A stretch of DNA of 32,000 nucleotides, taken from positions 1,361,859-1,393,858 of the forward strand of contig CAVROB010000013.1 in NCBI GenBank assembly GCA_963722725.1, in the 5' to 3' direction. Below the pieces are notes generated by a model. The model made no database searches. It was not told where the DNA came from and worked only from the letters and a program-made list of their open reading frames with translations. The position numbers and the translations under genes are program-made. Shown here piece by piece: positions 1-32,000 of this stretch. The stretch comes from an uncultured Acidobacteriota bacterium (GTDB lineage Bacteria > Acidobacteriota > Terriglobia > Terriglobales > Acidobacteriaceae). Position 1 is the stretch's first letter. Every line of letters starts with the position of its first letter.

Positions 1-157
1 CAAGCTTCACCAGCTTATCAACCGTCGAATTCTTGTAGGTCGTCACGGGTTCGAGTGTACCGCCAAATCTGTAGGTAAAAAGATGGCGAAGGTCCCTGAA
101 CCTAAGTAGAACAATAGATGCGCGCAGCAGTATGGAGGCCTCCAGCAAATACAAACT

Positions 158-787
158 TTGGAGGGGTTAAACGAAATGGGAACCGTACCTATAGATCAAA
201 ACCTAGAAGCCGAACACTGGTGTACACCAGATTTGGCACCGCAAACAGAGGCCGAAAAGAAGGCTGTTGAGTCCTTCAAAGCCTTTGAAATAGTTAATGT
301 CAAGCGTGAAGCTGCGGGAACGTACTTCGGTCAGGCAATGATCGAACTCCGTGAGGAAATTAAGTCCAGTCACGGTCGGAACTTCACTAAACGCCTAGAG
401 CAGCTTGGCATCAGCTACGAGAAGGCTCGCTATTGGATGGCCAAAATCGAGGGGAAGGAGACCGACAGGCACAAAGCAAAAGAAGATCCCATCTCTGATT
501 GGGACGCTGCCCTGCAAAAACTCGAAGCCCTAAGAGATGCCGTCGAAATGCTGGTGAAGTCCGAACCCGATGGCAGCGATGTCCTCGTCAAACCACTTCG
601 CCAGCTTGGTGATTTTATTGGTTGCCAAATCATATCCAAAGGAGAAGAAGATGAGCGCCTACTACAACGAAAACGACCCGAAGGCGGCCAGCCAAGGTCA
701 GATGCTTGCACGGAAATGAATCCCTCGGAGGTCGTCTCGCTCTCAACATCCTCATCGGGTTCTTCCTCGGGGCCACGCTCCACGTAA
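158..787 (+). CDS. hypothetical helical protein (phage/plasmid-type, DUF3102-like by eye); last ~45 aa probably read-through
   Basis: ORF track gives 209 aa (TTG at 158; alternative ATG at 176). Residues up to ...IISKGEEDE look protein-like (FGQAMIELREEIKSSHGRNFTKRLEQLGISYEKARYWM). The Ser/Pro/Gly-rich tail overlaps the convergent ORF 430..1386, so the true 3' end is unclear. Confidence 0.4.
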   Translation: MEGLNEMGTVPIDQNLEAEHWCTPDLAPQTEAEKKAVESFKAFEIVNVKREAAGTYFGQAMIELREEIKSSHGRNFTKRLEQLGISYEKARYWMAKIEGKETDRHKAKEDPISDWDAALQKLEALRDAVEMLVKSEPDGSDVLVKPLRQLGDFIGCQIISKGEEDERLLQRKRPEGGQPRSDACTEMNPSEVVSLSTSSSGSSSGPRST

Positions 788-1314
788 ACGCTCGCACGGG
801 CGATATAGTCGTCCCAAGCTTTGTCGAAATCCACGATTTCGACTATCCCGTCTGCGATCCTCACCGACTGCAATTCTGTCTGGCTGGGACTCGGACTGTA
901 GCCGCACAGCACACCGAACTCGGCGACCAGATAGAGACCCAGCTTGAGGGAGTCCGAGTCGACTACGTCGTACATCTTCCACGCTTGCGCCTCGACATCC
1001 ACCGCTGAGAACTCCGTTTTGTCCAAGTGTGCATCGAATAAGTTTTGCAAGACATGAAGCACGACTGTCACTGATATCCGGGCGAATCGTTCATGCTCCG
1101 GGTCCCCGCTGTAGTGGAATGCCAAAGGTCGCGGGAGGAAATCCTCACCTGTTTGTCCGACTCGCTTTAAGATTGCGAGATCGACCAACCGCTGCAGAGC
1201 TCGTGGCGATCTGAATCTCGTCACCAAGAGCCTCTTGGACGTCGATTCTTTTCCAGTGAGAAATCGATGCACCACTACCTTGGCGATTTCGCGTTCGGCG
1301 TCACACAAAGGCAT
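430..1314 (-). CDS. hypothetical protein; 3' ~90 codons probably read-through antisense to the 158..787 ORF
   Basis: ORF track 430..1386. The likely start is ATG at 1314 (MPLCDAEREIAKVV...), 8 nt after the stop of a small upstream minus-strand reading frame. The sequence is protein-like up to ...YVERGPEEEPDEDVESETTSEGF (about nt 720). After that it is low-complexity and antisense to the plus-strand ORF. Confidence 0.4.
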   Translation of the reverse strand: MPLCDAEREIAKVVVHRFLTGKESTSKRLLVTRFRSPRALQRLVDLAILKRVGQTGEDFLPRPLAFHYSGDPEHERFARISVTVVLHVLQNLFDAHLDKTEFSAVDVEAQAWKMYDVVDSDSLKLGLYLVAEFGVLCGYSPSPSQTELQSVRIADGIVEIVDFDKAWDDYIARASVYVERGPEEEPDEDVESETTSEGFISVQASDLGWPPSGRFRCSRRSSSSPLDMIWQPIKSPSWRSGLTRTSLPSGSDFTSISTASLRASSFCRAASQSEMGSSFALCLSVSFPSILAIQ

Positions 1315-1612
1315 GAGCAAGCTTATACTTTTTCCTTGTTCGCGGGCCACCGCTGATCGATTCTCGCCATGATCTGTTCGGCCCACTGGATAGCGTCCGC
1401 GATCGCGCTGACGGTCGCTGGAACCCGCGTCCCAGCCTCGTATTGCGCAGCGATCTAGTACCGGCAGGAAGGGAAACGTTGTTCCGGATGACAGTCAACT
1501 TGCAAGGATCGAAAAAGTTCCCAAGCGCGAATTCAAGCGCCGGGGAATCAACAGCACACGCTAGAAAAGATCTATAAAGCAGGTCCCTGCCGACGCGACG
1601 CTCAGGAAGGAA

Positions 1613-1762
1613 ATGACACAATTCTCATTGCGTGAACTGATGCGCGGAACCGGACTGAGTCAGAAGGCCATTTGCGCTGTGCTTCGTGGGCGGACTGTGC
1701 GCCGAAGAACGCTCATGATATCGGAGCTTGGCGTTGCACCTAATCTAAGAAACATAGGCTAG
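1613..1762 (+). CDS. small HTH-like protein (49 aa, XRE/Cro-like by eye)
   Basis: Hand-translated ATG..TAG ORF below the track cutoff: MTQFSLRELMRGTGLSQKAICAVLRGRTVRRRTLMISELGVAPNLRNIG. LSQKAICAVLRG resembles an HTH recognition segment. It is divergent from the minus-strand ORFs at 430..1621. Confidence 0.3.
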   Translation: MTQFSLRELMRGTGLSQKAICAVLRGRTVRRRTLMISELGVAPNLRNIG

Positions 1763-2068
1763 CAAGAGAAAAGTGGCGCGGTCACGGACTCTGGTCGCCC
1801 TCGGCAGTTGTGGCTGGAGGTGCTTTCCATGCGGAGAGGTTTACACTACCCGCCACCACGCGGGCTGTTCTCCGAAGGAAAATTGTCGAACTTGACATCA
1901 AAATGGGTCGTAGTAACATCTCTCTGTTGTCGCTCTTCCCAGTTAGCTTCATCTCGACCTAGCCATATTGTTTTTCAGGAAACCGTCGGGTGTTCGCATT
2001 GAAGAGCGAAGGGCACATTGTCGACAATCAAAGATTAACTAATTGACGAAAAGTATCCCTCCAAGAGA

Positions 2069-2662
2069 ATGGATTATTCTCTGACACTAACGATATCAGT
2101 CTGGATTTGGGTCGTTATGTCATCCTTGGCAGTGATTGCTTCTGGCGTCGCTGCAGTTACAACGTCCTTAGACGGTGATGAGTGGTATGCGACTGCGGTG
2201 TCTCTAGTTTGCTTCATAGCATCTGTCGGTTTCGCATATCTCTCGGTTTCCACAATTGGACACCCGGTTGTTGCCACGTGGACATGGCGCATTCTGGCCG
2301 GAGCTGCCGTCTGCTTCGGCGCGGTGTGCTCCATTGGGATAATGATCGGGCGTGAAGAGACGGGTGAGACTGTGTCTGTGATAGGGTCTACAGCTCTTGC
2401 CACGGTGCTGTTCATCCTCAGCATTTGGGCCAGACCTGCGGTCGCGGTGCCACAGGCCACTAATGTGTCTCGCGCCGCCGAGACGGCTTATCCTCAGATC
2501 ACGGTCTGGCACAATGTAGCCCTGACAATTCTCATATTGGGGACCTTGACATTCATTGCGCTCTTCGTAGCTGCCGTTAGGCGTGGTATTTTCCCGGCGA
2601 TCGAAAGTCATTGGGGGGGCTCGGAGGAGGGCTCGGGGGCTGGCAGATGTCCCCATCGTTGA
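2069..2662 (+). CDS. polytopic membrane protein, unknown function
   Basis: 197-aa ORF with about 6 hydrophobic helix-length segments (ISVWIWVVMSSLAVIASGVAAV, VSLVCFIASVGFAYLSV, ILAGAAVCFGAVCSIGIMIG, ALATVLFILSIWA, ALTILILGTLTFIALFVAAV). Confidence 0.55.
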   Translation: MDYSLTLTISVWIWVVMSSLAVIASGVAAVTTSLDGDEWYATAVSLVCFIASVGFAYLSVSTIGHPVVATWTWRILAGAAVCFGAVCSIGIMIGREETGETVSVIGSTALATVLFILSIWARPAVAVPQATNVSRAAETAYPQITVWHNVALTILILGTLTFIALFVAAVRRGIFPAIESHWGGSEEGSGAGRCPHR

Positions 2663-2823
2663 GTTATCTGGTTGCGGCTGTCGTGTTCGGCATCCTATTC
2701 TGCGTCCTCCTCTTGCGCGAAGAGAATTCCGCCAACGCACCCGCGCTCAACCCGACGGTGAAAGAAGTCACCACGCCGAAGCCACCCGCAACAACGCCGG
2801 CTACGGAACCAACTTCCAAGTGA
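2611..2823 (+). CDS. small single-pass membrane protein with Pro/Thr-rich tail (start possibly ATG 2647)
   Basis: ORF track 70 aa. It has one clear TM segment (LSYLVAAVVFGILFCVLLL) followed by PTVKEVTTPKPPATTPATEPTSK. It overlaps the end of the preceding membrane ORF. Confidence 0.35.
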   Translation: MGGLGGGLGGWQMSPSLSYLVAAVVFGILFCVLLLREENSANAPALNPTVKEVTTPKPPATTPATEPTSK

Positions 2824-2877
2824 TTGTCTGGATTGTTTGCGACGCATGACGGGACATCCTGAAGGGGTTTACGACAA

Positions 2878-4228
2878 ATGCCGATCTTGATCCTGGAAAA
2901 ACCAGAACCGTTGAGCGAAGCGTCGCGCGGACAGGCCAAGCCCATGCTCGTCGGTTCTGACGCAATGAGACTGCTAGCACATGAGTTGGGGCGTTACTGC
3001 AGACAGGAGGTAACTGGACGGTCATTTCTAATTGCCGGCCACCGAGGCTCGGGTAAGACAACTCTCGTACAGGGCGGGTTCCAGCAAGTCCTCGACCAAA
3101 TGGCAGCGGAAGACACGCGTGATCGAAGCTCGTTGCGACCACTACTGATTCTTTTGCAAGGTCCGAATCTTCTTCCCGGCCCGCCGGAATTAGAAGTGAC
3201 GGCAGCGGCTGCGACGAATGCCGTCGAGTGACGTTATCACTAGTGCCGGACCAAGTAGTGAAATGGAAAACGTTCTCATCCAAATCACCCTAGGCTTGTA
3301 TCGCTCGCTCGCCCGGGAGTTCACGCGTGCATTTCGCTTTGTAGCGACCAACGTACCAGTCGGGAGAGGGATCCATTTCCGCGTAACCGAGATGAATTGG
3401 CCGCGCAATTTGAACTCGAGCTAGATCAGTACCTGGCCCATGCGCTTGCGCGAATACTGGCGGTGTGGCGGCTTTCTACGACAGGGGTGCTCTTCCCGAT
3501 GGAATTTCTTCCTTTTCCAAACATCGGGGGGGGGCGACCTTGGGAGTTTTAAGGGGTTCTCGACCTTTTGATCAAGGCCTTCGAGAATTGGTTGCGCTTT
3601 CTTCCGCATGCGAAGTCTATAAGCGGATATGTGGGACGATCAGTCGAAGGGAAGAGAACAAGGCGGGTAAGGAAGATAAAGCTGAGGCTCAAGTTGCTAT
3701 AGATGCTAAAGGGTCGGATCTAATGAAGCCGTGATCGCCCTCCTCACCGGCGGTTTGGCGGGAACCGGAGTGCTCGCGGCCAATCCCTCTGCGTATGCCA
3801 CAGCGGCCCTTGCCGGCCTTCTTGGGGCCTGACGACGTCGGTCGTATTAAAACGTTCCATCTCGTGGTCGCGTCAGCGGTCAGTGAGTCGGGAGGATCTA
3901 TCGTTCCGAACCTATCCGTCGCAACGCTGGACCGGGTCCTTCCGGTACTTATTGAACGTATTCGCCTGGCAGGTCTAGCACCCGTGTTTGTTGTCGACGA
4001 GCTAGACAAAGTGGTCGGACTCCCCAACGGATCACCGAGATGGTGCGCCGGCTCAAGAAGTTCGTTGCCGAGAATGCCTTCTTCTGTTTCTTGACCGATC
4101 GACTTTACTCGAGGAGATGCGTGAACGGACGGCAAATGCACCTTACCCGATCGAGTACACTTACTTTACAATCAAGTCTTTGTGGCCTCAAACATCAGGA
4201 CTTGCACCAATACTCGGCGAGTGACTGA
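2878..4228 (+). pseudogene. P-loop NTPase (AAA/KAP-like) disrupted by multiple frameshifts and stops; decay probably continues to about 5800
   Basis: Walker A (AGHRGSGKTTL) lies in ORF 2878..3231. Walker B (PVFVVDELDKV) lies in ORF 3795..4094, in a different frame. Protein-like segments hop between frames (1>2>1>3>2>3>2). A TM-like stretch (VIALLTGGLAGTGVLAANPSAYATAALAGLLGA, about 3725..3830) sits between the two Walker motifs. One frame change coincides with a G9 run at 3526..3534. Confidence 0.6.
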
Positions 4229-6603
4229 ACCTCCACAGCCGAGTCCGCCAAAGAAGGTGTGGGGGTCGAGCAGTTAGTCGCTGATCGGGAAGCATACGAA
4301 TACTCGGCCGATTACCCGGTATTGCCTTACATTCTTTTGCATGCTCCCAGATGCACCCGATCGACCTGCACCGCCAGTTGGCAGCTGTCCGGAACTCCAT
4401 GGGTCAGGTGTCTTTGGAGCCGGCGCGGTTCGAAGCAGGCCCCGCTACCGTTCCGAGCTGATGATTCAGGTGGCGATCGAAATTGTGCTCGAGGAAGAGG
4501 ACATGCAGGCAGAATTGGATCGGCAACCTGCATTTCTCCGGCTGGCGCACACGCAATGTACTACATTTCACGGCGCTGGGCCGAGCGCCCGAACGCCTCG
4601 TTCTGGAGGCGGAAGGCATAGCGGATTTGACGCTATCTTTCCGGCCGAATGACGACTGACACTCCGCCTAAGGAATCCCAGCAAAGAAGCAGGGAAGTAG
4701 ACAAAGATCAACAATCAGCTACCTATATGCAAGCCCCGGCGACCCATTTCCATGAGGCACCACCACAAGTCGAACCGGCACAGCGGAAATTTTTGATGGA
4801 TTGCGTGCGTGAACTGGCCGCCCTGCTGGCTTCACCGGTGACGCTCCGAGAACGCGCAAAGGCCAAAGGGCCCCAAGTGGTGCTCGACGCATTGCCGAGC
4901 GATCCCACGTACCGGGAAGGTAAGGAGCGACCGAGGCGGTACAGTCGGACGCCGAGAACGAAGGTGCGAAGAGAAGCGCCAAACAGGCCCGGAGACGGAC
5001 GGAAGGAGAGGCTGACCACGACGAGGAGACACTTGCCGAGCTTACGCGTGGTTCAATCGAACCTAGCACCCTCTCCAGCCAACGGAATTATCGGCACGAC
5101 CCCGGCTTGGGCGGATGTGAAGCGGGCCCTGGCCCGTCTCGCACCGCTCAAACCAGCAGTGTGGCCTACCTGAGCAGGACGCTGATGTCGTGGTGCTCAA
5201 CGACTGGCGCTCTGCTGAAACGCAGTGGCGATAATATCGCGCTCGCTCTCGTGTGGGGAGGTGATCGGAAAGTGGAAACGGGAGCAGCAAAGTGTCCTGC
5301 GAGGCCTCAAGGTTATCTCGGACGCTTTCTGGCTCAGAGATATGTCGGAGACCAGGTTAGGTCGATACCCTGGATTCGCCGAACAAATCAGCATCAGATC
5401 AAAAGCAGACGTGAAGGACCCGCCGGCACTGTCCTCAACACAGAATCTCGCTGTCTGGGCCGAGTGGGTTACGCACGTCCAAAGCAGCGTACCCTTAAGA
5501 TCGATCAACGGGAGGATATCCTCGAGAGTCCCAGCGGGAATCTTGGCGCTCCTGGTATACGCGATTGCAGAGCCTGCGGCACAGCAGGGTAGGCCAGATC
5601 TTAGCGACATAATCTGCATGGCGGCCCGTGCTGGACCTGCCCAGTATCTGAACTTTGACTCACTCCATGACACTAGGGAATGGAGCGAAGTATTATCGGC
5701 CGTTATTCTGGAAAAACCTGAGACCCGAGCTACGCCCCTCCGTGGCTCTTCCTCGCTGCGTTGCAACAGCTCGGCTTTACGCATCAAGTACTCACGTGGG
5801 TAGACGCCTCTCCAGTCGTCAGGTCGCGAATATGGCGGTAACGGAAGTCTGATGAAGAATCCGCGACTGTAGTGAAGGAAAGCACCTCTAAAACAGAGGG
5901 GCGTCGGCCCTCTACCTGAGTCAGCAATCGGCAGGCCTGTTAGCGCGGCGGCCGTCCCAGCGCACGCGCGATAGACTGGGAGTGACCAGTCGCGAGAGGT
6001 CGAGGTCTGGAAGCCGACGAGATACGGCTACCGTCTGGCCTGGACACTCCCGAGATGCCTGTGGAACGGACGGCCGAGAAGCGGGACCGATGTCCGATCT
6101 GATACGAGATGCAAGTTCAAACCTCTGGACCGCAAGACCAGAGAATCGCTTCTTCAATCCGAGCCCAAGCGCAAATACCTTAATACTGGAACTCCGAGCT
6201 TACATGCCGCACGAAACGCCATCACTGCAAGAGTCTGAGGTCTCTTCTAAGGCGGGGTCTCAACCACTGTAGTCCGTCCCAAGAGGTGTAACACTCCCGT
6301 CGTATAGCCTACCCTCGATCTGCATTGCAACCAACTGACGCGACCCTAGACTGACACGCTGGTAAGGGGGGATCTGCGTAGGGGTTACAGCGTTCTGAAA
6401 GGGCCACCCGCAGTAACACCTAACCTCACCGCCCCCAAAGACTGGGAGCGCGACCCAACGGATTTGCTACTCATCCCGTTACTCAATGAGCCAAACGTGG
6501 CCGAAAGAGCCGCGTTGCGGCCAACGGGACCGCTCAAAATAAAGGGTTGACGACCGGAAACAGGGAAAGATTTCGAGACCTGGGTCCCCTGCTAAGTTGC
6601 CCG

Positions 6604-7125
6604 TTAGGTTTCCCGCGTATCGACGGCCTCTCCTTTTTCCACGAAAGCCTGCAGCCAGCCGAGAACACGAATCCATCCCTGATAATGATCGGCCGCCGCT
6701 TTTGGAGCACCGGCAAATCCTTCGTGACGAACCCTCACCATCGTGCCCGTTCCAACCTTTTGTGGACCGCGATGCTGCAGGCCATGAATCTGCTGCGGCT
6801 CGAGCTCCCAACGCACGATGGTCTTCAGCGGGCCGCTCCAACTCGCAATCCAGGTGTGAACCAATAGGCGTGGCGGATCAATCTCCAAATATTCGCCGTC
6901 CACGCGAAACGAAGTGCCGTCCTCGCGCACGCCGACGCTCGAATATTTTCCGCCCACGCGAAAATCAGCTTTCCGTTCCGTAATGCGATACATGCCTCTC
7001 TGGCCCCACCACTGTGAAGTCTCGGCGGGATCGGTCATCGCCTGGAAGACTCGTTCCGGTGGCGCAGCAATGAAGATTTCCGCGGTCACCATATCTTGAT
7101 CGGAAGTGATTGCATTTGTAGCCAT
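6604..7125 (-). CDS. SRPBCC superfamily protein (AHSA1/Aha1-like domain)
   Basis: 173 aa. The N-terminus (ITSDQDMVTAEIFIAAPPERVFQAMTDPAETSQWWG) and the motifs PPRLLVHTW and RWELEP are shared with the two downstream paralogs. Confidence 0.85.
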   Translation of the reverse strand: MATNAITSDQDMVTAEIFIAAPPERVFQAMTDPAETSQWWGQRGMYRITERKADFRVGGKYSSVGVREDGTSFRVDGEYLEIDPPRLLVHTWIASWSGPLKTIVRWELEPQQIHGLQHRGPQKVGTGTMVRVRHEGFAGAPKAAADHYQGWIRVLGWLQAFVEKGEAVDTRET

Positions 7126-7136
7126 GAAGCCTCCTT

Positions 7137-7610
7137 TTATTTCTCAACAAATTGTTTGAGCAGCTTGACCACGCCCGGCCAGCCGCCGCTGTAATCCTTG
7201 CGGGCAACCGGTTCCTGCGCCAGACCGCTGTGGGTAACTTTGACGTGCGTGCCGTCGTTGGTCGGCGTCAGCTCCCAGCGCACTACGGTTCTTAGGCTCT
7301 TGTCATCGTGCCAATTTGAAATCCAGGTGTAGGCCAGCAGTCGCGGGGGATCGAATTCAAGCACTTCACCCTGGCAACAAGACTGGTTTACACCTTTGAA
7401 ATTCAACTTGGTCTTCCTTGTTCCGAAGCGCCATTGGCCTCCGGGGCGGGCATCCATTTCGAAGAATTCCGTCTGGCACTCTTCACTATTCCACCAACGA
7501 ATGACCTGTTGAGGATCAGTGATCGCTTGAAATACTCGCTCCGGCGGTGCTGAGATATGAATCTCGCTAACAATCGCATCCTGATCGGGAGTAACTAATG
7601 TTGTAGCCAT
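7137..7610 (-). CDS. SRPBCC superfamily protein (AHSA1-like), paralog 2
   Basis: 157 aa with VTPDQDAIVSEIHISAPPERVFQAITDPQQVIRWW, PPRLLAYTW, VVRWELTP and VKVTHSGL. It starts 11 nt from the neighbouring paralog. Confidence 0.9.
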   Translation of the reverse strand: MATTLVTPDQDAIVSEIHISAPPERVFQAITDPQQVIRWWNSEECQTEFFEMDARPGGQWRFGTRKTKLNFKGVNQSCCQGEVLEFDPPRLLAYTWISNWHDDKSLRTVVRWELTPTNDGTHVKVTHSGLAQEPVARKDYSGGWPGVVKLLKQFVEK

Positions 7611-7625
7611 CGTGTTTGCTCCTCA

Positions 7626-8105
7626 CTATTTTTCCAGATACTTCTTGATCGTTTCGATTAGACCACCCCAACCCTGACTGTATGCCGCACGCGACACGGG
7701 TAGTTGCGCAAGACCGCTATGGGTCACCTTGAGCCGCGTCCCCGCCGGAATTGGCGTGAGCTCCCATCGCACCACCGTTTTGTGCGACGGAATTTCGTGA
7801 AAGTTGGCCAACCACGTGTGGACCAGCAGCCGTGGCGGATCGATTTCAAGGACTTCGCCGCGATGCTCGAATTGGCGCGGTTTGCCATCCGGGTTCTTAC
7901 CGCTTTTTTCGCGCGAGATGAATTCCCACTTTCCTCCGGGGCGCGCATCCATTTCCCAGACGGTGATCTCGTGGGTTTCGCCGGAGCCCCACTTCAGAGC
8001 CTCATTGCGATCGACGAGGGCCCGGAAGACGCGTTCCGGGGGAACGGCAATCTCGATTTCGCTGACAACGGCATCCTGATCGGGCGTGATTCGTGTTGTA
8101 GCCAC
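7626..8105 (-). CDS. SRPBCC superfamily protein (AHSA1-like), paralog 3
   Basis: 159 aa with ITPDQDAVVSEIEIAVPPERVFRALVDRNEALKW, PPRLLVHTW, VVRWELTP and LKVTHSGLAQ. Confidence 0.9.
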   Translation of the reverse strand: MATTRITPDQDAVVSEIEIAVPPERVFRALVDRNEALKWGSGETHEITVWEMDARPGGKWEFISREKSGKNPDGKPRQFEHRGEVLEIDPPRLLVHTWLANFHEIPSHKTVVRWELTPIPAGTRLKVTHSGLAQLPVSRAAYSQGWGGLIETIKKYLEK

Positions 8106-8145
8106 TGGCTTCTCCTTGCTTGAATTCGTTGCCTGTTCTGCAAAT

Positions 8146-8178
8146 GCGGTTCGCCAGGAAGCCTTCCTTGCGAACCGC
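8146..8178 (-). terminator. GC-rich stem-loop between the secreted-protein gene and the SRPBCC triplet (terminator or attenuator candidate)
   Basis: GCGGTTCGC...GCGAACCGC is a perfect 9-bp inverted repeat with further pairing in the spacer. It starts 5 nt downstream of the 8183 stop. The minus-strand tail ATTTGCAG is only weakly U-rich. Confidence 0.35.
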
Positions 8179-8182
8179 GATT

Positions 8183-8668
8183 CTATTTGCGCGTCAGGTC
8201 AAAGACCTGCTTCATCTGCTTGCCGTGGTCGATAAAATTCCACTCCTCGATATGGTGGTCGGGCCCGAGCATCGCGATCACCACATGATCCATGTGCCCC
8301 GACTGCGGACTCTCGAGATTGGTGGCATCGACAAAGTTGAAGGTGATGGTTTTACCATCCGGCGAAGCGCTGGCCTGCATTCGAGGCTGGTTTCCGACGC
8401 CGCAATAATGAGTAAGGAGCAGACGATTCGGTCCGTCGAAGTTAATCATGGAGATCATGTTTTCGCCATGACCCACGATTTCGCTCATCAACGCGGATCC
8501 TCCCGCGGTCATTCGATAAGTAACCTCGACCGGCTCGCCTTGAGAGCTTTTTCCTTCCCAGGAACCGGCGAGCGATTTCAGTTGGTCGAATGACTTCTGC
8601 GCGTCCGACTGGGCGAAAACAGCGGTTGTGAACAACAAGATACAAGCTGCAATGCGAAGCGTCTTCAT
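8183..8668 (-). CDS. secreted protein, DUF1579-like beta-barrel (by eye)
   Basis: 161 aa with a signal peptide (MKTLRIAACILLFTTAVFAQS). LAGSWEGK...THYC...NQPRM is the pattern I associate with DUF1579-type proteins that co-occur with ArsR/SRPBCC genes. Confidence 0.7.
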   Translation of the reverse strand: MKTLRIAACILLFTTAVFAQSDAQKSFDQLKSLAGSWEGKSSQGEPVEVTYRMTAGGSALMSEIVGHGENMISMINFDGPNRLLLTHYCGVGNQPRMQASASPDGKTITFNFVDATNLESPQSGHMDHVVIAMLGPDHHIEEWNFIDHGKQMKQVFDLTRK

Positions 8669-8671
8669 TTT

Positions 8672-9055
8672 TCATTTCTCCTTTGTCATTTTTTGTTTTG
8701 CCCGTTCGTGGGCGGTTTCCTTTGCGTATTCAGCCTCGACAAAAGTCTTTAAGTTGACCAGACTCGTCTGCCAGAAGACACGATATTGTTCCAACCAGGC
8801 GTCAACTGCCTTTAGCGGCCCCGGGTTGAGCTGATAGAGTCGGTGGCGGCCTTCCCGTCTTTCCTGCACCAGATGCGCCCGGCGCAACAGTCGCAGATGT
8901 TTCGAGATGGCCGGCCGCGACACCGGAAAAACCCGCGCAATCTCCCCCGCCGGCTGAATGCCCTTCCGCAGAAGATCAAGCACCGCTCTTCTGGTCGGAT
9001 CGGCTAAAACCTGAAAAGTCGCTTCCGTGGAATATGTAACCGATCGGTTCCGCAT
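8672..9055 (-). CDS. ArsR/SmtB-family transcriptional regulator
   Basis: 127 aa with LADPTRRAVLDLLRKG...AGEIARVFPVSRPAISKHLRLLRRAHLV, a winged-HTH signature. Confidence 0.9.
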   Translation of the reverse strand: MRNRSVTYSTEATFQVLADPTRRAVLDLLRKGIQPAGEIARVFPVSRPAISKHLRLLRRAHLVQERREGRHRLYQLNPGPLKAVDAWLEQYRVFWQTSLVNLKTFVEAEYAKETAHERAKQKMTKEK

Positions 9056-9076
9056 AATGTGTAACTGTACGGTTAC
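9036..9076. promoter_or_regulatory. two GTAAC-N6-GTTNC inverted-repeat sites (candidate ArsR operators)
   Basis: GTAACCGATCGGTTC lies at 9036..9050 (core AACCGATCGGTT is a perfect palindrome). GTAACTGTACGGTTAC lies at 9061..9076. The two sites straddle the start codon of the minus-strand ArsR gene at 9055. Confidence 0.4.
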
Positions 9077-9198
9077 GCGATAGGGTTGTCAAGAGAAAAG
9101 TTTTGATGGATTTTTTCCAAGCCGAGTTCCCTCTCCAGCGGGCAATGAAACTTTCGGGGTTGACAGGGAGCGTCAACTCTCGTTACATTACTTATCTG

Positions 9199-9208
9199 GT
9201 TATATAAC
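9199..9208. promoter_or_regulatory. perfect palindrome GTTATATAAC 9 nt upstream of the plus-strand ArsR start
   Basis: Read directly from the sequence. It is flanked by further GTTAC/GTTAT half-sites (cGTTACatta...acgGTTATgc). Confidence 0.35.
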
Positions 9209-9216
9209 TGACGGTT

Positions 9217-9585
9217 ATGCATAAACTTGACGCCACTTTCGCCGCGCTGGCCGACCCAACGCGGCGAGCCATTTTGGCTCGCTTAGCCAAGGGCGAGGCC
9301 TCGGTAACGGACTTGGCGCACCCCTTCGCAATGAGCCAGCCCGCGATTTCCAAGCACCTTAAGGTTCTGGAACGCGCGGGACTGATTTCACGCGGACGCG
9401 ATGCGCAACGCCGTCCGCGGCGACTGGAAGCCCGACCCCTGCGCGACGCTACGCACTGGCTCGAAAACTACCGCCAGTTCTGGGAGGCGCAGTTCCGGCG
9501 CCTGGACGACCTACTGCATGACCTGCAAACCGGCGACCCCAAGATTAAGAACAACAAGATCAACAAAAAGAAGAATGCCCGTTAA
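9217..9585 (+). CDS. ArsR/SmtB-family transcriptional regulator
   Basis: 122 aa with LADPTRRAILARLAKGEASVTDLAHPFAMSQPAISKHLKVLERAGLI. Confidence 0.9.
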   Translation: MHKLDATFAALADPTRRAILARLAKGEASVTDLAHPFAMSQPAISKHLKVLERAGLISRGRDAQRRPRRLEARPLRDATHWLENYRQFWEAQFRRLDDLLHDLQTGDPKIKNNKINKKKNAR

Positions 9586-9598
9586 AAGGAGATCAGAA

Positions 9599-10105
9599 AT
9601 GAAAAACAGCAAAACATTCAACATTACGGCGCACAGTGAGCGCGAGATTGTAGTAACTCGTGTCTTCGACGCACCGCGCCGGCTGGTATTCGACGCTTAC
9701 ACTAAGCCGGAATTAATAAAGAGGTGGTTGCTTGGACCGGACGGATGGTCAATGCCGATCTGCGAGATCGACTTGAGGGCGGGCGGCAAATATCGCTACG
9801 TCTGGAGGAATGAAACTGACGGGCATGAGATGGGGATGGGTGGCGTCTATCGCGAAGTCGTCCCGGCGGAACGAATTGTGGTGACGGAGATCTTCGACGA
9901 GGCGTGGTATCCGGGCGAGGCGGTGGACACGATTGTCCTGGTCGAGCAGAAAGGCCAGACCACCCTTACGCAGACGATTCTATATAACTCCCGTGAGACG
10001 CGCGATGCTGTGCTGAAGTCGCCGATGCAGACCGGCATGGCTGCGAGTTACGACCGGCTGGAGAAGTTCTTGCCTTCGCTCGGGCGCGAGGCATTGAGCG
10101 CGTAA
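9599..10105 (+). CDS. SRPBCC superfamily protein (AHSA1-like), paralog 4
   Basis: The ATG at 9599 is preceded by AAAAGGAG. The protein reads MKNSKTFNITAHSEREIVVTRVFDAPRRLVFDAYTKPELIKRW.... The track ORF from 9401 overlaps the ArsR gene and is taken to be an artefactual 5' extension. Confidence 0.9.
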   Translation: MKNSKTFNITAHSEREIVVTRVFDAPRRLVFDAYTKPELIKRWLLGPDGWSMPICEIDLRAGGKYRYVWRNETDGHEMGMGGVYREVVPAERIVVTEIFDEAWYPGEAVDTIVLVEQKGQTTLTQTILYNSRETRDAVLKSPMQTGMAASYDRLEKFLPSLGREALSA

Positions 10106-10199
10106 GTGTGGCGCCGGCAGAAAATCCCCGCCCAAGCGAAGCTTGAGCGGGGCAGCCTCAAGAGCAAAAGCTGGAGTAACTGCGGGCCCAGAACGAACT

Positions 10200-10781
10200 C
10201 TAACTCTGAGCGCGGACCAGGTTCAGAAAGAATTCATGCACGCGGGTGTCTTCGCTGAGCTCGGGATGGAAGGTCGCAGCCATGACACTTCCCTGCCGGA
10301 CTGCTACGGGATCGTTGCCTTCGGTGGCGATGACTTCGACTCCGCGTCCGACGCGTTCGATTTTAGGGGCGCGGATGAAGACCATTTCGATCGGTGAGTT
10401 GCTTGGTTTGCCTCGCTCATCGATAAAGCGGCCTTCGCGGATGGAGCTATCAATCTGGCGTCCGTAGGCGTTGCGGCGGATGCGGATATCGAGCGCGCCC
10501 AGTCCTGACTGCTTAGGGTTCTCCACTTCATTGGCCAGCAGGATTGCGCCCGCGCAGGTGCCGAAGGTCGGCTTTACATGAACGAACTGCTTCAGCTTTT
10601 CGAACCCCGCTTCGCCGAGCAGTTTGAGAAACGTGCCTGATTCGCCTCCGGGAATTATCAGGCCGTCGATCTCGTCCAGTTGCTCAGGCTTTTTGACGAG
10701 CACAACTTCAGCCCCCAGCTCTTCGAGCCGGCGGCGGTGCGCGTCGAAATCGCCCTGTAAGGCCAGAACACCGATTTTCAT
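10200..10781 (-). CDS. pdxT: pyridoxal 5'-phosphate synthase glutaminase subunit PdxT
   Basis: MKIGVLALQGDF...GLIIPGGEST-like (GGESGT), GTCAG catalytic Cys, FHPEL. The start is taken at MKIGVL (10781) rather than the track start at 10856. Confidence 0.9.
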   Translation of the reverse strand: MKIGVLALQGDFDAHRRRLEELGAEVVLVKKPEQLDEIDGLIIPGGESGTFLKLLGEAGFEKLKQFVHVKPTFGTCAGAILLANEVENPKQSGLGALDIRIRRNAYGRQIDSSIREGRFIDERGKPSNSPIEMVFIRAPKIERVGRGVEVIATEGNDPVAVRQGSVMAATFHPELSEDTRVHEFFLNLVRAQS

Positions 10782-10833
10782 GCGGGTCCAGCAGAGGGCA
10801 AGGCTCCGGCGGACCGGAGCCATCAGAAAATCA

Positions 10834-10855
10834 CGTGGTGTAAGCACTCTGTCCA
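10834..10855 (+). repeat. partial inverted copy of the 5' half of the neighbouring tRNA (22 nt, with a 10-nt D-loop deletion)
   Basis: The plus strand reads CGTGGTGTAAGCACTCTGTCCA. This equals tRNA nt 6-16 and 27-37 (sense sequence), whereas the tRNA gene itself is on the minus strand. Confidence 0.6.
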
Positions 10856-10952
10856 TTTCAGTATCTGGTTAGTAATCGTCGATGTCAAGTTACTTGAGGA
10901 GATTATCTCTGCGTTTTCTCCTCCATGAACTTCTCCACCACAACGGGGAGAA

Positions 10953-11024
10953 TGGACCCGGCGGGAGTCGAACCCGCATCTGCGACTTGGACAGAGTGCT
11001 GTGTTCCCCTTACACCACGGGCCC
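10953..11024 (-). tRNA. tRNA-like gene, 72 nt, no encoded CCA; a canonical 7-nt loop gives anticodon GUC (Asp) but the isotype is uncertain
   Basis: Sequence: GGGCCCGTGGTGTAAGGGGAACACAGCACTCTGTCCAAGTCGCAGATGCGGGTTCGACTCCCGCCGGGTCCA. The acceptor (with G3:U70), D arm and T arm (GCGGG-TTCGACT-CCCGC) fold canonically. The anticodon stem forms only 3 of 5 pairs. Confidence 0.7.
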
Positions 11025-11148
11025 TGAGAGAGCTTGGTCCGCGCCGCCGGAAATGACAAGGTCACAGGTCACGATCCCGTTCGGTGCGTGCCGAATTGGG
11101 ACAAGCGATGCGGCGTCGGCGACGCAGAGACCCGACCGCAGAATCGGT

Positions 11149-12093
11149 CTAAGCCCTCGCGAGGATCTCATTAGCTATGGAGTGGATAAGCTGGTTATCG
11201 TGAGATGTCGAAGCTGCGCCCATCGACCTGAAAAACGTGAACAGCTCCTTCTCGCCTTGTCTCGTGGCAAGGAACAGGGCGAGTTGGTAGATACAGACTC
11301 CTTTATCAGCGTTTGTAGAGCTCGGAGCGTTTGGCCAAACCTCAGTGCTACACCTCTTCATGAACTCGGGTATTGCTCTGCGATACGTCAAGAGAGCACT
11401 GCGAAGGTCCTGCAGCTTCTTTATTCCGGCAAGGTTGACCAGCCTTGATCGCGTTTCCAATGCCGCGTCATTCAGCGGTGCGTCTAATGAGAGGCCGAGG
11501 GCTGATGCCACGACGTTATCCAGTTCGCCGACAATCGGCTCCTGCTCGATGAAGGTTCTTAATGACACGGCGTCAACCGGGATGTCGGGAACTCCGGCCT
11601 CCACTTGGAGCGCAAGCGGTCGCTCATATTGCGCTTTGCTTTTGCGGATATCTACAAACTCGCGGCCTGCCAGTTCGAAGAGGGCCGCTATGATTGAAAA
11701 GCGCCTCTTAACTTCATCCGGATAGGCGTCTCTAAGATCGTACCACTCGTGCTCAATCTCAGACCATGCGTGTCCCAAAATGGAGGTAATCTGAATCTCG
11801 CACCTGATGCCCGCGAACTGTTTGTATTCGACGTCAAGGATTCTCTTCTCCAAATGGCTACAGACGTAGTTGATTGCTCGATAGCCAAAGCGGTCGGGCT
11901 CGGTGTTTCGTTTGTCCACCGATTCTTTTCGGTCAATGTTAAACTCCCGTTCCAGCGCCTCCGCAACCGCGTCTACCTCATCTTCGTAGTATGTGATTAC
12001 GCGAAGGCCGGCTAGATCGGTAATGTCATCTAGCTCCTGGTAGTTCTTAGTGGGGTCGAGGTACTTTTTTTCAAGCTTAGTCGTTCCCTTCAC
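11149..12093 (-). CDS. RelA/SpoT-homologue (RSH) nucleotide pyrophosphokinase, small stand-alone synthetase type with ~150-aa C-terminal extension; true 5' end lies upstream (about 12260-12270)
   Basis: Synthetase-domain motifs are present: LAGLRVITYYEDEV, DRFGYRAINYVCS and EIQITSILGHAWSEIEHEWYDLR. The in-frame upstream peptide ...CRAILADFSRREPTLTYFCARTKSLIEAILHEANLRYQSVQARVKG looks like the family's usual N-terminal helix. It has no ATG/GTG/TTG start. Confidence 0.85.
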   Translation of the reverse strand: MKGTTKLEKKYLDPTKNYQELDDITDLAGLRVITYYEDEVDAVAEALEREFNIDRKESVDKRNTEPDRFGYRAINYVCSHLEKRILDVEYKQFAGIRCEIQITSILGHAWSEIEHEWYDLRDAYPDEVKRRFSIIAALFELAGREFVDIRKSKAQYERPLALQVEAGVPDIPVDAVSLRTFIEQEPIVGELDNVVASALGLSLDAPLNDAALETRSRLVNLAGIKKLQDLRSALLTYRRAIPEFMKRCSTEVWPNAPSSTNADKGVCIYQLALFLATRQGEKELFTFFRSMGAASTSHDNQLIHSIANEILARA

Positions 12094-12273
12094 CCGCGCC
12101 TGAACGGACTGATACCTTAGGTTTGCTTCGTGTAGGATAGCCTCGATCAGGCTCTTGGTTCTTGCGCAAAAGTATGTGAGGGTGGGCTCCCGACGGCTGA
12201 AGTCCGCAAGAATGGCTCGACACTCGCTTTGGACGCGCCGGGACTCTTGGGATCCGCCATCTTGTTGATATTT

Positions 12274-12621
12274 TCAGAATCGCTTGGTCAGTTTCACCCC
12301 GAACTTGAGCAACGGCATTTCGAGCGGGTAGCCCTGCCCAATCGCCTGACCATCGGACGTCAGTTCTCCAGTTAGCTCCAGCGTGAGATCCTTTCTTGTC
12401 GTTCGAAAGACGCTTTCCGCACCGTCTATGAATGGCGACACTCGAAGGGTGGCGCTGAAGCTTTTTCCATTTACCTTGAAGTTCCCCTTATAGAGGTAGG
12501 CGTTGTCTCCCCCTAAAATCCGCCCGCCTTGGAAAACCACGACGCCACCACCAGACACGCCAACGCTGCTGCCGAATTCCGCAGTCCATAGCCCATCAAG
12601 TTGTTTTGTCGTTTCCGACAT
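12274..12621 (-). CDS. GrlR-like small beta-barrel protein
   Basis: 115 aa. DGLWTAEFGSSVGVSGGGVVVFQGGRILGGDNAYLYKGNFKVNG... follows the pattern DG-[IL]-[YW]..F....G.G[IV]....G....GGD..Y.Y.G that I recall for GrlR-family proteins. It starts 23 nt after the pdxS stop. Confidence 0.65.
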   Translation of the reverse strand: MSETTKQLDGLWTAEFGSSVGVSGGGVVVFQGGRILGGDNAYLYKGNFKVNGKSFSATLRVSPFIDGAESVFRTTRKDLTLELTGELTSDGQAIGQGYPLEMPLLKFGVKLTKRF

Positions 12622-12644
12622 CCGGTGCCCGAGCCTTTCTAACT

Positions 12645-13565
12645 CTACCAGCCCCTGGTTTGCAGCATGTGGGCTTCGTCCAGCGCGGCTATCGCCAGGC
12701 CTTTCATGGCTCCGACCAGGTCTTCGCTGACTTCAAGCAATACTTTCGGATCTTTATAGTGCGTGGCGGCTTGCACGATTGCTTTGGCGCGCTTCGCCGC
12801 TTCCTCGGGATTGGCGAAGGTAGTGGAATCCTGCATGAAGATGCCGGAGCCGACGAAGACGGATTCTGCGCCGAGTTGCATGACCAGCGATGCGTCGGCG
12901 GGAGTAGCGATGCCGCCAGCAGAAAAATTCGGCACTGGCAGCTTCCCTTCTTTGGCGACGAGTCGCACTAATTCATACGGAGCTCCGTGCTCTTTGGCTT
13001 TGGCGTACAGTTCTTCTTCGCCAAGGACGGTCAGGATCTTTATTTCTTGCACGATCTGGCGCATGTGTTTCACGGCGTGGACAACGTCGCCGGTGCCGGC
13101 TTCGCCCTTGGTGCGAATCATGGCTGCGCCCTCGGCGATGCGACGCAAGGCTTCTCCGAGGTTGCGGGCGCCGCAGACGAACGGAACCGTGAAGGCGTGT
13201 TTGTCGACGTGGTGGGCTTCGTCGGCGGGAGTAAGTACTTCCGATTCGTCGATGTAGTCGACGCCCAGTTCCTGGAGGATTTGAGCTTCGGCGAAGTGGC
13301 CGATGCGGCACTTGGCCATCACCGGGATGGAGACGGCGGCCATGATTTCGCGAATCTTTTTGGGCGAGGCCATGCGCGCTACTCCGCCTTCGGCGCGGAT
13401 TTGCGCCGGAACACGCTCAAGAGCCATTACCGCGACCGCGCCGGCCTTCTCGGCAATTACGGCTTGCGCGGCGTTGGTGACGTCCATGATGACGCCGCCT
13501 TTTAGCATTTCGGCCAGGCCCGTTTTCAGGCGCAGGCTGGTGGATCTTCCGTTGTTGTTCGACAT
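12645..13565 (-). CDS. pdxS: pyridoxal 5'-phosphate synthase lyase subunit PdxS
   Basis: 306 aa with [36 protein letters not shown]-like (GHFAEAQ), [37 protein letters not shown] and ...LQTRGW at the C-terminus. Confidence 0.97.
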
Positions 13566-13664
13566 AAGTCCTCTTTTCGCGAAACTCCTTCGCGTCTCCC
13601 GAGCTGCGGCTTAATCCGTGTCGTTCTGTCCGCATGCTTAGTGGCGCAAACGGAATGCACAGAC

Positions 13665-13692
13665 CCTTCGCTGCGCTCAGGATGACAGCGCA
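13665..13692. repeat. short dispersed repeat motif (TCGCTGCGCTCAGGATGACA type)
   Basis: CCTTCGCTGCGCTCAGGATGACAGCGCA. It is related to the second copy at 13821..13849 (shared pattern TCGCT-[GT]-CGCTC-[AG]-G-[AG]-ATGACA). Confidence 0.45.
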
Positions 13693-13710
13693 GTCTTATG
13701 CTACAAATCT

Positions 13711-13732
13711 ATTGGCTAGATTGGAATGTCCA
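13711..13732. promoter_or_regulatory. AT-rich operator candidate in the pdxS-pdxR intergenic region
   Basis: Direct repeat ATTGG (13711..13715 and 13720..13724) overlaps the inverted repeat TGGAatgTCCA (13722..13732). It lies within the only AT-rich stretch of the 310-bp intergenic region. Confidence 0.3.
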
Positions 13733-13820
13733 TTTTACTATATTCTTTCCATACCACTTTTAACGTTGTCATTGCGGCTTCAGTCAGGCATCTGCATTTT
13801 CGCGGCGCAGGCGGACAGCA

Positions 13821-13849
13821 GGTTCCTCGCTTCGCTCGGAATGACAAAC
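13821..13849. repeat. short dispersed repeat motif, second copy
   Basis: GGTTCCTCGCTTCGCTCGGAATGACAAAC, in the same orientation as the copy at 13665..13692. Confidence 0.45.
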
Positions 13850-13875
13850 TTTAAGGAGACAAACTTCAAGGACGC

Positions 13876-15360
13876 ATGGCGAAGAAATCGAGCACGCTGC
13901 CGCTGAACCTTAAAGGGCCGAAGGCTCGCGTGCCTCTGTATCGCTGGCTCTACGAGGAATTGCGCTCGGCGATTCTTGCCGGACGTTTGCATCCGGGCGC
14001 TCGCTTGCCGGCTACGCGCGATCTGGCTTCGCAATACGGAATCTCTCGTCCAACGATTGTGACCGCCTTCGAGCAGTTGCGCTCGGAAGGTTATGTGGAA
14101 GGTAAAGTGGGATCGGGAACGTATGTCAGCAAAACTCTTCCCGATGAGTTGTTGCAGGCACCGCGTACGAAATCAGTGGAAGGGACGCGGCGGCGCGCCA
14201 TCCCGCTTTCTGCCTATGCTCGACGGTTGCAGCCGCTGCTTCGTCGCGAGCCTGGTCCGGCGCGGGCATTTCGCGCCAGCCAGCCTGCGCTCGATGCTTT
14301 TCCGATGAGCCTCTGGGCGCAGGTGGCAACGCGACGTTTGCGGCGAGTCTCAGCGCGTCTGCTGACTGGTGGAGAGGCACTGGGGTATCGGCCGTTGCGC
14401 GAAGCGGTCGCCGAATATCTGAATACGTCTCGCGGTGTGAAGTGCACGGCGGAGCAGGTACTGATCATCTCTGGCGTGCAGCAGGCTCTGGACCGGGCGG
14501 CACACTTGTTGCTCAACCCGGGCGATCCGGTGTGGATGGAGGAACCGGGATATCCTGGCGCTGCGGTCGTGTTCCGAGCGGTTGGAGCGAAAATCTGTGC
14601 CGTGCCCGTCGATTCTGAGGGTTTGAATCTTGAGGCCGGGCGGCGACGATGGCCGCGGCAACGTCCTCGGCTGGTTTATGTAACTCCGGCCCACCAATTT
14701 CCTCTTGGCGTGACCATGAGTTTGCGGCGGAGATTGTCTCTGCTCGAGTGGGCGCGGCGATCGAGGACCATCATCTTCGAAGACGACTACGACAGCGAAT
14801 ACCGCTATTCCGGGCGTCCGATTCCCGCGTTGCAAGGTTTGGACCGGGCGGCCGTGGTGATATTCGCGGGCAGCTTCACGGACGTTCTTTTTCCTGCGCT
14901 ACGACTCGCGTATCTCGTGGTTCCATCCGACATGGTGGACATTTTTGCCGCGGCTGAGTCGGTGAGCACGCATCATCCGCCGCTGATCGATCAGGCGATT
15001 TTGTGCGATTTCATCCGCGAAGGGCACTTTGCGCGGCATGTCCGGCGCATGCGCGAATTGTATGCTGAGCGTTTATCCCTGCTGGTGCAGTCCGCCCGGG
15101 AACGGCTTGGCGGATTGCTGGAGATTCCTCCCGTGGAAGCCGGCTTGCGAACTGTCGGCTGGTTGCAAGGCGGACGGTCTGCGGAGCGCGCCGCACAGGC
15201 TGCGGCGAAACACGACGTCGAAGTTGTTCCGTTGAGCCGATATGCATGGGGTCGCGCGAGACGCGATGGGTTGGTGCTTGGCTTTGCGGCCGTGGACGGG
15301 CGCGAAATCCGGCGAGGAGTCGAGCAGTTGGCGCGGGCACTGGAGAAGTGTCGAGTTTGA
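13876..15360 (+). CDS. pdxR: MocR/GntR-family regulator with aminotransferase-like domain; PdxR by synteny
   Basis: 494 aa with an N-terminal GntR wHTH (LPATRDLASQYGISRPTIVTAFEQLRSEGYV) and a fold-type-I aminotransferase-like C-domain. It is divergent from pdxS. Confidence 0.85.
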   Translation: MAKKSSTLPLNLKGPKARVPLYRWLYEELRSAILAGRLHPGARLPATRDLASQYGISRPTIVTAFEQLRSEGYVEGKVGSGTYVSKTLPDELLQAPRTKSVEGTRRRAIPLSAYARRLQPLLRREPGPARAFRASQPALDAFPMSLWAQVATRRLRRVSARLLTGGEALGYRPLREAVAEYLNTSRGVKCTAEQVLIISGVQQALDRAAHLLLNPGDPVWMEEPGYPGAAVVFRAVGAKICAVPVDSEGLNLEAGRRRWPRQRPRLVYVTPAHQFPLGVTMSLRRRLSLLEWARRSRTIIFEDDYDSEYRYSGRPIPALQGLDRAAVVIFAGSFTDVLFPALRLAYLVVPSDMVDIFAAAESVSTHHPPLIDQAILCDFIREGHFARHVRRMRELYAERLSLLVQSARERLGGLLEIPPVEAGLRTVGWLQGGRSAERAAQAAAKHDVEVVPLSRYAWGRARRDGLVLGFAAVDGREIRRGVEQLARALEKCRV

Positions 15361-15391
15361 TCGGCTGGGCACAGAAACGCTGGTCCCCGAT

Positions 15392-15862
15392 CTATCGCTC
15401 CACGAACTTGGCGAACATTTTCTGGGGATCGATGGCGATGAAAAGTCCCTGGCTGCGGGCGAGCACTTCGTTTTTCTCGTTGAGGATTTCCGCCTTGTTA
15501 ATGTGCTGCCGACCATGGACTTTTACTTCGCGTGATTCAACACGCAGCGGCTTATTCAGCGGCACCGGCTTCAGGTAGTTCACCTTGATCTCTGAGGTTA
15601 GGGCGATGACGTTTCGCAGCTTGTTGACCTTGCCCATGGCTTCGTCAAGGATAGTTGCAATAATGCCGCCGTGGGCGTGGCCGGGCGGACCGGTATAGCG
15701 TTTGCTTAGGCGGAAGCGGCAGATGAAGGAATCGGACTCTTCGTCGTAGGCGAACTTGAGACGCATGCCATCGGGGTTATTGTTGCCGCAAGCGAAGCAA
15801 TAGTTTTTCTGCATGCGGATGTAGCGGGTGTCGTGGCCGTGGCCTGTGGATTTCTTCGGCAT
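15392..15862 (-). CDS. PaaI-family (hotdog-fold) thioesterase
   Basis: 156 aa with CFACGNNNPDGMRLKF and GPPGHAHGGIIATILDEAMG, typical of PaaI/YbgC-like proteins. Confidence 0.85.
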   Translation of the reverse strand: MPKKSTGHGHDTRYIRMQKNYCFACGNNNPDGMRLKFAYDEESDSFICRFRLSKRYTGPPGHAHGGIIATILDEAMGKVNKLRNVIALTSEIKVNYLKPVPLNKPLRVESREVKVHGRQHINKAEILNEKNEVLARSQGLFIAIDPQKMFAKFVER

Positions 15863-16100
15863 ATCCTCAAGGGCATTAAACCACGAAGGACGCTAATATC
15901 ACACATCGGCTGGAGTCGGGGCGAGGTTGGTCTTGCCATTATTGAATTTCAACAGGCTACGTTCCCGATTCGATTCCTTCCACAACAAGTCCTTGTGCGC
16001 ATCACAGATGGCTGTGATAAACTTCGGGGCCAAACGCAGCTTCGTGTTTTTTTAGCGAGTTATGACAATGCGCACACCCCGACCTTTGGAGGTCTCGTAG

Positions 16101-16907
16101 ATGGGCCTCGCTCTGCTTGTGATTATCTGGTTGATCACCCTTGTCAGCACTTACTTTTTCGCAGCCCAAACTTGGTGGTTACCGCATGGCGCATCGACGT
16201 CCACGCCCTGGATTGACCATCAGTTCGCCTTGACATATTTGCTCATGGGAATCGTTTTCGTGGCGGCCCAGGGCGCTCTCGGCTTGTTCGTGTGGCAGTA
16301 CCGCGATCGCGGAAGCGCCACCAAGGTCACTTACTCTCATGGCAACACTAGGATGGAAGTAATTTGGACGGCTCTAACCGCCATCCTTTTTGTTGGGCTG
16401 AATCTGATGGGAAGTCCGATCTGGGCGTCGGAGCGCTTCGCGCCGGCGGACCCCGGTTCGGTTCCAGTGGAGGTGACGGGCATGCAGTTTGCCTGGTACT
16501 TCCGCTATCCAGGGGCGGATGGAAAATTTGGCCGCACAGATCCCAAGCTTATGGACCCTTCGGCCGGAAACGAAGCTGCGGTTGGTCTCGATACCACGGA
16601 CCCAGCGGCCAAGGATGACGTCGTTACCGGCACCATGTTTTTACCTGTGAATCGGCAGGTCGATCTGACCTTGCGCGCGGTCGACGTTATCCACAGCTTT
16701 TTTGTTCCACAGATGCGATTCAAACAGGATGCGGTTCCCGGACTAATCATCCATATGCACTTCACACCCACCGAGGTTGGCGAGTACGAGATCGCCTGCG
16801 CCGAGCTTTGCGGACTCGGGCATTACAAAATGCACGGCATGTTGCACGTTGTTAGCCAGGAAGATTTTGATAAGTGGCTGGCCGCACGGGAGGCGGAGAA
16901 ACAGTAA
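16101..16907 (+). CDS. coxB: cytochrome c oxidase subunit II (CuA; no fused cytochrome c domain)
   Basis: 268 aa with two N-terminal TM helices, DVIHSFFVPQ, and the CuA site CAELCGLGHYKMHG. GGAGG lies 9 nt upstream of the ATG. Confidence 0.95.
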   Translation: MGLALLVIIWLITLVSTYFFAAQTWWLPHGASTSTPWIDHQFALTYLLMGIVFVAAQGALGLFVWQYRDRGSATKVTYSHGNTRMEVIWTALTAILFVGLNLMGSPIWASERFAPADPGSVPVEVTGMQFAWYFRYPGADGKFGRTDPKLMDPSAGNEAAVGLDTTDPAAKDDVVTGTMFLPVNRQVDLTLRAVDVIHSFFVPQMRFKQDAVPGLIIHMHFTPTEVGEYEIACAELCGLGHYKMHGMLHVVSQEDFDKWLAAREAEKQ

Positions 16908-18637
16908 TGGCGACTAGCGCTACAATTCACTCGCACGCTCCTCAGGGATTTATCCGCAAGTATATTTTCAGCCTGGATCACAAGGTCATCGGGCTGCAGT
17001 ATTACTTTCTGGCACTGGTGGCAGTGTTTGTCGGCATGTTCCTGTCGATTCTGATGCGGGTTCACATGATCTGGCCGACGGCGGTTTTGCCGCTCGTAGG
17101 CGAGATCAAGCCCGAAACTTACTTGAGCCTGCTCACCATGCACGGCACGATCATGGTTTTCTTCGTGCTGACCACGGCGCCTCAAGGCGGGTTTGGAAAT
17201 TATTTCTTGCCCATCCAGATCGGTGCTCCAGATATGGCGTTTCCGGTCCTGAACATGCTTTCGTTCTGGACCACGTTCGTTGCATTTATCACGATACTGG
17301 CTGCGTTCTTTGTGACCGGAGGAGCTCCGCTGCACGGCTGGACCGGCTATGCCCCGCTGAGCGCGCTCACCAACTCCGGGCCGGGTGAACAACTGGGCGC
17401 GGATTTGTGGATTACGAGCATTGCGATTTTCTGCATCGCATCGCTGATGGGCGCGCTGAACTTCATCACCACTACGCTCGACCTGCGGGCCAAGGGCATG
17501 ACCATGATGCGCATGCCGCTGACGGTTTGGGCATGGTTTGTAACGGCGATTCTTGGTCTGCTGGCTTTCGGCGTACTGCTTTCCGCGGGCATACTGCTGC
17601 TGCTCGATCGCAATCTGGGAACCAGCTTTTACGTTCCGCTGGTTGTTGTCAACGGTCAGGTGATGGGGCATAGGGGTGGGTCACCCCTGCTGTGGCAGCA
17701 TTTATTCTGGTTCTTCGGACATCCCGAGGTCTACATCGCCATTCTGCCCGGGATGGGCGTGGCTTCGCAGTTACTTTCAACCTTCTCGCGGAAGCCAATT
17801 TTCGGTTACAAGGCAATGGTGTACGCGATTATGGCCATCGGATTTCTTGGATTCATGGTCTGGGGCCATCACATGTTCATGAGCGGCATGAGCCCCTACA
17901 CGGCTTTTGCGTTCTCGCTGATGACTATGGCGATTGGCGTTCCCTCGGCGATTAAGACGTTCAATTGGCTGGGAACGATTCATGGCGGACGCGTGCGTTT
18001 TCAGACACCGATGCTCTATGCCATCGGCTTCGTTTCTTTGTTTGTCTCCGGCGGATTGAGCGGTCCGTTTCTGGCGCAGCCCGTCCTCGATATTCCGTTG
18101 CATGACACGGCTTTCGTGGTCGGCCATTTCCATCTCATCATGGGTGTGGCTGCGATCTTTGGCATGTTCGCGGGCACTTACTATTGGTTCCCCAAAATGT
18201 TTGGCCGCATGATGAATGAAACGTGGGGCCGGATCCATTTCGTGATTACGCTGGTCGGAACGTATTGCATTTTCATGCCGATGCACTATCTGGGCATGGC
18301 GGGACAACCGCGGCGTTACTCTCAGTTCACGGAACTGGCTTATCTGCATAAGCTTATTCCGCTGAACACCTTCATTACTTATGCGGCGATCATCACCGTT
18401 TCGGCTCAATTCATCTTTGTGATTAATTTGTTCTGGAGCATGTTTAAAGGCCCAAAGGCCAGCGACAACCCGTGGGAAGCAACAACCCTGGAGTGGACCA
18501 CGGCCACGCCGCCTCCGCATGACAACTTTGGAGGGCACACGCCGGTGGTGAATCACGGGCCGTATGAGTACAGCGTGCCGGGCGCGCCGCGGGATTACAT
18601 CATGCAAACGGATCCGGCGACGGTGGCATCACATTAG
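16907..18637 (+). CDS. coxA: cytochrome c oxidase subunit I
   Basis: The ATG overlaps the coxB stop (TAATG). Motifs: HKVIGLQYY, MHGTIMVFF, WFFGHPEVYI, GHHMF and VGHFHLIM. Confidence 0.97.
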   Translation: MATSATIHSHAPQGFIRKYIFSLDHKVIGLQYYFLALVAVFVGMFLSILMRVHMIWPTAVLPLVGEIKPETYLSLLTMHGTIMVFFVLTTAPQGGFGNYFLPIQIGAPDMAFPVLNMLSFWTTFVAFITILAAFFVTGGAPLHGWTGYAPLSALTNSGPGEQLGADLWITSIAIFCIASLMGALNFITTTLDLRAKGMTMMRMPLTVWAWFVTAILGLLAFGVLLSAGILLLLDRNLGTSFYVPLVVVNGQVMGHRGGSPLLWQHLFWFFGHPEVYIAILPGMGVASQLLSTFSRKPIFGYKAMVYAIMAIGFLGFMVWGHHMFMSGMSPYTAFAFSLMTMAIGVPSAIKTFNWLGTIHGGRVRFQTPMLYAIGFVSLFVSGGLSGPFLAQPVLDIPLHDTAFVVGHFHLIMGVAAIFGMFAGTYYWFPKMFGRMMNETWGRIHFVITLVGTYCIFMPMHYLGMAGQPRRYSQFTELAYLHKLIPLNTFITYAAIITVSAQFIFVINLFWSMFKGPKASDNPWEATTLEWTTATPPPHDNFGGHTPVVNHGPYEYSVPGAPRDYIMQTDPATVASH

Positions 18638-18676
18638 GCGAGGATCGCGGGCGAGGGCGTCCGCGCTACAGGACAG

Positions 18677-19420
18677 ATGGCGACTTTGAGCTCTCCAGTT
18701 TCGATTGAGGTACCGACGACAGGTCAAGGCGGAGGAGGAACACGTCCGCCTGCTTATGGCGGTGGTGGCGATGGACGCGGCGACGGTTCTCCCGATTACG
18801 GAGCGCGGCTGCGCCGAGTTCGATTAGGACTGGCGATCGGGCTGACTTCCGTCAGCATGATTTTCGTCTCCCTTACCAGCGCATATGTCGTCCGCCGGGG
18901 CTTGCCTACGCTCGATGAACGTACCAACACTTACGTTCGTGATTGGATTCCGGTCGACCTTCCAATCGCTCTTTTGCTGGTGAACACTCTACTGTTGCTG
19001 GTAAGCAGCATCACAGCGGAACTAGCGCGACGGCAAATTACGCGGCAGGCGGCATTGGCGCCGCTCCGTTCCATCCCGGGTGTTTCTCTGGGAGAAGGCA
19101 AGGCATTTCCCTGGCTGGGCGTCACGGTCGTGCTCGGCGGCGGATTTCTGACCGGACAGTGGATGGCCTGGCGCGAGCTCGCGGATCGCGGCTTTTACCT
19201 GGCCACGAGTGCGAGCAGTTCGTTTGTTTATCTGCTTACTGCAACCCACGCCGTCCACCTCGCTGGAGGCATTTTGGTTCTGCTGTACGCGGCCGCGGTT
19301 TCCCTGCTGCACAAACCGGTTGAGGCGCGACGCATCGTGGTCGACGTTACAGCCTGGTACTGGCATTTCATGTTTCTGTTGTGGCTGTATATCTTCGGGC
19401 TGTTGTGGTTTGTCCGGTAG
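18677..19420 (+). CDS. heme-copper oxidase subunit III family protein with Gly-rich N-terminal extension
   Basis: 247 aa with ...LTATHAVHLAGGILVL...VTAWYWHFMFLLWLYIF, a Cox3-type C-terminus. The N-terminal ~45 aa are low complexity (GQGGGGTRPPAYGGGGDGRGDG). Confidence 0.8.
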   Translation: MATLSSPVSIEVPTTGQGGGGTRPPAYGGGGDGRGDGSPDYGARLRRVRLGLAIGLTSVSMIFVSLTSAYVVRRGLPTLDERTNTYVRDWIPVDLPIALLLVNTLLLLVSSITAELARRQITRQAALAPLRSIPGVSLGEGKAFPWLGVTVVLGGGFLTGQWMAWRELADRGFYLATSASSSFVYLLTATHAVHLAGGILVLLYAAAVSLLHKPVEARRIVVDVTAWYWHFMFLLWLYIFGLLWFVR

Positions 19421-19471
19421 TGGTAAGACGCGGGCGCCTGCGTCACACGAATACTTAAGGAGACATCAAAC

Positions 19472-20227
19472 ATGTCTGAAGTCGCGGTGCAACACGAGAT
19501 GGCGGAGGTTTACGAGCCGTCTCTGTTCGGCACCTACTCCAAGAAGATCGGAATGTGGCTGTTTCTGCTCTCCGACACCTTAACGTTCGGAGCACTGCTA
19601 TTCGCTTATAGCTACGGACGCATTTCGAATCCCGACTGGCCCACGCCGTTTGGCAAGGACAGCATTACCAACGCCACGATTATGACCGGTTGCCTGCTCT
19701 CCAGTTCACTGACCATGGTTCTGGCGGTGCTGGCGGCGCGGCGAGGTGACCGCAGTTGGACGCGCAACTGGATTCTCTTCACCATGTTCTTCGGCGCGGC
19801 GTTCATCGTTCTGCACGCCAAAGAGTGGACTCACCTGATCGACGAAGGCATGACACCATTCAAAAATCCATGGGCAGCCAATGTTCCGCAGTTCGGCGGA
19901 ACGTTCTTCACGCTGACCGGCATGCACATGCTGCACGTCACCATCGGCGTCATTTATCTCGGTGTGGTTTCCCTGCGCAAGGCGTTTCTGCCCATTTTGC
20001 TGGCAATCTGGGGAGTTTGCTGGTGGCTCATTCCAGCAGACAGTGTATTCCACTACGGAGTTCATGCTCTGCTGGCGGGGTTTGTCGTCGCGGCCGTGAT
20101 CCTGATCCTGAAACCAAAAGACTACGACGCGCACGATGTCGAAATCGCCGGACTGTACTGGCACTTCGTGGACTTGGTGTGGATGTTCATTTTCCCGCTG
20201 GTGTATCTGATGTCGACGCGGGTTTGA
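19472..20227 (+). CDS. cytochrome c oxidase subunit III family protein (second copy, with extra hydrophobic insert)
   Basis: 251 aa with GMWLFLLSDTLTFGALLFAY, FFTLTGMHMLHVTIGVIYL and AGLYWHFVDLVWMFIFPLVY. Confidence 0.85.
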   Translation: MSEVAVQHEMAEVYEPSLFGTYSKKIGMWLFLLSDTLTFGALLFAYSYGRISNPDWPTPFGKDSITNATIMTGCLLSSSLTMVLAVLAARRGDRSWTRNWILFTMFFGAAFIVLHAKEWTHLIDEGMTPFKNPWAANVPQFGGTFFTLTGMHMLHVTIGVIYLGVVSLRKAFLPILLAIWGVCWWLIPADSVFHYGVHALLAGFVVAAVILILKPKDYDAHDVEIAGLYWHFVDLVWMFIFPLVYLMSTRV

Positions 20228-20324
20228 GCTGGGTTGAGAAAACGAAGCAGTTGGCGTGATCCTGAGGGGCGTCGAGCCCGGAAGGATCTCGCGGGCAGTA
20301 CGAAGACTGAAGGGGAAATCGTAA

Positions 20325-20636
20325 ATGCACACCGCCGCCATAACGCACGATGAAGGCAAGGGACAATACTTCTGGGTCTGGGGCGTGCTTCTGCTGCTCA
20401 CCGCGGTCGAGGTGGTCCTCGCCTACAAGCGGGTCTTTGAGCCGCTGCACATGCTGGAAGCCCTCATGATTCTTTCCGTCATCAAGTCGGCACTGATCAT
20501 CGGCTACTTCATGCACTTGAAGTATGAGATCGCCGCCATGAAGTGGGTAATGATGACCGCCGTGACCGCGTGTCTGTGCCTGATGTGTATTTTCTTCCCC
20601 GACGCTTTTCGAATCGTGCACCTGGGAGTCCGATGA
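20325..20636 (+). CDS. prokaryotic cytochrome c oxidase subunit IV family protein
   Basis: 103 aa with three TM segments. YFWVWGVLLLLTAVEV...IIGYFMHLKYE is the typical pattern. Confidence 0.8.
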   Translation: MHTAAITHDEGKGQYFWVWGVLLLLTAVEVVLAYKRVFEPLHMLEALMILSVIKSALIIGYFMHLKYEIAAMKWVMMTAVTACLCLMCIFFPDAFRIVHLGVR

Positions 20637-20863
20637 AGCCACGCCTTGCCATCCTGGGCTTGTTGCTCGCGCTTGGCGCGGCTCCCGCCTTCGCACAGAG
20701 TTGTGCCATGTGCTACAGCACAGCGCGTGCCCTGAACAAAGAAGGTCAAAACGCGATCACTCGCGGAGTCGTGGTTCTTCTTATTCCTCCGATCGGATTC
20801 ATGACCATTGGCGTTGGTTTAGCGTTACGGTATGGTAAAAAGCGGGATGAAGAGGCGGAGTAG
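20633..20863 (+). CDS. small exported, C-terminally anchored CxxC protein, translationally coupled to subunit IV
   Basis: ATGA overlaps the subunit IV stop. The 76-aa protein has a signal peptide (MKPRLAILGLLLALGAAPAFAQS), then CAMC, then a TM segment (VVVLLIPPIGFMTIGVGLAL) and a basic/acidic tail. Confidence 0.55.
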   Translation: MKPRLAILGLLLALGAAPAFAQSCAMCYSTARALNKEGQNAITRGVVVLLIPPIGFMTIGVGLALRYGKKRDEEAE

Positions 20864-20962
20864 GACTGCATACCAAGAATCAAAGGCTCCGACAAATCAG
20901 TTAGCGATCGTGTTCACTCGTCACAGACAAAACTCCATAAAACCTCTATCTTGACATTGGAA

Positions 20963-20989
20963 CGGGAGGGCACGACTTTCAGTCGTGCC
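20963..20989 (+). repeat. REP-type hairpin, family 1, upstream of RAYT-1
   Basis: CGGGAGG-GCACGACT-ttc-AGTCGTGCC, with a perfect 9-bp stem at 20969..20989. Confidence 0.6.
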
Positions 20990-21036
20990 ACAAATCCCAA
21001 CCAAGATTCGGCTTTAGCCGCTGAGGCCGGCGAGAC

Positions 21037-21534
21037 ATGGCCAAACCGCCCAGAGACCACACATCCTTCGGTTCCTCGACTTATTTCGTGACCGCAAGCA
21101 CGTGGGCACATCGCTCTCTGTTCCAAACCGAGCGAATGGCGAAGCTGTTTGTGGACACGCTATCGGGCTATAGAAACAACGCAAAGTATTTACTGCACGA
21201 GTTTGTGGTGATGCCTGATCATTTTCATCTGCTGTTGACTCCAATCCATGGCATCACGTTGGAACGCGTAATGCAGCTTATTAAAGGCGGGTTCTCGTAT
21301 CGTGTTGGGAAAGAACTGGCACTTAAGATGGAGATATGGGAAAGAGGTTATATCGATCACCGAATTCGCGATATAACTGATTTCCGGAACCACGTCCAGT
21401 ATATTCACGAAAACCCCGTTGAGGCTGGCTTGGCTTCAGTACCCGAGGACTATCCATACTGCTCTGCTTGCCCGGGATTTGACTTGGATGCCGTTCCTGA
21501 ACTGCTAAACCCTCAAGCTTGGTCGGTGGCTTAG
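21037..21534 (+). CDS. REP-associated tyrosine transposase (RAYT; IS200/IS605 Y1 transposase-like)
   Basis: 165 aa with an HUH motif (MPDHFHLLL) and a C-terminal Tyr motif (VQYIHENPVEAGL). It is flanked by inverted REP hairpins. Confidence 0.85.
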   Translation: MAKPPRDHTSFGSSTYFVTASTWAHRSLFQTERMAKLFVDTLSGYRNNAKYLLHEFVVMPDHFHLLLTPIHGITLERVMQLIKGGFSYRVGKELALKMEIWERGYIDHRIRDITDFRNHVQYIHENPVEAGLASVPEDYPYCSACPGFDLDAVPELLNPQAWSVA

Positions 21535-21535
21535 C

Positions 21536-21560
21536 GGCACAGCTGAAGCTGTGCCCTCCC
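21536..21560 (-). repeat. REP-type hairpin, family 1, inverted copy downstream of RAYT-1
   Basis: GGCACAGCT-ga-AGCTGTGCC-CTCCC is the reverse-complement architecture of the copy at 20963..20989. It begins 2 nt after the RAYT stop. Confidence 0.6.
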
Positions 21561-21564
21561 GATC
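21549..21564. repeat. target-site duplication, left copy (CTGTGCCCTCCCGATC)
   Basis: An identical 16-mer lies at 22966..22981. The two copies directly abut the terminal inverted repeats of the IS. Confidence 0.8.
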
Positions 21565-22965
21565 TGTCAGTAGCACATGATATGTCCGGTTGAGATAGCA
21601 CATGAGATGTCCGCTTTGCGGGCGGTGAGGATGGGAGACCATGCGGAGCATGGAAACTTATCCGAGGGCCGCGATGGAGCGGGCGATGAAAGTACAGGAC
21701 GTGATGTTGCAGGCGATGGCGAAGAAGATCACGTGGTGGCAGGCGGCGGAGATTCTGGGCATCAGCGACCGGCACATGCGGCGGTGGCGGGAACGCTACG
21801 TCGAAGAGGGCTACAACGGGTTGCTGGACCGGCGGCGGGGCAAGCCGTCGCGCCGCCGGGTTCCGCTAGCCACGGTGGAAAAGGTGTTCGCGCTGTACCG
21901 GGAAAAGTATTTTGATCTGAACGTGCAGCACTTTCACGAGAAGCTGCGGGCCGAGCACGGCATCGAACTGAGTTACACCTGGGTGAAGCAGGCGCTGCAG
22001 GGAGCGGGGCTGGTGGCGCGCGGACGCAAGCGCGGGGCGCATCGCAAACGGCGCGAGCGGCGGCCCTTGCCGGGGATGCTGCTGCATATCGACGGCAGCC
22101 GCCATCAGTGGTTTCAGGATGAACGCTGGTACGACCTGATCGTAATTCTGGACGATGCTAGCAGCGAGATTTATTACGCTCAACTGGTGGAGGAGGAATC
22201 GACGGTGACGGTGATGGCGGGACTGAAAGAGGTAATCGAGCGCAAAGGCGTGTTCTGCGCAATGTACAGCGACCGGGGGAGCCATTTCTGGTTGACGCCG
22301 AAGGTGGGCGGCAAGGTGGACTATCATCGCCGCACGCAGGTGGGACGGGCGTTGCACGAGTTGGGAGTGCAGATGATTCCGGCCTACTCGCCGCAAGCGC
22401 GAGGGCGCAGCGAGCGCAACTTCGGCACTTGGCAGGGCCGCTTGCCGCAGGAGTTGCGGCTGCGCCAGTTGCGGACGCTGGGGGCGGCGAACCGATTTCT
22501 GCGGGAAGATTACATCGCCGAGTTCAACCGCCGTTTTCAGGTCGCGCCCCGGCAGCGGGGGAATGCTTTCGTGCCCTGCCGGAGTCGTGACTTGGAACGG
22601 ATATTCTCGCTGCAGTTTGAACGCAGCGTGAACCGCGACAACACGGTGAGCTTTCAGAATCTGAGCTTGCAGATCGAGCGGGTGCGCTGGCGGGCGACGT
22701 TGGCAGGTTGCCAGGTGGTGGTCCACCAACATCTGAATGGAACTTTAAGTCTCACCCACGGACCGCATTGCCTGGGTCGCTATGACGCAGATGGCCGGCC
22801 GCTGCCGGGGAAGGCTAGTACAGCGCCGAGCAGGGGAAGGGGAAATTGCCCCCTTCCCCTGCACCCCATCCCCAAAACCAACCCAACCCAATCGGCGAGG
22901 GCACAACTTTGAAACCGGACATTTCACTTGCTACAAAAACCGGACATTTTAACTTGCTACCGACA
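21565..22965 (+). mobile_element. 1401-bp insertion sequence, rve/DDE transposase, ISNCY/IS1202-like
   Basis: The ~53-bp terminal inverted repeats begin TGTCAGTAGCAC... (left) and TGTCGGTAGCAA... (right, reverse complement). Each contains two TAGCA-N7/8-ATGTCCGGTT subrepeats. There is a single transposase ORF and a 16-bp flanking direct repeat. Confidence 0.85.
21641..22912 (+). CDS. DDE (integrase-core/rve) transposase with N-terminal HTH
   Basis: 423 aa with ITWWQAAEILGISDRHMRRWRERYVEEGYNGLLDRRRGKPS (HTH). Candidate DDE residues lie in LLHIDGS, MYSDRGSHF and RGRSERNF. The stop abuts the right inverted repeat. Confidence 0.9.
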   Translation: MRSMETYPRAAMERAMKVQDVMLQAMAKKITWWQAAEILGISDRHMRRWRERYVEEGYNGLLDRRRGKPSRRRVPLATVEKVFALYREKYFDLNVQHFHEKLRAEHGIELSYTWVKQALQGAGLVARGRKRGAHRKRRERRPLPGMLLHIDGSRHQWFQDERWYDLIVILDDASSEIYYAQLVEEESTVTVMAGLKEVIERKGVFCAMYSDRGSHFWLTPKVGGKVDYHRRTQVGRALHELGVQMIPAYSPQARGRSERNFGTWQGRLPQELRLRQLRTLGAANRFLREDYIAEFNRRFQVAPRQRGNAFVPCRSRDLERIFSLQFERSVNRDNTVSFQNLSLQIERVRWRATLAGCQVVVHQHLNGTLSLTHGPHCLGRYDADGRPLPGKASTAPSRGRGNCPLPLHPIPKTNPTQSARAQL

Positions 22966-22981
22966 CTGTGCCCTCCCGATC
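22966..22981. repeat. target-site duplication, right copy
   Basis: CTGTGCCCTCCCGATC, identical to 21549..21564. Confidence 0.8.
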
Positions 22982-23058
22982 TTGACAAGAACGACGCGCT
23001 CGACGCGAGACGTAGCATTTCATTTTCAGATAGCCATTCTTCGGCGCAGCATGTGAAG

Positions 23059-23739
23059 ATGGAGAACATGCCCGCTCCGCTGAAAGCAATCTTCTTCGAT
23101 GTTGGAAATACTCTTCTCTTCCCTGACCGGCTACATATTCTCGCTCCCCTCCAGCGGCGAAATCTGAGCCCGAGTCTCGAACATTGGCACGCCATCGCGC
23201 GGAAAACCAAGAGAGAATTCGATGATATCTCGGAGCAGCACGATGGCAAGGCCGATCATAGCTTCTGGTATCTCTTTTATTCGCATTTGCTCGCGGATCT
23301 TGAAATTCAGGACGATGGCTTGCGCGACACTCTGGTGAGCGCCACCCGCGTTTCCGCGAACTGGTGCGATATCCTGCCGGGCACGCGAGAGAGCCTGCTG
23401 CGTCTGGGCCAGCGCTATCCCCTTGCCGTCATCTCCAATGCGGACGGTAAAATTGCCGATGTGCTCGAACGTTGCGGCATCGTCGATTGCTTCCGTACTA
23501 TCACCGATTCGGGATTAGTCGGATGCGAGAAGCCGCATCCAGCCATTTTCGAGACTGCACTGCGCGGCATGGACGCGGCGCCAGAGCAAAGTCTGTACGT
23601 CGGCGATATGTACTCCGTGGATTATCTGGGTGCGACCGGGGCCGGCATGCAGGCCATCTTGTTCGACGTATCTGGAGCGTATCGTGACTCCGGCCTGCCT
23701 CGAGTGGAATCGCTGGAAGAATTAGAACAGAAGGTATAA
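23059..23739 (+). CDS. HAD-superfamily hydrolase (subfamily IA-like)
   Basis: Start taken at MENMPAPLKAIFFDVGNTLL (motif I). Also VISNADG (motif II), K at EKPHPAIF, and YVGDMYSVDYLGA (motif IV). The track ORF start at 22846 lies inside the IS and is rejected. Confidence 0.85.
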   Translation: MENMPAPLKAIFFDVGNTLLFPDRLHILAPLQRRNLSPSLEHWHAIARKTKREFDDISEQHDGKADHSFWYLFYSHLLADLEIQDDGLRDTLVSATRVSANWCDILPGTRESLLRLGQRYPLAVISNADGKIADVLERCGIVDCFRTITDSGLVGCEKPHPAIFETALRGMDAAPEQSLYVGDMYSVDYLGATGAGMQAILFDVSGAYRDSGLPRVESLEELEQKV

Positions 23740-23792
23740 ATCGTCGTGCGATCTGTCATCCGTGCGCGTTCGCACGAGCGCGACGCTCGCGA

Positions 23793-25412
23793 CTACATCG
23801 TGATGATCTGGTGATCGAGACAGTCTGGCCGAATAGTTTCGTACACATCGCGCAGAAATTCCATCCCGTGGCGCGCGAGGAAATAGGCGGCCGCGATCTC
23901 GCGTTCCTGCAGAGCTTTGTTGGGATACAACAAATTGCTGAGGAAATCGGCCTTTCGCGTGAGAACTTCGGTTTGGCGAAGTTCGGCGCGAGCGGCTTTG
24001 GAGCGCAGTTGGCTGAACTGGTACTGCATCTTGGATGCGGCGTTGGTGGCCGAATCGACCAGGGTCGAATCCAGCTTGGCCAGCCCCTCACGAATGGCCG
24101 CCAGGGATTTTTCCAGCGACGACTCGGCTTGATCAAAAGCCAATTGCAATTCCTTCGGTAAGGTGCGGGAAGCCATCAGTTCGCGTAAGGCTTCTGGTCC
24201 GGGGAAGAGATCAGGCAAACGCAGTCCATAGCGTTCGAATAATGCCTTCGGCTTTGCCTCCAAGATGGTCGCAGAAAAACGCGAGACAATCGGAGTCACC
24301 CTTCCCAAGAGTGCTTCGTAAACAACAGCTACTTGAGCAAAGTAAGCAATTTCCGCCGATCCGCCGATGTAGGTCAGAGTGGGAAGGACGTAATCCTGAA
24401 TTACGGGCCGCAGTAAAGCGTTGCCACTGAAATTCTGCGGTGACGATGCAACGTGGCTCAGAAGTTCCGTCTGCGAAAGGTGTTCCTCGTCGATCACGAA
24501 GTCAGTGCTGCCGTTTCCATTGACCCGGCGATGCACCGGGACTCGAGCGCCATTTCGCAGCGTGAACAATAGGGTGGACGACGGTGTGACCTTGACTTGC
24601 TGATGGTAGCCGGCTGCCTCGAGCGCCGTGCCCCTGGCCAGGAGAGCCTCATCCAGTTCAGCCGCATGTTCGGCTGCAGCTCGGTAAATAGGCTCGGCAA
24701 TCGAGTGCAACTCTGGATCAGCCGCATCCAGAAGAATCACGCCCCAATCTGCAAAGAGTCGCGCGAACAAGCGGGCAAAGCCACTGCCAAGGGTCTCGTC
24801 CGGGCGATATGCCTCGCGAAGAAAATCAGAGATCTCGGAAGGCCCCAGCAGTCCCGAGGCAACTTCCACAACAGCCTGTATGTCCGCGCCCAATCGTAGT
24901 GTCCCCACGGGAGCGTCCTGCACACCAAATACCGACGCCGTCAGGTTCTGCGACGAGAAATCGGGTCCTGGAATTGCGACCTGATTCACTTCAGCCAGAT
25001 CATGGTCTTCTGTGGCCAGCCAGAAAACTGGCACGCAGTCGATGCCAGATCGAGTCGCGCGGTCGGCCAGTTTGACCGCGCTCAGCGCCTTGAAGATAGA
25101 AAACAGCGGGCCGCCGAAGAGTCCGACTTGCTGGCCGGTCACGACTGCCGAAGCGCCGGCTCGAAGTCGAGCAATATTTTCGACAGTCTTCTCGGATGCG
25201 CCCCACGATCGATTTTGGCGTTCGAGAATCGCGGAAACACGCTGTCGCCTTTCAGCATCGTAACGAAGATTCAACGCTTCGTCCTGAAACCATTGATCGA
25301 AGTATGCCGATCGTGGGTAGAACTGCTGCACTTTGGAATAGTCGGACAGGAAATCGCTAAAAATACGAGTCGTATGCGGAATCTGGCTGAAAGGCAGGCA
25401 CTCCGACTTCAC
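23793..25412 (-). CDS. bshC: bacillithiol biosynthesis cysteine-adding enzyme BshC
   Basis: 539 aa with VVTGQQVGLFGGPLFSIFKALSAVKLA...VPVFWLATEDHD, the N-terminal signature I associate with BshC (DUF2317). Confidence 0.85.
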   Translation of the reverse strand: MKSECLPFSQIPHTTRIFSDFLSDYSKVQQFYPRSAYFDQWFQDEALNLRYDAERRQRVSAILERQNRSWGASEKTVENIARLRAGASAVVTGQQVGLFGGPLFSIFKALSAVKLADRATRSGIDCVPVFWLATEDHDLAEVNQVAIPGPDFSSQNLTASVFGVQDAPVGTLRLGADIQAVVEVASGLLGPSEISDFLREAYRPDETLGSGFARLFARLFADWGVILLDAADPELHSIAEPIYRAAAEHAAELDEALLARGTALEAAGYHQQVKVTPSSTLLFTLRNGARVPVHRRVNGNGSTDFVIDEEHLSQTELLSHVASSPQNFSGNALLRPVIQDYVLPTLTYIGGSAEIAYFAQVAVVYEALLGRVTPIVSRFSATILEAKPKALFERYGLRLPDLFPGPEALRELMASRTLPKELQLAFDQAESSLEKSLAAIREGLAKLDSTLVDSATNAASKMQYQFSQLRSKAARAELRQTEVLTRKADFLSNLLYPNKALQEREIAAAYFLARHGMEFLRDVYETIRPDCLDHQIITM

Positions 25413-25588
25413 GGGCAGGTCTCCTGACAGCGTTGGACGATGAAATTCATGTTAAGTCAACGCCCAACTCTTAGTTGAGCGCTCTAAGTCAGATGTGGGC
25501 AACAGCGGGAAGATGCAAAAAACACGTCCGCCCGCCTAAAGTGAGTTCGCACTCCTGCCGATGTCTCAATCGTACGCAAAAAAGCCTC

Positions 25589-25948
25589 ATGCAAGCTGAC
25601 CTGAGTTCTGATAAGCCATCCGAAGTCGTGCCTGACCGGAGGCGGCATCCGCGCTATCGATTCAGTACCCCAATCACCATTCGATCTGCGGATGGGCTGG
25701 CCACGCGAGGAATCAGTATCGAAATCAGTCAAAGTGGTATGTCGGCGATCACGGCCGATTCGATGACCGTAAACGAGACTGTAGAATTGGAGCCGATTGC
25801 GTCCGGCAAAGTATCAGCCGTGGTGCATCGCGCCGTAGGCAGAGTTTACGGTTTTGAATTCCTAAACCTGACCCCCGAGCAAGGCCAGAAAATCACGGAA
25901 ATGTGCAAATCGCTTCCACTCTATCGAGGCAAGTCGCTCGGCATTTAG
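25589..25948 (+). CDS. PilZ-domain protein
   Basis: 119 aa from ATG 25589. It has the RRHPRY (RxxxR) motif followed by D/S-x-S-x-x-G (EISQSGMS). Confidence 0.75.
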   Translation: MQADLSSDKPSEVVPDRRRHPRYRFSTPITIRSADGLATRGISIEISQSGMSAITADSMTVNETVELEPIASGKVSAVVHRAVGRVYGFEFLNLTPEQGQKITEMCKSLPLYRGKSLGI

Positions 25949-26015
25949 GGGCGTTGTTTTACTTTCCTGCAACAAACGTACAGAAAGAGACCAGCTGTAG
26001 AAATTGGAGATACAG

Positions 26016-26441
26016 TCAAAGAATATCCGAGTGCAGCCCGGCGATGAATTGGATTCCGGGAATCACTTTGCCAATCAACTCGGTGTCATTGGTCAGGAAG
26101 AGATCGATGCGTGCCTGCGCGGCGCAAGCGAGATGAATGGCATCGGGGGCGGAAACCGATTGGCTAGCGCGAATGCTCGCATAGTGCTCCGCGGCTTCGA
26201 GGCCGAACGGAACGACTTCTACGAACGAAGAGCTAAAAACACTTAGCATCTTGGTTGCAACCTCCCGACTACCCGCCTTACGTGGACCAACGAGAGCTTC
26301 GCCGACGGCGAAGCTACTGGTGCAGAGCTGATCCTGCCGCTCTTCCATTTTCAGTAGCAGTTGGCGGACAAGTTTGGCGTAGCGCGGATGGTCCTCAATC
26401 CAGTAAACGAACAACATTGTGTCCCAATAAATTCGGCTCAT
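26016..26441 (-). CDS. vapC: PIN-domain ribonuclease toxin VapC
   Basis: 141 aa. IYWDTMLFVYW (first acidic residue), ...SSFAVGEAL, ...APDAIHLACA and LFLTNDTEL give a PIN acidic quartet arrangement. Its start overlaps the upstream gene's stop by 4 nt. Confidence 0.9.
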   Translation of the reverse strand: MSRIYWDTMLFVYWIEDHPRYAKLVRQLLLKMEERQDQLCTSSFAVGEALVGPRKAGSREVATKMLSVFSSSFVEVVPFGLEAAEHYASIRASQSVSAPDAIHLACAAQARIDLFLTNDTELIGKVIPGIQFIAGLHSDIL

Positions 26442-26881
26442 CGCTTGTCTGGCGCGCGGTCAGCCTCCCGGGCTTTCATCGCGCGGGAAAACTCCGCCCG
26501 CTCCCGGCGGAGATAAGCCTCGCCGCCGCCGAGGGATGCGAAGAGTTCTTTCCCAATGCCCCGAAGCGCCAGAAACGCGTCGATCCGTTCAGTGGGTCTT
26601 TTGCTGTCCTCAAATTCGTAGGTGAAAACGACCGTGGTGCTCTGTCCCGACGGTGGACCAGTTTTCGAGATCAGCCGGAGATGGTTTTCTGTTAAGAATT
26701 TCTTGGAGCCGAGAGCGGCGCACACGAGCGGAATGCGATTGTTCAGTGTCAAGGCCTTATGCACGGTTCCCACATGGATTGACACAGTTTTGTCGCCACG
26801 CCGCCGGGCCGCGGAAATGTACTCATCCGAAGCATGTCGGCGGACAAGGTCAGAATCAGAAATTGAGGTGGTCGTGTGCAT
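26438..26881 (-). CDS. VapC-associated putative antitoxin with atypical ~95-aa N-terminal domain
   Basis: 147 aa, ATGA-coupled to vapC. The C-terminal part (IDAFLALRGIGKELFASLGGGEAYLRRERAEF) resembles toxin-binding tails of PIN antitoxins. I do not recognise the N-terminal domain (SIHVGTVHKALTLNNRIPLVCAALGSKKF...TTVVFTYEF). Confidence 0.55.
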   Translation of the reverse strand: MHTTTSISDSDLVRRHASDEYISAARRRGDKTVSIHVGTVHKALTLNNRIPLVCAALGSKKFLTENHLRLISKTGPPSGQSTTVVFTYEFEDSKRPTERIDAFLALRGIGKELFASLGGGEAYLRRERAEFSRAMKAREADRAPDKR

Positions 26882-26894
26882 GCTTCCCCTTCTG

Positions 26895-26933
26895 TATGCA
26901 TGCTATTATTGCATTTGCATGCATATAATGCAA
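26895..26933. promoter_or_regulatory. palindrome-rich TGCAT/ATGCA operator-promoter candidate of the vapBC-like operon
   Basis: TATGCATGCtattaTTGCATttGCATGCATataATGCAA contains nested palindromes (ATGCAT, GCATGC, TTGCAT...ATGCAA). It lies 14-52 nt upstream of the antitoxin start. Confidence 0.45.
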
Positions 26934-27392
26934 GGGGTGTCCGTTTGGAATTAGCTTCACAACGAACGACGACCGAACGGAACTTTCGGAATCTGCTCAA
27001 GATGTACTCGCCCGGTGTCAAATGAAGTATGAGGCGGCCAGCCGGGATCGGCATCACAATCATCCTTTCCGGTTTAATTCTTGACTTTGCATTACGGTAC
27101 GTCTGGCAATTTGACGATGTATTCCCGTTCGTAGGGATTTTCGGATCTTAATCTTTTTCCCGCTGACATCCTTCTTCTAATCGGCTCTGCGTGGAACTGG
27201 ATGCAGAGGCACCATGAGTCGAACTTTCTCACTAAGCATTCCATCTCGGCTCCGAAAGCTGGAGACTTCTAAGCCGAGCCCAACCACCTGCCCGCCCTGA
27301 ACCTCCGGTTCACCCTCAAGCATCAAACATTTGACTTCCGCTTGACTGCAACCTAGTCTGGAAGTAGTTCTTTGCATGGTCCATCCCAAAAT

Positions 27393-27774
27393 GGGGGCGT
27401 CACGGCTTCGACGGAGATGCTTGCGGCCAAGAGGCATGCCGGGGTGCACACACCCGTAATCGTGGGCAAAATGATAATTGCCAATCAACAAATGGCATAC
27501 GCAGCCTAATTAATTAGGCAGCCGCTTTCCACCGCTTCGCCCTTGGGCGGTGAGCGAGCGTCACACAGAGGGCTGCTCTTCCCGGTTACGTCTGGGCCGG
27601 GAGGCTAAGATCTCAGGCTAGCGGCTAGCGTTTCTTGTCCGTTCTGAGCGTGGGCCGCGAACGTCTTGGGTAGGGTGGAAACGCCTAATGCCCGGGGCAT
27701 GAACCGGAATAAGCATGTAGTCTCTTGACCAGTAACATTTTCGGACGCGGGTTCGACTCCCGCCGCCTCCACCA
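27393..27774 (+). ncRNA. ssrA: tmRNA (ssrA), 382 nt with encoded CCA; predicted tag ANQQMAYAA (27480..27509)
   Basis: The 5' end is GGGGGCGTCACGGCTTCGACGG. The 3' end is GGACGCGGGTTCGACTCCCGCCGCCTCCACCA, with the acceptor pairing to the 5' end including G3:U. The internal ORF is GCC AAT CAA CAA ATG GCA TAC GCA GCC TAA. Confidence 0.9.
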
Positions 27775-28011
27775 TACTTATCCTAGTTTATTATCAATTT
27801 ATTACCAGATTTGCGGCGGTCCCTCGCCGCGCTCAAGGCGTTCATTACTGGCGCCCAAGGTTGAAGCTGCCCGAGACTTTGGCGTTGATCGATACCTTCG
27901 TCCAATAGATTCGTCGTCGCGCTTCTGCCAATCTCCCTTGAACAGTCACTCGCTCTGACATCGAAAGGGATATCAAATGGACCGCACAAATGGACGGAAA
28001 GAGATCACGGC

Positions 28012-28869
28012 GTGAACGCGCCTGTCGCGTCGAACACTCTGAGTGTGAACGTTTTTACCGCCCCGGGAAAGGCTATGGTCGGCGAGCGGCCAAAGCCCTT
28101 CGGCGAAGCGTTCGGCTTTGACCCGATCACGTCGACATTAATCTTCGGCGAGTACGACGCGGTGCTGGTAGACGCAATGACGACGGTGGCTGAGGCCGAG
28201 GCTCTCGCGGATTGGATCGCTCTGCACAACCGCAACCTGGAGACCATCTATATAACGCATGCCCATTTCGACCACTTCTACGGGCTGAGCATTCTGCTCG
28301 ACCGTTTCCCGGGCGCCCGGGCGATAGCAACGCCCAAGACGGTGGAGGCCATCACGCAGATTTATCTCTCTACGTCAGTGAAGCAGTTGGCCCGTCGTAT
28401 GTTTCCTGGGCAAATACCCGCGAAGTTGGTTGCCCCTGAGCCCTATGAGCAGAGCATGTTCACGCTCGAGGGCCACGAATTGCGCATCATCGAGCAGGGC
28501 CGCACCGATTGCCCCGATTCGACGTCTCTGCACGTTCCATCGATCGGCCTGATCGTCGCCGGCGACGTTGTGTACAACCAATGCCGCATGTACGTCGGCG
28601 ACACCACCCCCGAGAGCCGAAAGAATTGGATCGCGGACCTGGACCGGTTAGCAGCGCTGAACCCGACGATGGTTGTCGCCGGTCACAAGAAGCCGGGCGC
28701 GCCCGACTCTCCCTCGACGATCCAGGACACCAAGCGTTACCTCGAGGACTTCGATCGGCTGCAGAAAACCGCGACGTCCGACCAGGAGCTGTTCGATCAG
28801 ATGACGGAGCTATACCCGCATTGGGTAGCCAATCAGTCGTGGTTGATGTTTGGATTCCCGGGGGCATAA
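28012..28869 (+). CDS. MBL-fold metallo-hydrolase
   Basis: 285 aa (GTG start; exact start uncertain) with the ITHAHFDHFYG motif and a downstream VAGD/H pattern. Confidence 0.85.
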   Translation: MNAPVASNTLSVNVFTAPGKAMVGERPKPFGEAFGFDPITSTLIFGEYDAVLVDAMTTVAEAEALADWIALHNRNLETIYITHAHFDHFYGLSILLDRFPGARAIATPKTVEAITQIYLSTSVKQLARRMFPGQIPAKLVAPEPYEQSMFTLEGHELRIIEQGRTDCPDSTSLHVPSIGLIVAGDVVYNQCRMYVGDTTPESRKNWIADLDRLAALNPTMVVAGHKKPGAPDSPSTIQDTKRYLEDFDRLQKTATSDQELFDQMTELYPHWVANQSWLMFGFPGA

Positions 28870-28914
28870 CTCGCCCATGTCAGAAATAGATTCGATTTCA
28901 AAAAGGAGAACAAA

Positions 28915-29727
28915 ATGACAACAAAAGGAAAAGTCTTGGTGTTGGTTTCGAGCGGTCGCGGTTTGCCCTTGAAAGATGGCAAGGTTTACAAGGGCGCCGG
29001 CTACTACCTCAACGAGCTGACGGTTCCGGTTCGCGCCCTGATGAAGGAAGGCTACGAAATCACTTTCGCCAACCCCAAAGGCAACGCGCCCCAAGTGGAT
29101 GTGCATTCAGAGGTCGCCGATTTCTTCGGCGGGGACGCGGCCAAGCTTCAGGACTATATGTTATTCCGCGACGGCCTGGCTGGGCTCAGAGATCCAACCC
29201 GCATCGCGGATGTCATCGCATCGGGCCTGGATCAATATGACGCTGTCTTCGTCCCCGGCGGCCACGGTCCGATGATCGATCTTCTCGATGATCCCAATGC
29301 CGGCATAGTGATGAGACACTTTCACGAAACATCCAAGCCTACGGCTGTGCTCTGCCATGGCCCGATTTCACTACTCTCGGCTCTCCCGAATTCGACCGAG
29401 GTGGTGGCCGCGCTGAGTGCGGGTGATGCCGCGGGAGCGCACGCAAAGGCTCAAGGCTGGATCTATGCTGGATATAAGATGACTATCTTTTCGACAGCGG
29501 AAGAGCAGCAGCGGGAGCCGCTTGAGATTGGTGGCAAGGTTCTGTTCTACCCGGACTTCGCCCTGCAGACGGCGGGCGGTAACGTAAGTGTGCTCGCTCC
29601 GTGGTCGAGCTATGTCATTCAGGATCGCGAGCTGATCTCCGGTCAGAACCCGTTCTCTGATCAAGCGCTTCTGAAACTTCTTCTACCGGCACTTGATGGA
29701 AAGAAGAAGTCGGTTTCAGCGGCATAG
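28915..29727 (+). CDS. DJ-1/PfpI (class I glutamine amidotransferase-like) family protein
   Basis: 270 aa with KVLVLVSS..., YDAVFVPGGHGPMIDL and the nucleophile-elbow motif AVLCHGP. AAAAGGAG lies upstream of the start. Confidence 0.85.
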   Translation: MTTKGKVLVLVSSGRGLPLKDGKVYKGAGYYLNELTVPVRALMKEGYEITFANPKGNAPQVDVHSEVADFFGGDAAKLQDYMLFRDGLAGLRDPTRIADVIASGLDQYDAVFVPGGHGPMIDLLDDPNAGIVMRHFHETSKPTAVLCHGPISLLSALPNSTEVVAALSAGDAAGAHAKAQGWIYAGYKMTIFSTAEEQQREPLEIGGKVLFYPDFALQTAGGNVSVLAPWSSYVIQDRELISGQNPFSDQALLKLLLPALDGKKKSVSAA

Positions 29728-29767
29728 GGAAAAATTGGGACAGGTTCCCAGCTTTTTACGAATCCGA

Positions 29768-29900
29768 GGGTGCCCCATTTCTCGCGTTCTTTGCGAGAAG
29801 TGGGGATTTTGACATACAGCTCACGATAAGCCCGGGCTCGCGCCAATGTTCATCCGTTGGCGGGAGTAAATCGGCGGAGCGCGGGCTGAGGGTTGGTAGG
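29768..29900 (+). repeat. composite REP-type repeat, family 2, copy A (~133 bp)
   Basis: GGGTGCCCCATTTCTCGCgttctttGCGAGAAGTGGGGATTTTGAC...GGTTGGTAGG. The core hairpin is at 29773..29805. It is near-identical to copy C. Confidence 0.8.
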
Positions 29901-29956
29901 AAACCTTGATTCAGAGTTCACGTACGAAAGAGAATAGACAAGCGAGCCCGGTGTGA

Positions 29957-30166
29957 TTAGCGGCCTTCCAGATTCTTCAACCGGTCTGACATAGCCTCAA
30001 CCTCGGCATCCAGTGCGCGAATTGCTGCGGCGTGGCTCTTCTGACGCAATTCCACCGGGGATGCCCACTTGTGAAACTCGGTGAGAAGAGCGGTCTCCAC
30101 CTTCTCTAACCGCTGGCTAATCCACTGTTTGTCTTCTTCGGTTAGCACATCTTGATTATAGGACAT
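29957..30166 (-). CDS. small coiled-coil protein (69 aa), unknown function
   Basis: Start taken at MSYNQDVLTEEDKQWISQRLEKVETALLTEFHKW.... The track ORF's N-terminal extension runs into repeat copy B and is rejected. Confidence 0.45.
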   Translation of the reverse strand: MSYNQDVLTEEDKQWISQRLEKVETALLTEFHKWASPVELRQKSHAAAIRALDAEVEAMSDRLKNLEGR

Positions 30167-30293
30167 AGGTCGAATCTGACCAGAAGGTTTTCTTGGGGCG
30201 GTGCTTGCCGACGGCCGTGACCGCCGGGTCAACGCGAATCGCCGGGCCCGTAAGCCCTTTGTTTCAAGTGCTGCAATACTTAGGCCGGGTGCC

Positions 30294-30375
30294 GGGTGCC
30301 CCATTTCTCGCGTTCTTTGCGAGAAGTGGGGCTTTTGACTTACAGCTCACGATAGGCCCAGCCAGTGTTCATCAG
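30294..30375 (+). repeat. composite REP-type repeat, family 2, copy B (truncated/diverged)
   Basis: It has the same hairpin core and ...TTTTGACTTACAGCTCACGATAGGCCCA, then diverges. It is preceded by a tandem CCGGGTG CCGGGTG. Confidence 0.75.
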
Positions 30376-30414
30376 TCACAGACATGACCTCGCATCGTTG
30401 CATAGGGTTTCTTC

Positions 30415-30930
30415 ATGCCCTGGGGCCTGAAGCGTTATTACGGCACGGGAAGCCTCCATTTCATCACGTGGAGCTGCTACCGGCGCAAGCCGCTCCTGGG
30501 AGATCCCGCGCGCCGCGACCTTTTACTCGCTGTCCTCGAACTGATGCGCGTTCGCTATCGGTTTGCCGTGATCGGATACGTGGTCATGCCCGAACACATA
30601 CATCTGCTGATTTCCGAACCCTTGATTGGCGATCCCTCGAAGATAGTTCAGGCCGTGAAGTTGAGCGTCTCCCGGCGGCTGGCTATTGGAGGCGAATTCT
30701 CCGGCCGCTTCTGGCAGAGTCGTTTCTACGATTTCAATCTCTGGAGCCCGCAGAAAGAGGTTGAGAAACTGACGTACATGCATCGCAATCCGGTGGTGCG
30801 CGGACTGGTGACGAGTCCGGAGGATTGGCGGTGGAGTAGCTACCGCTCCTATGCTTACGGAGAGGCGGGATTGGTTCGGATCAACGATTGGACTTGGTGG
30901 GAGCAGAAAATTCGACGGCGCGCGGGCTGA
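30415..30930 (+). CDS. REP-associated tyrosine transposase (RAYT), second copy, different lineage from RAYT-1
   Basis: 171 aa with HFITWSCY, an HUH motif (MPEHIHLLI) and a Tyr motif (LTYMHRNPVVRGLV). It sits between family-2 repeat copies B and C. Confidence 0.9.
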   Translation: MPWGLKRYYGTGSLHFITWSCYRRKPLLGDPARRDLLLAVLELMRVRYRFAVIGYVVMPEHIHLLISEPLIGDPSKIVQAVKLSVSRRLAIGGEFSGRFWQSRFYDFNLWSPQKEVEKLTYMHRNPVVRGLVTSPEDWRWSSYRSYAYGEAGLVRINDWTWWEQKIRRRAG

Positions 30931-30956
30931 GGTTCAAGAACGCATTCAAAATCAGA

Positions 30957-30995
30957 CTTGGGTGCTTGGGCGCTTGGGTGCTTGGGTGCTGGGTG
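30957..30995 (+). repeat. tandem octamer array (CTTGGGTG x4 plus CTGGGTG) abutting the hairpin of repeat copy C
   Basis: CTTGGGTG CTTGGGCG CTTGGGTG CTTGGGTG CTGGGTG CCCC..., read directly from the sequence. Confidence 0.8.
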
Positions 30996-31125
30996 CCCCA
31001 TTTCTCGCGTTCTTTGCGAGAAGTGGGGATTTTGACTTACAGCTCACGATAAGCCCAGGCTCGCGCCAATGTTCATCCGTTGGCGGGAGTAGAAATCGGC
31101 GGAGCGCCGGCTGAGGGTTGGTAGG
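30991..31125 (+). repeat. composite REP-type repeat, family 2, copy C (~135 bp)
   Basis: It aligns end to end with copy A by eye, with a handful of substitutions and a 1-nt indel. Confidence 0.8.
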
Positions 31126-31135
31126 GTGTCGGCGC

Positions 31136-31177
31136 AAATCCCCACTTCTCGCAAACAACGCGAGAAATGGGGCACCC
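31136..31177 (-). repeat. family 2 hairpin core, inverted copy D
   Basis: AAATCCCCACTTCTCGCaaacaacGCGAGAAATGGGGCACCC is the reverse complement of the core. Together with copy C it forms a ~190-bp unit with ~42-bp terminal inverted repeats. Confidence 0.75.
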
Positions 31178-31363
31178 GGCTTCCAGACGTGAACGTCCTC
31201 AGTCTTTTCCAATCCATACGTTGGTGTGGGTCGATACGTTCGTCCAATAGACTCGTCGCCACGGTTATGGCTTAATTGGGGTGTCGCTGATAAGAGCAAT
31301 TGTGAGCGCTGCAACCATCGCGCCTCACATTCGGCGGACACTATATCGGGATAGGAGCCGTCA

Positions 31364-31810
31364 ATGAACGCCGTACAAATCGACCAGAAGAGCTATGAGA
31401 TGCCCCCGAAAGAGGGGATCAGCATCGCGCATTTTCTCACCGTCGCCGACGTCAACCGGTCGGCTCACTACTACGAAAAGGTCTTCGGCGCTCGCATTCT
31501 GACCATGGGTGACGGCAACGCGCCTCCGTACCTTCAGCTGGCGAATATCTGGATGATTCTGAACGTTGGCGGCGGGCCGACCCCGGATAAGCCGACCGTA
31601 ACGCTCAGCGTTCCCGACCCGAATCACATCACCAGCTTTATGAATTTCCGGGTGGCGGATATTCAAGCGTGCTATGAATTATGGAAGAGTCGAGGAGCCG
31701 AGTTCATCACGCCGCCGATCCCCAAGTACGGCGAGATACGCTGCTACATCCGCGATCCTGATGGCTACATCATCGAAGTCGGACAGAGCACCGCGCTGAA
31801 GTACGGTTAA
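31364..31810 (+). CDS. VOC-family (glyoxalase/bleomycin-resistance/dioxygenase) protein
   Basis: 148 aa. HFLTVADVNRSAHYYEKVFG..., ...MNFRVADIQACYELWKSRGAEF... and CYIRDPDGYIIEV give a typical VOC beta-alpha-beta-beta-beta pattern. Confidence 0.8.
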   Translation: MNAVQIDQKSYEMPPKEGISIAHFLTVADVNRSAHYYEKVFGARILTMGDGNAPPYLQLANIWMILNVGGGPTPDKPTVTLSVPDPNHITSFMNFRVADIQACYELWKSRGAEFITPPIPKYGEIRCYIRDPDGYIIEVGQSTALKYG

Positions 31811-31871
31811 TCCTCGGCCCGGACGGGATGCCGATTTAAACGCTTCGTTTGGCCGATCCAAACAAACAGGG

Positions 31872-31914
31872 CCAGTAGCGGGCTACTTTGAAATGACAGT
31901 AGCCCGACTACTGG
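31872..31914. other. imperfect 16-bp-stem hairpin downstream of the VOC gene
   Basis: CCAGTAGCGGGCTACT-ttgaaatgac-AGTAGCCCGACTACTGG with one bulged A. No U-tract follows, so terminator function is uncertain. Confidence 0.3.
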
Positions 31915-32000
31915 AGTTTGTACCAAGGTGACTGCTCTCTTTTACGCCGAGCTCAGGCAAGGTCATAGCGATCAAGATTCATGACCTTGTTCCACGCAGC

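Follow-up and report, generated by a model that had tools for sequence, protein, structure and literature searches.

A GrlR-fold barrel protein and an RSH pyrophosphokinase form a conserved two-gene unit in Acidobacteria, a possible new module of the toxin-antitoxin or defence type

Introduction

To our knowledge, the stringent-response biology of the Acidobacteria is almost unstudied. In the LEE of EHEC and EPEC, GrlR, the product of the gene immediately 5' of grlA, sequesters GrlA. Stand-alone RSH synthetases paired with small partner proteins are found in the toxSAS modules, among them FaRel2/ATfaRel2, PhRel2/PanA, FaRel and unfused CapRel (Jimmy et al., 2020; PMC7229694), and the described toxSAS antitoxin classes are pZFD/PAD1/D27, Tis1-like, SAH and Panacea (PMC11782079, PMC10440598).

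Here we analyse a 32,000-nucleotide stretch of DNA from an uncultured Acidobacteriota bacterium (the window), in which a gene for a small GrlR-like protein and an RSH gene lie between pdxS and pdxT. As in toxSAS modules, a stand-alone RSH synthetase protein and a small cognate protein are encoded in a tightly spaced, conserved bicistron that occurs in varied genomic contexts and has relatives carried by prophages. In contrast to these modules, the partner is a GrlR-type beta-barrel and not pZFD/PAD1/D27, Tis1-like, SAH or Panacea, and the RSH is nearer to RelQ/RelP than to any solved toxSAS and carries a unique C-terminal domain. The sequence-only reading of this DNA had already placed the GrlR-like partner outside the described antitoxin classes, and it is indeed absent from PMC11782079, PMC10440598 and PADLOC-DB.

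Further points of comparison are CapRel(SJ46), GrlR-GrlA and RelQ/RelP. CapRel(SJ46) (PDB 7ztb; PMC9712102) resembles the RSH in its length of ~370 aa, in the combination of an N-terminal RSH part with a C-terminal non-catalytic domain, in the fast evolution of the C-terminal part and in that the relatives are lone prophage genes. However, the C-terminal domain here is predicted to be all-alpha and gives no pseudo-zinc-finger match, and the acidobacterial RSHs nearly always keep a separate partner gene. With GrlR-GrlA (2ovs, 4kt5) the locus shares a beta-barrel of ~115 aa, with weak similarity over the GGD..Y.G region, and, by analogy with grlRA, the position of a putative inhibitor gene directly 5' of the gene for the protein that it would bind; unlike there, the partner is an RSH enzyme rather than an HTH activator, the hosts are Acidobacteriota and no T3SS or LEE is involved. 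RelQ/RelP (5dec, 2be3, 6ewz) are the best match for RSH residues ~1-205 (E 8e-12) and share the RVK, D(x)GLR, GY and EIQ motifs, whereas the RSH differs by an extra 150-aa C-terminal domain, by EIQIT in place of EIQIR in the acidobacterial clade, by a partner gene that is nearly always present in Acidobacteriota and by homologues that are prophage accessory genes.

Results and discussion

Organization of the locus

On the minus strand, pdxS is followed by the 115-aa ORF, the RSH gene, a tRNA-like gene and finally pdxT. The features of the locus are:

13876..15360, plus strand: divergent MocR-type regulator (Pfam GntR 2.6e-17, Aminotran_1_2 5.4e-18)
12645..13565, minus strand: pdxS, PLP synthase subunit, 306 aa (Pfam SOR_SNZ 2.6e-106, 354 bits)
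12274..12621, minus strand: ORF of the 115-aa protein, predicted GrlR-fold beta-barrel (pLDDT, Foldseek, profile against PDB)
11149..12260, minus strand: RSH pyrophosphokinase gene, 370 aa if repaired, frameshifted as sequenced (RelA_SpoT 1e-13)
12216..12218, minus strand: site where one nucleotide is missing, GA[A]G, and the RSH frame is broken (compared with contig L024 and metagenome protein P0001)
11152..11610, minus strand: C-terminal ~150-aa domain of the RSH, predicted all-alpha, family-specific and fast-evolving
10953..11024, minus strand: atypical tRNA-like gene, anticodon GTC (ARAGORN tRNA-Asp; Rfam tRNA 46.9 bits)
10860..10888, minus strand: sigma-70-like promoter match 5' of pdxT, TTGACA-17-GATACT, 10/12
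10200..10781, minus strand: pdxT, PLP synthase glutaminase subunit (Pfam SNO 2.7e-52, 178 bits)
10152..10126: terminator-like hairpin beyond pdxT (terminator scan)

The order and coordinates that the sequence-only reading gave for pdxS, the 115-aa ORF, the tRNA-like gene and pdxT hold, as does its divergent MocR-type gene, and its gaps of 23 nt (pdxS to small ORF), 124 nt and 171 nt are correct. Only the RSH start had been put too far upstream, at about 12270; the ATG is at 12260, which leaves 13 nt between the small ORF and the RSH gene. The interruption of pdxS-pdxT by a cassette was seen rightly as well: both genes are on the same strand and not directly adjacent, and the 1863 nt between them are the place of the cassette and of the tRNA-like gene. 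The GC content of the cassette is 0.51-0.55 compared with 0.57-0.63 in the flanks. The divergent MocR-type gene, which combines a GntR HTH with an aminotransferase-fold part, is likely PdxR. The sigma-70-like match is only a hint that pdxT may have its own promoter, and promoter matches are no more numerous in this region than expected from shuffled sequence.

A conserved two-gene unit with changing neighbours

The small gene lies 5' of the RSH gene in all 47 testable metagenome loci and in 10 of 11 acidobacterial genome loci, typically at a spacing of 7-21 nt and sometimes overlapping, and conversely the gene 3' of the small gene is an RSH gene in every related locus examined. The divergence of one protein is also correlated with that of the other, with r = 0.69 across 37 distinct pairs. 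The GrlR-like/RSH adjacency thus recurs well outside the source genome, in dozens of independent loci and beyond what chance would give, and the small gene and RSH are a real conserved two-gene unit across the Acidobacteria.

The placement at pdxS, by contrast, is restricted to one Acidobacteriaceae subclade. Comparison of pdxS-pdxT loci in relatives, which had been proposed together with the cassette, found the order pdxS-small gene-RSH in L001-L004, L025, L028, L029, L035, L042, L067-69 and L074, at pdxS identities of 69-93%, and the tight 23-nt junction between pdxS and the small gene is kept in several genomes. The gap between pdxS and pdxT is a variable cargo space: it holds ParD/ParE in L002, 4.8 kb of assorted genes in L001 and more than 8 kb in L025. 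Elsewhere, the unit is found with arginase, RNase J and FtsK genes, or with 2OG-oxygenase and aminotransferase genes near a RES-Xre toxin-antitoxin pair. It mostly sits among housekeeping genes and not in recognisable defence islands.

We give about even credence to the reading that the barrel protein and the ~370-aa RSH are an accessory toxin-antitoxin or defence-type module, which in one subclade became inserted between pdxS and pdxT. The main rival is a regulated housekeeping small alarmone synthetase that makes non-toxic (p)ppGpp, with the barrel as a tuning subunit, possibly ligand-binding like a lipocalin; the pdxS-operon placement would then make alarmone production in the subclade depend on PLP or nitrogen status. 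We consider this unlikely, but far from negligible. It fits the spread of the unit over Acidobacteriota classes with an identity that falls with taxonomic distance, the housekeeping neighbours and the conserved 23-nt junction, and the synteny over 69-93% pdxS identity means a long retention for a toxin-antitoxin module, which counts against the module. A housekeeping role is also compatible with partnerless relatives: in L008 an apparently intact RSH has no small gene within 620 nt, and the RSH relatives in Bacteroidota and prophages have no partner gene. Such a role is less easily reconciled with a position that varies by lineage, with a pdxS linkage in one subclade only and with a distribution that looks patchy, since a scan of 185,579 species genomes, limited by its exact peptide patterns, gave 11 acidobacterial loci.

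The small protein has a GrlR fold

For the 115-aa protein, AF2 predicts a beta-barrel with a pLDDT of 93, and the top three matches of this model in a Foldseek search against the PDB are all GrlR (4kt5_A/B and 2ovs_A; E 1e-6 to 8e-6), at a TM of 0.72-0.79 and 21-22% identity. By fold, the GrlR-like assignment of the sequence-only reading therefore holds. At the sequence level the likeness is fainter: a profile of the small-protein family, for which 410 database matches were collected, finds GrlR among the PDB sequences at E 0.006, and 10 of 31 family members match Pfam GrlR (PF16518), all below threshold with a best E of 0.0022, whereas the protein of the window gives no PF16518 match at E <= 10. 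Direct family searches of the small ORF against Pfam, NCBIfam and PADLOC gave no match, so that the link to GrlR comes from the profile search against the PDB and the fold search only.

When a homologue search was seeded with divergent barrel proteins, the best 120 matches listed all belonged to the main family and brought no new partner types. A search of viral contigs for GrlR-like genes came back empty, a result that speaks against a module. We propose that the barrel protein partners the RSH as its inhibitor, antitoxin or sensor.

A RelQ/RelP-like synthetase with a fast-evolving C-terminal domain

The family call for the RSH was sound, with RelA_SpoT (PF04607) at 1e-13 and 51.9 bits against a Pfam cutoff of 27. 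This is the sole Pfam match; HD hydrolase, TGS and ACT domains are absent, and TIGR00691 (spoT_relA) scores 13 against a cutoff of 499. Among the motifs scored (the RxK ATP-phosphate binders, the Mg-binding Asp, the G-loop Tyr and the EIQ Glu), residues R56, K58, D82, R87, Y127, E155 and Q157 are invariant in 45 RSH homologues and align to the RelQ motifs. Compared with RelQ/RelP, the N-terminal ~205 aa of the AF2 model (pLDDT 86) reach a TMt of 0.75-0.78. The synthetase domain thus appears RelQ/RelP-like and intact, and by sequence and predicted fold its nearest relatives are the non-toxic RelQ/RelP. This favours a housekeeping enzyme and weighs against a toxin, as does the RSH family profile, which finds only RelQ/RelP and no validated toxSAS in the PDB at E <= 1. 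The RSH subfamily table of 2011 holds no acidobacterial SAS group that matches this RSH.

The C-terminal domain points the other way. Its mean pairwise identity is 40% compared with 64% for the synthetase domain, and judged by these values it evolves much faster than the catalytic domain, which sits poorly with a housekeeping synthetase. It has no Pfam match at E <= 10 and no fold match in the PDB or BFVD, and phmmer against 1.84 billion representatives recovers only residues ~217-366 of ~370-aa proteins, or fragments thereof. The idea that the RSH belongs with the CapRel-type fused phage sensors was rejected, as the fold of 7ztb/9erv fits it poorly (TMq 0.32-0.36, rmsd 13-21 A) and CapRel 7ztb reaches only E 0.2 by sequence against an E. 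coli relative of the RSH.

Prophage relatives and TIR-linked paralogues

Full-length relatives of the RSH share 30-36% identity with it, the C-terminal domain included. They occur as lone genes in 51 IMG/VR viral contigs, where they mostly lie antisense to phage structural genes, and are also present in P2-like prophages of 14 out of 5426 complete E. coli genomes. In E. coli S88 the relative (WP_001280130.1) lies between gpV and gpS. These prophage genes are lone antisense accessory genes ("morons"), and the E. coli and IMG/VR proteins are full-length members of phrog_9640 (1e-201), a family with no assigned function. Besides, the RSH synthetase region resembles the PADLOC defence candidate PDC-S33 (1e-11 to 3e-19), with a match of the acidobacterial RSHs that is not full-length and covers profile positions ~64-175 of 349. 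Neither PDC-S33 nor phrog_9640 has a GrlR-like partner.

Distant GrlR-like paralogues are encoded 10 nt 5' of TIR proteins, of which one matches PADLOC TIR-TM (1.6e-59) and another a PADLOC TIR effector (4e-18). PADLOC-DB holds no GrlR-fold antitoxin, and the small ORF matches no antitoxin in PADLOC or Pfam; the literature searched contained nothing relevant on GrlR together with RSH, GrlR-like proteins, PDC-S33 or RSH accessory genes of P2 prophages. The prophage relatives and the TIR-linked barrel paralogues lend support to a conflict system and speak against a housekeeping role. Tentatively, and with more doubt than conviction, they may be extended to a general, so far unrecognised class in which GrlR-fold barrels are inhibitor or sensor partners of conflict effectors (RSH as well as TIR NADase-type). 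The ~370-aa RSH family including the P2-prophage genes would then be separate from CapRel and form a new toxSAS lineage with an anti-phage or abortive-infection role.

Proposed mode of action and significance

Judged from sequence and structure models, the barrel-RSH pair appears to be a toxin-antitoxin or defence-type module that has so far gone undescribed. In favour of the module are the recurrent pairing, the co-divergence, the unrelated contexts, the variable cargo gap and the lower GC of the cassette, together with the GrlR fold, the invariant catalytic residues of the RSH, the prophage relatives, the likeness to PDC-S33, the TIR-linked paralogues and the fast C-terminal domain. On the opposite side stand the proximity to RelQ/RelP, the mostly housekeeping surroundings outside defence islands and the partnerless RSH genes of L008, Bacteroidota and prophages.

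In such a module, the small gene and RSH would be co-translated from one transcript, and in the pdxS-linked subclade, where the unit would have landed between pdxS and pdxT, the pdxS promoter probably reads through into it. In parallel to GrlR-GrlA, the barrel protein would bind the RSH and keep it inactive. Release might follow from loss or displacement of the barrel, or from a signal that the fast-evolving C-terminal domain senses, and the free RSH would then use ATP to pyrophosphorylate a purine nucleotide or the tRNA CCA end at its 3'-OH, leading to growth arrest.

Should the pair prove to be a toxin-antitoxin or defence module, the GrlR barrel would be a new antitoxin or sensor fold for RSH toxins that is linked to TIR effectors too, a tractable relative would already be at hand in E. 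coli P2-like prophages (S88, WP_001280130.1; undescribed in the literature searched), and the core cofactor operon pdxST would be able to host such modules stably throughout an acidobacterial subclade. Should it instead prove to be an alarmone synthetase under regulation, this would be the first case of an SAS that has a barrel-type regulatory subunit of its own.

The frameshift in the RSH gene of the window

The RSH had been read as an intact ORF of ~374 aa. As sequenced, the gene is frameshifted: the frame of the ATG ends after 37 codons (12260..12147) and the remainder of the protein continues in another frame. The longest in-frame ORF in the window starts with GTG at 12093 and encodes 314 aa; it has lost the N-terminal helix and, from the RVK motif, the invariant Arg. 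One base added at GTCG^AGCC (12216-12218, with the lesion near 12217) restores a 370-aa protein that is identical to the metagenome protein P0001 at 366 of 370 positions (about 98%) and has no other lesion. At this site, the near-identical contig L024 has GTCGAAGCC, and both L024 and P0001 are in frame there.

Two explanations have to be weighed. An assembly artefact is plausible from the sequence comparison because the window assembly is dense in single-base deletions elsewhere: between 4423 and 7000 it differs from L024 by 157 of them with almost no substitutions, and a large ATPase gene is fragmented. Alternatively, the cassette may be a decaying relic in the source genome, in which a real 1-nt deletion has made the RSH a true pseudogene and at most the small ORF still functions. 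This is a serious but doubtful alternative. Apart from the broken frame itself and the lost helix and Arg, it draws on the disrupted RSH genes in an isolate (L014) and in short-read metagenome contigs (L051, L059), and on L023, which retains only a 5'-truncated RSH remnant beside pdxT. It is opposed by the deletion errors of the assembly, by the otherwise lesion-free RSH and by the intact frames of L024 and P0001.

A disrupted RSH next to an intact small gene is seen in the Granulicella rosea isolate L014, in L051, L059, L006 and L011 and in this window, and several of the assemblies with a disrupted RSH are error-prone long-read MAGs. Such frequent pseudogenised copies argue against a housekeeping function. 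As evidence for a toxin, the pattern was rejected: the excess of disruptions in the RSH over those in the small gene is not significant given that the RSH gene is 3.3 times longer than the small gene.

The tRNA-like gene

ARAGORN and Rfam agree on a cloverleaf with a GUC anticodon. AspRS identity elements include G73 and C38, and in a canonical tRNA-Asp position 37 is a purine and the anticodon stem consists of 5 regular base pairs. None of these features is present here: the gene has A73 as discriminator, C37, A38 and an anticodon stem from which a C bulges out, in addition to G3:U70 and no encoded CCA.

The suggestion that this tRNA is a substrate or decoy of the module would make it part of a three-part system, in which it serves a tRNA-modifying RSH as substrate or decoy, or counters this RSH as an antidote. 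Some toxSAS are described to pyrophosphorylate tRNA 3' ends and to choose tRNAs by the acceptor stem (PMC11559606), and the tRNA is both atypical and identical in the sister contig L024. However, its sequence is absent from the 136 other loci fetched and from viral contigs, 14 related genome loci contain no tRNA, and the conserved unit has two genes everywhere. L028 is 88% similar and the nearest species whose locus is intact, and there only 110 nt separate the RSH from pdxT; the intergenic alignment of the window to L028 is uninformative. As the tRNA is not conserved, the three-part system is largely refuted and we regard it as highly improbable. The gene is atypical but lineage-specific and therefore, by sequence comparison, a separate insertion next to the two-gene unit rather than a part of it.

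Conserved Pairing of a GrlR-Fold Protein With an RSH

The small gene and the RelA/SpoT-homologue (RSH) gene directly after it form a conserved unit. Eleven acidobacterial loci emerged when species-representative genomes were scanned, and the small gene lies directly 5' of the RSH in 10 of the 11, i.e. in all ten with upstream sequence and a detectable match. With the small protein as seed, a scan of metagenomes returned 49 full-length homologues, 47 of them with downstream sequence, and the RSH follows in 47/47, which makes the GrlR-like/RSH adjacency proposed for the window a recurrent one. Typically 7-21 nt separate the small-gene stop from the RSH start, with overlap in some loci. Besides, pairwise identities of the two proteins are correlated (r = 0.69, n = 37 distinct pairs), and the database families are of similar size (362 RSH and 410 small-protein matches).

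The minus-strand order that the sequence-only reading had described was borne out by gene calls, Pfam and a tRNA scan, as were its gaps of 23, 124 and 171 nt and its divergent MocR-type regulator:

13565..12645, minus strand: pdxS (Pfam SOR_SNZ, 2.6e-106)
12621..12274, minus strand: 115-aa ORF (ORF call)
ATG 12260 to end 11149, minus strand: RSH gene (RelA_SpoT, 1e-13)
11024..10953, minus strand: tRNA-like gene (Rfam tRNA, 46.9 bits)
10781..10200, minus strand: pdxT (SNO, 2.7e-52)
13876..15360, divergent from pdxS: MocR-type regulator, GntR + aminotransferase (Pfam)

The cassette does split pdxS from pdxT in the window; that the two are normally adjacent is general knowledge. A terminator scan detected no terminator-like site on the minus strand between pdxS and the cassette, and a strong terminator-like hairpin lies 3' of pdxT. 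A 10/12 promoter-like match is located between the tRNA-like gene and pdxT, in a region whose promoter matches are not above shuffle expectation. Adjoining pdxT, 6604..10105 holds four tandem AHSA1/SRPBCC-family genes (173, 157, 159 and 161 aa), a fifth AHSA1-family gene (9401..10105, plus strand) and two ArsR/HTH_5-type regulators, with family names taken from the Pfam labels of the equivalent genes in the near-identical sister contig L024. A tmRNA gene (27393..27774, plus strand; Rfam 178.8 bits) encodes the tag peptide ANQQMAYAA.

The small protein itself has no direct match in Pfam, NCBIfam or PADLOC, and its assignment to the GrlR family holds on structural grounds: AlphaFold2 predicts an eight-stranded barrel (pLDDT 93), and GrlR chains take the first three places when it is compared with the PDB by Foldseek (E 1e-6 to 8e-6, TM 0.72-0.79). 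This is in line with a profile of 31 homologues, for which GrlR is the sole match among PDB sequences (E 0.006), and with below-threshold matches of 10/31 family members to Pfam GrlR.

We give an even chance to what is the best-supported reading, a toxin-antitoxin-like or defence-like pair whose barrel component restrains the RSH. The barrel protein would hold the RSH in check from an inhibitor-first gene order, which we take to be that of grlR upstream of grlA as well. The proposed parallel is the inhibitor GrlR, which sequesters GrlA (PDB 4kt5). Like known toxSAS modules, the pair is RSH-based and consists of two genes, with a predicted function and a partner of new fold; the described toxSAS antitoxin folds differ from the GrlR barrel (PMC11782079, PMC10440598). 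In the literature searched, we found no paper linking a GrlR-like protein to an RSH.

Domains and Relatives of the RSH

The synthetase family assignment of the RSH stands, and its family looks catalytically competent judging by motif conservation, since the RVK motif (ATP binding), the Asp that binds Mg, the Tyr of the G-loop and the Glu of EIQ do not vary among 45 homologues. In the predicted structure (pLDDT 86), residues ~1-205 superpose on RelQ/RelP (TMt 0.75-0.78 in the fold search), and CapRel ranks no higher than 41 with poor superposition. Likewise, the family profile reaches RelQ/RelP only among PDB sequences (2be3, 8e-12) and no toxSAS in the PDB at E <= 1. This RelQ/RelP-like catalytic domain speaks for a regulated, non-toxic alarmone synthetase, the main rival to a restrained toxin and, in our view, a possible if rather doubtful one. 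The same explanation draws on i) the housekeeping neighbourhoods of the pair, ii) its long retention beside pdxS, iii) locus L008, which has one intact RSH without a partner, and iv) the partnerless RSH homologues of Bacteroidota.

The C-terminal ~150 aa are predicted to form an all-alpha domain without a match in Pfam, PDB or BFVD. Among 1.84 billion representatives, a search detected it only in fragments or in ~370-aa proteins, where it spans about residues 217-366. Its mean identity is 40% vs 64% for the catalytic domain and 63% for the barrel protein, a variability typically seen in sensor or specificity domains.

RSH Reading Frame

The single intact RSH ORF assumed from the sequence alone is frameshifted as sequenced. 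The ATG, 13 nt past the small-ORF stop, opens a frame that closes after 37 codons, and the remainder lies in another frame with GTG 12093 as its first in-frame start (314 aa). In the intact metagenome RSH P0001 (98% identical) and ten other homologues, MADPKSPGASKASVE-AILAEF is uninterrupted. The site reads GTCGAAGCC in L024 vs GTCGAGCC in the window, and one added base restores a 370-aa protein, 366/370 identical to P0001. The RSH copy in the window may not be active. Proneness of this assembly to deletion errors is demonstrable: in 4423..7000, 157 single-base deletions vs L024, with almost no substitutions, split a large P-loop ATPase/NTPase gene into pieces. This interval looks like locally poor long-read consensus and bears on the reliability of any frameshift in the window. 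The associated ORF fragments, mainly on the plus strand, are:

2878-3231: P-loop NTPase fragment
3795-4094: P-loop NTPase fragment
4649-5173: P-loop NTPase fragment
5225-5803: P-loop NTPase fragment

The NTPase (Walker A GHRGSGKTT, Walker B VVDELDK) comprises at least 898 aa in L024, without a Pfam or PADLOC match. Twelve or more genes neighbouring the RSH have full-length ORFs, which speaks for a biological deletion in the RSH; on balance, we lean slightly towards an assembly artefact.

A disrupted RSH beside an intact small gene is also present in L014, L051, L059, L006 and L011. In L014, from the isolate Granulicella rosea DSM 18704, the RSH (5995-7088) is split into two frames in the G-loop region downstream of an intact barrel gene (5641-5973) and is likely a genuine pseudogene. 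We do not count the overall pattern as evidence for toxin decay, as the excess of RSH disruptions is not significant given the 3.3-fold length difference and error-prone assemblies.

Genomic Context of the Pair

The pdxS-small gene-RSH order is confined to one Acidobacteriaceae subclade (L001-L004, L025, L028, L029, L035, L042, L067-69, L074). Outside it, the pair is flanked by arginase and RNase J/FtsK genes or by 2OG-oxygenase and aminotransferase genes, in the latter case near a RES-Xre toxin-antitoxin system. Within it, the space between RSH and pdxT varies:

L028: 110 nt
Window: tRNA-like gene
L002 (related Acidobacteriaceae MAG), 7215-7864: ParD-like/ParE pair with 4-nt overlap (ParE_toxin, 4e-10)
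L001: 4.8 kb of assorted genes
L025: >8 kb

At L023 (5197-8958), a 5'-truncated and 3'-frameshifted RSH remnant (88% nucleotide identity over the RSH) lies beside pdxT, with both the barrel gene and pdxS missing; just upstream are a TacA/GNAT acetyltransferase toxin-antitoxin system and an HTH gene. These varied contexts, the variable spacing, the L023 remnant and the low GC of the cassette (0.51-0.55 vs 0.57-0.63 in the flanks) characterize the pair as accessory cargo, in a pdxS-pdxT gap that accumulates small modules, as the ParD/ParE pair of L002 shows.

The tRNA-like gene, previously suggested as substrate or decoy of the RSH, is not part of the conserved module, because it occurs only in the window and, identically, in L024; none of the further related loci and none of the viral contigs has the sequence. 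It folds into a genuine but atypical cloverleaf with Asp anticodon GTC: a C bulges from the anticodon stem, C37 and A38 follow the anticodon, the discriminator is A73, G3:U70 forms a wobble pair, and CCA is not encoded. AspRS recognizes G73 and C38, and AlaRS recognizes G3:U70 with A73. By these established rules, the predicted RNA would lack the AspRS determinants and carry an alanine-type acceptor identity. Candidate identities for it are a pseudo-tRNA, a non-decoding RNA that accepts Ala, and a mistranslating tRNA.

Relatives in Phages and Near TIR Effectors

Relatives of both proteins connect the pair to conflict systems. Full-length RSH relatives (350-375 aa, 30-36% identity) are encoded on 51 IMG/VR viral contigs, with profile E down to 1e-86 and the C-terminal domain included. 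They are lone genes, mostly antisense to structural genes, and no GrlR-like neighbour was found on the viral contigs examined. The relative in L108 lies between baseplate and tail-completion genes and that in L112 is flanked by the genes for the small terminase and an HNH protein; both types are full-length members of phrog_9640, a family without assigned function. The L108-type gene belongs to E. coli P2-like prophages (baseplate J shares 99.7% identity with its phage Wphi counterpart) and was found in 14/5426 complete E. coli genomes. In E. coli S88 (L138, NC_011742.1 2184402-2185481), the ~360-aa WP_001280130.1, annotated "GTP pyrophosphokinase", is likewise encoded alone and antisense, with baseplate gpV on one side and tail-completion gpS on the other. 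The literature searched contained no paper on this accessory gene. Its identity as a CapRel was ruled out (7ztb, E 0.2), and the synthetase part matches the PADLOC candidate PDC-S33 partially. Besides L138, the E. coli P2-like prophage gene is represented in L093, L105, L107-L110 and L122.

Barrel proteins are absent from PADLOC-DB, and distant barrel paralogues (29-40% identity to the window protein) occur near TIR proteins:

P0184: 10 nt upstream of a TIR_2 protein (Pfam TIR_2)
P0182: 10 nt upstream of a PADLOC TIR-TM match (1.6e-59; L137 456-1601)
L077/L078 paralogue: ~115 nt upstream of a PADLOC TIR effector match (4e-18; L077 1493-2944, L078 914-2365)

Another paralogue, P0185 (L136), lies downstream of a trypsin-like protease with PEGA domains.
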